A DNA stretch of 64,000 nt, from positions 32,001 through 96,000 of the forward strand of contig JANRIL010000042.1 of assembly GCA_033764955.1 (NCBI GenBank), given 5' to 3'. Each line of letters opens with the position of its first letter. The first letter of the stretch is position 1. The translations under genes were made by a program, and so were the position numbers. The stretch comes from Cyanobacteriota bacterium. Its GTDB lineage: Bacteria > Cyanobacteriota > Cyanobacteriia > Thermostichales > Thermostichaceae. The notes under the pieces are model-generated. The model was not told the DNA's origin. It did no database searches and was given only the letters and a program-made list of their open reading frames with translations. Shown here piece by piece: positions 1-64,000 of this stretch.

Positions 1-42
1 CCAGAACGGTTAGGGAGGAGGAAAGCAGGAAGTTCAAGATAC

Positions 43-288
43 TCACACGGGAACTTTTTGGGAGATATAGGTGACGGCATCTTGAACCGTGGTGATGCTT
101 TCGGCATCTTCGTCGGGGATCTCAAGATCAAATTCCTCTTCAAACGCCATCACCAGCTCAACGGTATCCAGGCTGTCGGCTCCTAGGTCATTCTGGAAGT
201 TGGCTTCGGGGGTGACTTTGCTGTCTTCGACGCCCAGTTGTTCGACAACAATCTTGCGGACTCGACTGTAAATATCATCAGCACTCAT
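43..288 (-). CDS. acpP: Acyl carrier protein
   Basis: 81 aa acidic protein with [13 protein letters not shown] phosphopantetheine-Ser motif. Confidence 0.98.
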
Positions 289-1117
289 TGGGTATTCTCT
301 TCCTTATGGAACGAAGGGGGTGGTCGATTTGGCCTGATCAATTCTATCGGAGATCGGATCCCTTCTCGCGTCTCCCCCTTTCTAGAAATCTCTAGGTTGT
401 CCCAGCGACAGCAACCTGACCGCCACCCTTGCCCTCCCCTTCCTTCATCTGAACTGAGTATGCTAGCGCCCTCCAATCCAACAGTCTCTCTGTTCAGCTA
501 TGCCAACACAGATTTGGCCGAGAGATAAGGAGTGGTACTCTCCAGCGGCAGCCTATGATTGCTTGCACCCTCTCTATCCAGCAGAGGGTAGTGCCTTAGA
601 GGTAGTGCTGACAAATTCAGCAGGACACTTAATTGAGAATGAACGAAGCCTACAATCCTCACTCCACTTTGTCTGCTCTCAATAAGCTAAGTCTGTAGTC
701 TGCCTTCTTATTTCATAGCTATTACTTGAATAAAACTACCAGAATAAGGGATTTACAGACAAAGAATTGCCGGAAGAATATATCAAAAGAATCGTTTATT
801 TGTGATTCAGATAAAATAAATTGGAAGACTGAAGAGGAGAATTAAGTTGAGAGATTAGGTTGATATAAGGGAGGATTTGGGGGTGAGGGAGTTTTTCAAG
901 TGTTTATCAAAATAGCTATAAATTTCTTGAGTCTGTATCTAAAATTAGGACGCCACTCATTGCCATAAATTACCCATACTCTTTATAAGGAGAAAAAGAA
1001 ATGGGCAAGATTAAGATGGCAGAAACTTGATGATAAGGATCCCAAAAGGGATAGAGAGTTTGGCATGGAGTTGGAATAGTATCAAGAAAATAGTTATCCA
1101 TATTTCTTGCAATGAGC

Positions 1118-3196
1118 TTATCGTTGTTTCATAACTAAAAGGGTGATGTCATCATAAACTCGTTGCTGTCCGATAAATTGCCGGATATCTTCTACGATAG
1201 CCTGTCGAATATCAGAAGCTGAACGATCTCGTAATGGTTGAGCAACCTGACAGAGTCGATGCAAGCCATACTGCTGACCCTGTGGATTCTCAGCTTCCGT
1301 AATGCCATCGGTATAAAGAATCACAACATCGCCAGATTCCAGTCTCACCTCAGCTTTACCAATAAAACTACTGATTTCTGACTCTAGACCAATTGGAAAT
1401 CCCAGGTCTACAGTGTCAATCCGTTCAATAGTTCCATTCTGCCGAATTAGGATCATTTCTTCATGTTGTCCAGTTAAGCTTAACAAACCTTTCTGATAGT
1501 CTAAAAGGGCTAAGGTCATATTCTTGTCTGAATTCATACGCTGAACGTTGTTATAAATAGCTTGGTTAACAATATTTAAAAATCGACTGGGATCCGTTTC
1601 ATCGCTAGCCAGTAGGGTGCGAACAGCCATTTGCACCATGATCATCAAAACACCACTTTCTAGGCCGTGTCCAGTCACATCCCCAATGCCAATCTTTAGT
1701 CGGCCATTCTGCTGCAAAACATCATAATAATCTCCCCCCACCTCGGAAGCGGGTTCCATAAAACCAGCGATTTCTAAATCATCAATCAACTGTAATTCCT
1801 CTTCTTTGGGTAAGATGAGTTGCTGCAAACGGCGGGTTACTTCTAGTTCGGCTCCCATACGACTGTTATCTGCTTTCAATTGCTCATTCAGGGTCAGAAT
1901 TTGTTGATTGGCTACTTTTAGCTCTGCTGTTCGCCGCTCCACTCGTTCTTCTAGCAAGCTATTGGTTTGCTCTAGAGCTGTGAATGAAGCCCTTAGCTGA
2001 CCAGCCATATTCGTAAAAGATTTTGCTAAAGATTCCAATTCTTGGATGCCGGTTACATTCACAGTTTGTTCCAAATTACCCTGAGCAATTGCCTGGGAGG
2101 CGTGATTAAGTTTCAGGATAAGTCCACTGATCCAGCGAGAGGTGACTAACCCACTCAGAATCGCAACCCCTAAAGCTCCTATACAAAGCAAGATGGTAGT
2201 GCGTGTGTTGGCATTAATTTGCTCCATAAAATCTGATTCTGGCACCACTACTACAGTCAACCAGTCCAGACCCCGTTCATCTTTTAAGGGAGAAATCTGC
2301 AAAAATTGTTTTTGTCCGTTAAAGGAGAAATCAAATTGCTGGATCTGTATAATTTGGTTAAAGTTGGAGAATTTTTCTGACAAAAATTTAGCTGCTGCTT
2401 GAGTGAGGGGATCCTGACTATTGAGGGCAGAAACTCTCTCAGATACATTATTATTCACGATGAAGAGGGGTTCTAAAGTTGATGTGGCAATCAGTAATCC
2501 TGAGCGCTCGACAATAAAAGTCTTGCCTGACTTGCCAATTTTCAGATTACTCAATAACTCACTAATTTGGGAGAGTGTAAAGCCTGTATCCGTAACACCC
2601 AAAAGGTTTCCTTCTGCGTCATAAACAGGCTCAATTGCATCAAAACAAAGACTGTTCTCACTAAACCACACATAGACATCACTCCATCCCGCTCGACCTA
2701 GTTCAACTGCTTTGGTATACCAAGGCCGTTTGCGTGGGTCAAAGCCTTCTGTTGCTTGTAGGAGTTCACCTTTTTTACCTTGCTCATCAGCTAAATAACG
2801 CTTGATTCGACCGATAGCGATATCTTCGACTCCAACCGTTTCTTCGATCCAAAAGACGCCACCTGTGATTCGTTCATGAACCACATACTCCCCCTTCTCA
2901 TTTCCAAAACCTGTATACGTAAGTGAGCCAAACCTTCGTAAGAGCTTTCCTGAAAGCTTTTCTAAGCTTCGCATATCCTCAACAGGGGGTAACTCTAAGG
3001 TGATTGCATCTATAATTAAGCGATTTGACAAATGTGCCGTTTCCAGATACAAATCAACTTGATCTTCGATGCGAGAAGTGACTTCTTGTCGTAATTGCGA
3101 CGCTACATCATTGACAGCTTGCTGACCATTTCTTAGAGAAAGCCATCCTGTTAACCCTACTACCGCAAATATTTGAACTACAAAGGGAACGATCAA
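1118..3196 (-). CDS. Membrane sensor Cache-HAMP-SpoIIE (PP2C-type) phosphatase; natural start probably ATG at 3261, out of frame across an A9 tract
   Basis: Two TM segments, Cache motif DPRKRPWY, HAMP, coiled coil, PP2C motifs VGGDYYD, GDVTGHG, YTDGITEA, DDITLL. Confidence 0.9.
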   Translation of the reverse strand: MIVPFVVQIFAVVGLTGWLSLRNGQQAVNDVASQLRQEVTSRIEDQVDLYLETAHLSNRLIIDAITLELPPVEDMRSLEKLSGKLLRRFGSLTYTGFGNEKGEYVVHERITGGVFWIEETVGVEDIAIGRIKRYLADEQGKKGELLQATEGFDPRKRPWYTKAVELGRAGWSDVYVWFSENSLCFDAIEPVYDAEGNLLGVTDTGFTLSQISELLSNLKIGKSGKTFIVERSGLLIATSTLEPLFIVNNNVSERVSALNSQDPLTQAAAKFLSEKFSNFNQIIQIQQFDFSFNGQKQFLQISPLKDERGLDWLTVVVVPESDFMEQINANTRTTILLCIGALGVAILSGLVTSRWISGLILKLNHASQAIAQGNLEQTVNVTGIQELESLAKSFTNMAGQLRASFTALEQTNSLLEERVERRTAELKVANQQILTLNEQLKADNSRMGAELEVTRRLQQLILPKEEELQLIDDLEIAGFMEPASEVGGDYYDVLQQNGRLKIGIGDVTGHGLESGVLMIMVQMAVRTLLASDETDPSRFLNIVNQAIYNNVQRMNSDKNMTLALLDYQKGLLSLTGQHEEMILIRQNGTIERIDTVDLGFPIGLESEISSFIGKAEVRLESGDVVILYTDGITEAENPQGQQYGLHRLCQVAQPLRDRSASDIRQAIVEDIRQFIGQQRVYDDITLLVMKQR

Positions 3197-3468
3197 AACG
3201 CTTTGTAAAGGAAGTTTAAGAGCGGCATTATTTTTTTTTGCAAAGATTGCTCAGTTGTCATAATAATCCAGAATTGGGAAGGCTGTTTTTAGCCTGGAAG
3301 CTCGGCTCCGTGCCTTACTAAGTTTTTTCTGAATTTAGTATAAGCATTTCAGGAGGTATTCAAACAGTTAAAAGAACTCTTAATCTAGAGATAGATACTT
3401 GTGTAATTCTAGCAAAGCTTTTAGACTGGGACATATTCTTTACCCATCTTTCCCTCTGGACGTTTGCT

Positions 3469-4227
3469 ATGACCTCTGTTAAAGCTGCCTCTGTTTTAGA
3501 AGCCTTAGCCCACCGTTCTGCCCTCAAGGTGATCAGTGGCCTACAAAACTTTGATCGGGACTCAATCCGTAAGGTGGTGCGGGCAGCACAGCAGGGACGA
3601 GCCACGTGGGTAGATATTGCTGCTCAGCCAGATCTGGTTTCCTGGGCACGTCAACATACGGATTTGCCGATCTGCGTTTCGGCTATTGAGCCGAAGCTAT
3701 TGGCACTGGCTGTGCAAGCGGGATCCGATCTTGTAGAAATTGGTAACTACGACAGTTTTTATGCTGCGGGACGGCAATTTTCGGCGGCTGAGGTAATAGA
3801 ACTCACTCGCCAAACACGAGCCTTGCTACCGCGCACTCTTTTATCCGTTACGGTTCCCCATACGTTGCCCCTTGATCAGCAAGCAGCTTTGGCCGAGCAA
3901 CTAGAAAATTTGGGGGCTGATATGATTCAGACCGAAGGGGGTACTGCCGTACACCCCTTACATGCGGGGAGTTTGGGTTTGATCGAAAAAGCCGCCCCTA
4001 CCCTTGCTGCCAGCTATGAGATTAGCCGAGTAGTCTCAGTTCCGGTGATTTGTGCCTCTGGGCTTTCTGCCGTGACCGTAGGAATGGCGATTGCTGCCGG
4101 AGCTTCCGGGGTTGGGATCGGTAAAGCTGTCAGTCAATTGCAGGATGAAGTGGCGATGGTGGCTCAGATTCGCTCATTGGTAGAGGCACTGCAACCTGCA
4201 AAACATCTGTCTGCTGTAGTTGGCTAA
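3469..4227 (+). CDS. DUF561 / Ycf23-family TIM-barrel protein
   Basis: LKVISGLQNFD, VEIGNYDSFY, IQTEGG, KAAPTLAA motifs typical of DUF561. Confidence 0.9.
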   Translation: MTSVKAASVLEALAHRSALKVISGLQNFDRDSIRKVVRAAQQGRATWVDIAAQPDLVSWARQHTDLPICVSAIEPKLLALAVQAGSDLVEIGNYDSFYAAGRQFSAAEVIELTRQTRALLPRTLLSVTVPHTLPLDQQAALAEQLENLGADMIQTEGGTAVHPLHAGSLGLIEKAAPTLAASYEISRVVSVPVICASGLSAVTVGMAIAAGASGVGIGKAVSQLQDEVAMVAQIRSLVEALQPAKHLSAVVG

Positions 4228-4337
4228 ATAGTCAACCAACTGCAAGTGCTGACTCGTTTTCATTGTGTTTGTTGGTCTCCGCAAGGGGGATCCCGGAGTT
4301 GGGGATCCCATTTTCCATCTCTACAGACATGAGTCCC

Positions 4338-6290
4338 TTATTTAGGCTCAGGCAGTGCGGCTGTTGAGGCTAAGTCACTTGCTTTCTTTTTAATAATCAG
4401 CAACGTGATGTCATCGTAGAGAACATGTCCTTGCACATGCTCAGTGAGATCAGCAATTAAAAGGTGACAAATATCAGAGGCACTCAGGTGACGATTCTTC
4501 TGGATTACCTCATGCATCCGCTTTAAGCCATAAAATTTCTGCTGAGCATTCACCGCCTCCGGGATCCCATCGGTATAGAGAGTAACAATATCTCCAGGAG
4601 CAAGCGGGAGGAGAATCTCTTGAGTAAAAGGGCTGATGTCAGCCTCTAGACCAATCGGGAAACCCAATTCATCCGTATCAACCTCTTCCATCGAGCCATC
4701 CGCCCGCACAATCAAAACCGATTCATGCTGCCCCGTCAAGCGGATCCCGCTCTGGTCATACTCCAAAATGGATAGGGTCATCGTGCGATCGGAGCCAATT
4801 CTTTGCAGGTTGTAGTATAGGGTTTCGTTTAATCGTTGCAAGAAAGCTGTGGGGTGAAAATCTCCCACACTAAGCAGAGCACGAGTAGCCGTTTGAGCCA
4901 TCAGCATAATCACACCACTCACCAGACCGTGCCCGGTTACATCTCCGATCACAACCTGAATTTTATGATCGCGGGAAATAATATCGTAATAATCTCCGCC
5001 CACTTCATCGGCGGGCTTCATATAGCCAGCAATATCCAAATCGGAAATATTGTCTAATTCATCTGATTTGGGAAGAATCATTTCTTGTAGCTGCTGAGCT
5101 ACTGTCAGCTCGGCTGTCATTCGTAGGTTTTCGGCCTTGAGTTTGATGTTTAATTTATGGATTTCCTCATTAGCTTGCTCAACTTTTTGTCGTTCCGTTT
5201 TTAGCTCTTGGAGAGAGGTTTGGAGAGATTGCTGATTTAAGGTTAAAGCTTGTTCCTGCTCCTTTAGTTGTTGTACCTGAGCTACTGTTTTTTGGGAGAG
5301 CTTCCATTGTCGCCAACCGCCAACTGAAGCCGCCACCAAAGCCATCGCAAAACAGATGGCCAGAAGGTCAAGAGATTGTAGCCGTCCTTCCACATTTTGC
5401 CGAGGAATCACCACAGCCAATGACCAGTTAGCTTCTTGTAAGGGAGCATAAGCATAGTAGTTTTGGGTATTGTTGGCGGACACCAACACAATTCCCCGTT
5501 GTCGATTGATCATTTGTTGAGCGACTGCCTTGAGATCGCTATTTTCTGACTCCACAAAAAGTGGGCCTGGGCGTTCTGCTGTGTTGCGATAAATAGGATC
5601 CGGATGAGCAATTGCTTGGCTACGGGAGTTGAGGGCAAAAGCATAGCTCCCTTGTCCGAAACGTAGTTCGTTTAACTCCTGCTCAATTCGTTCAATAGTG
5701 ACACTGCCGGATAAAACAGCTAGGGGAGTTTGGGAAGTCGCAAAAATAGGAGAAGCAATATTAATTTGGGTTCGCCCCGTGCCCCGACTAATAAACGGAT
5801 CACTGGCGGTAATAGTTCCTCCTAAAGCAGATTGAAACCAAGCGCGATCACTGACCTTAAAAGGCTTTATGCCATCAGGCAAATTGTAGGAGGTGTTGAT
5901 ATGTGTATCGTAAATAGTGCCATCAGGCAGTGTAAAAGCCAACACATCAAAATCTCCCAAACGTCCGCCAACTTCTTTGAGATAGGGGGCAACAGATTCC
6001 CAATTTTGGGTGCGGAGAGAGGGGGTACTAGCCAGAGTGGTGATTTCAGCTTTTAGCTGAGCCAGCCAAGTATCTAAACGAGCGGCGCTGTACTGCACCT
6101 TGAGAGAGGCTTCTTGGCGAGCACTTTCTAGTAGGACAGAACGAATAACCGTATAAGTTCCAATCGCAATTCCTGTGGCTAGCACGGTGCCAGTCACCAA
6201 CATAAATGGAAATAGATTTCGTCGCATTAATTTTAGGTTTAGTGAGGAGTGATCTGCTATCTGGGATAGCTGCTCTAAAGCTAGCACCAA
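4338..6290 (-). CDS. Membrane sensor Cache-SpoIIE (PP2C-type) phosphatase (start may be downstream, e.g. MRRNLF)
   Basis: Two TM segments flanking dCache (SDRAWF), coiled coil, VGGDYYD/GDVTGHG/YTDGIPEA/DDITLL. Confidence 0.9.
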   Translation of the reverse strand: MVLALEQLSQIADHSSLNLKLMRRNLFPFMLVTGTVLATGIAIGTYTVIRSVLLESARQEASLKVQYSAARLDTWLAQLKAEITTLASTPSLRTQNWESVAPYLKEVGGRLGDFDVLAFTLPDGTIYDTHINTSYNLPDGIKPFKVSDRAWFQSALGGTITASDPFISRGTGRTQINIASPIFATSQTPLAVLSGSVTIERIEQELNELRFGQGSYAFALNSRSQAIAHPDPIYRNTAERPGPLFVESENSDLKAVAQQMINRQRGIVLVSANNTQNYYAYAPLQEANWSLAVVIPRQNVEGRLQSLDLLAICFAMALVAASVGGWRQWKLSQKTVAQVQQLKEQEQALTLNQQSLQTSLQELKTERQKVEQANEEIHKLNIKLKAENLRMTAELTVAQQLQEMILPKSDELDNISDLDIAGYMKPADEVGGDYYDIISRDHKIQVVIGDVTGHGLVSGVIMLMAQTATRALLSVGDFHPTAFLQRLNETLYYNLQRIGSDRTMTLSILEYDQSGIRLTGQHESVLIVRADGSMEEVDTDELGFPIGLEADISPFTQEILLPLAPGDIVTLYTDGIPEAVNAQQKFYGLKRMHEVIQKNRHLSASDICHLLIADLTEHVQGHVLYDDITLLIIKKKASDLASTAALPEPK

Positions 6291-6430
6291 GAAGCTACCA
6301 TCAGAGAGAAAGGCGAGATTGTCATCAATTTAACCATTGGCTAAGGATAAGTTTCTTCAGCCCAATTTCCACCATCAAGCAGATGGTCAGCCATCAATTT
6401 TCCATCAAAAATGGGAGGTCAAGAAAATCT

Positions 6431-7597
6431 CTAGAAAATGTCAGCGGGATCCGCAGCTTGCAGCTTACGAACTGCTATGGCTCCTGAAATAAAACACATC
6501 ATGAAGGCCAAACTCATCACCAAAGTTGCTCGATCCACAGTCATGTTAATAGGAAGCAGAGTTGCTTTTTGTGTGAGATCGTAGAGGACAGTGGCTAAGA
6601 TAAAGGCTGGAATATAACCCAAGAAGGCTAGGATAGCAGCCTCTTGAAAGACAACCCCCAAAAGATAGCGATTGGTGTAGCCCATTGCCTTGAGGGTGGC
6701 ATATTCAGCCAAATGATCGGAGACGTCAGTATAAAGAATTTGATAAACAATGACAATCCCAACCACAAATCCCATGACGGTTCCCAAACCAAAAATAAAG
6801 CCGATGGCCGTGCTTTCTGCCCAATACTGTCGCTCGAAATCAACAAACTCCGCTTTAGAAAAAACTTTGACATCTTTCGGTAACTGAGAGCGCATTTGAT
6901 TGAGGGAAGACTCGACATCAGCACCAGGCTTAAGTTTGATGATCCCAACATCAATGATGCCCTTTTCACGATCTTCAAAAATTCGCAAGAAATTGAGATC
7001 ACTGGTAATGATATTTCCATCCGCACCAAAGGTAGCTCCCATTTGAAATAAACCTCCTACCTCAATGCGGCGGCTGCCTACTTCTGTGGTGACCAGGGAT
7101 CCCTGGTTAAATTTCTCAGCAATCGGGCCAAACTCAGCACGAGAAGCCTGATCAAAAATGACAATATCAGACTTCTTGATTTGTTCTAAATCATCGCTCT
7201 CTAGTAATGGGAGTTGTAAAATCTGTGCGGAGGGATCAATACCTACCACAAAAATACTACGGGTTCGTCCGGTGTCAGGGTTTTTCCACAACTGAAACCC
7301 CAAATACATAGGGCTGACTGACTCCACCTGATCAAAACCAAGCGTTTGGTAGAGTCGGCGCTGCGAAAAGCTAGCCATGGCAATCAGGGCATTCGACTGA
7401 GGGCTAATCAGGAAAATATCCCCTTGCACACTTTCATGAAAAAGAACAGCGCTGTCAAACAAACCATCCTGAAAACCCAACTGCATAAACATTAAAATAC
7501 AGGCAAAAGCAATTCCGGCTAACGCAACCAACATGCGAATTTTTTCGCGGGTGAGTTGGAGCCAAGCCAAGGGAATTTTGGGTTTGATCAAAAGCAT
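6431..7597 (-). CDS. devC: DevC-family ABC exporter permease
   Basis: IPLAWLQL...GIAFACILMFMQLGF N-terminus, VIVYQILYTDVSDHLAEYATLKAMGY, C-terminal ADPADIF. Confidence 0.93.
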   Translation of the reverse strand: MLLIKPKIPLAWLQLTREKIRMLVALAGIAFACILMFMQLGFQDGLFDSAVLFHESVQGDIFLISPQSNALIAMASFSQRRLYQTLGFDQVESVSPMYLGFQLWKNPDTGRTRSIFVVGIDPSAQILQLPLLESDDLEQIKKSDIVIFDQASRAEFGPIAEKFNQGSLVTTEVGSRRIEVGGLFQMGATFGADGNIITSDLNFLRIFEDREKGIIDVGIIKLKPGADVESSLNQMRSQLPKDVKVFSKAEFVDFERQYWAESTAIGFIFGLGTVMGFVVGIVIVYQILYTDVSDHLAEYATLKAMGYTNRYLLGVVFQEAAILAFLGYIPAFILATVLYDLTQKATLLPINMTVDRATLVMSLAFMMCFISGAIAVRKLQAADPADIF

Positions 7598-7691
7598 GGT
7601 GAGGGTGAACCCAAGGATTGTGTGAATTGAATTTCAAAAGAGGACAAACAAAAAAGATGAAAGGGGATCCCGAATTTCCCAATGGATCCTT

Positions 7692-8831
7692 TTATAGATC
7701 AATAGCCACATCCACCTGCAAATTGGTTAACCCCGCCGAGATTTGGCTGCTTTCGGGTTCTAGCATAATTTTGACCTCCACTACCCTGGCGTCGACATCG
7801 GCGGCGGGATCCGTATTAAGAACATCTTTTTTGTTGATCAAGAGGCCGATCTCTTGAACTGTTCCTCGCAATGCTTGATCAAAAGCATTGCTGGTAATCA
7901 CGGCTTGCTGGCCTAGCTTTATTTTGTTGACATCGGTTTCATAAACTTCGGCAACCACGACCATCTGTTGAGTGTTGCCCATCTGGAGAATGGATCCCGA
8001 ATTGTCAATAGCTTCCCCTGGGTATTTGAGGATTCGCAGGATTTGTCCATCACGGGGGGCACGGATGACCGTTCGCTCAAGCCGAGTAGTGGCAAGTTCT
8101 AAATTGCGGCTGAGGGAAAGGATTTGAATTTGGTTTTGGGTACGCACCAGATTGGCCTGGGCGGACTGCATTTGGGCTTGCCAATTTTCTAGGTCGCCTG
8201 CTCGACTGGTTTGCAGTTGGTTAAGGGTGGCTTGGGCACTGCTCAATTCCTCTTCTTTTTGCCGAACTTGTAGGCGGCGGCTGTCTAGCTCTTGTTGAGA
8301 AATGACGCCATCGGCAAACAGTGCTTGGAAGCGTTGCTGATTATTTTGGGCATCGGCCAGCTCAGCTTCTAGTTGGCGAATGCGGGCTTTTTGGGCTTCT
8401 ACTTGCAGAGATTGGGGTTGATCAATTTGCTGCAAGCGACTTCTGGCCTCAGCAATCTGAGCCTGAGCATAGCGGGTTTCTGCCTCAAGGCGGGCTTGCG
8501 CCTCCGACAACTGGCTGGCAGCATAGTCGCGTTCCGCTAATCGTTCCTCATAACTCTCTAAGCGGGCTAGTTCTGCCCCGGTTTTCACCACCTGTCCCTC
8601 CTCGACTAGCAACTCCGCTATTCGCTCTCCGGTGGGGCCACCGATCTCAATCACTTGCCCTTGTGGTTCTAGCCGTCCCAATGCTCCCACCACACTAGGG
8701 GGCGGAGCAGGCGGAGGAGATGCCTGCGTTTCCTGGGCTTGCGTGGCTCCGTAGCGAGTCCAGCCATAGAGACCTAGGCTGCCACTGACTAAAAGGCCAG
8801 CCACAATTAACGCCATACCACGGTAGTTCAT
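7692..8831 (-). CDS. devB: DevB-family membrane fusion protein (HlyD-like)
   Basis: N-terminal TM, ALGRLEP, long coiled coil, VVAEVYETD, DPAADVDARVVEVKI, LTNLQVDV. Confidence 0.92.
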   Translation of the reverse strand: MNYRGMALIVAGLLVSGSLGLYGWTRYGATQAQETQASPPPAPPPSVVGALGRLEPQGQVIEIGGPTGERIAELLVEEGQVVKTGAELARLESYEERLAERDYAASQLSEAQARLEAETRYAQAQIAEARSRLQQIDQPQSLQVEAQKARIRQLEAELADAQNNQQRFQALFADGVISQQELDSRRLQVRQKEEELSSAQATLNQLQTSRAGDLENWQAQMQSAQANLVRTQNQIQILSLSRNLELATTRLERTVIRAPRDGQILRILKYPGEAIDNSGSILQMGNTQQMVVVAEVYETDVNKIKLGQQAVITSNAFDQALRGTVQEIGLLINKKDVLNTDPAADVDARVVEVKIMLEPESSQISAGLTNLQVDVAIDL

Positions 8832-9025
8832 AGAGGGTGACTCACCAGGAAGAATGCCGATCCTTAAATATTTGTAAAATCTCTAGGGGGCTTTGTCTAT
8901 AGCCAAAACCACCCATTTCTTGGGGAGAGCCTTTAGGCAGACTATTCCCTAGCCCAGGGATCCCTCCTTCATGCAAACTCAACCACCCTTCGGCAAGCAG
9001 TTGCAGCAAAGTTTAACAAAAATAA

Positions 9026-9043
9026 TTTACAAAACTTGACAAA
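9026..9043 (+). promoter_or_regulatory. HLR1-like (RpaB) direct repeat overlapping a TTGACA hexamer upstream of hli
   Basis: TTTACAAA-ac-TTGACAAA resembles the (G/T)TTACA(T/A)(T/A)-N2 repeat; hli genes are known HLR1 targets. Confidence 0.6.
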
Positions 9044-9097
9044 TCTTGGAGGAGGAGGCAAATTAGAAGCTATAGAGCATTTCACGGAGCACTTCTC

Positions 9098-9244
9098 ATG
9101 GCTGACACTCAAGAATCTAAATTTGGCTTCACTGGCTTTGCCGAAAAGTGGAACGGTCGCTTGGCAATGTTGGGGTTTGTGATCGGTATTGCAACTGAGT
9201 TGTTGACCGGTCAGGGCATTTTGTCTCAAGTTGGCTTGATGTAA
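9098..9244 (+). CDS. hli: High-light-inducible protein (HLIP/SCP, HliC-like), 48 aa; absent from the ORF track
   Basis: Manual translation MADTQESKFGFTGFAEKWNGRLAMLGFVIGIATELLTGQGILSQVGLM* with the ExxNGRxAMxG chlorophyll-binding motif; GGAG upstream. Confidence 0.96.
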   Translation: MADTQESKFGFTGFAEKWNGRLAMLGFVIGIATELLTGQGILSQVGLM

Positions 9245-9356
9245 TCGCCACTGCACTTGCGGATCCCGTCAAACACTCAGCAAGTAGGCAGTCGGTAACT
9301 AGACCCCTTCTCAGCTAGCCCTTTACTTTTCTTGATAGTGATTCACTAACCCTCTG

Positions 9357-9382
9357 ACCCGGTTCTTCGTGAACCGGGTTTT
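9357..9382 (+). terminator. Probable intrinsic terminator
   Basis: Stem ACCCGGTTC / GAACCGGGT with a 5-nt loop, followed by T residues. Confidence 0.65.
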
Positions 9383-9568
9383 CACTGTTGGAGGGCTAGA
9401 TCCATAGAGTCATGCACTTAGCTTATCAGCTTATGCCAAACTGTTTGGATAAAGACTATTGACAAAGGAACAATTTCTGTCTAGGTTAGGGCTATACGGT
9501 TTCAGTTCAAACTATTTGCATTGATAGCTGGAGCGGGAAACTGGCTTTTACTGACAGGAAAGGTCATC

Positions 9569-10357
9569 ATGGCGGTTGCGTTACCCAGTCTGTTTATTTC
9601 CCATGGATCCCCAGAATTACCCCTGCAATCGGGGCCTGTGGTTGATTTTTTGCGGGGTTTATCCTCCCACTTCCGGCCTCCTCAGGCAATTTTGGCGGTT
9701 TCGGCTCACTGGGAAACCGAGCATCCTGCTCTGACTACTCACCCCTACCCTGCCACCATTCACGATTTTTGGGGTTTTCCCAACCCACTTTATCAACTGC
9801 GCTATCCCGTTCAGGGCAGCCCCCACTTAGCGGGTCGAGTAGCGGATCTATTGAAAGAGGCTGGCTTGATACCCAGCAGCGATCCGGAACGAGGGTTGGA
9901 TCATGGAGTGTGGACTCCTTTGCTCTTGGCGTATCCCGAAGCGAATATTCCTGTGGTACAGCTATCCATTCAGCCTCATTTATCGCCTGAGTATCACTGG
10001 CGGATGGGCAAAGCCCTGGCTGCTTTGCGGCAGGAGGAGGTGTTAATTCTTGCCAGTGGCTCGGCAACCCACAATCTGCGAGCGTTTGGTCGTTATCGTT
10101 GGGAAAGTAGTGAACCCCCCCTTTGGGTCAGTCAATTTGCCGACTGGTTAAGCCAAACCGTCAGGGAGGGCAATCTAGAGGACTTATTTGACTATCGAGA
10201 GCGAGCGCCCTATGCCTCCGAAAATCATCCTACCGACGAGCATCTCCTCCCGCTGTTTGTTGCCCTGGGATCCGGTGGGGATCCCTTTCGCGGCCAGCAG
10301 ATCCACGATAGCTATACCTACGGGGTGTTCAGCATGGCGGCCTATCAGTTTGGTTGA
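9569..10357 (+). CDS. DODA-type class III extradiol ring-cleavage dioxygenase (LigB/YgiD family)
   Basis: LFISHGSP, SAHW, TIHDFWGF, RGLDHGVW, SGSATHNL, HPTDEHLLPL; likely start MAVALP. Confidence 0.93.
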   Translation: MAVALPSLFISHGSPELPLQSGPVVDFLRGLSSHFRPPQAILAVSAHWETEHPALTTHPYPATIHDFWGFPNPLYQLRYPVQGSPHLAGRVADLLKEAGLIPSSDPERGLDHGVWTPLLLAYPEANIPVVQLSIQPHLSPEYHWRMGKALAALRQEEVLILASGSATHNLRAFGRYRWESSEPPLWVSQFADWLSQTVREGNLEDLFDYRERAPYASENHPTDEHLLPLFVALGSGGDPFRGQQIHDSYTYGVFSMAAYQFG

Positions 10358-10467
10358 GGGAAGTGGTGTTAGCTGAGGGGGCTATCAGGGAGAACTTAGG
10401 CAATCTGGGCGTTAGATTTTGGAGATGTGCAGTATAAAAGAGAAGAAATTCTCTGGCTTGCTTAGGT

Positions 10468-12975
10468 ATGAGGGTTGCTCTCAAGCCACAGGTTTGGCTG
10501 CCCCTGGGCTTATTGCTTATCACAGGGATCCTTTATGCCCGCACCCAAACATTTGACTTTGAGCAGCATGATCAATTTGTGGGTCATTTGCATCGCTTGC
10601 GGGAGTTAGATGCCAGGTTTGCTCAAGAAGAATTAGCTTGGCGTTATGGACAACCCAGTGATGAACTATCTCTAACCGATGTCCTCCAGGAAATGCAGCA
10701 GATACGGGAGAAGATTGTGGATATTCCTCGCTATATCAGTAGACGAGGCAAGCTAGATTTATCAGGCTTATTAGAGGAATATAAGCTTACCTTAGAAGCA
10801 AAACAAACCTTAAGTGAAGACCTGCAAAATAGGATTAGGGATCAGCAAAGGCAGCTAGTAAGATTTGTGGATTTAGTGGAACAAATTACCACTCGTCAGC
10901 CGGATCTGCGTAACCCCCTCAACAACCTACACGCAAAATTATTAGTGATTGCTTATCAGCCGGGGGGTGAGCAGTTTATTCCTTTAGCTCAGTTAGAACT
11001 TTCCCAGATTCAATCCACTAGTATATCTCCAGACAAATCCCCATCTTCTCCGGCAATCCGCGACAAACAGGAGTTGGGATCCCTAGTCAACCAAATGATT
11101 GCCAATCAACCAATTATTGAGCAGCTCTCAACTGAGCTGATGGCTGTCCCCTCTCTGCAGGGAACTGAAGTTTTAATACAGGAATATATTACTTACTGCA
11201 CAGAAGCCCTCACCCTAGCGGCTATGTTGCGGATTGTTGTCTATTTAAATTCGCTGATCTTGGTGATCATGGTGGCAGCGGCTATTATTTGGTCGCTTCG
11301 CCAGTCAACCGCCGCCCTGCGAGAAGCTGAAGCTAAGTTTCGAGGTATCTTTGATCACTCTTTAGAAGGTATTTATCAATTAAATGAGCAGGGGATAATT
11401 GTCAACGCCAACTTATCTTTAGCCAAAATTTTGGGCTTTGGATCCCCTCAGGAGTTACTGGAAAACTTGGATCAAAAAGATCCAGAGATCTATGTGGATC
11501 CTGGACGGCGAGATGAGTTCTTTGCCAAGGTGGTGACAGAGGGATCCGTCAGTGATTTTGAATCTCAGATCTATCGACGGGATGGCAGTGTTATTTGGAT
11601 TTCCGAGCATAGTCGCGCCATCTTTGATCGGCAAAAACGCTTAGTGGGATATGAAGGGATGATCAGTGACATCACCGCCCGCAAACAAGCGGAAGAGTGT
11701 CTGAAACAGGAACGGGAAAAAACGGAGCGCCTCTTGCTCAATATTCTACCCGCTCCTATCATCGCCCAACTAAAGGAGAACACCAAGTTTGTTGCCGAGA
11801 AATTTGAGATTGCCACAATTCTTTTTGCTGATATTGCCCACTTTACAGACTATTCGGCTCAAATATCTCCCACTGAGCTGGTGGAAGAACTCAACCAGAT
11901 TTTTACGATTTTTGACCAGCTAGCTGAGTGGCACCATCTGGAAAAAATCAAAACGATTGGGGATGCCTATATGGTAGTGGGAGGGATCCCTGTCCAAAGC
12001 GACAATCATGCCATCGCCATCGCCGAAATGGCTCTGGATATGCAGCAGGCTATCCAACAATTTCCCCGTAAAGATGGACAACCTTTTCATTTGCGAATCG
12101 GCATTCATACGGGGACTGTTGTCGCAGGGGTGATCGGATCGAGCAAACTTTATTATGATCTCTGGGGCGATGCGGTTAATATGGCTAGCCGGATGGAATC
12201 TCATGGTGTTGTGGATGAAATCCAAATTTCGCAAGAAACCTATTATCTCTTGCAGGATCGCTATCTTTGTGAAGAAAGAGGATCAATTGTCGTGAAAGGG
12301 AAAGGGAAATTGCTAACCTACTTTTTGAAGGGCAGAAGATTTGTTCCTACTCACGATTTCTTTGATCGACAGACCCACCCCCGCATTCCTGTTGTTAGTC
12401 TGCAAGAGGCTGCTTCTCTGGAGCGTTGCGGTGTGCAGCGTCCCGGTTTTCCCCTCTCATTAGGGGTTCTGTTTGAAGAGCGTTGCTACTACTTTGATAC
12501 TATTTTATCTAAAGAGTTTTCGATTGCTCAATATCAAGCCTGGGAACGCACTGACCAACCCAAACAACTGGATGAAACACTCTTATTGGTAGAAAATCAG
12601 ATGGGCTATCGCCTTTACGTCAATTATCCTCATCTAAAGGTCTTTCCTTATCAAGCGGGTCTGGCTAGTCTGTGTTCTCAAATGTATGGTTCATCCGATG
12701 TTGAAATCATGGATCGACGGTGGGGATTGCGAGTATTTCAGCGGTGCTTTGTGGGGTGCGAGGCGGTCACCTGGCTAGCCAATAATCTGCAACGGTCTCG
12801 TCAGGAAGCTGTGGAGATTGGTCAAGATTGCCTGGAAGCCCAACTGTTTGCCCATGTTTTAGGAGAACAAGATTTTGCTGATGATCATTACTTCTATCGG
12901 TTTCGCCAAGATGGGATCCCTCAACATCGGGTGATAGCGGGCAAACGACTGCTGCCAACCAACGAAAAAGCCTGA
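10468..12975 (+). CDS. Membrane class III adenylate cyclase: helical periplasmic (DAHL-like) sensor, PAS, cyclase, linker domain, C-terminal DEP domain
   Basis: LFADIAHFT, KIKTIGDAYM, YDLWGDAVNMASRMES (K/D residues favour ATP); PAS/PAC RRDGSVIWI; DEP-like CFVGCEAVTWL...EAVEIGQ...FAHV...FYRF. Confidence 0.9.
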   Translation: MRVALKPQVWLPLGLLLITGILYARTQTFDFEQHDQFVGHLHRLRELDARFAQEELAWRYGQPSDELSLTDVLQEMQQIREKIVDIPRYISRRGKLDLSGLLEEYKLTLEAKQTLSEDLQNRIRDQQRQLVRFVDLVEQITTRQPDLRNPLNNLHAKLLVIAYQPGGEQFIPLAQLELSQIQSTSISPDKSPSSPAIRDKQELGSLVNQMIANQPIIEQLSTELMAVPSLQGTEVLIQEYITYCTEALTLAAMLRIVVYLNSLILVIMVAAAIIWSLRQSTAALREAEAKFRGIFDHSLEGIYQLNEQGIIVNANLSLAKILGFGSPQELLENLDQKDPEIYVDPGRRDEFFAKVVTEGSVSDFESQIYRRDGSVIWISEHSRAIFDRQKRLVGYEGMISDITARKQAEECLKQEREKTERLLLNILPAPIIAQLKENTKFVAEKFEIATILFADIAHFTDYSAQISPTELVEELNQIFTIFDQLAEWHHLEKIKTIGDAYMVVGGIPVQSDNHAIAIAEMALDMQQAIQQFPRKDGQPFHLRIGIHTGTVVAGVIGSSKLYYDLWGDAVNMASRMESHGVVDEIQISQETYYLLQDRYLCEERGSIVVKGKGKLLTYFLKGRRFVPTHDFFDRQTHPRIPVVSLQEAASLERCGVQRPGFPLSLGVLFEERCYYFDTILSKEFSIAQYQAWERTDQPKQLDETLLLVENQMGYRLYVNYPHLKVFPYQAGLASLCSQMYGSSDVEIMDRRWGLRVFQRCFVGCEAVTWLANNLQRSRQEAVEIGQDCLEAQLFAHVLGEQDFADDHYFYRFRQDGIPQHRVIAGKRLLPTNEKA

Positions 12976-13103
12976 TGGATACCCAGGCAAGCCTCGGTAA
13001 CCAGTTACTCATTAGGGACCCTCAACCCCCTTAGATGTTCAGCCTTCCCTTCATCCCTTAAATCTTGGGGCTAAGATAGATAAGCTGCGCTCAACATCCT
13101 TTT

Positions 13104-14477
13104 GTGTCTCTACCGCTTGTTGCCATCGTGGGGCGTCCTAATGTCGGCAAATCAACTTTGGTGAATCGTTTGGTGGGGGAGCGGGTAGCGATCGTCCATG
13201 ATGAACCGGGGGTGACCCGTGATCGCCTTTATCGAGCGGTGGAGTGGAATGGTCAGCGCTTTCGGGTGGTGGATACAGGCGGCTTAATTTTTAATGACGA
13301 CAGCGAGTTTTTGCCGCTAATTCGTCAGCAAGCCATGACGGCGATGGCAGAAGCTCAGGCTGTGATTTTTGTGGTGGATGGATTGATGGGTCCAACTGCC
13401 GCCGATCAAGAAATTGCCTCCTGGCTGCGCAAGCAAAACCTACCGGTTGTGGTTGCCGTCAACAAATGTGAATCTAGCCAAATCGGACTCTCCCAAGCGG
13501 CTCTTTTTTGGGACTTGGGTTTGGGGGATCCCCTGCCCTGCTCCGGCATTCACGGTAATGGGGTGGCCGAAGTGCTGGAACAAGTCCTCCCCCATTTGCC
13601 AACCGGATCCGACAACGAAGAGGCGGCTGAAACGGCAGTTGCCATTGTGGGGCGTCCCAATGTTGGCAAGTCTAGCCTGCTCAATCGCTTGCTGGGGGGA
13701 GAACGAGCCATCGTCAGTCCTATTGCCGGAACCACCCGTGACGCCCTCGATAGCTGGATTACCTGGCAAAATCAACGCTACCGATTGATTGATACGGCGG
13801 GTATTCGCAAAAAAAGCCGTATTGACTATGGTGTGGAATTTTTCAGCATCAATCGAGCCTTCAAAGCAATTGAACGCGCCGATGTTGTCTTACTGGTTAT
13901 CGATGCTTTAGAAGGGGTGAGTGAACAGGATCAAAAGCTAGCCCACCGCATCGAAGCAGAAGGGCGCGCCTGTGTGATCATTATCAACAAATGGGATGCC
14001 GTTGAGAAAGACAGCTATACCATCTACGACTTCACCAAACACGTGCGGGAACGACTCTATTTCCTGGATTGGGCACCCATTCTATTTACCAGTGCCATGA
14101 CCGGACAACGGGTTCCCCAAATTTGGCAACACATTAATGTGGCCGTTGAGAGCTATCGGCAGCGCATTTCCACATCAGTGGTTAACGAAGTATTGCGGGA
14201 TGCTCTGGCTTGGTATACTCCACCAACCAATCGTCAGGGCAAGCAGGGGCGGATTTATTATGGCACGCAGGTGTCCAGCCAACCGCCGACATTTTTGATG
14301 TTTGTCAACGATCCTGACCTACTCAAAGAAAACTATCGACGCTTTTTGGAAAAACATTTCCGCACCAACCTCAACTTTATCGGCACTCCCATTCGCTTCC
14401 GGTGGCGGGGAAAATCAGAACGGGATCTTGCCCGCTCCGTTCGCAAAGTTCAACCGGAACCCGCTCTGCACGAGTAA
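13104..14477 (+). CDS. der: Ribosome biogenesis GTPase Der (EngA)
   Basis: Two GRPNVGKS GTPase domains, GVTRD/GTTRD, DTAG, NKWD, KH-like C-terminus. Confidence 0.98.
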
Positions 14478-14642
14478 ACTACTGGCCGACATGTGAGCCA
14501 ATCCCAGCTAGCCAAGCCCATCAGTCAAGCGCAACCGTTGGTCAGAAGCGGGATCCCTATCGCAGGGGTGAGGACGCTACCCAGGGATCCCGCTTCTGAC
14601 TATCCTTAGGGGTAGAGTGTTAGCCTGCTGAGATTTCCCTCC

Positions 14643-16301
14643 ATGACTTCTAACTTGCCCCCTGCCGTGACCCTCTCCACCCCTGCCTCTCCTTCCTCCA
14701 CGTTCCAGGGATCCCTAGAGCGGATTGTGGCAGCCATTGATGTCGGGACGAACTCTCTCCACATGGTTTTGGTGAAAATCAATCCACGGTTTCCCAGTTT
14801 TACGATTATCTCCCGCCAAAAAGAAACGGTGCGCCTGGGGGAATATGCTGATGCCCAAAGCAATCTGAGCGAGAAGGCTATGCAGCGAGCCTATCAAGCT
14901 TTGGAACGATTTGTTGAAGTAGCGGGTAGTTTCGAGGCGGAGTCGATTGTGGCAGTAGCCACCAGTGCCGTGCGGGAGGCTCCCAATGGCATGGCCTTTT
15001 TGCAGGAGGTGAAAAGACGGATTGGCTTGACCATTGACCTGATTTCGGGACAAGAGGAAGCGCGGCGTATTTATCTGGGCGTGCTGTCGGCCATGGAGTT
15101 TAACCAGCAAGCTCATGTCATGGTGGATATTGGTGGTGGTTCTACAGAGCTGATCCTAGGGGATGGACATGAACCGGAGTTCTTGCGCAGCATCAAGGTG
15201 GGAGCCGTCCGCCTCACCCAGATGTTTCTCCACAACGATCCCCCGACTCCCAGCCAATACCGCCAATTACAAGACTATGTCCGTGGCATGGTGGAACCGC
15301 CTATCGAGCAGATTAAAGCCAGCCTGGGATCCCGCCCCGTTCTGCTGGTAGGAACCTCTGGCACGGCGGAAACCCTCGCCACCCTAGACGCCCGCCGCAA
15401 CGGATCCCAACCCATCCGTATGCATGGTTATCAACTTAACTTCAAATCCCTCAGCCAGTTGTTGGATGAATGGAAAGTAATGCCGCTTAGCCAACGGATA
15501 CAACTTCCCGGTATTGTCGAGCGACGGGCGGAAATCCTGCTGGCCGGGGCAGTGATTATGCACGAAATTATGGCTCTCCTAGAAGCCAAGCAAGTGACGT
15601 TTTGTGAGCGAGCGTTGCGGGAGGGGTTGATTGTCGATTGGATGTTGACGCAGGGCTTAATTGAAGATCGGCTACGCTTTCAAAGTTCTGTGCGTCGTCG
15701 CCATGTTTTGAAGTTAGCCAACAAATATCAGGTGGAGCTGGATTATGCCGAACAGGTGGCTAGTTTTGCCCTCAGCCTGTTTGACCAAATGCAGGGGTTT
15801 CTCCACCAATGGCAGGCTCCTGAGCGAGAATGTCTCTGGGTGGCGGCCATGCTACATAATTGTGGGCATTTTGTCAGTCATAGTGCCCACCACAAGCATT
15901 CTTACTATTTGATTCGCTATGGAGAATTGTTGGGGTTTAACGAAGAAGAAGTAGAGGTAATTGCCAACATGGCTCGCTATCACCGCAAATCCCCTCCCAA
16001 AAAACGACATGATACATTTCAACGGTTGACTAGCGAACGGGATCAACAGATCGTGCTGGAGCTGAGTGCTTTGCTCAGGCTGGCCACCGCCCTCGATCGC
16101 CGCCGTCATCATGCCATTCAACAAATCCACTGCACCTACGATATGGCGGATCCCCAACAACGAGTGCTTTGGCTCGATCTGCAACCTGCCCAAGCGGAGG
16201 ATGACTGCGCCTTAGAGCTTTGGAGCCTCAACAATAAAAAAGAGGTGTTTGAACAACAGTTTGATATTCAAGTGAAACCTCGCCTGCACTATGTCATTTA
16301 A
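14643..16301 (+). CDS. ppx: Exopolyphosphatase Ppx/GppA family
   Basis: AAIDVGTNSLH, VATSAVREAPN, EEARRIYLG, DIGGGSTE, ALREG, HD-like C-terminal region. Confidence 0.95.
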   Translation: MTSNLPPAVTLSTPASPSSTFQGSLERIVAAIDVGTNSLHMVLVKINPRFPSFTIISRQKETVRLGEYADAQSNLSEKAMQRAYQALERFVEVAGSFEAESIVAVATSAVREAPNGMAFLQEVKRRIGLTIDLISGQEEARRIYLGVLSAMEFNQQAHVMVDIGGGSTELILGDGHEPEFLRSIKVGAVRLTQMFLHNDPPTPSQYRQLQDYVRGMVEPPIEQIKASLGSRPVLLVGTSGTAETLATLDARRNGSQPIRMHGYQLNFKSLSQLLDEWKVMPLSQRIQLPGIVERRAEILLAGAVIMHEIMALLEAKQVTFCERALREGLIVDWMLTQGLIEDRLRFQSSVRRRHVLKLANKYQVELDYAEQVASFALSLFDQMQGFLHQWQAPERECLWVAAMLHNCGHFVSHSAHHKHSYYLIRYGELLGFNEEEVEVIANMARYHRKSPPKKRHDTFQRLTSERDQQIVLELSALLRLATALDRRRHHAIQQIHCTYDMADPQQRVLWLDLQPAQAEDDCALELWSLNNKKEVFEQQFDIQVKPRLHYVI

Positions 16302-16332
16302 TGATTGAAGAAAACTAATGATTGAAGAAAAC
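16299..16332. repeat. Perfect 17-bp tandem duplication TAATGATTGAAGAAAAC x2
   Basis: Read directly; the first copy begins at the ppx stop codon. Confidence 0.9.
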
Positions 16333-16383
16333 GAAAAGAACCCAAACTTCCAAATTGGACAACTGGAAGCCCTACATCCCTCA

Positions 16384-16701
16384 TCAAATCAGCCATTCTG
16401 AAGCTCGTTCTCCCAGATGAGCTAGATCAATTGGGATAGAAACCGCTTTGCCCAAGCGGGGGCTTTGGCGAGTGGACAAGATCTCCTGCTGCACGGACTC
16501 CCAAGCTCCCCAGGCTTGGAGACAAGACAGCACAGAGCCTAGCCGCTCTAAATATTCGGCTTCGGAGACTGGAAATGAGGATTGCTCTAGATATTTCCAC
16601 ATCACCAGCAGGCTGATCCGCTCCCCCACTCGCCGTAGCTGCACATCATAGGACTTCCCCCATTTATCGATGAGCAGTTGCCGCAAGTCATGTCCCTGCA
16701 T
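16384..16701 (-). CDS. DUF3067 family protein
   Basis: KWGKSYDVQL, VMWKYLEQSSFP, PRLGKAVSIP, GERASEW; divergent from petC as is usual in cyanobacteria. Confidence 0.9.
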   Translation of the reverse strand: MQGHDLRQLLIDKWGKSYDVQLRRVGERISLLVMWKYLEQSSFPVSEAEYLERLGSVLSCLQAWGAWESVQQEILSTRQSPRLGKAVSIPIDLAHLGERASEWLI

Positions 16702-16820
16702 AAGTGACCAACCCTAATTTACATTTCTTAATACAGATGCCGTCTGAAACTCAGCTACGATAAATGAGTTCGTCAAGATTTGTAATTGAAATCACTTTAT
16801 TTATCATCGCACATAGACCT

Positions 16821-17339
16821 ATGAGTGAAGCAGTTGGCAAGTTTGAAGCGCCCTCCATGAGTCGGCGGATGATGATGAGTACGATGTTGGGGGGATCCCT
16901 TGGTGTGGTGGCTCTGGGTGCTCTTTATCCAGTGGTCAGCTATTTTATTCCTCCCTCTTCTGGGAGCGGAGCGAAGGGATTAATTGCTCAGGATGCATTG
17001 GGTAAGCCAATCAGTGTCAGTGAATTGCTGGCTAGTCATGGCAGCACCGATCGAGTATTGGCTCAGGGGCTAAAAGGGGATCCCACCTATATTGTGATTA
17101 ACGAGGGGGCGGTAGCCAACTACGGTCTCAACGCCGTTTGCACCCATTTGGGTTGTGTGGTGCCCTGGAACGCCGGAGAAAATCTATTTAAGTGTCCCTG
17201 TCATGGATCCCAGTATGCGGCTAATGGGAAAGTGGTGCGTGGTCCTGCTCCCAAATCGTTAGAGCTGGTCACCGCCAGTCTAGAAGAGGATAATGTGCGC
17301 TTCACGGTTTGGGAAGGGAGTGATTTCCGTAACGCCTAA
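16821..17339 (+). CDS. petC: Cytochrome b6f Rieske iron-sulfur subunit
   Basis: Tat motif SRR, GLKGDPTY, CTHLGC and CPCHGS boxes, GPAP. Confidence 0.98.
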   Translation: MSEAVGKFEAPSMSRRMMMSTMLGGSLGVVALGALYPVVSYFIPPSSGSGAKGLIAQDALGKPISVSELLASHGSTDRVLAQGLKGDPTYIVINEGAVANYGLNAVCTHLGCVVPWNAGENLFKCPCHGSQYAANGKVVRGPAPKSLELVTASLEEDNVRFTVWEGSDFRNA

Positions 17340-17426
17340 TTGACGACCTCCATCCTGGCACGGCCATGATCTCTAATTTTGTCTGAGATGATTTTCGCTA
17401 CTCTTTGCAAGCCTTTCCAAGAACCT

Positions 17427-18410
17427 ATGAAAAAAATCGTTTTTCTCCTGCTGACGTGTCTCTTGGCAGTGATGAGCATGGGCAAGCCGGCGGCGGCCTA
17501 TCCAGCCTATGCTCAGATGGCCTACGAAACCCCCCGTGAAGCCACCGGAAAAATTGTCTGTGCCAACTGTCACCTCAATCAGTTACCCACCCAGGTAGAA
17601 ATTCCTCAGTCGGTCACGCCGGGACAGGTGTTCGACGTGGTTGTGAAAATTCCCTATGACCACAGCAAACTACAGGTGACGGGGGATGGCAGCAAAGGGG
17701 GATTGAATGTGGGATCCGTGGTGGTTTTACCGGAGGGTTTCCGCCTTGCCAGTGAGGAGGAAATGACGGAAGCGCAACGGGAAGAGGTAGCGGAAACCTA
17801 TGTGGCGGCCTATAGCGACGAAAAGCCAAATATTCTGGTGGTGGGGCCTATTTCTGGCGATGAGCACCCTGAGATTGTCTTCCCCATCAAAGCTCCTGAT
17901 CCAGCCGAGGATCCGTCTGTGGCCTTCATGAAGTATTACGTGTATGTGGGAGCCAATCGTGGTCGTGGTCAGATCAATCCCAATGGCTCCCTCAGCAACA
18001 ACAACCTCTTCCGCTCTCCCGTGACAGGGACGGTAGAGGAGATCCTCGTGCTGGCGGATCCCGCTACGGATTTACCTCCTGAATGGGTGGACAAGGTGGA
18101 TATTGGCGATGGCTATCCCGACACCCGTTTGATCACCTTCTCCACGGAGAAAGGGCTAGCCGCGATGGTGATTCCACCAGGGCCAGAATTAGTGGTGGCC
18201 GTTGGAGACTCTGTGAAAGAGGGATCCCCTCTCACCAACAACCCCAATGTGGGGGGCTTCGGTCAAGCGGATCGAGAGATCGTCCTGCAAAGTCCGGATC
18301 GGGTAAAGTGGCTGATCGCCTTCTTGGCTGCTGTGTTTGTAGCTCAGGTGATGCTGGTTTTGAAGAAGAAGCAAGTGGAATTAATTCAGGCTGCCGAAGT
18401 TTTGGGTTGA
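17427..18410 (+). CDS. petA: Apocytochrome f
   Basis: Signal peptide, mature N-terminus YP, CANCH heme motif, GANRGRGQI, NPNVGGFGQ, TM helix followed by LKKKQ. Confidence 0.97.
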   Translation: MKKIVFLLLTCLLAVMSMGKPAAAYPAYAQMAYETPREATGKIVCANCHLNQLPTQVEIPQSVTPGQVFDVVVKIPYDHSKLQVTGDGSKGGLNVGSVVVLPEGFRLASEEEMTEAQREEVAETYVAAYSDEKPNILVVGPISGDEHPEIVFPIKAPDPAEDPSVAFMKYYVYVGANRGRGQINPNGSLSNNNLFRSPVTGTVEEILVLADPATDLPPEWVDKVDIGDGYPDTRLITFSTEKGLAAMVIPPGPELVVAVGDSVKEGSPLTNNPNVGGFGQADREIVLQSPDRVKWLIAFLAAVFVAQVMLVLKKKQVELIQAAEVLG

Positions 18411-18465
18411 TTTTTTCCGGTCATGACCAACGACTCTGGCTGCCTTGGGTAGCCAGGGTTATTTT

Positions 18466-19170
18466 TTAGGCATCCTCACCCCCGTCCTCCTCCTCCCTAG
18501 CAGGACGCTTGTGCAGGGCAAAGGTGGCATCGTCTCGTACCCCCCAGTCGGGATCCTCCTGAACAGATTTTTCTAGAGAATGCCAGAGGGGGGTCTGATC
18601 TATCCCTGGTTTGAGACTTTCTGCCACTTTGCCCAACGCCCAGGCGCAATTGCTGCGAACCGCTGCCACGGGATCCGCGAGGAGGGCGCTCACCAACACC
18701 TGGATCACCTGCTCTTGAGCGGAGGGGGTAGCCAGTTGAGCCAGTTGTCCAAGGGCACTCGCCGCCCAAAGGCGAACAGCTGTGATATCCGTTTGCAACG
18801 CTTCTCGCAACACCGGAATAGCCTGGGGATCCCGTGTATTGCCTAATGCCCAAACCACCCCTTTCCGGACATAGCCATTCCAATCCCGCTGCATCGCCTG
18901 GATGAGTTCGGGAACCGCTTCGGCAGCCGGATTACGCCCCAAGGCATAGGCGGCACTCACCCGCACCAGCGTACAGGGATCCCGCAACAATTCCACCAGT
19001 CGCCGGATGGAACGCGGTTCCTCTTGGTCACAAAAGATCCGTGCCGCTTGCATCCGTAAGCGGGGATTGGGATGCTCCAGTTGCGCCAACATGCCCTCGA
19101 CATCCACCGCCGGAGGATCGGGAGGCAGTTCATCCAACGGTTCGAGGGGGCTAAAGGCGTCTTCATACAT
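18466..19170 (-). CDS. HEAT-repeat (PBS-lyase-like) protein
   Basis: Repeats of VRxxAAxALG / DWNGYVRKGVVWALG. Confidence 0.85.
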   Translation of the reverse strand: MYEDAFSPLEPLDELPPDPPAVDVEGMLAQLEHPNPRLRMQAARIFCDQEEPRSIRRLVELLRDPCTLVRVSAAYALGRNPAAEAVPELIQAMQRDWNGYVRKGVVWALGNTRDPQAIPVLREALQTDITAVRLWAASALGQLAQLATPSAQEQVIQVLVSALLADPVAAVRSNCAWALGKVAESLKPGIDQTPLWHSLEKSVQEDPDWGVRDDATFALHKRPAREEEDGGEDA

Positions 19171-19443
19171 GGCTTATTTTGACGGAGAAAGGAATAATAG
19201 GGAAAAAGCGAGGGGGGAGGCTCCCTTCCCAGGAAAGGGTTGGATCCCGCCCAGTCAAAACGCCAACCCCAATCATCATAAGCCGCCAAAAACAACAAAA
19301 AAGCAATCGGTGTTTATCGCTAGCTATCTGATTCTAAAAACCTCGATCCTGTCTCTAACGATTGATCAGCAGATTTATTAGGAGGAAGGAACCAGCCGAA
19401 AATGGCAACGGTATGATAGGCAGTGGAGTAATTTCCACAACCT

Positions 19444-19938
19444 ATGCCCTCATCCTGGAGTTTATCCATGCTCTCTTTATCTCAGAATTTATCTCCGACC
19501 GCCCTTCGTCTGACTTTTGGAGTGACTTTTGGAGTGACGGTGGTCAGTGCTCTGTTGGCTTGGCCGTTGGTTGGGCAGGCGCAAGTCAAATTGCCAATCG
19601 GTGTGGATCAAGAGGTATTTACCAAGCCGAGGGTTCAGTTTAATCCGAGGGTTCCCCTCAAGTTGGTAGTGATCAACTACACCGGATATCCCCTGGAGTA
19701 TGGCCTGACGGATCCCCGTTCCTTAGTGACGGAATTGCCCGTGGACGAACGGTTAACCTTGTCCAATTTTCGCATTCCCAACTGTTTAGCCATCAACACC
19801 CCGATGTATGCCCCTGTCCAATATATTGTCAGTGTGGATCGCTACAATACGGCAACGGTGCAGGTGAAATTGGTCAATGATGTTTCGGGGGATCATTGCT
19901 TAGATATTCAGCCCACCGGAGCTATTTTTGTCAATTAA
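19444..19938 (+). CDS. Hypothetical exported protein (start uncertain)
   Basis: Signal-peptide-like hydrophobic stretch ending AQ, then a beta-rich domain with two Cys. Confidence 0.65.
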   Translation: MPSSWSLSMLSLSQNLSPTALRLTFGVTFGVTVVSALLAWPLVGQAQVKLPIGVDQEVFTKPRVQFNPRVPLKLVVINYTGYPLEYGLTDPRSLVTELPVDERLTLSNFRIPNCLAINTPMYAPVQYIVSVDRYNTATVQVKLVNDVSGDHCLDIQPTGAIFVN

Positions 19939-20263
19939 GTCCTTGTGAAATTCCAGAGACAAACTGCTCGTGTTTCGATTTTCGGAACACCCAAGCACGG
20001 TAAATGGTATAGCCACTTGCGCGAACACTGGATTGTGACAGAAGGTTACTCGTTGGCAATTGAAGGTCTATGAGCATGGACAGGCGGGAGTCAGAATGGC
20101 AAGATGCAAACATAGAGACATTCCGTAAGGAATCTTGGCCGGATCCCTTGTTTTTGCCTTATTCTTTTGCCATATTTTGTTGCTTTGAAGTTTAACTTTG
20201 CGGATGAGTTAGACTTAGATTTCTCATTGCTTTTTCTCTCTCGTTGTTGAGGCACTGTTTTTT

Positions 20264-21337
20264 ATGAATTACCAATCTTTAGGGGTTGATCGGTGGTTTG
20301 CTCAAGCGGTATTGGTAACAGCAACAGCCGTCAGCTTAGCCAGTTGGCCGACGGTGGTGCGGGCTCAACAGATTACGGATCCCAGTCCGGCGCAAGCCGC
20401 CACCAATGTTGTTCCCGAATCTCCGATTTCCGCTTCTTTTCGGGCGGTGGATGGGGTGGCGGTGCGCCCTGAAACCGTCAAGATTTTGGTGGATAACCGC
20501 GATGTCACCGCTCAATCCGTGATTACCAAAGATTTCTTTAGTTATCGTCCCACCACTCCCCTTAGTCTGGGCCGACATGAAGTCCTGCTGGAGTTTACCA
20601 ATACCCAGGGGGTAACTCGCCGTGTGGCGTGGGGGTTTGAAGTGGGAAATCCCATCAAAGCCACTATTGATTCAGTGGTGCATAACGCCGCCAACCGCGC
20701 CTTGGCCGCCGGAGAAATCATGCTGGTGACCGTGAAAGGGACTCCCGCCAGCAAGGTGAATGTCTATCTGGTTCAGGATGGGCAGAAGGTACAAAATCTG
20801 ACGGCTCAAGAGGTGGATCCAGGTATTTATGTGGTGAATGCCTTAATTGAGTCAAAAGACACGACCAAAGAAGGGATCCTGATTGCCCGTTTGGAAAACA
20901 GTGGACAGGTCAAGTTTGCCACAGCCGAGCAGGCGGTACGGCTGGTTCAAGGGGCGACGGCGGGTGTGCAGCGCCTCACCACCCAGGAGGTGAATGCTTC
21001 ATTAGCCCAACAACTGACGGGTAACCAACTGCAACCCCAGATCACCAACTATCGGGATGGGGATCGCATTTCCGGATCCTCCTTCGTCTTGCAGGGGAAA
21101 ACCCTCCCCAATGCCTCGGTGCAAGTGAAGGTGAATGCTGAGAACAACCTAGGGGGCATCATCAGCGCCCAGCGCACTCTGGTGAATCAATCGGTACAAG
21201 CCAATAGCCAGGGGATTTTTAGCATTACGATCACGCCATCTGTTCCGGCGGCGGGCACGGTTTATCGGGTGGAAATGAAGTCCACCGCCAATGGACAAAC
21301 CAGTCCGACGGTATCGTTGCAATTGGTGCAGCAATAG
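20264..21337 (+). CDS. Exported beta-rich protein with probable Ig-like domains
   Basis: Signal peptide ending VRA-Q; beta-strand pattern with VKGTP/GKTLPNASV and ANSQGIFS segments. Confidence 0.75.
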   Translation: MNYQSLGVDRWFAQAVLVTATAVSLASWPTVVRAQQITDPSPAQAATNVVPESPISASFRAVDGVAVRPETVKILVDNRDVTAQSVITKDFFSYRPTTPLSLGRHEVLLEFTNTQGVTRRVAWGFEVGNPIKATIDSVVHNAANRALAAGEIMLVTVKGTPASKVNVYLVQDGQKVQNLTAQEVDPGIYVVNALIESKDTTKEGILIARLENSGQVKFATAEQAVRLVQGATAGVQRLTTQEVNASLAQQLTGNQLQPQITNYRDGDRISGSSFVLQGKTLPNASVQVKVNAENNLGGIISAQRTLVNQSVQANSQGIFSITITPSVPAAGTVYRVEMKSTANGQTSPTVSLQLVQQ

Positions 21338-21382
21338 GCTGCCTTTGGCTAAATCCTGAGGGATCCCTATGCTCTGGCGATT

Positions 21383-22744
21383 ATGGCAGTTGTGATCGCG
21401 GCTCCCAGTAGTCGTTCGGGCAAAACCACTATCACCCTGGCGTTGTTGGCGGCACTGCGGCGGCGGGGGGTGGTGGTGCAATCCTTCAAGGTGGGACCAG
21501 ACTATATCGATCCGATGTTTCATGAGGCGGTGACGGGTCTGCCCTGCCGTAATCTGGATCCCGTCCTCACCTCCGAGTCCTATGTCAAGGATTGTTTTCG
21601 CTACCACTGTCAGGGGCGGCATGCAGCCTTGATCGAAGGGGTGATGGGGCTATTTGACGGCAAGGCTAGCCCTCCCTCGTGGGGATCCCTGCCGGATCAG
21701 GGCAGCACGGCTCATGTGGCTCGTCTACTGGATCAGCCGGTGATTTTGGTGGTAGATGCCCGTGGTATGTCCACATCGATAGCAGCTTTGATCTATGGAT
21801 TTCGCCATTTGGATCGACGGGTCAAGCTGGCGGGGGTGATCCTAAATCGGGTGGGATCGCCGCGTCATGAGGAAATGTTGCGAATTGCTGTGGCCTCTCA
21901 ACATCTGCCTGTTTTGGGCTGTGTGGGCACGATACCGGAGATTGCCCTACCCAGCCGGCACTTGGGCTTAGTGCCTGTGGATCAACTGACAACTTTTGCG
22001 GAGATGCAAACCCGTCTGGCGGATCTGGCGGAAGCCGCTATGGACTGGGCACAACTGCTCCCGTTGCTGTGTGATTTGCCCCCGCCTGCGGATCCGCTCT
22101 GGGATCTGGATGGGGATCCTTTCCCTGGTCAATTGCCCCCCCGAATTGCCATTGCCTCTGATCAAGCCTTTAACTTTTACTACGCAGATCATATTGATTT
22201 GTTGAAGGCTAGTGGTGCTCAACTCTCGTTTTATTCCCCATTACAAGAGGGATTGCTGCCACGGGATCCCTGTGATGGGGTTTATTTAGGAGGGGGGTTT
22301 CCGGAGTTGTTTGCCTCCCAGCTCTCGGAACGATTTGTAGCCCATCCTTTGCCGCCGCGACTGCCTCTCATCTATGCCGAATGTGGGGGATTGATGGTGC
22401 TGGGCGAAACCCTGTGGGATCTGGCGGGGGATCCCTATCGCATGAGCGGGGTGTTGCCCTTGCAGACCAAGATGACCGAGCGCTTAACCCTTGGCTATCG
22501 CCATGCCCAAACCCTGCGAGCCACCCCCTTTTTTCCCAACCATCTCGCTTTAACCGGACATGAATTTCATCATTCCCAAAGCCTAAATGGTTCGATCTCC
22601 CCCATTTATGCCTGGGATAATCACCGCGAAGGTTGGGCTAGTGACCGCATTCATGCTTCTTATCTGCATCTGCACTGGGGATCTGCCCCGGTATGGGTGC
22701 AGCGCTGGCTGCGGCATTGTCAAGCACAAAGAGGGGAGCAATGA
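21383..22744 (+). CDS. cobB: Cobyrinate a,c-diamide synthase
   Basis: SGKTT, FKVGPDYIDP, EGVMGLFDG, LPSRHLGL, GGGFPE, YAECGG, GHEFH. Confidence 0.96.
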   Translation: MAVVIAAPSSRSGKTTITLALLAALRRRGVVVQSFKVGPDYIDPMFHEAVTGLPCRNLDPVLTSESYVKDCFRYHCQGRHAALIEGVMGLFDGKASPPSWGSLPDQGSTAHVARLLDQPVILVVDARGMSTSIAALIYGFRHLDRRVKLAGVILNRVGSPRHEEMLRIAVASQHLPVLGCVGTIPEIALPSRHLGLVPVDQLTTFAEMQTRLADLAEAAMDWAQLLPLLCDLPPPADPLWDLDGDPFPGQLPPRIAIASDQAFNFYYADHIDLLKASGAQLSFYSPLQEGLLPRDPCDGVYLGGGFPELFASQLSERFVAHPLPPRLPLIYAECGGLMVLGETLWDLAGDPYRMSGVLPLQTKMTERLTLGYRHAQTLRATPFFPNHLALTGHEFHHSQSLNGSISPIYAWDNHREGWASDRIHASYLHLHWGSAPVWVQRWLRHCQAQRGEQ

Positions 22745-22925
22745 CCGAAAACGTTAGGCATGGACAGGTTGATCCCTCTCAGCTCTATAAACTTATGGAC
22801 GTAAATTGCAACGAAATACTACGAATGTCGGACTTTCGTATTTACAAAGGATCACATCAAGGATCCCGAAGGCAGATTGAAGAGAAGAGGTCTATGTGGC
22901 CTTGGTATAGAGTATCACATTTGAG

Positions 22926-23255
22926 ATGTTCGCCCCTATGATGCCAACTGCTACCCTCAAGCCCGCTTCGGCCAGCCGTAAAGCTCTCTATTTGTGGAGA
23001 ATTCCCCTTAAGACTTTGCAACAGTGGCTCGATCACATTGAAATTCGGGATCCCCGTATAGCCCACTGGATTTGTCAGGTTCTGCCAGCCCAATGTCCAT
23101 TTGAGCGGGATATCGTTCTTTCGGGTCATAAACTCTTTCATATTCCCGCGATGTGTCAGATTAACCCTGTCTATGATCAATTGATGGGGATCCGTTTTCG
23201 GGCTTTATCCTATTTGGCGGAACAAGGTGAGGATATCACCCCCTACATCTCCTGA
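22926..23255 (+). CDS. Mo-nitro_C domain small protein (function unknown)
   Basis: PAQCPFERDI...HIPAMCQINPVYDQL..RFRALSYLA. Confidence 0.88.
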   Translation: MFAPMMPTATLKPASASRKALYLWRIPLKTLQQWLDHIEIRDPRIAHWICQVLPAQCPFERDIVLSGHKLFHIPAMCQINPVYDQLMGIRFRALSYLAEQGEDITPYIS

Positions 23256-23403
23256 AAACTCGGCACGAATTACGGCTCACCCCTCACCAGAAATTCCCCA
23301 AAATAGGCAGAGTCTCTAGCCGGAAAGACAAGCCCCAGGCATAATGGGCACACGTGACTATCACGCATTGTTTCCACATCAGACATTTTTAGGGATCCAG
23401 CAT

Positions 23404-24609
23404 ATGGGGCGGGCAAAAAAGGTTGTTTTGGCCTATTCAGGCGGTGTTGATACCTCTGTTTGCATTCCTTATCTGAAGCAGGAGTGGGGAGTAGAGTCGG
23501 TGGTCACGTTGGCGGTGGATTTGGGGCAGGGGGCTGAGTTAGATGCCATTCAAGCCAAAGCCCTCAAGTCAGGAGCCGAACAATCGTTGGTACAGGATGC
23601 CATTCTTCCGTTAATTACCGAATACGCCTTTCCGGCGATTCAAGCCAATGCCCTCTACGAAAATCGCTATCCCCTCTCGACAGCCCTAGCTCGCCCTCTG
23701 ATTGCTAAATTGCTGGTGGAAGTGGCTGAACAGGTGGGGGCGGATGCGGTGGCGCACGGATGTACGGGCAAGGGGAATGACCAGGTGCGTTTTGATCTGG
23801 CGATTGCCGCCCTCAACCCCAAACTGAAGGTACTGGCTCCGGCGCGGGAATGGGGGATGAGCCGTGAGGAAACCATTGCCTATGGCGAAAAATTTGGGAT
23901 CCCTTCCCCTGTCAAAAAATCCAGTCCCTACAGTATTGACTTGAATATCTTAGGGCGGAGTGCGGAAGCAGGGGTATTAGAAGATGCCAATGTGGAACCC
24001 CCGGAAGAGGTGTATGCCCTCACCCAATCGGTGTCAGCCGCCCCCGACCAACCCACCTACGTTGAGATCGCCTTTGAACAGGGGATCCCAGTGGCTCTGG
24101 ACGGACAACGGCTGGATCCCAAGGCATTGCTGCTCCGCCTCAACGAGCTAGCGGGGCGGAATGGGATCGGGCGTGTGGATATGATCGAAAACCGTCTGGT
24201 GGGGATCAAATCCCGTGAAATTTATGAGGTGCCTGGTTTGCTAACGCTGATTCTGGCGCACCGCGAACTGGAAACTCTGACACTGCCCCGCGAAGTGGCT
24301 CACTACAAATTGGGTATTGAAACCACCTACAGTCAGTTGGTCTATAACGGTCTGTGGTATTCTCCCCTACGCCAAGCTTTGGATGGATTTGTCAAGGCCA
24401 CTCAGGAACGAGTTACCGGTGTGGTGCGGATGCGGCTCTATAAGGGGCAGGCGGTGGCGGTGGGACGACAGTCTCCCTACTCCCTCTACGATGCCGGGCT
24501 GGCCACCTACGGCGAGGAGGATCAGTTTGACCACAAGGCGGCAGAGGGTTTCATTTATGTGTGGGGCTTGCCTACCCGTGTCTGGTCACAAACCCAAGGT
24601 CTCTCCTGA
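23404..24609 (+). CDS. argG: Argininosuccinate synthase
   Basis: [37 protein letters not shown]; likely start MGRAKK. Confidence 0.98.
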
Positions 24610-24768
24610 TACCGCTAGCTTGCCATTGATCGGGATCCCTCCATAAAAACAGGAAACGGGCGGCCTGCCCTTTCATCCATTCACCACCGTAGGAGCCGAA
24701 GTCAGCAGAGTAAACTAAGAAGAGCCGCTGGCTTTGCCCCTCAACCCCTTTGCCTGATATCTGCTGGA

Positions 24769-27141
24769 ATGGATGATCAACTGCTCACCGAAACCTTGCA
24801 CCTACTGGAATGGCCCCGCCTCTGTCTGCATCTCTCAACTTTTGCTGCCACCAAAATAGGTGTATTAGCCTGCCAACACTGGGATCCCTGGCGTTCTTGG
24901 GCGGAAACAGAGGTGCTTTTGGATGAAACCCAGGAAGCGATTCAACTGGACAGCACGCTGCCGGGGGGACTCTCGATGCAGGGGATCCATGATCTTTTGC
25001 CCCACCTAGAACGGGCTGAACGGGGGGGAGTGTTGCAGGGCAGTGATCTGATCCAGATTGCTGCCACCCTTGCCTCCGCCCGCCGCGTCCGTCGCACCAT
25101 TGATGATCGGCCTCAACTCCCCCGTCTGCAAGCCCTCCTGGGATCCCTACGCACCTATCCCGAACTGGAACAAGCCATTTTGCAAAGTTTGGATGAGCAA
25201 GGAACACTACGAGACAGTGCCAGCCCTACCCTACAATCTCTCCGTCAACAAGGGCGTCAACGCCGCCAGCAAATCCAAGCCCACCTACAACGCCTGATCG
25301 CTGACCGCCCCCAAGCCATCCAAGACTCCGGCATTACCCAACGGCAAGGGCGCTATGTGGTAGCGGTCAAAGCCAGCCACCGCGACCAGGTGCGCGGATT
25401 GATCCACGATACCTCCCAAAGCGGAGCCACCCTCTATGTGGAACCCTACAACACAGTTGATCTCAACAATCACCTCAAGCAGGAACAGGCGGCTGCCCAT
25501 GCCGAAGAACAACGGATTTTGCAAGACTTATCCCAGCAGGTGGCCGCCGTCAGCCCCGACTTAGAGGCATTGCAGGGGATGATGATTGGTCTGGATCTCG
25601 CCCTGGCTAGGGGGCGCTACAGCCTTTGGCTAGAAGGTAACCGCCCGCAATTTGTGGCCACAGGTTGGCGGTTACGGCGGGTCAGACACCCCCTGTTGCT
25701 CTGGCAAACCCAACACGACGATAGCCAAGCGGTGATTCCCGTCAACGTCACCCTGCGCCCGCAGATCCGGGTTGCTGTGATCACAGGTCCCAACACCGGC
25801 GGCAAAACCGTTACTCTCAAAACCCTAGGACTGTTGGTTTTAATGGCGAAAGCCGGACTATATATCCCTGCCCAGGATCCCGCCGAGTTGCCCTGGTTTA
25901 GCACCGTCTACGCCGATATTGGAGATGAGCAATCTCTGCAACAAAGTCTCTCCACATTCTCTGGGCATATTCGCCGCATCAGCCGCATTTTGCAGTCCCT
26001 TGCAGGGATAGAGGCCAACTCTGCCCTCGTGCTGCTGGATGAAGTGGGGGCAGGCACCGATCCGGTGGAGGGATCCGCTTTGGCTGCCGCCCTATTGCTG
26101 CATCTGGCGGATCAGGCACCCTTTACCCTAGCTACCACCCACTACGGCGAACTAAAAGCCCTGAAATATCAGGATGCCCGCTTTGAAAATGCCTCGGTCG
26201 AGTTTGACGAAGCCACCCTGGCTCCCACCTATCGCCTACTCTGGGGGATCCCTGGTCGCTCCAATGCCCTGACGATTGCCCGCCGCCTTCAGTTGGATGA
26301 AGGGGTGATTGCCCAAGCCCAAGCCCGCCTGACGGGAGAAGTGACTCAGGTGGATAGCGTGGTGATCGGCTTAGAGCAGCAACGAGCCGAATGGGAGCGA
26401 AAAACCCAAGAGGCAGAAAGCTTACACCGTCAACTGGAAGCCCTGCAACAGGAGATGCAAAGCCGCAGCCAACGCCTAGCGGAACGGGAAGCCCATCTGG
26501 AGCAGGAGAAAAACCAAACCATCCAGTCCGCCATTCAAAACGCGCGCGCCGAAATCGCTGCCGTGATCCGTCGCCTACAGCAGGGGGATCCCTCCGCCCA
26601 AGCCGCCCAAAAAGCGACCCAGGAGTTGGAGACGATTCAGCAACGCCACCTCTCCCCTCCCCCCGTCAGCGAAACCGAGTTTTTCCCAGAGGTGGGGGAT
26701 CGGGTGCGGCTGCAAGGGCTGCACCAAATCGGGGAGGTGATCGCCATCAACGGCGATGAACTAATGGTTCGCAGCGGTATTCTCAAATTCACCCTTACCC
26801 TCAGCCAGATTGCCCCCCTTGACGATCATCAAGCCAAACAGCGCCAACGCCCCAAACCCAGCAAAACCCCCACCCCCTCATCCCTCACCCCTGTCACCAT
26901 CCGCACCCGTCATAACACCCTCGATCTGCGGGGCAAAAATGTCGCCGAGGCCACCCACCTTCTAGAAAATCGGCTAGCGGAGGCTCCCGCCGGATCCCTT
27001 TGGCTCATTCATGGGCATGGCACAGGCAAACTACGGATGGGGGTTCAAGAATTCTTACGAAGCCATCCCCGTGTCGTCAATATGGCTGCCGCAGATGCCC
27101 AAGACGGAGGAGCCGGGGTGACCGTAGCCCAGTTGCGCTAA
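24769..27141 (+). CDS. mutS2: Endonuclease MutS2
   Basis: ITGPNTGGKT, DIGDEQSLQQSLSTFSGH, LDEVGAGTDP, C-terminal Smr domain IHGHGTGKLR. Confidence 0.97.
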   Translation: MDDQLLTETLHLLEWPRLCLHLSTFAATKIGVLACQHWDPWRSWAETEVLLDETQEAIQLDSTLPGGLSMQGIHDLLPHLERAERGGVLQGSDLIQIAATLASARRVRRTIDDRPQLPRLQALLGSLRTYPELEQAILQSLDEQGTLRDSASPTLQSLRQQGRQRRQQIQAHLQRLIADRPQAIQDSGITQRQGRYVVAVKASHRDQVRGLIHDTSQSGATLYVEPYNTVDLNNHLKQEQAAAHAEEQRILQDLSQQVAAVSPDLEALQGMMIGLDLALARGRYSLWLEGNRPQFVATGWRLRRVRHPLLLWQTQHDDSQAVIPVNVTLRPQIRVAVITGPNTGGKTVTLKTLGLLVLMAKAGLYIPAQDPAELPWFSTVYADIGDEQSLQQSLSTFSGHIRRISRILQSLAGIEANSALVLLDEVGAGTDPVEGSALAAALLLHLADQAPFTLATTHYGELKALKYQDARFENASVEFDEATLAPTYRLLWGIPGRSNALTIARRLQLDEGVIAQAQARLTGEVTQVDSVVIGLEQQRAEWERKTQEAESLHRQLEALQQEMQSRSQRLAEREAHLEQEKNQTIQSAIQNARAEIAAVIRRLQQGDPSAQAAQKATQELETIQQRHLSPPPVSETEFFPEVGDRVRLQGLHQIGEVIAINGDELMVRSGILKFTLTLSQIAPLDDHQAKQRQRPKPSKTPTPSSLTPVTIRTRHNTLDLRGKNVAEATHLLENRLAEAPAGSLWLIHGHGTGKLRMGVQEFLRSHPRVVNMAAADAQDGGAGVTVAQLR

Positions 27142-27329
27142 GGTCTAGGGATCCCGGTGTCTCTGACAATCCTGTTCGAAAATCTTGATAGGATAGAATC
27201 AAATTCTTAACCTAGGCAACTTTTAAACCCTGGTTTTGAGCCCCTAAACCTGGCTATTCCTGCCTGACCCCTTCCATCAACCCGCCCTTTCTGAGCTACT
27301 CAAAGCTCCCCCCACGCTCGGAGTAACGC

Positions 27330-28340
27330 ATGACTCACGTGTTGGTCATCGAACCAGAAGAATCATCCCTCCATCAAATTGTCAGCCTACTTGAGCAGCA
27401 GGGACTTCCCAGTTTGGCCGCCACCACTGCCAGCCAAGGTATGGAAATAGCCCATGAAAAGCAGCCCCAGGTCATTCTTTGTGCAACCACCATACCCGAG
27501 AGTAGTGGGTATGAAGTATTACAGACCCTCCGTCAGCAGGAGTCTACGGCCACTATCCCCTTTATCTTTTTGACGGCAGGGCCAGACCGTAACTCGATTG
27601 AGCAATGGGCTGGGCTGGGCATTACCAACTATGTCACCAAACCCGTCAACCGAGCGGAACTGCTGGGATCCATTCATGCCAGCCTTATCCATATCCAGCC
27701 GAACCCTGACCTGGAAAAACCCTCTGCCAGCTTCCTCTGCGCTAACCTGATCAACTCTGAGATGGAGAGCCGCTATCAAAACTGGTTTATTGCTCTAGAA
27801 GTTTCCAGTCAAAAATTCTTCCTGGGATCCACTATGCAGGAAGCCCATGAAGCCGCTTCGCAGGTGTTTCCGGGGAGTGTGTTTTACTATCGCCAGATTG
27901 GGGTCACCAAACCCTCGCCTATTGCCGAACCCGCCAAGGAACACTATGTTCTGCTGGTCAAACAGGCGGACTCTGAGCAGTCGTTTATGCTGCAAGAAGA
28001 AGCCTACTCAATTGGGCGCACCCCCAGTTGCTCGATATTTTTGGACAATCCCAAAATTTCTCGTATTCAGGCAATATTGCAGCGACATCCCTCCGGCGGC
28101 TACCAAATTATCGACGGTGATGGCACGGGTAATCGCAGCACCAATGGCACCTATATCAACGGCATCAAAATTGAGCGGCGTCTTTTACAGGATGGGGATG
28201 TGATTCTGTTGGGTCGTAGCGAAGTGTCCATCCGCTTTTATGAACCCGTCAAACCTGCCGAAGGTGGGGATCCCTTCCAGGATATTCCGGCCACAACCAC
28301 CATTCTTGACGATGACGGTTCTACCACAGAGCTAGGCTGA
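27330..28340 (+). CDS. Atypical receiver domain + small central domain + FHA domain protein
   Basis: REC fold (IPFIFLTA, YVTKP) lacking the acceptor Asp; FHA motifs IGR, SR, STNGTYING. Confidence 0.85.
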   Translation: MTHVLVIEPEESSLHQIVSLLEQQGLPSLAATTASQGMEIAHEKQPQVILCATTIPESSGYEVLQTLRQQESTATIPFIFLTAGPDRNSIEQWAGLGITNYVTKPVNRAELLGSIHASLIHIQPNPDLEKPSASFLCANLINSEMESRYQNWFIALEVSSQKFFLGSTMQEAHEAASQVFPGSVFYYRQIGVTKPSPIAEPAKEHYVLLVKQADSEQSFMLQEEAYSIGRTPSCSIFLDNPKISRIQAILQRHPSGGYQIIDGDGTGNRSTNGTYINGIKIERRLLQDGDVILLGRSEVSIRFYEPVKPAEGGDPFQDIPATTTILDDDGSTTELG

Positions 28341-28350
28341 ACAAGACAAT

Positions 28351-28659
28351 CTAAACAGCCGAGGCCGCCAAGCCCAAGATCCAAAAAATCTGTTGCTCAA
28401 TCTGCTGACGACTGTCGGAGCTAGCCGGATCCCTAGTCAGATGGCGATGCACCTGTACCAGAGACTCCAGTTCGTGAGCATACTGTTCAATTTCCGCATC
28501 TTCCACATACAGGCTAGACAACACCTCGTTTAAGTCGGCTTGTTCACTGGCGGGGATGGCAGCTCCGCTACGAAACAACCGCATCAAGCGATTTTGCTGC
28601 TGCCGCAGCAGACGCCGCACATAATAACTGGTCATCGGTGAGATTTTCATAGTCCGCAT
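28351..28659 (-). CDS. Hypothetical helical protein
   Basis: 102-aa ORF filling the intergenic space with protein-like composition; no family recognised. Confidence 0.65.
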   Translation of the reverse strand: MRTMKISPMTSYYVRRLLRQQQNRLMRLFRSGAAIPASEQADLNEVLSSLYVEDAEIEQYAHELESLVQVHRHLTRDPASSDSRQQIEQQIFWILGLAASAV

Positions 28660-28844
28660 AACACTTCAGACATTCAGGAACTTCGCATATCTTAACAATT
28701 TTGTAGCGAAGGCAACAAACAGTTGCTTGGGAAGCGTCCATCGATTTACCGGAATGGATGAGGTCATCTGAGAGTCTGAAGTAGCAGAGGGAGAGAAAAA
28801 GTTTCGTTACAATCATAAAAACCCTCCCCCTCGCCACTTGAGCC

Positions 28845-29054
28845 ATGCCCGAACCCACTAGCCCTCTCGTCTGGATGATTGTCCAACAACCGGATGGGCG
28901 ATGTCTGATCCACCCCTATCCAGAGGATGTTGCGGGGGTTAGATTGGCTGACCCAGCCTCGCATGGACAACAGTGGGGACCTTTTGTCTCAGAGCAGGAG
29001 GCGATTGTCCGCCGCGTCGGACTGATTCGAGCCGGAAAATGCCTACCTCTCTAA
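28845..29054 (+). CDS. Small conserved cyanobacterial protein
   Basis: W.IVQQPDG.C...WGPF.S..EAI.RRVGLIRAGKC.P pattern. Confidence 0.8.
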   Translation: MPEPTSPLVWMIVQQPDGRCLIHPYPEDVAGVRLADPASHGQQWGPFVSEQEAIVRRVGLIRAGKCLPL

Positions 29055-30226
29055 ATTTGCGCTGGTGTCATGACATTCGCCAAATCTCAGCGGAGGCTTG
29101 GCAGGCTTTGGTGACCCCTCAAACCTCGCCCTTTTTGGAATATGCCTGGTTAGCCGGACTGGAGAGTGCTGGCTGTGCGGCGGGCAAAACCGGGTGGCTG
29201 CCCTGTCATCTTCTGGTAGAACAAGCCGGACGGTTAGTGGCGGCGGCTCCCATGTATGTGAAAAGCCACAGCCAGGGGGAGTTTGTCTTTGATCAAGAAT
29301 GGGCGGGAGTAGCTCGCCAACTGGGGGAAGCCTATTATCCCAAACTGATTGGCATGGCTCCTTTTACCCCTGCCACGGGCTATCGTATTTTGGTTCATCC
29401 GACCGCTCAGGAAGCCGATCTCTGGCCTCTCATGCTCAATGCGATTGATCGGTTTTGTGAAGAGCAGGATATCTCTGTCTGTAGCTTTCTGTATGTGGAA
29501 TTGGGTTGGCGGGAGATTTTAGAACGGGATGGCTTTACGGCTCGCATCACCCACAACTACCAATGGCATAACCAAAACTATCTCACCTACGACGATTTTC
29601 TTCAGCAATTTAATGCCAACCAACGCCGCAACATCAAACGAGAACGGCAGGCGATGGAAAAGTCCGGCATTCAAATGCGGACTTACCAGGGATCCGCAAT
29701 TCCCCCCCACTTTTTTCCTCTCATGTATGACCTCTATAGCAACACCTGCGCCCAATTTTGGAATTGGAGTAAGTATCTCAACCGCCGTTTCTTTCAATCT
29801 TTAGAAAAAACCTTTCGGGATCGCACAGTGTTTATCGCGGGAGAACGGGAGGATGAGGTGGTGGGGATGTCCTTTTGTGTTCGCAAAGGGGATCGGATGT
29901 TTGGCCGCTACTGGGGTTGCCGCGAAGAGGTAAAATTTCTCCACTTCAACGCCTGTTATTATCAGCCGATTGATCTCGCCATTGAGCAGAGCCTTCAAAA
30001 TTTTGATCCGGGGGCTGGGGGTGCCCACAAAATTCGCCGTGGCTTTCCGGCGACTCCTGTCTATAGCTATCACCGCTTCTACCGACCCCGCCTTGCCCAT
30101 GTGTTGATTCCCCATTTGCAGCGGGTCAATCCAATCCTCTTGGCCGAGCTAGATCACGTTAATCAGAATGAGGTGCCGTTTCGGGAAGATATTCTGCCCA
30201 GTCTAGGGGCGCTGACAGATCGATAA
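29039..30226 (+). CDS. GNAT / FemAB-like (DUF482) protein
   Basis: PMYVKSHSQGEFVFD, YYPKL, PFTPATG, GRYWG, LHFNACYY, GAGGAHKIRRGF; likely start MPTSL. Confidence 0.92.
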   Translation: MPTSLNLRWCHDIRQISAEAWQALVTPQTSPFLEYAWLAGLESAGCAAGKTGWLPCHLLVEQAGRLVAAAPMYVKSHSQGEFVFDQEWAGVARQLGEAYYPKLIGMAPFTPATGYRILVHPTAQEADLWPLMLNAIDRFCEEQDISVCSFLYVELGWREILERDGFTARITHNYQWHNQNYLTYDDFLQQFNANQRRNIKRERQAMEKSGIQMRTYQGSAIPPHFFPLMYDLYSNTCAQFWNWSKYLNRRFFQSLEKTFRDRTVFIAGEREDEVVGMSFCVRKGDRMFGRYWGCREEVKFLHFNACYYQPIDLAIEQSLQNFDPGAGGAHKIRRGFPATPVYSYHRFYRPRLAHVLIPHLQRVNPILLAELDHVNQNEVPFREDILPSLGALTDR

Positions 30227-30323
30227 GGGATCCCTTGCACTCCGGGATCCCTGTTCTGTCCAGCAAATTCTGAGAGACTAGACCAGATGGGCTAAACTCA
30301 AAAGAATAGCCATCGCAGACTTT

Positions 30324-30977
30324 ATGCCTTCTTCCTCTTCCTCCCTTGACGTGCGTGAGTTGCCTCTTTTTCCCTTGCCGGAGGTGGTCTTGTTTCCGGG
30401 GCGGGTTTTGCCGTTGCATATTTTTGAGCCGCGCTATCGCATGATGATCAACACGATCATGGAATCGGATCGGCGGTTTGGCGTATTGATGATTGACCCG
30501 CAAACGGGATCCCCAGTCAAGGTGGGCAGTTGTGCCGAAGTTTTGCAGATCCAACGCTTACCGGATGATCGCATCAATATTCTCACCATTGGGCAGCAAC
30601 GCTTTCAACTATTGGATTATGTGCGGGAAAAACCCTTTCGGGTGGGGCTAATTCAGTGGATTGAGGACGATCCCACCGATGAGGATTTGCAAGATTTAAT
30701 GCTGGATGTTTCTACCCTTTTGGACGATGTGGTTAGGCTATCGGGCAAGTTGATGGAGCGCAACACCGAGTTACCCGAAAACCTGCCCAAAACCCCCATC
30801 GAATTGTCCTACTGGATTGCTGGCAATTTTCAGGGAGCGCCGGAAGAGCAACAGTCGTTGCTGGAATTGCGGGATACCGCCAAACGCCTCAAACGGGAGG
30901 CCGAGATTCTAGAATCTACCCGCAAACATTTGGCGGCTCGCACCGTCCTTAAGGATGCCTTCACCGAAATTTCGTAA
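30324..30977 (+). CDS. LON peptidase substrate-binding domain protein
   Basis: RELPLFPLPEVVLFPG..LPLHIFEPRYRMM; no protease or ATPase domain. Confidence 0.93.
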   Translation: MPSSSSSLDVRELPLFPLPEVVLFPGRVLPLHIFEPRYRMMINTIMESDRRFGVLMIDPQTGSPVKVGSCAEVLQIQRLPDDRINILTIGQQRFQLLDYVREKPFRVGLIQWIEDDPTDEDLQDLMLDVSTLLDDVVRLSGKLMERNTELPENLPKTPIELSYWIAGNFQGAPEEQQSLLELRDTAKRLKREAEILESTRKHLAARTVLKDAFTEIS

Positions 30978-31010
30978 CCCCGCCTGTTGCCTTTCCCTCA
31001 GGACATTCTC

Positions 31011-32102
31011 ATGCAGATTGGCATTCCCAAAGAGATCAAAGACCAAGAGTTTCGGGTCGGACTGACCCCGGCGGGTGTGCGGGCGCTATCGGAGCAAGGT
31101 CATGGGGTTTGGGTGGAGGAAGGAGCCGGAACCGGAGCCGGATTTAGCGATCTCGACTACCAAAAAGCAGGTGCCAAAATAGCCGACTCCGCCGCCCAGG
31201 TCTATGCCCAAGAAATGGTGGTGAAGGTAAAGGAACCCCTGCCTGCGGAATATGGGCTTTTGCATCCGCAACTACTTTTGTTTACCTATCTGCATCTGGC
31301 GGCTGATCTGACCTTAACCCAAGCTCTGCTGGCCTCAGGAGCTACCTGCATCGCCTACGAAACTGTTGAATTAGCCAATGGATCCCTGCCTCTCTTAATG
31401 CCGATGAGTGTCATTGCGGGTCGCCTTTCCGTGCAATTTGGGGCGCACTACCTGACCCGACAACAGGGGGGACGGGGGGTGTTGCTGGGGGGGATCCCAG
31501 GGGTTCATCCGGGGCGGGTGGTGATCTTAGGCGGCGGTTCTGTCGGGACCGAAGCGGCCAGGATGGCGGTGGGGCTGGGGGCGCGGGTGCAAATTTTGGA
31601 TATCAACCTGCATCGCCTCAATGAATTGGAGCTTTTGTTTGGCTCGCGGGTGGAATTGATCTACAGCACTGCTCAGGCGGTGGAAGAAGCGGTGATCGAT
31701 GCCGATCTGCTGATCGGAGCCGTGTTGATTCCCGGCAGTCGCGCTCCTATTTTGGTGTCAGAAGCTGTTGTGGGAGAGATGCGGCCTCGTTCGGTGATAG
31801 TGGATGTGGCGGTGGATCAGGGGGGCTGTATCGCCACGACGCGAGTCACCTCCCATACCGCTCCGGTCTACGAAGCCCAAGGGGTGCTGCATTATGGGGT
31901 GCCTAACATGCCGGGGGCTGTTCCCTGGACTTCTACGCAAGCTCTGGTCAACAGCACGCTGCCTTATGTCCTCAAACTGGCCAAGCTAGGGGTGAAGGAA
32001 GCCATGCAGCAGGATCCTGCCCTTGCCAAAGGACTCAATGTGCAGGCCGGACGGCTGATTCATCCCGCTGTGCAAGCGGCTTTTCCCCAGTTGGCTGATT
32101 AA
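31011..32102 (+). CDS. ald: Alanine dehydrogenase
   Basis: IGIPKEIKDQEFRVG, KVKEP, FTYLHLA, DVAVDQGG, VPNMPGAVP. Confidence 0.97.
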   Translation: MQIGIPKEIKDQEFRVGLTPAGVRALSEQGHGVWVEEGAGTGAGFSDLDYQKAGAKIADSAAQVYAQEMVVKVKEPLPAEYGLLHPQLLLFTYLHLAADLTLTQALLASGATCIAYETVELANGSLPLLMPMSVIAGRLSVQFGAHYLTRQQGGRGVLLGGIPGVHPGRVVILGGGSVGTEAARMAVGLGARVQILDINLHRLNELELLFGSRVELIYSTAQAVEEAVIDADLLIGAVLIPGSRAPILVSEAVVGEMRPRSVIVDVAVDQGGCIATTRVTSHTAPVYEAQGVLHYGVPNMPGAVPWTSTQALVNSTLPYVLKLAKLGVKEAMQQDPALAKGLNVQAGRLIHPAVQAAFPQLAD

Positions 32103-32127
32103 AAAACCAGCCAGTTAAAGTACCCAT

Positions 32128-33846
32128 CTAAAACAAGAAATACCGTTGCGCCATCGGTAAAACCTCAGCTGGTTCGCAGGTCAGGAGTTCTCCATCCGCC
32201 CGCACCTGATAGGTTTCGGGATCCACTTCTAAATGGGGGGTATAAGTATTGAGCTTGAGATCGGCTTTGCTGATCTCCCGGCAGTTTTTCACCGCCACCA
32301 CCGGACGCTCCAATCCCAGTTGAGTGGGGATCCCCAGATCAAGGGCGGCTTGGGAGGTAAAAATCAGGCTGGTTTGGGTGAGCGCCTGCCCAAAGCTACC
32401 AAACATCGGACGAGACCAAACGGGCTGGGGGGTGGGAATGGAAGCATTGGGATCCCCCATTTGGGCATAGGCGATCAAGCCTCCCTTCAACACCAATTCC
32501 GGTTTGACCCCAAAAAAAGCAGGCTTCCACAGGCAGAGATCGGCTAGTTTGCCCACTTCCACGGAGCCAATCACATGGCTGACCCCTTGGGCAATCGCCG
32601 GACAGATGGTGTATTTAGCAACATAGCGTTTGGCGCGATGGTTATCATGGCGAGCCGAATCCTCCGCTAGGGATCCCCGTTGTTCCTTCATTTTGTGGGC
32701 AGTTTGCCAGGTTCGTAGAATCACCTCCCCCACCCGTCCCATCGCCTGCGAGTCGGAGGAGATGATGCTCAACACCCCCAGATCATGAAGGATATCCTCG
32801 GCAGCAATCGTTTGAGGACGAATGCGAGACTCGGCAAAGGCGATATCTTCCGGCACCTCTTTGCTTAAGTGGTGGCAAACCATCAGCATATCGAGATGCT
32901 CTTCGATGGTATTGCGGGTAAACGGGCGGGTGGGATTGGTGGAACTGGGCAAAACATTAGCCTCCCCCGCCAAGCGCAAGATATCAGGGGCATGACCGCC
33001 GCCCGCCCCCTCGGTGTGAAAGGTGTGGATGGTGCGACCGTTGATGGCGGCAATCGAGTCTTCCACAAAACCCGACTCATTCAGGGTGTCGGTGTGAATC
33101 AACCCTTGCACATCGTAGTCATCACAGATGCCCAGACAGGTGTCGATCACCGCCGGAGTGGTGCCCCAGTCCTCATGCATTTTGAGTCCACAGGCTCCGG
33201 CTTCCACCTGTTCCCGCAAGGGATCCCGGCTGGCGCTGTTGCCTTTGCCAAAAAAGCCCAGATTGAGGGGAAACGCCGCCGCCGCTTGCAGCATTTTGCC
33301 CAAATTCCAGGCTCCGGGGGTGCAGGTGGTGGCATTGGTTCCCGTGGCAGGGCCAGTACCCCCCCCCATCAGGGTCGTTAAGCCAGAGGCAATCGCCACC
33401 TCACAGATTTGCGGGCAAATGAAGTGAACGTGGACATCAATCCCACCCGCCGTCACAATCAGCTTTTCTCCCGCGATCACCTCGGTGCTAGCCCCCACCA
33501 CCATCCCCGGCGTCACCCCCGGTTGAATATTCGGATTGCCCGCCTTGCCAATCCCGACGATCAGCCCATCGCGGATCCCGATATCTGCTTTAACAATCCC
33601 CCACCAGTCCAAAATCAGCGCATTGGTAATCACCAGATCGAGGGCACCCCCCGCCCGTGTTGTAAAGGGAGACTGTCCCATGCCATCGCGGATGGTCTTG
33701 CCCCCCCCAAACTTGATTTCCTCTCCATAAACCGTGAAATCCTTTTCCACCTCGATCAGCAGAGAGGTATCGGCTAATCTCACCCGATCCCCGACGGTTG
33801 GGCCATAAGTGTTGACATAGGCGCGACGGGGAATTTCCAGAGTCAT
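32128..33846 (-). CDS. ureC: Urease subunit alpha
   Basis: [52 protein letters not shown]. Confidence 0.99.
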
Positions 33847-34117
33847 GGGTAGAGCCAGCCATAAAGGTCAAGGATGCTGGTTTTATACCACAGGATGTCC
33901 CCAGCCTGGATAACCAAATGATGGGATCCCTTTAGCTAGGCAGGGGAAAGTTGGAAAGATGCTTTTTTCCGGGTCGCCGTCACCCCCTTAGACTCTCTTA
34001 CATATTTATTACCCATAAGTTGTGGTCTCAGGGCTGTCCTCAGCAATGCCCAATCCCCCCTCCCATCCCTGGATAAAAGGTTGAGAGGATAGTGGGTTCA
34101 GTAAAATTTTTGGAGAA

Positions 34118-34190
34118 TACCCCCAAGGGGATTCGAACCCCTGTCGCATCCGTGAAAGGGATGTGTCCTGGGCCTCTAGACGATGGGGGC
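34118..34190 (-). tRNA. trnE: tRNA-Glu (UUC), CCA not encoded
   Basis: Minus strand GCCCCCATCGTCTAGAGGCCCAGGACACATCCCTTTCACGGATGCGACAGGGGTTCGAATCCCCTTGGGGGTA folds as a cloverleaf with anticodon TTC and a GTTCGAA T-loop. Confidence 0.97.
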
Positions 34191-34441
34191 AGAGGCATTT
34201 CGACAAGAACACCATCCTAGAATTAAATTTTGACGCTTGTCAATCACCAAAGATCCGCACATCTGCTTCCCAGAGGATCCCCTTCGCTGGAGGATTGGGT
34301 CATCGCCGGATCCCTGCCAACCCCAAAATCGAGGTATTCTAAAGCTGGCGTGTTGTTGATGGCTAGCCCTCCTTCAAGGCTTGTGCATCCTTTGCTCAGC
34401 GTTACGTTTGCCCCTGTTGAGTTACTGCGGAGATTTCCTTG

Positions 34442-34822
34442 ATGCGTCAGATCAACTTCCTGATTTTGTTTGCCATTTTGCTAGCTATCTCGCTCTTTGC
34501 TATGCAAAATGCCAATCCAGTAGCCGTCACCTTTGCCCCTGGAGTTTCGGTTCAACTGCCTCTTGTCTTGGAGTTATTGGCGGCGGCGGGTGTGGGCGCA
34601 ACCTTTGCCTGGATGTATGGCCTGTGGATGAAGATGCAGTTTATGGTGGAAGTCCGCGATAAAAACCGTGAAATTCAGGAGAAGGAAGGGCAGATCAATG
34701 AACTCAAGCAAATCGTAGTAGACCTAGAAACTACCGTGAAAGCCCTTCCTCCCAGCAAACGAGCCGAACCTCCTCAGGAAGAAGAAATTACCGTCAGCGA
34801 GGGATCCACTATTGCCTCCTAG
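34442..34822 (+). CDS. LapA (DUF1049) family membrane protein
   Basis: Two TM helices with FAMQN motif and a C-terminal coiled coil. Confidence 0.8.
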   Translation: MRQINFLILFAILLAISLFAMQNANPVAVTFAPGVSVQLPLVLELLAAAGVGATFAWMYGLWMKMQFMVEVRDKNREIQEKEGQINELKQIVVDLETTVKALPPSKRAEPPQEEEITVSEGSTIAS

Positions 34823-34961
34823 GCCATTTTCAGCATCCGCGTGGAGGGATCCCGAAGGCAGGCAGACAGCGGTCAATGTGAGAATTTTGTGATGAGCAGC
34901 GCAACTTTCAACCGTAACCACTATACTTGATAGGCTATTGGTTTTAGGTTCACTGTCCATC

Positions 34962-36482
34962 ATGCAAGTGACTCAGGAAAAGCGCCCAGGCAGTCAGGTT
35001 GGGTTGACCATCGTTGTTGACGCAGAACAGGTCAAAAAAATCTACGACAAAACGGTGCGAGATCTCGTGCAAAATTTTCAGGTGCAGGGATTTCGCAAAG
35101 GGAAAGCACCCCGCCACCTCGTCATGCGCTACCTGGGGAAAGAACGGGTGGTGGCCAATGTCATCGATGATTTGATCAATGATTCGGTTACCACAGCCTT
35201 TCACCAAACCAAGCTGACCCCCATCAACAAATTCCAGATCGAAAGCGATATCCCCCAACTGATCGGCAGCTTTGATCCGGCAGGGGAGTTTACCTTTGTT
35301 GGATACGTAGAGGTTTATCCTGAGGTGACGCTGGGCAACTATAAAAACTTAACCGTCAGTCCCACCCGTGTGGATATGGATCCGCAGCAGATTGCCGCCA
35401 CCATCGATCGTTGGCGGGAGCAACGGGCTACCCTCCTGCCAATTGAAGATCGTCCCGCACAACTGGGGGATGTAGCGGTTGTGGATTTCTCAGGGGTGGA
35501 TAGCCACGGGGATCCGATAGAAGGAGGCTCAGCCACTGACTTTCAACTGGATTTGCAGGAGAGCAACTTCATCCCTGGCTTTGTGGCGGGGGTTGTGGGA
35601 ATGCAACTGGATGAAACCCGTGAAATTGCCGCTCAATTTCCAGAGGACTATTTTCAAGAGGCATTGGCTGGACAGGCGGCTACTTTTACCGTCACCCTCA
35701 AAGAATTAAAGGCCAAAGAACTACCCGAATTGGATGATCCGTTTGTTCAAGAGATCAGTGATTTTCAGACCGTGGATGAACTAAAGGAGCATCTGCGCTT
35801 GCGCTTGATCCGCGAGGCTGCGGTCAAATCCAAAGACAACCTAGAAGCAGCCATTATTGAGCAGATCTTGGCGGTCACCGAAGTAGACCTGCCCGTCAGC
35901 TTGATTGAGCAAGAATCCTCTCAGTTGTTAGCGCAAAGCCTCAGCAGTATGCAGGAAAAAGGACTCGGCGTTCCAGATATTCGGCAATTTATCTCCAGCC
36001 TGCCACAGGAAACCCTTAACAATTTAATGGAACGCTTTCAACCGGAGGCCATCAACCGCCTCAAACGCACCCTAGCCTTGGGGAAAATTGTTGAGAATGA
36101 ACGTATCTCCGTCGGTGAAACGGAGCTGGAGGTGGCGGTTCAGGAAGTTTTGGACAACTACCCCCAGACTCGCCAGGATGTTAAACGATTACAGAAGATC
36201 ATTCATGAAGACTTGTTGACAAACAAGGTGATGAACTGGTTAAAATCCAACACCACTGTCACCTGGCTGGATGGAGAAGGCAACCCCATTGACGCTCCTG
36301 AGCTGGCAGAAGCCGAGGAAGAGTCGGCATTGGATTCAGCCTCCAGCATCCCTGAGGCCGAATTCACGGAAGAAGTGGAGGATAACCGCCTCACTTCTGA
36401 AGACTCTCCACAAGCATCTCTACGCGAATCTCCACCAGTAACGGGTGAGGATGTGCTGACAACCGAGGATCCTGTCCTCTAG
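34962..36482 (+). CDS. tig: Trigger factor with long acidic tail
   Basis: GFRKGKAP ribosome-binding motif, FKBP domain (FIPGF, FPEDY, LAG..ATF); likely start MQVTQE. Confidence 0.97.
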   Translation: MQVTQEKRPGSQVGLTIVVDAEQVKKIYDKTVRDLVQNFQVQGFRKGKAPRHLVMRYLGKERVVANVIDDLINDSVTTAFHQTKLTPINKFQIESDIPQLIGSFDPAGEFTFVGYVEVYPEVTLGNYKNLTVSPTRVDMDPQQIAATIDRWREQRATLLPIEDRPAQLGDVAVVDFSGVDSHGDPIEGGSATDFQLDLQESNFIPGFVAGVVGMQLDETREIAAQFPEDYFQEALAGQAATFTVTLKELKAKELPELDDPFVQEISDFQTVDELKEHLRLRLIREAAVKSKDNLEAAIIEQILAVTEVDLPVSLIEQESSQLLAQSLSSMQEKGLGVPDIRQFISSLPQETLNNLMERFQPEAINRLKRTLALGKIVENERISVGETELEVAVQEVLDNYPQTRQDVKRLQKIIHEDLLTNKVMNWLKSNTTVTWLDGEGNPIDAPELAEAEEESALDSASSIPEAEFTEEVEDNRLTSEDSPQASLRESPPVTGEDVLTTEDPVL

Positions 36483-36615
36483 CTAGAGGGGATCTCCCCT
36501 TCTGAGGAAGTAGCCGCTACTGCCACAGAGGAAACACCAGAGGAAATATCACAGGAAACACCCGAAGAAACCGAACCATAGGTCAACCCATTTCAGCCCT
36601 TAGGAGCCGCTCTAA

Positions 36616-37662
36616 CTATGGGATCCCAAAGTGTTGAAAGGTTTGCTCCCGTTGCAAAAAGCCGTCGCCCAGCAACTCGACCCTCTGGGTGGGATCCCTG
36701 GGGGCTGGGATAACCTCCCCAATCACCTGGGATCCCGGTAGCAGGCTGACCAATCGATCGGCGGCGGTGGCGGGCATACTCAGCAACAGTTGAAAATCTT
36801 CTCCGCCATAGAGTGCCCACTCCAGGGCTTTTTCTGGGAAAACGGCCTGCAAATCAGGGGACAACGGGATCCGCGTTGGATCGATGCGGGCACCCACCTG
36901 ACTGGCCACTGACATTTGCAGGAGGGCATCAGCTAGGCCATCGCTGGTATCCATGCCTGCTTGCACCGGAGAACCGAGATCCGCTAAGAGAGGCACCACA
37001 TCAAGGCGGGGCTGTGGATATTGGTGGGCTTTGATCAGGGCTTGTCTTTGGGAAAGGGATCCCCCACTCGTGGACATATTGGGATGGAGCAGCAGTTCTA
37101 GCCCAGCCCGTGCATCCCCGTGATACCCTGTCACCAGCCAGACATCCCCCACCTGCACCGCTTTACGATAGAGAGCTTTTGCTGGATTTACCTCCCCCAA
37201 AGCAGTAATCGCCAGAAAACGGGTGGCGGAACGGCAGAGATCTCCCCCCACTAGGGATACCCGCCAGGGATAGAGTCCGTCTTGCACCCCCTGATAAAGT
37301 TGATAAACCCACTGCAACGAGGTTTCTCCCGTCAAGCCCAGCCCAATCACCAATGACATCGGTCGGGATCCCATCGCCGCCAGATCCGACAAATTGGCGG
37401 CCACCGCTCGCCATCCCACGGCATGGGCAGGGGTAGTCGCGGGGCTAAAATGCACCCCCTCCACCAAAACATCGGTTGTCACCACCAACGAGGCAGAGCA
37501 AGGGGGGAGTACCGCCGCATCATCCCCCACGACGGCGGTAGGGGAAAAACTCTGTAAAAGAGGCAGTAATCCGGCTTCCCCCACCTGATTGAGGGTTAAA
37601 TTCAGGTCAGGCCAATCCATAGAAGACTTGTGTTTTGAGTGGGTTAGCAAGGGTGCAGCCAT
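36616..37662 (-). CDS. thiL: Thiamine-monophosphate kinase (start uncertain: 37662 or 37620)
   Basis: GDDAA, TTDVLVEGVHF, ANLSDLAAMG, DTSDGL, GGEDFQL. Confidence 0.95.
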   Translation of the reverse strand: MAAPLLTHSKHKSSMDWPDLNLTLNQVGEAGLLPLLQSFSPTAVVGDDAAVLPPCSASLVVTTDVLVEGVHFSPATTPAHAVGWRAVAANLSDLAAMGSRPMSLVIGLGLTGETSLQWVYQLYQGVQDGLYPWRVSLVGGDLCRSATRFLAITALGEVNPAKALYRKAVQVGDVWLVTGYHGDARAGLELLLHPNMSTSGGSLSQRQALIKAHQYPQPRLDVVPLLADLGSPVQAGMDTSDGLADALLQMSVASQVGARIDPTRIPLSPDLQAVFPEKALEWALYGGEDFQLLLSMPATAADRLVSLLPGSQVIGEVIPAPRDPTQRVELLGDGFLQREQTFQHFGIP

Positions 37663-37664
37663 TC

Positions 37665-39533
37665 CTAGCTGACTTGAGGTTGTAACCGCCAATCGGATCC
37701 CAACCCGATGATCCGCTCCGCCGCTTCTTGGTCAAGAGGGGGGCTAAAAAAATAGCCCTGACCATATTGACAACCCAAGACTTTTAATTGGGACAGTTGT
37801 GCCGCCGTCTCAATGCCTTCCGCCACTACTTGGATCCCTAGATTATCCGCTAACGCGATAATCGCCCGCACAATCCCGATATTTTCGGCATTGACCCCCA
37901 CTTGACTGACAAACGAGCGATCAATTTTCAGGGTTTGCACGGGGAAACGATGCAGATAGCTGAGGGAGGAGTAGCCCGTGCCAAAATCATCGATACACAA
38001 TTCGATCTGGCGCGCCCGCAACTGACTCAAAGTCGTGGTGGCAGATTCAGCATTGTCCATCATCGTGCTTTCGGTAATTTCGACCTTGAGGTGGGAACTG
38101 ATCACCCCTGTTTCCTGCAAAATCTGATCAATGCGACCCATCAGTTCAGCTTGGGCAAACTGGCGAGCCGACAAATTGACATTCATGGTAAGAGGACGAG
38201 AACGGGGATAGTGTTGCTGCCAACGGTGCAGTTGTTGACAAGCCGCCCGTAAAACCCATTCCCCAATCGGCACAATTAGCCCCGTCTCTTCGGCAGCAGG
38301 AATAAACTTAGCAGGGCTAAGCCGTCCCTGCTGGGGATGTTCCCAACGAATCAAGGCTTCAAACCCAACCATTTCCCCCGACATTAACTGAACCAGAGGT
38401 TGATAGACTAAAAAAAACTCCTGACGTTCGAGGGCATGGCGCAGATCCGTTTCCAGTTGCAGACGGTTGATGGCCTGGGTATACATCACACTTTCAAACA
38501 CCTGGTAACGGCCTTTCCCAGAGGATTTAGCCTGATACATAGCCGTGTCGGCATCCCGCAATAAATGTTCTGCCTGCTCGTAGCCCTCCCCCAGCACAAT
38601 CCCAACACTGGCATTCAAAAACACGTCCTGTTGCGCCAGCGTAAATGGCTTTTGTAGCTGTTGATGGATTTGCTCCGCGTATTGTTTGGCCTGCTCCACA
38701 TCTCGGATATGTTCCAGTAGCATGACAAATTCGTCCCCCCCTAGCCGTGCCAACAAGCCCAGGGATCCCTGTAAACAATCTTGCATACGGCGAGCCACCG
38801 CGATCAGCAGTTGATCGCCGGCAGAATGGCCAAGAGAATCATTGATCACCTTGAAGCGATCGCAATCAATAAATAAAACCGCAAACTCATACTCCCGATT
38901 TTGTTTGGCGCGGCTCAGATTGTCCTCCAAACGCTTCATCAACTGGGTGCGGTTGGGTAAATCCGTCAGGCTATCGTGTAGGACGCGGTGAAGAAGCTGC
39001 TCTTGAATCCGTTTGCGTTCCTCGATTTCCCGTTGCAACGCATGGTTAGCCAGTTGCAATTGGGCGGTGCGCTGCTCCACCCGTTGCTCCAGTTGAGCAT
39101 TCAGTTCTTGTAGTTTTTGCTGCATCCGCCGGATATTGAGTTGATTTTCCACCCGCGCCAGCACCTCTTCAAACTGGAAGGGTTTGGGAATGTAATCTAC
39201 CCCCCCCACCGCAAAAGCCTTAACTTTGTTGAAGGTGTCATCCAGAGCGCTGATGAAAATCACCGGGATCCCTTGGGTGGTGGGATCCGCTTTCAGCCGT
39301 TCACACACCTGGTAGCCGCTCATCTGAGGCATGTTGATATCCAACAAAATCAGGTCAGGAGCCGCTGTTTGTACAGCAGTTAGAGCCATCGGCCCGCTTA
39401 AGACTTTGCGAACCTTATATCCCTGTCCTGTCAGCAGGCTTTCCAGCAAACGCAGGTTGGCTAAGGTATCATCCACAACCAGGATATTGCCCTTGCTTTC
39501 GAGAGCCGGATCGGGGGGGGAGAGGCTAGTCAT
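37665..39533 (-). CDS. REC-GGDEF-EAL c-di-GMP response regulator
   Basis: REC with intact Asp (LILLDINMP), [25 protein letters not shown]. Confidence 0.95.
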
Positions 39534-42500
39534 GATGGCTGAGTCAGGCGGATCAACTGTTCAAAATCAAGCTGTTGGACGAGCCGCATCAGGAGGTTAG
39601 CGAGATCTTGCTGAGAGTGAGGGAGTTGCGAAATTAGGGCTAGCATCGCTTCTTCATCGGCAGAAAGAGAGGCTTGATGAAAGACATTCAACCACTGGCT
39701 GGGCTGGCTGGCCAGACGATCCGCAATTGGGGTTAAGTCAGTCAAACCAGGAGGCGGGGATCCAGAAAGGTTGGGATCGGTAGGCTCATACTGATAGGTT
39801 AACCCCAAGTGTTCAGCCATTTTTTCAAAGATTGTGGACTCTTGAAATGGTTTACGCACATAATCATCACATCCCACTGATAAAACGATCGCCCGTTCTT
39901 CCTCCATAGCACTGGCGGTCAGGGCAATGATAACAGTCGCCTGTCCTTTTAACTCAGATTTAATCTGGCGCGTAGCTTGATATCCATCCAAGACCGGCAT
40001 CCGCATATCCATCCAGATCAGATGGGGATCCCACTCTCGCCAAATGGCAATCGCCTCTTCTCCATTCACAGCGCTGCGGGTAGCAAATCCCGTCAAGCTG
40101 AGCAATTTGCTCAATAATTCACGATTTTCAGGTTTATCATCGACGACTAAGATGCGCGGTTCGTCTTGATGGGGAGCCAGCCCAATCACCCGTTGCTTGT
40201 TGATCTTTTGAGCCACAGGGGAGGAATTGGCTCTCCCAAAAGGCAAGATAAACCGGAAGGTGGATCCCTGCTGCACCTGGCTTTTGACCTCCAGTTCTCC
40301 CCCCATCATCTGCACAAAATGACGGCTGATCGCTAAACCCAACCCCGTGCCCTCATGGGATCTCAATCCCCCCTGAGCCTGCACAAACGGTTGAAAGAGC
40401 TTTTCCAATTCTAGGGGAGCAATTCCTTGCCCAGTGTCGCTAACTCGAAAGTCTAGGTCATAGGTGGCTGCGGTAGGGGAGTCGGGTGGCTGCGCCAAGC
40501 GGATCTCCAGTCTAACCTCACCCTGGTGGGTAAATTTGATGGCATTGCTGAGGAGATTGATCAAGATTTGCCGGAGCTTTCCTTCATCCCCTACTAAACA
40601 CTCCGGCACCTGACTATCGACATGGAAGGAGAGGTGCAGATGTTTAGCCTGAGCACGTATGATGAACATACTTTTCAGATGGCTGATCAAACGAACCAAA
40701 TCGAAGGTTTCAACATGCAGAAGGGTGCGTCCAGCTTCAATTTTAGACATCTCCAGCACATCGTTGATCAAATTGAGCAGATGTTCGCCACTGCGGTTAA
40801 TAATCTCCAGGTTCTCTTTTTGGGCAGCAGTTAAGTGGGGATCCCGATCCATCAATTGGCTAAAACCCAAGATGGCATTGAGAGGGGTTCGTAATTCATG
40901 GGTCATGTTAGCCAGGAAAGCACTTTTGGCTCGATTGGCGGCTTCGGCAGCTTCTTTGGCTTTGACCAATTCGGCTTCAATCAATTTCCGTTCGGTGGCA
41001 TCCGTTCCCACCGACAGAATTTCAACCAGTTGTCCTTGTTCATCAAAAATAGGACGATTGGACCAGGAAACCCAAACCCGTTCGCCATCGCTGCGGAGGT
41101 TTTCGTTCTCATTCCAAAGATAGAAATTGGGATGCACACAAATATCTTGCATTAACCCTTGCAAATCACGACCGGATGACTCAGTTGGCGGCACAATCGT
41201 ACCCACCAAGTTTTTGCCTAACAAATAGGCTTCGCTATAACCAAAGAATTTTTGTCCGAACTCATTGATAAAAGTGATTTCCCCTTTTACATTCCAGCGG
41301 AAAATAATTGAATTAGCCGCTTGCACTAGATAACGATATTTGGCCTCGCTCTGTTCTAGTTCCTCTTCGATTTGCTTGCTTTGCGTAATATCCTCAAAAA
41401 TTCCCATACTCAGTTGAGGTCTATCCTGATCGTCTAAAACTAAAGAAACACTCACCCGTAGCCAGATCATTTGGCCATCTTTGCGAATACAGCGTTTATT
41501 AATTTGATAATAGTCTCGCTCCCCTGCGACCAATTGTTCCCAAAGGATATCTTCTAAGAGCAAATCATGAGGCTCAGTATACTCACGATAGGTAACTGTT
41601 GATGATAATTGCTCCACCGAATATCCCAACATAGTTGCCAGAGCTGGATTTACCTTCAGAGTTTTTCCACAAAACTCATCCAACACAATTCCTACAACAG
41701 CGTTGTCAAAAATGGCACGCAACAGGGCTTCACTGTGCCGCAAATTAGCTTCGCGGATTGCCAATTCCTCGAGGATTTGTTTTTGCTCAGTAATATCCGA
41801 AACGATGCCCAAGATGCCGATGACGTTGCCATCTCCATCATGCAACGGCACCTTAATGCCACTGATCCAGAGGGATCGCTCATGCTGCTTGTCGATGAGC
41901 CGAAAGTCGCTATGGGCGGGGGCGTTGTTTTGCAAAACCTGTTGATCAACTTGGCGAAAGATCTTGGCCTGCTGCTCTCCCCAGGGTAGATCAAAATCAG
42001 ACTTGCCAATCATCGCGGCGGGAGAAGCCACCCCCGCTTGCCGAGCTGCCACCTGATTGCAGCCTAAATAGATGGAGTGTCGATCCTTCCAAAACACTCC
42101 CTGAGGAATGGTATCCAGCACCGTTTGCAACATCTGCTGGGATCCCCGAAGCGCCTCTTCCGCCTGCTGTCGTTCGGTTTGCTCAAGCGCCATGCTGACC
42201 AGACCCGCCATCGCGGTAGCAAACATTTTTTCATCGGCCAACCAAGTCCGCGCCCCCCCCACATGAGCACAACACAACACCCCTTCGATCTGATCCCCCA
42301 AAAAAATGGGGATATCCAGGAGGGATCCAATTCCTAGCGGTTGCAAATGATCGGGAACCAGCTCGCGGGTGCGGGGATCTTGCCAACAATCATCGGCATC
42401 AATGATTTGATTTTGGTCAAGGCTGGCAAAATATTGGGGATAGTCTTGCCGTTGCAAGGGTGGGCTTGATTCGTGCCGTTGCCGATGTCGATCAAATAAA

Positions 42501-42730
42501 TCCAAACAGTAAATCGACTGACGGTCGGATTCCAACCGCCAAATGCTTACCCGCTCCACTTGCAGGGTATGAGCTACCAATTCCGTGAGTTGCGCTGCCT
42601 TCGTGGATAGATCCCCCCCGCGAAATCCTTTGCTGCCAATCAAGGTAGAAAGGGCGTGTTGCTGAAGGGCTAAGCGCGCCTGCGCCTCTTGCCAGAGATG
42701 TTGATGGAGGATGGGTTGAATCGTTGTCAT
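39530..42730 (-). CDS. Hybrid sensor histidine kinase GAF-PAS-PAS-PAS-HisKA-HATPase-REC
   Basis: [17 protein letters not shown]-box, NAIKFT, DTGQGI, GTGLGL, REC (IWMDMRMP); ATGA overlap with the downstream regulator; likely start MTTIQP. Confidence 0.95.
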
Positions 42731-42940
42731 AACTGGGATCCCCTGTGGGTTTGGCAACGATAGCCTCAAAACGTGGCTCTATTTGCAAGCTGCAATTCGA
42801 TCCCCTACTGGGATTCGATGCTGCTTAGATCGGGTCTCACCTCTCAATCTATTGTTACTTTTCTGATCCGTTGATAAAAGTTATCTTTTTTACTGAATCC
42901 TACTGAATTTAACCAGAAATTCTCCTTGATGCCATCGCGG

Positions 42941-43993
42941 CTATTGAGGTAGCACCTGTACGGAGCTATCCACCGCAAAAGTCACCTGAAAGGTCTCGGC
43001 TTCCCTGGGCAAATCAGTGGGCACCTCTTCCGGCACGTCTGCTAGAGGAGTTTCCCCTTTGCGAGAGGCCGCCGTTTCGTTTTGGGGCACGGCCACAATC
43101 GGGATCCCTTGGGCATCAACGGTGACGGTATAGGTAAGCGGTTGTGGATCGGCGCTTTGGTTTTGCCACTGTTGTTGTAGGGTCTGCTGTAACTGGGCGG
43201 CCAGAGGGCTGAGGGAGGCATCCCTTTCTGTGGAGGCTGACTTGGAGGCTGTGATATCCACCTGAGTCGGAGCTGGTTCCACGGCTGCTGGTGGAGCTGC
43301 TTCCCCAGATTTATTCTCCAACTCTTGGCTGGAATCGGTGGTTTCGGGTAGCGCTGGATTGCCCGGAGCCGCTTGGGTAGAGGCAAGAGCCTCTGGATTA
43401 GCTGGAGTAGCGGCGGGTTCAACCACCTCGCTGGATGCGGTTTGTGACTCGCTGGGCTGAGAGCGATTCACCTGGGTAGCCAGAACGGCAATCGCTCCCG
43501 CTAACCCGATGGATCCCACCAAGAGGGCGGCAATGCCTGGGGCTTGGCTATACCAGGGACGCGCTAGGGTGGGCTTGAGGGAGGTCAGTTGCGGCATATC
43601 GAGGGTGAGAGCCGTCACTGCCTCCATCAGATCAAAGAGCTGGCTCATGGAGAGATCCACCTGACCAATCCCTTCCCCTTGGCGCACCGTCAACCGATGA
43701 AAAATAAAATCGAGGGGGCGAATCGCCACCGTACCGCTAAAAGTACCTTGGGGTTGGCCACGCAGTTGGGCACTGAGATAGCGCTGCGTGACGGCAACCA
43801 GATCATTTAACAGCACAACATCCCCTGTCAAGGTTTTGTAGGCTTCTCCCTGACGAATTTCTAGGGTGCAGGTGAGGGAGCGGCGGATAGCGGCGGGGGA
43901 AGCACTGTCTTTGCTGGTGGTGGCGGATTCTCCAGCAACTTTGAGCAGGCAGGTGGGCTGACGATATTCCTGTTGAATAGTAGTGGTTGGCAT
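42941..43993 (-). CDS. DUF4335-like membrane protein
   Basis: Y.QPTC.L.V.G N-terminus, LSMSQLFDLMEA, TM helix; follows DUF3038 as commonly seen. Confidence 0.75.
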   Translation of the reverse strand: MPTTTIQQEYRQPTCLLKVAGESATTSKDSASPAAIRRSLTCTLEIRQGEAYKTLTGDVVLLNDLVAVTQRYLSAQLRGQPQGTFSGTVAIRPLDFIFHRLTVRQGEGIGQVDLSMSQLFDLMEAVTALTLDMPQLTSLKPTLARPWYSQAPGIAALLVGSIGLAGAIAVLATQVNRSQPSESQTASSEVVEPAATPANPEALASTQAAPGNPALPETTDSSQELENKSGEAAPPAAVEPAPTQVDITASKSASTERDASLSPLAAQLQQTLQQQWQNQSADPQPLTYTVTVDAQGIPIVAVPQNETAASRKGETPLADVPEEVPTDLPREAETFQVTFAVDSSVQVLPQ

Positions 43994-44077
43994 AGCAGAT
44001 GGGGATGAGCGAGGGTAAAAATTCTGGAGGAGAAGCCATAAGCATGGGGGATAACAAGCCGGAGGAATGGGGGATCC

Positions 44078-44692
44078 CTATTCCGCTTGCACTTCCGACG
44101 GCAGCTCTGAGCTTGGGGTTTCTGTTTCCGCTTCTTCTGGCAAGTCCATAGCCGGTCGGCTCAGCAAAGCTGCCCACAAGCGCTGGGCACCATATTTACT
44201 GCTGTAAAAGAGCAGATCCAATAAAATTCGCAGAGCCAGTTCAGTAATTTGATCAGCGGAGCGCTCCTCGCCATCCACCATACGGCTGCGGTAGTGGGAA
44301 TGAAACTCGTCAAGATAGTCGCCGATCAGCGCCTCCCGAAAGGGGGAGCGTTCCTGGGCGACGGCGGTTTCCAGATGCTCAATCGTGGAGCGCAACTTGC
44401 TGTGCCAGTCGAGGGCAAGGTGGCAGATGATCAACACCAGGGCACGCGCCTCTTCGATATCGACTTTCTTGCGTCCACCGGAACTGCGCCGTAGAGGGTT
44501 AGCGTTGCGGAGTCGCCAGAGGTTCACCCGGTCACTCACCCACTGCTCTAATTTGAGGGCTTGAGCGGCATTTAAGACTGCCTCTGAGCTTTCCCCACTT
44601 AGGCACTCTAACCCCAGTAACAAGAGATCGAGTTGGGCTTTGATGGTGCCCGAAGCTGTTGGGATCCCTTCGGGTAACCCTAACGCCTGCAT
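44078..44692 (-). CDS. DUF3038 family protein (likely start MQALGL at 44692)
   Basis: QLDLLLLGLE, DRVNLWRLRNANPLR, EEARALVLII, LLFYS..G..RLW. Confidence 0.88.
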   Translation of the reverse strand: MQALGLPEGIPTASGTIKAQLDLLLLGLECLSGESSEAVLNAAQALKLEQWVSDRVNLWRLRNANPLRRSSGGRKKVDIEEARALVLIICHLALDWHSKLRSTIEHLETAVAQERSPFREALIGDYLDEFHSHYRSRMVDGEERSADQITELALRILLDLLFYSSKYGAQRLWAALLSRPAMDLPEEAETETPSSELPSEVQAE

Positions 44693-45127
44693 AATTGACT
44701 GGTTTGCGTCCACAATGATCCTATCAACACTAACTCCCAAACCCTTATCGTCTCCTGTCTGGGAAAAACCCGCAACCCTAGCCTCCTTTCGGAAGGGGGT
44801 GAGTTGAGGGGGAAAAGACGGCCAATCGCCAGCCCAAGCCTCTGGGAAAGGAGTTGCGGCAGTCAGAGCTATCGGCATCGCCACCATCCATCGTGAAGTC
44901 CAACATCTTGACTGTAATAGGCTGACTTCATCCCAGGCGGCTAGTTGCAGAAAGTGCAACCAAATGATTCGCAAGATCTGAGCTATAGGGGGATCCCAAC
45001 TATCCATCGGCAGGGATCAAAACGGCAAAACCCTGTGGTCTAAAACCTGCCCCAGTCTATCCAACCCATGCTCTAGCTTGACGGTTTCATTCCCACTGGG
45101 CTTATCAATACCGAAGGAGGGAATCAG

Positions 45128-45216
45128 GCAGAACGTTCGCGTTCACTGGACGCAGATAACATCTTGCACCTATAGATATCCTCTCGACGGTCGGCGTGCA
45201 TGAGCGTTGTTAGCTG
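45128..45216 (-). mobile_element. attC-like integron recombination site (89 bp) downstream of the two-gene insert
   Basis: Minus strand CAGCTAAC (R'') ... T(G)CAC/GTGA pairing with an unpaired G ... GTTCTGC (R'); imperfect hairpin of attC size. Confidence 0.65.
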
Positions 45217-45368
45217 GATGTTTTGTAGCAGAACTCTGAAAGCCGGCACATAGACATTTCCTCTAACCATTGGAATACGACCACCTAAATCTTGATATCC
45301 AAACTTTGAGAGGTTTTGGGGTTCTCAAACTAAATTGGAACGCCTATAAGCACAAAGATTTATCTATC

Positions 45369-45854
45369 TTAATTAAAAAGAAACGGCTTAACAGAAGAAA
45401 TCATACGTTTCAACTCAGTTTTGTTGTGCCTGAGAAGATCATGCTCCCATAATCCATCAGTATTATCAGAACAATTAGCTGAAAGAGCCTCTCCAATTGA
45501 TTCCAAACTCTTTCCAAGGCTGCTTCTTAACTCCTCTGGATTAGATAAGACTCCAAGGACAAACACCCTGTCCTTTACATCATCTGGAATCTGTTGCTTT
45601 ACGTAACCAAGGCGATCTTCTTCTCTATCAAAATCAATAAGTAATACAAACCGCCTATTCGGATACTTACGCATTGTAGGTATAAAGCTTGTTGTGAACT
45701 TATCTACTACTACCTTCCATCCACCGACATAGGACAAAACTTGAATTGATCGTGCATTCAGTTGAGGATGAAGCAAAAACCCATTTGCTATGTCTGAGTT
45801 CGCCTCATCTTCGGGCAACACAAGAATATGTGGCAAGTACTTGTTAACGCTCAT
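45369..45854 (-). CDS. Small TOPRIM-like protein, partner of the adjacent ATPase
   Basis: HILVLPED (strand then Glu), GGW turn, VLLIDFD (DxD); ATGA overlap with the ATPase stop. Confidence 0.7.
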   Translation of the reverse strand: MSVNKYLPHILVLPEDEANSDIANGFLLHPQLNARSIQVLSYVGGWKVVVDKFTTSFIPTMRKYPNRRFVLLIDFDREEDRLGYVKQQIPDDVKDRVFVLGVLSNPEELRSSLGKSLESIGEALSANCSDNTDGLWEHDLLRHNKTELKRMISSVKPFLFN

Positions 45855-46954
45855 AACTCTGTATCACCAAGGATTAAGCTATCTATAAGATCGCCACTAA
45901 TAGATACTTCACTCAGTGATCGGATCAAAGTTGGTTCTAGATGGCTTTTCCTGTCAAGCAAAAAAGTGTTTTCACTCGAAAATTTTCGGATAGCCTCCTG
46001 ATTGTGCGAAGTTGCCAAAAGTTGCCCACTATTTTTGAAAGAACGTCGTAGTGAAACAATGAAATGTCCAACCTCTGATAAAGAGAGATAGTTGTCAGGC
46101 TCGTCCCAAAAGCAAAAAAGCGGACCGTAGTGTTTGTTGGCAGCCAGGACAACTGCACAAAGGAAAAAGCATTTCTCTCCATCAGATAAGTCTTTAAATT
46201 CAATAGTAAAGTTTCTATCATTCTTTTCAAAGCTGACGATCGTACTCTTGAAGTTTCTGCTGACCGATTGATTTTGAATATCGCTAATATCAGGCATTAC
46301 TACTTGAAGATATTTCTTTATCTCTGTATAAGCAGCGGGATAACGGCTCAGCAAGCCTGAGAACCACTCTCCAAAATTTGAACCATCTCGCTTTGGCTCC
46401 AAAGTTTCACCCTGGGAGTCTCCAGTTATCAAGCTCGGAATTGGAGCTAGAATAATCATTCGTGCAAGCCAAGTTCTGAAAATACAGAGCGGATCAGTTT
46501 CCGATTGTTCCTGAATCACCGGAAGAGCAATAAGATGCCAATCCATTAAGAACTGAGCCTCTGGATTGCGTGAAGTGAGAGTGACTTGGGCTTCTTTTCT
46601 AGAGTAAACTGACTTTCCTGAAACTAGTAATTGTTCTTCAAACACCCGAAGTTCTCTGAAATCTTCTGGCAACTCCAGTGCAAGCATATACTTATACAAC
46701 TTATTTTTAATTAGCACCTCTATTTCAAATCGAATTGGGACATTAGATCTGTTAGGGGAAAAGTCTTTGGGTTGAACCAGTTGCCTAACTCTATTGACAC
46801 CTCGACCAATGCTCTGAAATAGCTCTAGTGAACTAGCAATAGTTGATTTACCTGCACCGTTTCTTCCGATTAAAAGAGCAGATGACATTTCCCTAAGAGA
46901 AAATTCAAAATTTTCCAGACATCTGAAGTTGTGTACATACAGCCTTTGGAGCAT
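45851..46954 (-). CDS. Soluble ABC-type ATPase (AAA_21/AAA_15-like)
   Basis: VHNFRCL N-terminus, Walker A GRNGAGKS, signature LSDGEK, Walker B/D-loop FWDEPDNYL, H-loop TSHN; likely start MLQRLY. Confidence 0.92.
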   Translation of the reverse strand: MLQRLYVHNFRCLENFEFSLREMSSALLIGRNGAGKSTIASSLELFQSIGRGVNRVRQLVQPKDFSPNRSNVPIRFEIEVLIKNKLYKYMLALELPEDFRELRVFEEQLLVSGKSVYSRKEAQVTLTSRNPEAQFLMDWHLIALPVIQEQSETDPLCIFRTWLARMIILAPIPSLITGDSQGETLEPKRDGSNFGEWFSGLLSRYPAAYTEIKKYLQVVMPDISDIQNQSVSRNFKSTIVSFEKNDRNFTIEFKDLSDGEKCFFLCAVVLAANKHYGPLFCFWDEPDNYLSLSEVGHFIVSLRRSFKNSGQLLATSHNQEAIRKFSSENTFLLDRKSHLEPTLIRSLSEVSISGDLIDSLILGDTEL

Positions 46955-47072
46955 AGAAAAGTAACTCTGAGTTCTTGGAAAATAAAGGTTTTTGAGACAA
47001 CCTAATTTAATCAATTTACACTATTGACAACTCTTAGCGAAGCTGTATACGGAACCCAGAGACTCTGAGGCT

Positions 47073-47097
47073 TCCAGCTAACAACAGGCTAAGCGGC
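47073..47097 (-). mobile_element. Right half of an attC-like site upstream of the insert
   Basis: Minus strand GCCGCTTAGCCTGTT-GTTAGCTGGA resembles an L'-spacer-R' end; its core is the reverse complement of the R'' at 45206-45218. Confidence 0.55.
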
Positions 47098-47130
47098 AAG
47101 GCTGTCCTACGCCAGCAAGGGTAGAGCCAG

Positions 47131-48300
47131 CTAGCAACTGGCCAATACCCGTAAAATTTCACTGGCGGCTCGATCCAAAACCCCCGGCTCCCCTAACGCT
47201 AAGCGCATCTGCTGATAGTCCTGCTGCATCTGTTGACGGCGTTGGGGGTTAGTCAGGAGCGCCAGGGCTTCCTCCGCAATCCGCGAGGGTTGCGCCTCCT
47301 CTTGAAACAGTTCCGGCACAATCAGACGCATCTGTACCAAATTAGGGGGAGACATAAACGGGATGGAAAAATTGAGGATCGTTTTGCCAATCCAATAAGT
47401 GAGGCGGCTGACCCGATAGACCACCACCTGCGGGATCCCTAAAATCGCTGACTCCAGGTTGACGGTTCCCGATTTCGCCACAATCAAATCTGCTGCCGCC
47501 AAGATCGTCTGGTGTTCGCGGGATCCCTGTGGTTTGAGCAGGGTAATCTCAATCTCCTGCTGTTTAGCCAACTTTAAGAGAGGGGGAGCAAACCGCTCTG
47601 CCGCCAAGGGCAACCAAAACTTCACCTGAGGAAGCTGCTGTTGGAGGAGACGAGCCGCCGCGAAAATGACGGGAGCCACATGCCGCAGTTCTTGATTGCG
47701 AGAGGCCGGGAATAGCATGACCGCCATCTGATCCGCCGGGATCCCCAAATGCTGGCGAGCCTGAAGGCGATCGGGGGCGGCAGACAGAATATCGAGGAGG
47801 GGATGCCCAACCCAGCGCACATTTCCTCCGGCAGCTTCATAAAACTCGGCCTCTTGGGGAAAGATGGCCAGCATCAAGCGCATCCGTTCCGCCAATTGAA
47901 AGCTAATGCGCGAGCTAGTCGTCCAAATCCATTCTTGGGGAGCAATGTAATAGATGGCGGGGATCCCTTGGCGCTGGAGAACCGATGAAAGGCGACTGTT
48001 CACCCCGATGTAGTCTACCAAGACACACAAATCCGGTCTGTCTCTAGCTAAAAAGCGACGAATCCGCCACTCCACCCAAAGGGCGGGGCCAATAAAGGGT
48101 AGCGCCTCAACAATGCCAATCGAGCTGATCGCCGTCGTTTTTTGCAGGAGGGTGGCTCCCGCCGCCGCCATCCGCTCCCCCCCCACGGCAGTAATGCGGA
48201 GATGGGGATCCCGGCGGAGCAGGGCTTGAATTAAATAGCTCGCTTGGAGATCCCCTGAGATTTCTCCGGTGCAAACCAACAGATGGGGGGAGTTTGCCAT
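47131..48300 (-). CDS. lpxB: Lipid-A-disaccharide synthase
   Basis: GEISGDL, YYIAPQEWIW, VGHPL, PASR.QE, KSGTVNLE. Confidence 0.96.
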   Translation of the reverse strand: MANSPHLLVCTGEISGDLQASYLIQALLRRDPHLRITAVGGERMAAAGATLLQKTTAISSIGIVEALPFIGPALWVEWRIRRFLARDRPDLCVLVDYIGVNSRLSSVLQRQGIPAIYYIAPQEWIWTTSSRISFQLAERMRLMLAIFPQEAEFYEAAGGNVRWVGHPLLDILSAAPDRLQARQHLGIPADQMAVMLFPASRNQELRHVAPVIFAAARLLQQQLPQVKFWLPLAAERFAPPLLKLAKQQEIEITLLKPQGSREHQTILAAADLIVAKSGTVNLESAILGIPQVVVYRVSRLTYWIGKTILNFSIPFMSPPNLVQMRLIVPELFQEEAQPSRIAEEALALLTNPQRRQQMQQDYQQMRLALGEPGVLDRAASEILRVLASC

Positions 48301-48350
48301 AACCATACATCACACTCTGTCAAGAGTTGCCTGCGGATCCCGGTCTGGAC

Positions 48351-49205
48351 TCAATCGGCATCCGTTTCATCGGCAGATCGGGATCCCCGTTGGGGGGGCA
48401 AGGGACCACGCCGTTGCGGTTGGGTTAGGGAGGCTTCTAAAAAGTGCAGTAAATGCAAGATCTCTTGTGAATCCGCACTGTCTCGCAGGGTTTGCAGAGC
48501 TTTGTCGAGAAGGAGGTCTGAGCGATAGAGCACCCGATAAGCCGCTTTGAGCTTGGTCAGAGAAATCCCCGCCGACTGCGCCCGCTTTAGCCCCACCAGA
48601 TTTAGCCCACGGATCCGCCCTGGATGGCCTTCCACGCGCATGTAGGGGGGGACATCTCGATCGATCCGACTCATCGCCCCCACCATCGCCAGCTTGCCAA
48701 TATGGGTAAATTGATGGATGCCAACCATACCGCCAATGCGAGCCTGGGACTCTATATGGATATGTCCGGCCAAAGAAACGGCATTGGTGATGATCACCTG
48801 GTCTTCGATCACACAGTTATGGGCAACATGCACATAAGCCATCAACAAATTCTCATTGCCGATCACCGTCGCTTCCTCAGCATGGGTGGCTCGATGAATG
48901 GTTACATACTCACGGATGCGATTGTCATTGCCAATGATCAGGCGAGTAGCAGCTCCTCCATACTTGAGATCTTGGGGTTCCATGCCCAAAACCGCCCCTG
49001 GAAAGATCTGGTTGCGTTCCCCTATCGTGGTCCAGCCGTCAATTACCACCTGCGGGCCAATCACCGTATCGGCTCCGATCTGCACATGTTCACCAATCAC
49101 ACTGTGGGGACCCACTCTCACGCTTTCATGCAGTTGGGCGCGGGGATGAATCACTGAGGTAGGGTGGATCCGCCCTTGAGAATCCGAGGAAGAGAGAGAA
49201 CTCAT
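48351..49205 (-). CDS. lpxA: UDP-N-acetylglucosamine O-acyltransferase
   Basis: Hexapeptide repeats, PQDLKY, IREYVTIHRAT, HVAHNC, IHQF. Confidence 0.97.
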   Translation of the reverse strand: MSSLSSSDSQGRIHPTSVIHPRAQLHESVRVGPHSVIGEHVQIGADTVIGPQVVIDGWTTIGERNQIFPGAVLGMEPQDLKYGGAATRLIIGNDNRIREYVTIHRATHAEEATVIGNENLLMAYVHVAHNCVIEDQVIITNAVSLAGHIHIESQARIGGMVGIHQFTHIGKLAMVGAMSRIDRDVPPYMRVEGHPGRIRGLNLVGLKRAQSAGISLTKLKAAYRVLYRSDLLLDKALQTLRDSADSQEILHLLHFLEASLTQPQRRGPLPPQRGSRSADETDAD

Positions 49206-49281
49206 TGTTAACCCAGCAAGCAAACGTGGTTGAGCTCCAAACCTCTGCTTAATAACTGTAATGCCAACACTGCCAATTTGC

Positions 49282-49767
49282 CTAATCCACCAACGAAAAC
49301 ATCAGTTCGCCTTCCGTGACCAACTGCCCAGCCACCTGGGCACGGCAAAACATCTTGCCCACCCGCTTTTGTCGAATCGCCAATAATTGTGCTGACAAAA
49401 TCAGTTGATCCCCCGGCACAACCGGACGGCGAAAGCGAATGCCATCAATTCCAGCAAATAAAGCCAGACGCCCCGCCGCATCGGGAATTTTGGTCAGGAC
49501 AATCCCTCCTACCTGTGCCATCGCCTCTACAATCAAAACCCCCGGCATAATCGGGCGTCCTGGAAAATGTCCTTGAAAGAAAGGTTCATTAAAAGTCACA
49601 TTTTTGAGACCCACGGCACTTTCGCCCGGTAGATAGCGAATGATCCGATCCACCAACAAAAAAGGATAACGGTGGGGCAGGATATCCAGAATTTGTTCAG
49701 CGGTGAAAATAGCAGGATCAGAGGGATCGTAGCGATCCTCAACTTCGGCTGGAGATTCAACAGACAT
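49282..49767 (-). CDS. fabZ: 3-hydroxyacyl-ACP dehydratase
   Basis: [32 protein letters not shown]. Confidence 0.98.
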
Positions 49768-49795
49768 AGACAAAACATCGTCAGAAGAACAGGGC

Positions 49796-50683
49796 TTAAC
49801 AAAAGCAGGGCTGCGGATCGGAGGAGGGCAACACACCACTCGCCAACAGTTGATGGGCTAATTGGTGATGTAAGGTATGTCCAGCTCGATAGGCCAGGAT
49901 ATGCCCTTGTAGGCGGACTCCCAGCAAGCTCAGATCTCCTAGTAAATCTATCAGTTTATGGCGCACCGGTTCGTTATCAAATCGCAAGGGGGTAAGCCAT
50001 CCCTCTGCATGGCAAACAATGGCGTTGTCGAGGCTGCCGCCTTTGATCAAACCCGCTTGTTGTGCTTTTTCGATGTCCTGTTGGCGGGTAAAGGTGCGAG
50101 CTGGGGCAAGATCTTCCACAAAACTCTCGGCACTAAAATTCCAGCTCAACCACTGGCAGCCAATCGGGGAGTCGGCAAAATCAATTCCATAGGTGAAGCG
50201 TAGTCCAGGGGAGGGCAGGGCGCTGATAAAGGCTTCCCCCTGACAAACAGTGATGGGACTTGGGATCCCGACCACCACCCCTAAGGCGGCTTGGCGACGC
50301 ACCCCTGCCTGCAAAATGGCTTCTACCCACGGCAGAGCCGATCCATCCAAAATCGGGATCTCTGGACCATCTACCTCAATTCGACAGTTATCAATCCCTA
50401 AAACGGCCAGAGCCGCCAGCAAATGTTCGGTGGTTTGAATATGGGCGGATCCCTGCTGCAAGCGGGTGGAGAGGTTGGCGGGGCTAACCTGGCGGAGATG
50501 AGCCGGAATAACCGGGGATCCTGGGAGATCGCGGCGGATAAACAGCCGCCCTTCCCCAACCTCGGCTGGTGAGAGACGACACTCGATCCATGCGCCACTA
50601 TGTAAACCGATGCCCCGGCGGATGATAGTAGTGGCAAGGGTACCTTGGGCGGGAGAAAAACGGGCAGTCATAGAGCCAGTCAT
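49796..50683 (-). CDS. lpxC: UDP-3-O-acyl-GlcNAc deacetylase
   Basis: [48 protein letters not shown]. Confidence 0.97.
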
Positions 50684-50965
50684 CAGGTGAAGCCGCATCA
50701 GAGTAGCACACTTAACCGAGTGAGTCCCAGCCAGAGGGATCCCTGGACAAGTCAGCAGAATGGTTTCCTAACATTTCACAAACCTGAGTTTTTCTCAATT
50801 TTGCCTCAGGAAGTAAATCGACCCTGGTAGCATAAGGGGGGGTAGCGCCCTGTTTTGTTCACCCCTTTGTTTGAGACGCTTAGTCTCTTAAATCCTGATC
50901 AGCCGCTTAGTTTTCAATCAAAATTTTGACGTTGGTGTGTACCGTTTTGGAATGGAGGCAGCATC

Positions 50966-51598
50966 ATGTTTAATGAAAACCCTAGAGATCCAGCAACGCT
51001 AATTAGTCAAGGATACACGTTTCAGCCCACGCAATATATTGGTCAAGGCTGGGAGATCTTGAAGCCGATTTTGGGTCTGATGATTGGGTTTACGGTAGTC
51101 AGCATCATCATTAACATTGGCTTGGGTTTTATCCCCAGAGCTGGCAGTCTACTCAGCGTCGTGATCGCTGGTCCCTTGAACGCTGGTTTTTTCATCGTTG
51201 CCTTCCGGCATATCCGTCGCCAGTCTACTGACTTTGCCCGTTTCTTTGATGGCTTTCAGAATTTTCTACCCCTATTTTTAGCCAACCTACTGGTTACCAT
51301 TTTTACGGCGATTGGCACGCTTCTGCTAATTCTGCCCGGAATTTATCTGGGGGTTTCTTATCTATTTGCGTTGCCGTTGGTTGTGGATCGCAACCTAGAT
51401 TTTTGGGAAGCTATGGAAACTAGCCGTCAGGTGGTGGGGAAAAACTGGTTTGGGGTGTTCATTTTTGGTCTGTTGCTGGTTTTAATCAATGTTGCAGGAG
51501 CCCTCCTCTTGGGAGTGGGGCTTTTGTTTACGATTCCTTTAACGACCTGTGCGGTGGTAGCGGCTTATCGGGATATTTTTGGCCTGCGTACAGCGTAG
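50966..51598 (+). CDS. Integral membrane protein (DUF975/YciC-like)
   Basis: Multiple TM helices, LLILPGIYL, EAMETSR motif; GGAGG RBS. Confidence 0.75.
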   Translation: MFNENPRDPATLISQGYTFQPTQYIGQGWEILKPILGLMIGFTVVSIIINIGLGFIPRAGSLLSVVIAGPLNAGFFIVAFRHIRRQSTDFARFFDGFQNFLPLFLANLLVTIFTAIGTLLLILPGIYLGVSYLFALPLVVDRNLDFWEAMETSRQVVGKNWFGVFIFGLLLVLINVAGALLLGVGLLFTIPLTTCAVVAAYRDIFGLRTA

Positions 51599-51674
51599 TG
51601 AAAATACGGCGCAGTTCATGAAACATAGGCAGCTACTGGCTTGAGTGAGGCAATTCAGACTATTGTTGGGGTTT

Positions 51675-51959
51675 TCATTTTAGGGGGTGAACCTCTGTGA
51701 GCAATTTTTCTACACGTGCTTCATCTACGCGGGTGGTTAGTCGTTGGGATTCCTGTTGATCTCGCAGGGTTTTCGCTAACGTAAATGAAGAGGTGACGGC
51801 GTAGAGTAAGCCAATTCCGACAAATGCTTTTTGCCAAGCATCGGTTTCCAGATAAAGGATCCCGACCGTAGCTGCCGTTGTAGAAATTATAAAGGAGGCC
51901 CACACTTGTAAAACCCAGCTTGTTGTGTCTTTTGCCCGACCAATTGTAATGTGTTGCAT
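51675..51959 (-). CDS. YiaA/YiaB-family two-helix inner membrane protein
   Basis: W..QVW.SF...GILYL..D.W.KAF...SSFTLAKTLRD; AGGAGG upstream of MQHITI. Confidence 0.82.
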   Translation of the reverse strand: MQHITIGRAKDTTSWVLQVWASFIISTTAATVGILYLETDAWQKAFVGIGLLYAVTSSFTLAKTLRDQQESQRLTTRVDEARVEKLLTEVHPLK

Positions 51960-52117
51960 AGGAACCTCCTTGCTCTCTTCCAATTCATGGGTCTCGTTCA
52001 CCCGATGCTTTTGATGATAGTGAGCCAATGGGGAGATAGATTGAGAAGAATGGACAGATTTATAACTGTCCACCCTATGGTTGATTGGCTGCCAATGTTC
52101 CCGATTCCTTACCCCAG

Positions 52118-52753
52118 ATGCTCATAACCTACCCCGATCCAGACAACCCCCACCCCTTAGCAGAGTTCCCTCAAGTTTGTTTTATCAAAAATACAGTTTC
52201 TAATCCCAATATTATTGTTGGAGACTATACCTACTATGATGATCCTGAAGATTCTGAAAATTTTGAGAGAAATGTGCTGTATCACTTTCCATTTATTGGC
52301 GACAAGCTAATCATTGGCAGGTTTTGTGCTCTTTCAAGAGAAATTAAATTCATCATGAATGGGGCTAACCACAAAATGTCAGGGTTCTCAACCTACCCAT
52401 TTGAAATTTTTGGGCAGGGATGGCAACAAATCCAGCCTCAACCTCATGAATATCCCTTTAAGGGGGATACGGTAGTTGGTCATGATGTTTGGATTGGCTA
52501 TCGATCGGTTATTATGCCGGGGGTTCAAATCGGAAGTGGAGCGATTATTGCCGCTAATGCAACGGTTACTAAAGATATCCCCCCCTATACGATTGTTGGA
52601 GGTTGCCCAGCCACAGCGATTCGGCAACGCTACCCAGACTCCGTAGTTGATGCCCTGCTAGCGATTGCTTGGTGGGATTGGGAGATCGAGAAAATTACTC
52701 GCAACTTGCATCATATTGTGGGCGGTGACCTGGCGGCGTTACAAGCCTGTTAA
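52118..52753 (+). CDS. Vat/CatB-like xenobiotic O-acetyltransferase (hexapeptide repeat)
   Basis: NIIVGDYTYYDD, DKLIIGRFC, FIMNGANH, STYPF, GHDVWIG, WWDW. Confidence 0.92.
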   Translation: MLITYPDPDNPHPLAEFPQVCFIKNTVSNPNIIVGDYTYYDDPEDSENFERNVLYHFPFIGDKLIIGRFCALSREIKFIMNGANHKMSGFSTYPFEIFGQGWQQIQPQPHEYPFKGDTVVGHDVWIGYRSVIMPGVQIGSGAIIAANATVTKDIPPYTIVGGCPATAIRQRYPDSVVDALLAIAWWDWEIEKITRNLHHIVGGDLAALQAC

Positions 52754-52927
52754 TCTTGCAAAAGCATCACTCTTATGGGTTAAAGAAGAGATGTTTGAGA
52801 GCCTTTTGACCAGGGATCCGCTTTGCTCGCAATGAAACACAGAATCATTGGGGAGCAATCTTTGCGCTAGGCCAAATAAGAAAATAATGGATCCCGAAGC
52901 AAGGTAGGATCAGTAGCGCTTGAGTCT

Positions 52928-53194
52928 ATGCGGTTTCCCTATCAGTTTGATTATCTGGAGGAATCACTTGTGGAACTAGGTCTTAGTCAACGGGAACTCT
53001 CTGACCTTACCCAAAAGTCAGTGCAGTTCATTTTAAGTGGGCGTGAAGGCGAAAGTGAAGCCTTAACCCAGTACAAAGCATCTGCTGAGTTCCGTGCCGG
53101 AGTTCAACTGGCTTGTGCGGCGATGGTCTTGGTTTTAGCCGAAAATAACAGCCGGATTACCGAACAACTACAGGCATCTGGGATCCTCAAGTAG
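52928..53194 (+). CDS. Hypothetical protein (88 aa)
   Basis: ORF co-oriented with and 16 bp upstream of aspA; helical composition. Confidence 0.65.
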   Translation: MRFPYQFDYLEESLVELGLSQRELSDLTQKSVQFILSGREGESEALTQYKASAEFRAGVQLACAAMVLVLAENNSRITEQLQASGILK

Positions 53195-53210
53195 TCAAGA
53201 TGAGCTTGCT

Positions 53211-54638
53211 ATGACCTCACCAGATCACCCACTGGATCATCCATCTGATCATCGAATTGAGCGTGACTCAATGGGGGAGCGGCAGCTTCCCAACCATGTT
53301 TATTACGGGATCCAAACCTTAAGGGCTATCGAAAACTTTCCGATTAGTGGAATCAAGCCCTTGCCCATCTATGTTGACGCCTGTTTGCTGATCAAAAAGG
53401 CTGCTGCTCAAATCAATGCCCATTTGGGTTGCATTCCAGATCAGGTGGGATGGGCGATTGTGCAGGCTGTCGATGATATCTATGGACAGGCTAGCTGGCG
53501 GGATCAATTTGTGGTGGATATCTATCAGGCGGGGGCAGGCACCTCCCACCACATGAATGTCAATGAGGTTTTGGCCAATCGCGCCCTAGAATTGCTGGGA
53601 GATCAAAAGGGCAATTATCAACGCATTAATCCCAATGATCACGTCAACTATGGACAGTCTACCAACGATGTGATTCCGACGGCGATTCGTTTGGCGGCTT
53701 TGCTGACCCTTTATCAACGGCTGCTCCCCACCCTAGTCCGCCTGACTGAAACCCTCCGAGGCAAAGCCCAACAATTTCGAGACATCATCAAGGCAGGACG
53801 CACCCACTTGCAGGACGCCGTTCCGGTGCGCTTGGGAGATGAATTTGCAGCCTATGCCTGGATTATTCAAGATCATCACCGCCTCATCTCCCAGGCTGCT
53901 TTGGAGTTGGAATGGATGGGGCTAGGGGGAAGTGCCGTGGGAACGGGGGTGAATACCCATCCCGAATATCGGGATGATGTAGTGGCTCGCCTAGCCGCCC
54001 TCACAGGATTCAATCTCAAGCCTGCTAATCACTTTATGGCGGCGATGCAAAGCATGGCTCCTTTTGTTCATTTGTCGGGGTGTTTACGCAATCTGGCTCA
54101 AGACAGTCTTAAGATTGCCAATGACCTGCGCCTGATGGATTCAGGGCCGACCACAGGGCTGAAAGAAATTCAACTGCCACCGGTACAGCCGGGATCCTCG
54201 ATTATGCCGGGGAAGTATAACCCTGTCATGGCAGAAATGCTGAATATGGTTTGTTTTCAGGTAATGGGATTAGACAGTGCTATCGGCATGGCGGCACAGG
54301 CTGGACAGTTTGAACTGAACGTGATGATGCCCTTGATTGCCTACGATCTGCTGCACAGTTTAGAGATTCTCAGCAACGCCCTAGAGGCTTTTCGGGAGCG
54401 CTGCCTGGAGGGTATTACGGCGATGCCCCAACGATGCCAAGCTTATGCCGAAAGTACCCTTTCGTTGGTGACGGCTCTCAATCCCCACATTGGTTATCTA
54501 AATGCGGCTGAAGTCGCCAAAACTGCTCTAGCGACCGGGCGCACCATTCGAGAGGTCGTCCTAGAGCGAGGCTTGATGAGTGAGGAGGAACTCGCCACAA
54601 TTTTGGATCTGGCAACCATGAGCCAGAGCTTCTGGTGA
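53211..54638 (+). CDS. aspA: Aspartate ammonia-lyase (fumarase/aspartase superfamily)
   Basis: RIERDSMG, YYGIQTLRA.ENF, QAGAGTS, GRTHLQDA, GSSIMPGKYNP; class II fumarase not excluded. Confidence 0.85.
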   Translation: MTSPDHPLDHPSDHRIERDSMGERQLPNHVYYGIQTLRAIENFPISGIKPLPIYVDACLLIKKAAAQINAHLGCIPDQVGWAIVQAVDDIYGQASWRDQFVVDIYQAGAGTSHHMNVNEVLANRALELLGDQKGNYQRINPNDHVNYGQSTNDVIPTAIRLAALLTLYQRLLPTLVRLTETLRGKAQQFRDIIKAGRTHLQDAVPVRLGDEFAAYAWIIQDHHRLISQAALELEWMGLGGSAVGTGVNTHPEYRDDVVARLAALTGFNLKPANHFMAAMQSMAPFVHLSGCLRNLAQDSLKIANDLRLMDSGPTTGLKEIQLPPVQPGSSIMPGKYNPVMAEMLNMVCFQVMGLDSAIGMAAQAGQFELNVMMPLIAYDLLHSLEILSNALEAFRERCLEGITAMPQRCQAYAESTLSLVTALNPHIGYLNAAEVAKTALATGRTIREVVLERGLMSEEELATILDLATMSQSFW

Positions 54639-54716
54639 GCTTTTAAATTCTCACAGAATTACAGCTTGCTCACGAATTATCTATGACACGCAAGGGATCC
54701 GACTCCCCGCAAATCC

Positions 54717-54762
54717 CTCCTAACAAGAGGGACTTTACATCCGCGTTCCCTCTTGTTAGGAG
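54717..54762. repeat. Perfect 16-bp inverted repeat within a cyanobacterial dispersed-repeat-like element between convergent genes
   Basis: CTCCTAACAAGAGGGA-N14-TCCCTCTTGTTAGGAG. Confidence 0.8.
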
Positions 54763-54961
54763 AAGCTACGGCTATCGCCACGCCGCGGGAAAGGGTAGAT
54801 CTTAGGCCATAACAGACAACTCCTGAATAGGCCATATCGATAAAAAATAGAGGGATCCCACTCCCTAAGTCATGTCTATCTGGCAATAGATGATACGGAT
54901 AGATCATCTAGATCATCGTCCAGATCGTTCATACTGATCATTTTGGGATCCCTAGAGGGGG

Positions 54962-55333
54962 TCAATCATCAACTCGTTCTAGTTTAATGTTGTGATTACC
55001 CAGTTTAATCTCAAACTCATCTCCGGGCTGTAGGTTCATCTTTTTGGTGTAGGCAGCACCGATCAAAAGGTTGCCATTCTTATGAACTGAAACCTTGTAG
55101 GTGGGAGTGCGCCCGCGGGAACCGGATTCATCATTGGCATCGAGATCGACTCCAACCGCTTGAATGAGCGCATTGGTAAATTGCATCAAATTGACTCGTT
55201 CTTGTCCATTCTTGGTCTTGGTAACATAACCACAGGCTCTGGCTTTTTCCTTGCGGTCGGCCTTTTCCATGGATGTGACTTTATCTAAGAGTTCTTGACC
55301 GATGAGGGGCTTACTCTTGGTGTTTGTTGCCAT
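54962..55333 (-). CDS. Cyanobacterial AbrB-like transcriptional regulator (cyAbrB)
   Basis: L.GQELL.KV, ARACGY, RGR.PTY.VSV..NGNLLIGAAYT..M.L.PGDEFEIKLG. Confidence 0.95.
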   Translation of the reverse strand: MATNTKSKPLIGQELLDKVTSMEKADRKEKARACGYVTKTKNGQERVNLMQFTNALIQAVGVDLDANDESGSRGRTPTYKVSVHKNGNLLIGAAYTKKMNLQPGDEFEIKLGNHNIKLERVDD

Positions 55334-55813
55334 ATTGTGAATAACTTAGAGAACAATTGCTAGTTTAACGATAGGGAAGGATCCCAGGCAAGATCACATC
55401 TGCAAAAATCAAATCTTTTTTTGATGAATAACAGTAAAGTTGGTCTTCTGCCGCTAAAACAGCGCAATATAGCACTGCCAAATAGCCTTTAACGCTGATA
55501 AAAGATTTATAATCCTTCCATCAGAGATGTCTGGGATCGGGTTAATTCTGGGCTAGTCTGATTCCTCTCTGAATAAAGAGGGAGATTCTCGTGACGAGGC
55601 GGGCATGAGTGGAGGGTGATAACAGAGTGGCTTTACCGCATTTGAGCCCGGATCCCTAGCCGAAAGTTGGCATCGCTTCTGCATGATTGGATAGGCTGAA
55701 AGTCGCTCTGGGAAACTGCTTATAAAAGGTTAGCCCTGTTTTGCTTGCTTTGCTTTTAGCTCTAGACTCGATAAGTGCGGGTAGGCAACTCATCAGTCAA
55801 GGAGGGTTTTCGG

Positions 55814-57034
55814 GTGAGAGAATTTTGGCAAGGGCGACGAATTTTGGTCGGGGTATGTGGGGGAATTGCCGCCTACAAGACCTGCCAACTCGTTTCGGCT
55901 TTAGCTCAAGAAGAGGCCCAACTGCGGGTTATCCTCACCGGCAGTGGGGAGTCTTTTGTATCCCCTCTTACTTTCGCAGCCCTCAGTCGCCATTCCGCCT
56001 ATACAGATCGGGACTTTTGGCACTACCAATCAGGGCGTCCTTTGCATATTGAGTTGGCAGAATGGGCTGAAGTCATCCTGTTGACTCCACTAACAGCAAA
56101 TACGCTGGCAAAAATTGCCCTCGGTCTGGCCGATAATTTATTAACCAATGTCCTGTTGGCCAGCACTTCTCCGGTTTTACTGGCTCCGGCCATGAATACA
56201 GAAATGTGGAAAGCTCCCCCTGTGCAGCGTCATTGGCAGGATCTATTAAATAATCCGCGCTTCTGGGGTCTGTCACCAACCCGTGGGCGTTTGGCCTGTG
56301 ATTCGGTAGGTGAGGGGCGGATGGCGGAACCAGCATTTTTGCAGGCAGCTTTATTCGCTTTATTGTGGACAAATGGCCAGAAAGATTGGCAGGGGCGGTG
56401 CTTGTTGATCAGTGGAGGAGGCACCCGTGAATCCATCGATAGGGTGCGTTTTATTGGCAATCCTGCCTCCGGTAAAATGGGATTTGCCCTCGCTGAGGCT
56501 GCTATGTTGCGAGGGGCAACCGTGATTTGGATCCATGCTGGGGATCCCTTGCCAGATATTCCGGGAGTGATGGGGCACGTGGTAACCACGGCGTCTGAGA
56601 TGCACCAAGCCCTAGCGGAATACTTCCCGCAGGTAGATCTGTTGATCATGGCGGCGGCGGTGGGGGATGTCCGTCCCCGTTATCCAGCTAGCGGCAAACT
56701 GCCTAAAGCCGATCTGCCTTTATCGTTAGATCTCGAATTGATTCCAGATATCTTGCAGGATTTAGTCAGCCGCAAACGGCCTCAACAAAAAGTCATTGGC
56801 TTTGCTGCCCAAACAGGGGATCCCCTGCCGGCTGCCCTAGAAAAGCTAACCCGCAAAGGCTTGGATGCAATAGTGGCTAACCCCATTGATCAGCCCGATG
56901 CTGGCTTTGCTAGCTCTTTTAACCAGGGGGTTTGGTTGACGGCTAGTGGAGAAAGCCAAGGGATCCCTTATACCAGCAAGCAAGCGATGGCTCACCGCAT
57001 TCTCGATTTGGCTGGGCAACTTGAGAAACCCTAG
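55814..57034 (+). CDS. coaBC: Bifunctional phosphopantothenoylcysteine decarboxylase / ligase
   Basis: GGIAAYK, APAMN, G.GRMAEP, GGTRESID.VRFIGNPASGKMG, GFAAQT; GGAGG before GTG 55814. Confidence 0.96.
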   Translation: MREFWQGRRILVGVCGGIAAYKTCQLVSALAQEEAQLRVILTGSGESFVSPLTFAALSRHSAYTDRDFWHYQSGRPLHIELAEWAEVILLTPLTANTLAKIALGLADNLLTNVLLASTSPVLLAPAMNTEMWKAPPVQRHWQDLLNNPRFWGLSPTRGRLACDSVGEGRMAEPAFLQAALFALLWTNGQKDWQGRCLLISGGGTRESIDRVRFIGNPASGKMGFALAEAAMLRGATVIWIHAGDPLPDIPGVMGHVVTTASEMHQALAEYFPQVDLLIMAAAVGDVRPRYPASGKLPKADLPLSLDLELIPDILQDLVSRKRPQQKVIGFAAQTGDPLPAALEKLTRKGLDAIVANPIDQPDAGFASSFNQGVWLTASGESQGIPYTSKQAMAHRILDLAGQLEKP

Positions 57035-57081
57035 GATTAGGAAGGTTGGCGGGATTGTTTTATTAAGTTCAGATCTTTTAG

Positions 57082-59691
57082 CTAGGCTGGCGTCGCTTCG
57101 TCAGACGGCGATTTGGCTTGGCTTTCTAGGGCGCTCAGACGGCTGAGCAGATCCACATGGGTCTGTTTGAGCTGGGTCAATTCCTCCCGCAGTTGTTGTA
57201 GAGCTGGATCGTTGCCCATTTGGGCTTGCACCTGACGGATGGCTTCCGCGACACGGCGGCTGATCCGACCATCCTGGCTATCCATACTCTGCAAGATGCT
57301 GATGGCTTGGGGGGTTTTCAGTTGGCTCAGGGCTGTCACCACCGCGATTTGGATAAAGAAAAAATCCTCCCGCGCCAGTTCCCGCAACCGCTCGATGATG
57401 CGGGGCTGATCCTGTTGGGAAGCATAGGTTCCCAGAGCGCGAATGGCCGCTAGGCGTAAGGGTTGAGAAGTACCGGAGCTGGTCAGACTGAGCAACACTT
57501 CCAAGGCGGGGGGGGAGTCCTTGAGATGGGCTAGACCCGCCACCACTCCTGCCCGTACCACCTCATTCCAGCCTACTTTCTCGGCTAACGCCTGCCGAAA
57601 GATCTCGACAACCTCTGTCGCTTCCGGTTGCCGCTCCACACTACCACCAGCAATTTTGCCCAGAGCAGTGGCGGCGGCGGCTTCCACCTGATAGCTGGGA
57701 TCCCCGATTTGCAGGAAGGGCCGAATCTGTTCAAAATGGTCACGGCTTTTCTGTTGAGCCAGGGCTTGGATAGCTGCTTTGCGAACCTGCGGGCTAGGGT
57801 CGGCGAGAGCTTGGGATACAACAGCAAATGCCTGTTGCAAGGTGATCGTGCCCAAAGCCCCACAAATCTCTTGCCGCACAGGCCAAAAGGTCTCTTGCCC
57901 TAGCCCTAATTGCAGAGCCTTGACCGCCTCTAATCCACCTTTTTTCGCTATCGCTTGAGCCGCCAGAATCCGCGAAATCGGATCCGGATCCCAGAGCAAT
58001 TGGGCTTTTAGTTCGGGTAGAGCATAGGTCAGTTCTACCGTTTTGAGGGTGTGATTACCGTGATCAAAGCTGATCCATTCTGGTTTAGTTTCTAAAGGAA
58101 AGTAAAAACTCTGTTCCGCCTCTTGAATCCGCACCGTAAAGGATTTGAGACGTTTCCCCTGTTCATAACCAAAAGCAATCGGGATCCGCAGATCAAACAA
58201 CGTATCTGCCCCTTGTGTCTGGGCAACCGTCACTTTCGCTAGCTTAGTTTCGGAATCCCAACTATAAGAAACTTTGTAGTCAGGGTGTCCTCCCCGAAAG
58301 ACATATTGGTCAAATAGGGGAGAGAGATTCTGTCCCGTTGCTTGATCAATAGCACGAAGTAAATCAACCGTTTCCACCGTTTGATGGGCATATTTTTGAA
58401 CAAAGATTTGGATGGCTTTTTTGAATAGATCATCGCCCAATTGCTGGCGAATCATGTGATAGACACATCCACCCTTTTGATAAATGTGACAGTCATACAA
58501 TTCGATGGCATCTTTATAAATGTGAGTGACCATGGGACGGCGATAGCGACTGCGATCTTCCTCCAGATAAGCTTGTTGATCCTGATAGCGATGATAGCTG
58601 GCCTCCTGTTGTCCATTGGCAAATTCTTCCCAAAGCGTCTCCGCATAAGTCGCCATCCCTTCTTTAATCCAGGCGTGAGACCAGTGCTTGATCACCAACA
58701 AATCACCGAACCATTGATGAGCCAACTCATGAGCCACCAAAGATTCTGTCCAAAAATAGTCGAGAGCAGCTCGTTCATCCAGCAAACAGCGATCCGTTAA
58801 CAGTGTGGCTGAGGTGTTTTCCATGCCTCCAAAAATGAAATCAGCTACGCAAACCTGAGCATATTTTGGATAGGGATAGGGATAGCCAAAAACAGTCGAA
58901 AAGAACTCGATCATCGCCGGAGTTTTGCCCATAGAACGGGTCACATCACCGAGACGATTTTTCTCGACATAATAGGTGACAGGTTTTTCTCGCCAGTAAT
59001 CCACCACCTCGGCAAAATCTCCCACTGCCAAAGTCATGAGATAGGTGGGATGAACCTCTTGCTGGTGCCAATGGTAGCGGCTATAGCCATTGGCAAGGGA
59101 TGTTTGGCTAATTAGCGTTCCATTAGAAATAACTCGATAGGGATTCGCTACGGTGACGATGATTTCGGAGGTGGCTAGCTGTCCAGGATAATCGAAACAA
59201 GGAAACCAAAAACGAGAATCTTCATCTTCCCCTTGCGTCCACACTTGCCTGGGTTTGTCAGGATAATCGGAGGTAGGATAAATAAAATAAATTCCCCGTG
59301 TTGGCTGTTCAACTGCGTAGGTAATCGTTAGGGTTAGAAGCTGACCCATTGCTGTTGGTTGAGTCAGGTAAATTTCTAGGATTTTTCCGTCATAGTCAAA
59401 TGTCTGGATTTGTTGGTTAACCTGCACGGCTTGCACATCGAGATGAACCGCATCCAACGTCAAGGTCGTTATCCCCGACCGAATCGGGTTGAGGCGAATT
59501 TGACAGATGCCCGCCACCCGTTGCTGTTCTAAATCAAGAGTGAGATCCAGCCGGATATGCTCTACCTGTCCAGGTCGATCCGGCGTGTAGTGGGGGCGGG
59601 ATCCCGGTAGGGCAAAGGGCTTTGAGTGGCTTTCCCCATCCCCCACAAGTCCAAATGCAGCATGCCAGAGGTGGAAATGGGGTTGGCTCAT
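57082..59691 (-). CDS. pepN: M1-family aminopeptidase with C-terminal HEAT repeats and coiled coil
   Basis: GGMEN, HELAHQWFG...E zinc motif, HEAT repeats; likely start MSQPHF. Confidence 0.93.
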   Translation of the reverse strand: MSQPHFHLWHAAFGLVGDGESHSKPFALPGSRPHYTPDRPGQVEHIRLDLTLDLEQQRVAGICQIRLNPIRSGITTLTLDAVHLDVQAVQVNQQIQTFDYDGKILEIYLTQPTAMGQLLTLTITYAVEQPTRGIYFIYPTSDYPDKPRQVWTQGEDEDSRFWFPCFDYPGQLATSEIIVTVANPYRVISNGTLISQTSLANGYSRYHWHQQEVHPTYLMTLAVGDFAEVVDYWREKPVTYYVEKNRLGDVTRSMGKTPAMIEFFSTVFGYPYPYPKYAQVCVADFIFGGMENTSATLLTDRCLLDERAALDYFWTESLVAHELAHQWFGDLLVIKHWSHAWIKEGMATYAETLWEEFANGQQEASYHRYQDQQAYLEEDRSRYRRPMVTHIYKDAIELYDCHIYQKGGCVYHMIRQQLGDDLFKKAIQIFVQKYAHQTVETVDLLRAIDQATGQNLSPLFDQYVFRGGHPDYKVSYSWDSETKLAKVTVAQTQGADTLFDLRIPIAFGYEQGKRLKSFTVRIQEAEQSFYFPLETKPEWISFDHGNHTLKTVELTYALPELKAQLLWDPDPISRILAAQAIAKKGGLEAVKALQLGLGQETFWPVRQEICGALGTITLQQAFAVVSQALADPSPQVRKAAIQALAQQKSRDHFEQIRPFLQIGDPSYQVEAAAATALGKIAGGSVERQPEATEVVEIFRQALAEKVGWNEVVRAGVVAGLAHLKDSPPALEVLLSLTSSGTSQPLRLAAIRALGTYASQQDQPRIIERLRELAREDFFFIQIAVVTALSQLKTPQAISILQSMDSQDGRISRRVAEAIRQVQAQMGNDPALQQLREELTQLKQTHVDLLSRLSALESQAKSPSDEATPA

Positions 59692-59725
59692 AGGGGGTAA
59701 AGGTGAATCAACGTGCTTTCTAATT

Positions 59726-59763
59726 ATGCCAGCCGTCATGCCAGCCCGTTATGCCAGCCCGCT
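59726..59763. repeat. Three imperfect tandem 12-13 bp repeats ATGCCAGCC(C)G..
   Basis: atgccagccgtc / atgccagcccgtt / atgccagcccgct in the divergent pepN-vWA intergenic region. Confidence 0.85.
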
Positions 59764-59905
59764 TGTCTCTTGGGATAGCCAGGGGATCCTCAAAATGGTC
59801 ATGTTGTTGCGGAATGCGTAACGAAGCCTCCTCTCCCGATCCAGCAGGGCATGATCACGGGCAATGGGATCCCATCACTGCCATATCCCACGGAGGAACT
59901 GAACT

Positions 59906-61723
59906 ATGCGAAACCTTTCATCTCCAGCCCACGGTTTTCCCCGCCTGTTCCTAGGGTTGAGTTTTGGGATCCTCACGTTATCCAGTTGTGTGCCTACTGA
60001 AGAATGGGATGCCGAATTCCCCCCGCCCCTTAGACAAGAGCGCTCAGCGGTTCAGGTTATTCCAGCTATCCCAGGCGCCGGTTCCACCGCATCTGTTGCC
60101 GTTGCTCCCACTCAACAGCCACCCCAGGCCGAATCGAATGCCCTTGACCGTCGGGATCAAGCGCTTTCCCTGGGATCCCTGCACCCTGCTGAGATGCCAC
60201 TCTCCCCTCCGCTCTCCGCAGAAAATAAAGTCAGCCTACCTGCTCCCTACCCCACCCCCCTGATGGAAGGAACAAGCGGCGAGGGCTATCACTCACTACC
60301 AGAACAGGGCTTTCAATTAGCCGCTAATAGCCCCCTTTCCACCTTTGCGATTGATGTCGATACGGCATCCTACAGCAATGTCCGCCGCTTTTTATTGGAT
60401 GGACAAATTCCCCCGGCTGAAGCTGTTCGCATCGAAGAAATGATCAACTACTTCGACTATGACTATCCTGATCCCGAAGGGGATCCCTTTGCTTTAGTTA
60501 CCGAAATATCCCAAACCCCTTGGAACCCACAACACCACTTAGTCCATATTGGGCTACAAGGAAAACGTCTCAATCTCCAGGAGATCCCGGCCAATAATTT
60601 GGTGTTTTTGGTGGATGTTTCTGGTTCGATGGCCGATCCATTAAAGCTGCCACTGCTCAAGTCGGCTTTCCAATCATTAGTCGAGCAACTTCGTCCTCAG
60701 GATCACGTCAGCATCGTAGTCTATGCCGGAGCTGCCGGAGTCGTTTTGGATCCCACTTCGGGCAATCAGAAAAGCGCTATCCTAGCAGCTCTCAATCGTC
60801 TAGAAGCGGGGGGATCCACCGCCGGAGGAGCGGGGATCCAATTGGCTTATGATCTGGCGCGTCAACATTTTATTAAGGGTGGAAACAACCGCGTTATTTT
60901 AGCCACGGATGGTGACTTTAATGTCGGATTGAGCAGTGATTCAGAATTGATCACACTGATTGAAAAGGAACGAAAAGACAATATTTTTTTGACAGTTTTG
61001 GGTTTCGGAACAGGCAATCTTCAGGATGGAAAAATGGAGCAACTGGCTAATCATGGCAATGGTAATTACGCTTATATTGATAGCCTGCAAGAAGCCAAAA
61101 AAGTTGTCGTGAGCGAATTGGGAGCAAACCTAGTCACCCTAGCCAAAGATGTCAAACTGCAAATCGAATTTAACCCCGCCCATGTCAAAGCCTACCGTTT
61201 AATTGGCTATGAAAATCGCCTGTTAGCGAATGAAGACTTTCATGATGATCAAAAAGACGCCGGGGAACTAGGGGCAGGACATTCCGTAACCGCCCTCTAC
61301 GAAATCGTTCCCGTGGGCAGTGAATCCGATGCCCTTCTCCCCTCTGTAGATAGTCTGCGCTACCAACAACCTGTCCCTTCTGCCAAGGTTAGGCAAGAAG
61401 AATTGCTGTGGCTCAAACTACGCTACCAACAGCCCACTGCCACTCAATCTCAGTTGCTAACGGTGGCGTTGCCTAATCAGGTTGCCCCCCTCACTCAAAC
61501 CTCCGATAACTTCCGCTTTTCCGCCGCCGTCGCCGCTTTTGCCATGATCCTCCGGGGATCCCCTTATATTGAGGATACCTCCCTATCAATGGTGGAAGCA
61601 TGGGCTAGTGATAGCCTCGGATCGGATACCGCCGGTTATCGCCGCGAGTTTTTGCAATTGCTGGATCGTTATGCTGAGTTGCGTATGGTGCAAGATCGGA
61701 GCCGCTCAAGATTTCAAGGCTAG
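59906..61723 (+). CDS. YfbK-like vWA domain lipoprotein
   Basis: Lipobox LSSC, PLSTFAIDVDTASY, MIDAS DVSGSM, LATDGDFNVG, YRLIGYENR. Confidence 0.92.
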   Translation: MRNLSSPAHGFPRLFLGLSFGILTLSSCVPTEEWDAEFPPPLRQERSAVQVIPAIPGAGSTASVAVAPTQQPPQAESNALDRRDQALSLGSLHPAEMPLSPPLSAENKVSLPAPYPTPLMEGTSGEGYHSLPEQGFQLAANSPLSTFAIDVDTASYSNVRRFLLDGQIPPAEAVRIEEMINYFDYDYPDPEGDPFALVTEISQTPWNPQHHLVHIGLQGKRLNLQEIPANNLVFLVDVSGSMADPLKLPLLKSAFQSLVEQLRPQDHVSIVVYAGAAGVVLDPTSGNQKSAILAALNRLEAGGSTAGGAGIQLAYDLARQHFIKGGNNRVILATDGDFNVGLSSDSELITLIEKERKDNIFLTVLGFGTGNLQDGKMEQLANHGNGNYAYIDSLQEAKKVVVSELGANLVTLAKDVKLQIEFNPAHVKAYRLIGYENRLLANEDFHDDQKDAGELGAGHSVTALYEIVPVGSESDALLPSVDSLRYQQPVPSAKVRQEELLWLKLRYQQPTATQSQLLTVALPNQVAPLTQTSDNFRFSAAVAAFAMILRGSPYIEDTSLSMVEAWASDSLGSDTAGYRREFLQLLDRYAELRMVQDRSRSRFQG

Positions 61724-62257
61724 CTAGAATTCGCGGGTATCCAGCTTTTCAATCTGGGGACGAATATCATTTAGATCAATATAGCGATCAGTGGCATTTC
61801 GCAGTTCACGGGCAATCATTCCCTCCGTAGAAACCACTGTGATCAGGGTGTTTCGTCCCCTTAATAACTCAATAGCACGTTCAAAATCTCCGTCTCCACT
61901 AAATAAAACCATTTGATTGTATTGATCGACGGTGTTAAACATATCCACAACAATTTCAATATCTAAATTAGCCTTTTGAGAATAACGACCTGAATCTTCA
62001 TCTCGATATTCTTTGAGGAGTTTGGTACGAACCGTAAATCCCAGACTAATCAAGGCATCTCGAAAAGCTCGCTGATCATGTTGATCTTTAATCCCTGTAT
62101 ACCAAAAAGCATTGATCAATTCTACATTAGGGTTTGAACGAGCAAAATGATGGAGAACCCGCCGTGGATCAAAAAACCAGCCATTTTTTTGCTGGGCATA
62201 AAACATATTATTGCCATCGATAAAGATAGAAACTCGATTAACGGGAAAGTGAGTCAT
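61724..62257 (-). CDS. labA: LabA (NYN/DUF88) circadian output protein
   Basis: IFIDGNNMFYAQQKNGWFFDPRRVL, KANLDIEIVVDMF, SGDGDF, ARELRNATD. Confidence 0.9.
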   Translation of the reverse strand: MTHFPVNRVSIFIDGNNMFYAQQKNGWFFDPRRVLHHFARSNPNVELINAFWYTGIKDQHDQRAFRDALISLGFTVRTKLLKEYRDEDSGRYSQKANLDIEIVVDMFNTVDQYNQMVLFSGDGDFERAIELLRGRNTLITVVSTEGMIARELRNATDRYIDLNDIRPQIEKLDTREF

Positions 62258-62388
62258 AATCTTAAAGCCGTGGGTGTGAGAAATAGCGAATCAATTTTCT
62301 AGACTGTTGATCTCAATATCCAGTGAGTAGTCATGAAGCATGAACCCAGCTATTGATAACATCTAACTGGTGATATCTATAACAAGAG

Positions 62389-63375
62389 TTACGTAGCGAG
62401 AGCTGAAGCTGGGATTGAAGCCAACAAAGGAAATCCTTGCTCAGTCCGCTGTTGCACATAAAGCTCAGCTACTCGCCGTGCCATATTTCTGATTCTGCCA
62501 ATATAACGTGTCCGCTCCGTAACCGCGATTACCCCCCGTGCATCTAGCATATTAAAAGTATGCGAGCATTTCAAAACATAGTCAAAGGCAGGCAAAATAG
62601 CATAGACAGGATGAGGGGTGTCCCTCTGATCATTCTGCTTATTAGATAATAAATCGCCAGCTAAATTATCGGCTGAAAACATGTGTAATAATCGTTGAGC
62701 TTCGGCTTCATATTGAGCAAATAATTGCAATAACATTTGTGGATCAGATAGCTCAAAATTATAGCGAGAATGCTCCGCCTCTCCCTGATGGTGAACCTGT
62801 CCATAGGAAACCTTTCCCATAACAGGATGCTCATTCCAAATAATATCGTAGACGGAATTCACATTCTGCAAATACATAGTAAGACGTTCCAATCCGTAGG
62901 TAATTTCCACTGAAACAGGGCGACAATCCAAACCTCCAGCTTGTTGAAAATAGGTAAACTGGGTTACTTCCATGCCATCTAGCCAAACTTCCCAGCCCAC
63001 CCCCCAAGCTCCTAATGTTGGGGATTCCCAGTCATCTTCTACAAAACGAATATCGTGATCGGCAGGGTCAATGCCTAAGCTACGCAGACTGTCTAAATAT
63101 AAATCTAAAATATTGTCTACCGAAGGTTTAATTAAAACCTGATATTGATAATAATGTTGCAGACGATTGGGATTTTCACCGTAACGACCATCGCTGGGAC
63201 GACGACAAGGCTCAACGTAAGCCACTCGCCACGGTTCTGGACCTAAAGCCCGCAGAAACGTATGGGGACTCATCGTACCTGCCCCTTTTTCCATGTCATA
63301 GGGCTGTACGATTAAGCAACCCTCCTGACTCCAAAATTGATGCAGACGAAAAATAAGGTTTTGAAAATTTAACAT
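62389..63375 (-). CDS. glyQ: Glycine--tRNA ligase alpha subunit
   Basis: [56 protein letters not shown]. Confidence 0.98.
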
Positions 63376-63671
63376 GCTAATAAAATGAGAGGCGGAACGT
63401 TAGCAAAACAGAGGTCAGGGGAGCCCGATATTCATCACACTTATCACATTTATCCATATCCATTGCCTATTGACATTCCTTTCATCCATTGGCTCAAGGT
63501 AAACTGACGGCAGCCAAGCAGCGCCAATCCATAAACCAACTGCGGCTGTCAACTGGGTAGCCAGGAAGTCGGGATCCCTCCCTATTCAGCAAGTTCTGAG
63601 ATAACCCCCAGCCTTCTATTTTAGCGTCTATGGGAATTTAGAATGGAGCTACCCTCGCTTGGCTATTGATT

Positions 63672-64000
63672 TTGCTTTCGACTGCTTCCGACTCGTCTGA
63701 ACAATCCCGCCAACAGAGCGACTGGCGGTTGTTAGGGGCGCTCTGGCCCTATGCCCGTCGCCACTGGAGTTATTTGGTATGGTCGCTGGTTTTCTTGCCC
63801 TTATTGGCGTTCGCTGATGCCGTGCAGCCCCTCATCCTGCAACGGGCGATTGATGGCCCAATTGCTCAAGCGCTGGCGGAAGGACAGTTAGCCATCTCCG
63901 GCTTAACGATCTACATAGTTTGGCTCCTGTTAACAGTTGTTGCCCGTCTAGTCTTTCAGGGGTTGGAGGGCTACACCAGCCAGACCTTGGGGCAACTGAT
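63672..64000 (+). CDS. ABC exporter permease/ATPase, N-terminal part (runs off window end; TTG start at 63666 or 63672)
   Basis: Manual translation QQSDWRLLGALWPYARRH...AVQPLILQRAIDGPI is typical of the first TM helices of ABCB-type transporters; open to the window end. Confidence 0.8.
   Translation, partial: MLSTASDSSEQSRQQSDWRLLGALWPYARRHWSYLVWSLVFLPLLAFADAVQPLILQRAIDGPIAQALAEGQLAISGLTIYIVWLLLTVVARLVFQGLEGYTSQTLGQL

What the first reader, a model, noticed from the sequence alone, without database searches (positions are those of the whole stretch)
45128..47100. Solitary integron-like gene cassette inserted between lpxB and the DUF3038 gene, with no integrase nearby
Seen: an AT-rich block free of the host GGGATCCC palindrome (nearest copies about 44990 and 47433) interrupts housekeeping genes. 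Its two minus-strand genes are bracketed by a perfect 13-bp inverted repeat, GTTGTTAGCTGGA (45206-45218) and TCCAGCTAACAAC (47073-47085). On the gene strand the unit starts with G|TTAGCTG and ends with CAGCTAAC...hairpin...GTTCTGC. Established: an integrated integron cassette begins with the TTRRRY of its own R' box, complementary to the R'' box after its genes, and ends in an imperfect 60-140 bp attC hairpin with an extrahelical base. Inference: this is a cassette delivered by attC recombination and now stranded without intI. The cores deviate from the strict RYYYAAC/GTTRRRY consensus and the upstream site is only a half or degenerate site.
Basis: partly seen in the sequence, partly recalled or inferred. 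Interest (0 to 1): 0.8.

Follow-up and report, generated by a model that had tools for sequence, protein, structure and literature searches.

The report
Lone integron cassette carrying defence-like genes
A 1.9-kb mobile integron gene cassette, carrying an ATPase and a nuclease-like partner that look like an anti-phage pair, sits alone between two housekeeping genes of a cyanobacterium whose own integrons lie elsewhere in the genome.

Summary
Window 47081->45134 (minus strand, 1948 nt, GC 0.40 against about 0.55) is an integron gene cassette.

Evidence:
- A covariance model built from 16 other attC-like sites of this genome, without the window copy, gives one hit in the 64-kb window. It is full length, on the gene strand, just downstream of the two genes (45217->45124, 28.3 bits, E 1.7e-5).
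- The same cassette (88-90% identity) occurs in four other cyanobacterial genomes. All start at G|TTAGCTGGAAGCC and, where the attC is whole, end at ...AACG|TT, with unrelated flanks. One copy lies in an attC array.
- In the window, the site upstream is neither attC nor attI, and the site downstream of the G|TT is host DNA. This fits the known 'SALIN / attG' route.

- The cassette is not without an integrase. The genome has two intact integron integrases and about 62 attC sites on other contigs.
- A 77-nt MITE copy interrupts the cassette.
- The cassette's L box looks decayed.

The cargo is an ABC-type ATPase plus a 161-aa Toprim-like protein of an unnamed family, resembling HEC-01, AbiL and PARIS.

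No empty site could be found. This is a new member of a known kind.

The parts
45134..47081 (-). The cassette as a unit: from the TT of G|TTAGCTGG (47081) to the G of the R' core (45134). 1948 nt, GC 0.40.
   Evidence: Homology with copies in G397, G216 and G155 starts at 47082 (47085 in G216) and ends at 45132 (in G155 the second BLAST segment stops at 45181; its attC end is placed by the model hit). The junction table shows unrelated flanks. Length.
45124..45217 (-). attC site. R'' CCAGCTAAC at 45217-45209; L''/L' arms; R' CG|TT with the crossover between 45134 and 45133.
   Evidence: Only hit of model R1 in the 64-kb window: 28.3 bits, E 1.7e-5, model positions 1-90 of 90. It is 76% identical over 79 nt to the attC at C7:1066 of the same genome.
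45206..45218 (.). Left arm of the 13-bp perfect inverted repeat (R'' box plus flank).
47073..47085 (.). Right arm of the inverted repeat. It comprises the first bases of the cassette (47081-47073), the junction G (47082) and 3 nt of host flank.
45270..45346 (.). 77-nt copy of a dispersed MITE-like repeat, inserted between the small gene and the attC.
   Evidence: Absent from the orthologous cassettes in G397, G216 and G155. There are 30 BLAST hits elsewhere in the genome, 74-95% identical. An alignment of 23 copies shows inverted ends TATAGTCATTCCAA.
45369..45854 (-). 161-aa protein of an unnamed family, Toprim-like. Conserved residues E15, D16, D74, D76.
   Evidence: No Pfam, PADLOC or NCBIfam hit. 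770 clusters at 50% identity. AF2 pLDDT 92.9. Best structural match is the Toprim part of OLD nuclease 6p74_A, Z 7.3.
45851..46954 (-). 367-aa ABC-type ATPase (AAA_21/AAA_15). The listed 387-aa ORF starts at a TTG at 47014, but homologues start at the ATG at 46954.
   Evidence: Pfam AAA_21 2.5e-17, AAA_15 3.4e-13. PADLOC AbiLi 7.3e-25, HEC-01A 2.6e-19, AriA 2.7e-16. Homologues are 367 aa long.
46955..47081 (-). 127-nt cassette leader, shared with the cassette copies but not with the non-cassette copies of the gene pair.
   Evidence: Homology with G034 and G032 stops at 46990 and 46963. Homology with G010, G397, G216 and G155 runs to 47082-47085.
47082..47130 (-). Upstream junction G (47082) and the 48-nt spacer to the lpxB stop codon. 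Not an attC or attI.
   Evidence: R1 with filters off gives only 5.1 bits here. No similarity to anything else in the genome, including the attI regions.
45008..45133 (-). Downstream host flank, beginning with the target's TT (45133-45132) and running to the DUF3038 start codon.
   Evidence: GC returns to host level. No homology with the other cassette copies.
47131..48306 (-). lpxB, intact. Last gene of an lpxC-fabZ-lpxA-lpxB run on the same strand as the cassette.
   Evidence: Pfam LpxB 8.6e-88, profile positions 2-363 of 374. ORFs. The names of the upstream genes are my reading of the translations.
44078..45007 (-). DUF3038 gene, intact, downstream of the cassette on the same strand.
   Evidence: Pfam 1.1e-54.

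Best explanation
This is an integron gene cassette that left an integron and was inserted alone into the chromosome, 48 nt downstream of lpxB.

Proposed mechanism:
1. An integron integrase (IntI), encoded elsewhere in the same genome, excised the cassette as a circle.
2. IntI then recombined the folded bottom strand of the cassette's attC with a double-stranded non-att site containing G|TT. This is the 'attG' route, and it yields a 'SALIN', a single attC site lacking an integron integrase.
3. The crossover left the cassette's own TTAGCTGG... at its 5' end and the host's TTCTGCC after the attC's G.
4. The 13-bp inverted repeat is therefore the two halves of the R''/R' pairing, separated by linearisation.

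What is shown: attC family membership, shared G|TT junctions in five genomes, intact intI genes, and arrays of the same attC family.

What is inferred: the recombination event itself, its direction, and that read-through from the co-oriented lpx genes expresses the cargo.

Later events: a MITE copy inserted into the cassette, and the L box of the attC drifted.

The cargo is a two-gene ABC-ATPase plus Toprim-like pair. It most likely acts as an OLD/PARIS/HEC-01-like anti-phage module, in which the ATPase senses and holds the partner and the partner is a metal-dependent nuclease. This function is inferred, not shown.
For: 1. Independent attC model.
- Alignment A1 holds 16 attC-like sites of the genome, window copy excluded.
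- My R-box/L-box structure pairs 74% of cells, against 27-44% when the partners are slid. In the L box, 8 of 9 pairs change on both sides.
- Model R1 gives 1 hit in the 64,000-nt window, at 45124-45217 on the minus strand. It is full length, 28.3 bits, E 1.7e-5.

2. The family is a true integron attC family.
- Two ORFs exceed the TIGR02249 cut-off of 265 bits: 463 bits at C9:19-960(-) and 451 bits at C38:63588-64529(+).
- Each is followed divergently by attC hits 0.6-3.8 kb apart: C9 at 1692, 2534, 4235, 5002, 5682 and 6463 on the plus strand; C38 at 61743, 57852 and 54712 on the minus strand.
- The genome has 79 matches, which I merge to 62 distinct sites.

3. Same unit, same ends, other places.
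- 5 of 30 loci that carry the small gene have an R1 hit just downstream of it.
- G397, G216 and G155 hold the cassette at 88-90% identity, from window 47082 (47085 in G216) to the attC end at about 45132, apart from the 77-nt MITE.
- In the junction table, 5 of 5 copies start at G|TTAGCTGGAAGCC after unrelated DNA. 4 of 4 copies with a whole attC end at ...AACG followed by TT and unrelated DNA.
- The G397 copy lies in an array of 5 attCs on a 5.3-kb contig.

4. The target is non-att.
- There is no attC upstream: 5.1 bits with filters off.
- There is no likeness to the genome's attI regions.
- The target-derived bases are G (47082) and TT (45133-45132). This fits the 5'-GWT-3' consensus reported for attG sites (passages of bioRxiv 10.1101/2022.09.11.507474).

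5. Folding. The reconstituted excised attC folds at -19.5 kcal/mol on the bottom strand, z -3.65, with 0 of 300 shuffles as low.

6. Cargo.
- The partner's best structural match is the OLD Toprim domain, Z 7.3, rmsd 3.9, 125 residues aligned.
- D74 and D76 are invariant, and E15 and D16 nearly so.
- 2 of 61 relatives hit HEC-01B (best E 2.5e-4) and 1 of 61 hits DUF4276.
- Predicted complex: weak support, score 0.34 against 0.00 for the best of 3 controls. That mark was reached by 116 of 157 solved complexes and 2 of 215 mismatched pairs. At 0.60 or under it was reached by only 18 of those 157 and by both mismatches that passed. The runs agree in at least 89% of contacts, and partner pLDDT is at least 87.
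Against: - No empty site was found. lpxB and DUF3038 are not adjacent in any of the 40 relatives searched or in 5 metagenome loci. Insertion is therefore inferred from junctions, not seen.
- The window attC scores near the bottom of its family: 28.3 bits, against 75 and 58 for the orthologous sites in G397 and G216. Genome-wide its E-value is only about 1e-3. Its L box pairs poorly.
- RNAalifold found no consensus structure on A1 (0 pairs), so the structure used is my own.
- The integrated site folds no better than shuffles: z -0.44 and -0.46, with 64 of 200 shuffles as low.
- The 48 nt upstream contain ...GCCGCTTA..GTTG|TT. By eye this resembles an L'-R' end, and the lpxB stop region resembles the cassette start (84% over 19 nt, repeat D6). 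A decayed older site cannot be excluded.
- Two of the comparison copies are not clean non-att insertions. In G155 the 165 nt upstream are 79-83% like DNA next to an intI gene.
- No promoter is predicted above chance: 4 found, 4.1 expected.
- The Toprim assignment is tied with lumazine synthase folds (Z 7.2 and 7.0), and the window protein itself hits no defence HMM.
- HEC-01 gave no protection in the one published test (passages of bioRxiv 10.1101/2024.01.29.577857).
Confidence: 0.8

Rival explanations
1. Remnant of a cassette array or of a rearranged integron. The cassette once had neighbours (or an attI) here. Deletions or an inversion removed them and brought lpxB next to it, so there was no direct insertion at a non-att site.
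For: - lpxB-DUF3038 adjacency is unique to this genome among the 40 relatives searched, so the cassette sits at a synteny break.
- The upstream 48 nt weakly resemble an L'-R' end, and the lpxB stop region resembles the cassette start (repeat D6).
- The genome has many small attC clusters and intI fragments at contig ends.
- G010's copy shows that attC parts do get deleted.
Against: - The model finds nothing upstream, even with filters off and with the stretch cut so that a truncated hit could score (5.1 bits).
- There is only 1 attC in 64 kb and no intI or intI fragment on the 196-kb contig.
- Both flanking genes are intact and at host GC.
- Relatives are only 65-70% identical, so lost synteny is expected anyway.
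Confidence: 0.14
2. A transposon or MITE-like element whose 13-bp inverted repeats are its terminal repeats.
For: - A perfect 13-bp inverted repeat brackets the two genes.
- A genuine MITE family is active in this genome.
Against: - The left arm is not terminal. Conserved element sequence (the attC) continues 84 nt beyond it, to 45134.
- There is no direct repeat at the ends apart from the GTT core.
- There is no transposase.
- The repeat is explained by R''/R' complementarity.
Confidence: 0.02
3. A small genomic island acquired by another route (homologous recombination of flanks, or another recombinase). On this view the attC is a passenger, not the agent.
For: - The gene pair also occurs without a recognisable attC: 25 of 30 loci, including G034 and G032.
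- The pair is patchy, present in 35 of 401 genomes searched.
Against: Both ends of the foreign DNA coincide to the base with the integron crossover point G|TT, in this genome and in the other copies.
Confidence: 0.04

Closest known systems
[quoted passage not shown] Source: Loot et al., bioRxiv 10.1101/2022.09.11.507474 (passages read). Single attC sites and CALINs in Cury et al. 2016, PMC4889954 (passages read).
   Same: - One cassette with one attC, no att site or intI nearby, inserted in ordinary chromosomal DNA.
- Crossover at G|TT within a 5'-GWT-3' target.
- intI present elsewhere in the genome.
- Co-oriented with a resident operon that could express it.
- The G010 copy has lost most of its attC. 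That paper proposes such loss (attC deletion by replication slippage) as a route to 'domestication'.
   Different: - The published mechanism was shown with class 1 IntI in E. coli and V. cholerae. Here the host is a cyanobacterium with its own IntI and a divergent attC family.
- The event here is inferred, not observed.
- The cassette is two genes long and holds a MITE.
Sedentary chromosomal integron cassettes with homogeneous attC sites (for example Vibrio VCR arrays; recalled, not from a call).
   Same: - A genome-specific, fairly uniform attC family of about 90 nt.
- Arrays divergent from intI.
- An attI ending in GTTAGGC or GTTAGCC.
   Different: - The sites here are scattered over 23 contigs in small clusters and singletons, not one large array. 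The assembly is fragmented, so this may be overstated.
- The same attC model also hits three other cyanobacterial genomes tested with it: 19, 32 and 6 matches at E <= 0.001, both strands counted.
ABC-ATPase plus TOPRIM defence pairs: HEC-01 (bioRxiv 10.1101/2024.01.29.577857, passages), PARIS AriA/AriB and the OLD family (PMC11464382, passages), and AbiL.
   Same: - An AAA_15/21 ABC ATPase followed by a small protein with a Toprim-like fold and acidic E...DxD residues.
- Overlapping genes and patchy distribution.
- ATPase hits AbiLi, HEC-01A and AriA models.
   Different: - The 161-aa partner matches no AriB, AbiLii or HEC-01B model itself. Only 2 of 61 relatives touch HEC-01B.
- It is half the size of AriB.
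- No defence activity is known, and HEC-01 itself gave none in the published assay.
Phage-defence cassettes in integrons. Source: Kieffer et al., bioRxiv 10.1101/2024.07.02.601719 (search listing and start of abstract only).
   Same: A defence-like system packaged as an integron cassette.
   Different: That work concerns mobile integrons of clinical bacteria. This cassette is cyanobacterial and lies outside any integron.

Membership tests
Integron gene cassette | An attC site immediately 3' of the ORF(s), on the same strand. | tested here: met
   R1 hit at 45217->45124 on the minus strand, 152 nt after the small gene's stop. It is the only hit in 64 kb.
Integron gene cassette | Inverse core RYYYAAC (R'') and core GTTRRRY (R'). 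| tested here: inconclusive
   The AAC/GTT triplets and their spacing are present. The 7-mers read AGCTAAC and, in the family, GTTAGCT, so one position of each departs from the strict consensus at most sites of this genome. IntegronFinder's own model was not available.
Integron gene cassette | Imperfect L''/L' pairing with extrahelical bases. | tested here: inconclusive
   For the family: the L box has 78.5% of cells paired, 8 of 9 pairs covary, and one unpaired column lies inside it. The orthologous sites in G397 and G216 show the bulged G and A by eye. The window copy pairs poorly in the L box, and RNAalifold gave no structure.
Integron gene cassette | Unit boundaries at G|TT, shared by copies in different contexts. 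| tested here: met
   5 of 5 copies share the 5' end. 4 of 4 copies with a whole attC share the 3' end. Flanks are unrelated.
Integron gene cassette | Same attC type in arrays next to an integron integrase. | tested here: met
   TIGR02249 scores of 463 and 451 bits (cut-off 265), with divergent arrays on C9 and C38. The G397 copy lies inside a 5-attC array.
Integron gene cassette | IntI-dependent excision and integration through the bottom strand. | not testable with these tools
   Needs an experiment. No sequencing run was listed to look for circles.
SALIN / attG insertion | A single attC, with no other att site and no intI nearby. | tested here: met
   1 attC in 64 kb. No TIGR02249 match on contig C5. 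The upstream site is not attC or attI.
SALIN / attG insertion | Target with 5'-GWT-3' at the crossover. | tested here: met
   The target-derived bases are G at 47082 and TT at 45133-45132.
SALIN / attG insertion | An uninterrupted target in a relative (empty site). | not testable with these tools
   No relative with lpxB next to DUF3038 was found among 40 genomes and 5 metagenome loci.
OLD-like ABC ATPase + TOPRIM defence pair (HEC-01 / AbiL / PARIS) | An ABC ATPase of the AAA_15/AAA_21 type. | tested here: met
   Pfam AAA_21 2.5e-17, AAA_15 3.4e-13. PADLOC AbiLi 7.3e-25, HEC-01A 2.6e-19.
OLD-like ABC ATPase + TOPRIM defence pair (HEC-01 / AbiL / PARIS) | A partner with a TOPRIM fold and metal-binding acidic residues. 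| tested here: inconclusive
   - Best match is the OLD Toprim domain, 6p74_A, Z 7.3. It is tied with lumazine synthase at Z 7.2 and 7.0.
- Foldseek finds OLD C-terminal regions at E about 7e-3.
- E15 lies after strand 1 and D74-x-D76 after strand 3, and these are conserved.
OLD-like ABC ATPase + TOPRIM defence pair (HEC-01 / AbiL / PARIS) | Partner recognised by the family's own HMMs. | tested here: not met
   The window protein has 0 PADLOC and 0 Pfam hits. Only 2 of 61 relatives hit HEC-01B and 1 of 61 hits DUF4276. I therefore say it works like these systems and do not file it as a member.
Transposon / MITE bounded by the 13-bp repeat | Terminal inverted repeats at the true ends, a target-site duplication, and a transposase or matching autonomous element. 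| tested here: not met
   The element continues 84 nt past the left arm. There is no duplication at the junctions and no transposase.

The most novel reading that the evidence does not exclude
One defence-like cassette (an ABC ATPase plus a Toprim-like protein of a so far unnamed family of 770 clusters) is caught in several stages of the integron life cycle across cyanobacterial genera:
- inside an array (G397);
- next to an attI-like site (G155, perhaps G216);
- inserted at ordinary chromosomal sites (this window, G010);
- losing its attC (G010).

On this reading, attC x genome-site insertion is a routine natural route by which cyanobacteria fix anti-phage genes next to housekeeping operons, and the pair is a new OLD-like defence system.
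Probability: 0.4. Interest if true: 0.65.

Novelty: new member of a known kind. Interest (0 to 1): 0.45.

Why it matters
Isolated cassettes (SALINs) were counted in genomes, and their formation at non-att sites was shown in the laboratory with class 1 IntI. Natural cases that can be traced are still worth having.

In this case the same cassette can be followed, base for base, from an array to solitary chromosomal sites in different cyanobacterial genera. The host still carries intact integrases and about 62 attC sites. That makes three things directly testable:
- whether a non-proteobacterial IntI uses genome sites;
- whether solitary cassettes can return to the integron;
- how attC sites decay after capture.

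The case also flags a widespread, unnamed Toprim-like partner of an ABC ATPase as a candidate anti-phage effector in cyanobacteria.

Tried and rejected
- Rfam, E-value mode, 44000-48000: two chance-level hits and no attC family.
- RNAalifold on A1: 0 pairs. I used a hand-drawn structure and tested it by pair counts.
- Folding of the integrated site, both strands: no better than shuffles.
- My first join of the excised form doubled the G. It was corrected.
- An internal GTTATCTG was considered as R'. Rejected once the family alignment showed it to be a conserved loop motif.
- Sequencing runs: none was listed, so no reads could be laid to look for circles or empty sites.
- Empty site search:
  - 40 relatives;
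  - metagenome scan with DUF3038, giving 5 loci at 60-64% identity, none with lpxB;
  - relatives of G155, for its copy. None found.
- Genome-contig scan with the single small protein: only 2 loci at 66% identity, not used further.
- R1 on the G010, G034 and G032 loci: no attC beside the gene pair, with one hit at E 0.82.
- Half-attC upstream of the cassette: 5.1 bits.
- Small protein: PDB sequence search gave nothing below E 0.16. NCBIfam gave nothing over a cut-off. Foldseek against PDB gave no match at E <= 0.001.
- Promoter and terminator scan: 4 promoter-like sites against 4.1 expected, and 0 terminators.
- Earlier findings of this scan: none for this genome.
Full report
**Observation**

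The sequence features are as described.
- The 13-nt perfect inverted repeat lies at 45206-45218 and 47073-47085.
- GC falls to 0.38-0.44 between about 45150 and 47099, from 0.49-0.61 outside.
- The host's over-represented GGGATCCC is absent between 44997 and 47432. It has 79 copies in the window against 2.6 expected. A larger gap elsewhere shows that this alone proves little.
- Two overlapping minus-strand genes fill the block. They lie between intact DUF3038 and lpxB genes.

**The genome does have integrons**

A search of the whole assembly with the integron-integrase model TIGR02249 (cut-off 265 bits) gave:
- two uninterrupted matches, at C9:19-960(-) with 463 bits and at C38:63588-64529(+) with 451 bits;
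- several fragments, mostly at contig ends;
- no match on contig C5, which holds the window.

The control genomes gave no match over the cut-off.

**An attC family**

A search for the core motif turned up many sites of about 90 nt with the layout ...GCTAAC / G.AGCGG. / ... / .CCGCT. / CGTTAGCTGG.

I aligned 16 of them, leaving out the window's copy (A1).
- RNAalifold predicted no consensus structure, so I drew the R-box and L-box pairs by hand and tested them.
- 74.2% of cells pair, against 27-44% with the partners slid by 1-3 columns.
- The covariation score is reached by 0 of 500 shuffles.
- In the L box, 8 of 9 pairs change on both sides, and one unpaired column lies inside it.

The covariance model R1 built from this finds 79 matches in the genome at E <= 0.01. 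I merge these to 62 distinct sites.

Six sites follow the C9 integrase and three follow the C38 integrase. In both cases they are divergent from the gene and 0.6-3.8 kb apart, as in a classical integron.

Between integrase and array, both loci have a palindrome followed by GTTAGGC or GTTAGCC, a plausible attI.

**The window's site**

R1 has exactly one hit in the 64-kb window: 45217->45124 on the gene strand, all 90 model positions, 28.3 bits, E 1.7e-5. With filters off the E-value is 1.2e-6.

It starts 152 nt after the stop of the second gene. It is also 76% identical over 79 nt to the site at C7:1066, one of three clustered sites there.

Where the family reads CG|TTAGCTGG, the window reads CG|TTCTGCC. 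The cassette's own TTAGCTGG... is found 1.9 kb away, at 47081. This is what linearisation of a circle at G|TT produces, and it explains the 13-bp inverted repeat as separated R''/R' partners.

Folding:
- The integrated site does not fold better than shuffles (z -0.44 and -0.46).
- The reconstituted excised form does: bottom strand -19.5 kcal/mol, z -3.65, 0 of 300 shuffles as low.

**Comparative proof of the boundaries**

The small gene occurs in 35 of 401 cyanobacterial genomes sampled. Of the 30 loci returned, 5 (own included) have an R1 hit just downstream of it.

In G397, G216 and G155 the DNA is 88-90% identical to the window from 47082 (47085 in G216) to the attC end at about 45132, apart from window 45270-45346 (the G155 BLAST alignment itself stops at 45181). 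G010 has a further copy, split over two contig ends.

The junction table shows:
- 5 of 5 copies begin at G|TTAGCTGGAAGCC after unrelated DNA;
- 4 of 4 copies with a whole attC end at ...AACG, followed by TT and unrelated DNA.

The contexts differ.

| Copy | Context |
|---|---|
| G397 | Inside an array of 5 attCs on a 5.3-kb contig |
| G155 | Only attC in 19 kb, with intI about 2 Mb away on the same contig. The 165 nt upstream are 79-83% like DNA beside an intI gene, so probably an attI-like site |
| G010 | Between ORFs that read like an aldolase and a pyruvate kinase (my reading of the translations). Only the R''-L'' part of the attC is kept |
| Window | 48 nt after the lpxB stop |

Cassette lengths are 1871-1875 nt elsewhere and 1948 nt here.

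**The upstream site is not an att site**

- R1 with filters off scores 5.1 bits there, also when the stretch is cut so that a truncated hit could score.
- The flank matches nothing else in the genome, the attI regions included.
- The two target-derived pieces are G (47082) and TT (45133-45132). This fits the 5'-GWT-3' consensus reported for 'attG' sites (passages read, bioRxiv 10.1101/2022.09.11.507474).

By eye the 48 nt resemble an L'-R' end, and the lpxB stop region resembles the cassette start (84% over 19 nt). I therefore keep a decayed older site as a rival.

**What could not be done**

No empty site exists in the data at hand.
- lpxB and DUF3038 lie apart in all 40 relatives searched. 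In the single-contig genomes G019 and G001 the matches are more than 1 Mb apart.
- The 5 metagenome relatives of DUF3038 (60-64% identity) keep its downstream neighbour but have no lpxB.
- No sequencing run was listed.

**Later changes**

Window 45270-45346 is a copy of a dispersed MITE-like repeat. It has 30 BLAST hits in the genome. An alignment of 23 copies shows inverted ends. It is missing from the orthologous cassettes.

The window attC scores 28 bits, against 75 (G397), 58 (G216) and 34 (G155). Both L-box arms have drifted.

**Cargo**

Gene 1 is a 367-aa ABC-type ATPase.
- Pfam: AAA_21 2.5e-17, AAA_15 3.4e-13.
- PADLOC: AbiLi 7.3e-25, HEC-01A 2.6e-19, AriA 2.7e-16.
- Homologues start at the ATG at 46954.

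Gene 2 (161 aa) has no Pfam, PADLOC or NCBIfam hit.
- It belongs to a family of 770 clusters at 50% identity. Those of the best 120 homologues that carry a source name are all called hypothetical protein.
- The AlphaFold model is confident: pLDDT 92.9, pTM 0.86.
- Its best match is the Toprim part of Thermus OLD nuclease: 6p74_A, Z 7.3, rmsd 3.9, 125 residues aligned. This is tied with lumazine synthases at Z 7.2 and 7.0. Gyrase Toprim domains follow at Z 5.4-5.9.
- Foldseek lists OLD C-terminal regions at E about 7e-3.
- E15 sits after strand 1 and D74-x-D76 after strand 3. D74 and D76 are invariant, and E15 and D16 nearly so.
- 2 of 61 relatives hit HEC-01B and 1 of 61 hits DUF4276.

A complex prediction gave weak support.
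- Score 0.34, against 0.00 for the best of 3 controls.
- That mark was reached by 116 of 157 solved complexes and 2 of 215 mismatched pairs. At 0.60 or under it was reached by only 18 of those 157 and by both mismatches that passed.
- The runs agree in at least 89% of contacts, and partner pLDDT is at least 87.

ABC-ATPase plus TOPRIM pairs are a known theme of anti-phage systems (PMC11464382, passages). HEC-01 is such a pair, but it gave no protection in its published test (bioRxiv 10.1101/2024.01.29.577857, passages).

**Comparison with what is known**

- Cury et al. 2016 report integrons in Cyanobacteria, CALINs and 431 single attC sites, and name secondary-site integration as one possible origin (PMC4889954, passages).
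- Loot et al. define SALINs, show attC x attG insertion and excision by IntI1, and suggest attC loss as a route to domestication.
- Defence genes in integron cassettes have been reported (bioRxiv 10.1101/2024.07.02.601719; listing and start of abstract only).

The finding is therefore a new member of a known kind. It is well documented by natural copies in several states, and it has a cargo of an unnamed family.

**Verdict**

- It is an integron cassette: about 0.93.
- It reached this place by IntI-mediated recombination with a non-att G|TT site: about 0.75-0.8.
- Its cargo is an anti-phage ATPase-nuclease pair: about 0.5.

Noticed in passing
window 45270-45346; other copies e.g. G000 C23:77894-77970, C18:41575-41651: A MITE-like repeat of about 100 bp with inverted ends TATAGTCATTCCAA. 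BLAST finds 30 hits in the genome at 74-95% identity. The copy inside the cassette covers 77 nt, and the sequence next to it resembles the missing end. G010 has a related repeat at the same place in its copy of the cassette.
   Followed up: partly
G000 contigs C9:1-6600 and C38:54700-64600: Two complete integrons with near-identical layout. Each has intI, a palindrome TATACGGAAA(A)TTTCCGTATA followed by GTTAGGC or GTTAGCC (a likely attI), then arrays of 6 and 3 attCs. Further intI fragments lie at the ends of C36, C4 and C30 and at C38:182.7 kb.
   Followed up: partly
G000 C1:44899, C14:53626, C28:79098, C34:29063, C35:96392, C45:57577: Other solitary attC hits with the same signature as the window: GC 0.37-0.43 on the cargo side and 0.52-0.55 beyond the R' core. 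This suggests several more lone cassettes in this genome.
   Followed up: no
window 50743-54852: The longest GGGATCCC-free stretch of the window (4.1 kb), with GC down to 0.42 at 52000-52499. There is no attC hit there. It may be another foreign segment.
   Followed up: no
window 47074-47092 and 47127-47145: A direct repeat, 84% identical over 19 nt. The lpxB stop region (GTTGCTAGCTGGCT on the gene strand) resembles the cassette start and the family's R' core. Unexplained: it may be chance, or the trace of an older att site.
   Followed up: partly
L013:4592-4663 and L014:6734 (G010): G010's copy of the cassette keeps the 5' junction and the R''-L'' part of the attC, but lacks the rest. It abuts the stop codon of the neighbouring gene, so this copy looks immobilised. 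Both contigs break inside the cassette.
   Followed up: partly
L072:9878-11071 (G155): In G155 the ATPase gene of the cassette reads as two ORFs (222 and 168 aa), so that copy is probably broken. The 165 nt upstream of that cassette recur 79-83% identical at three other places of the genome, one of them 67 nt from an intI gene.
   Followed up: partly
G010, G034, G032 (whole genomes): The attC model built from this genome also hits other cyanobacterial families: 19, 32 and 6 matches at E <= 0.001, both strands counted. All three genomes have integron integrases over the cut-off. This attC type is therefore shared widely among cyanobacteria.
   Followed up: partly
window, whole: GGGATCCC occurs 79 times against 2.6 expected. 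It is a HIP1-like iterated palindrome of this lineage.
   Followed up: no
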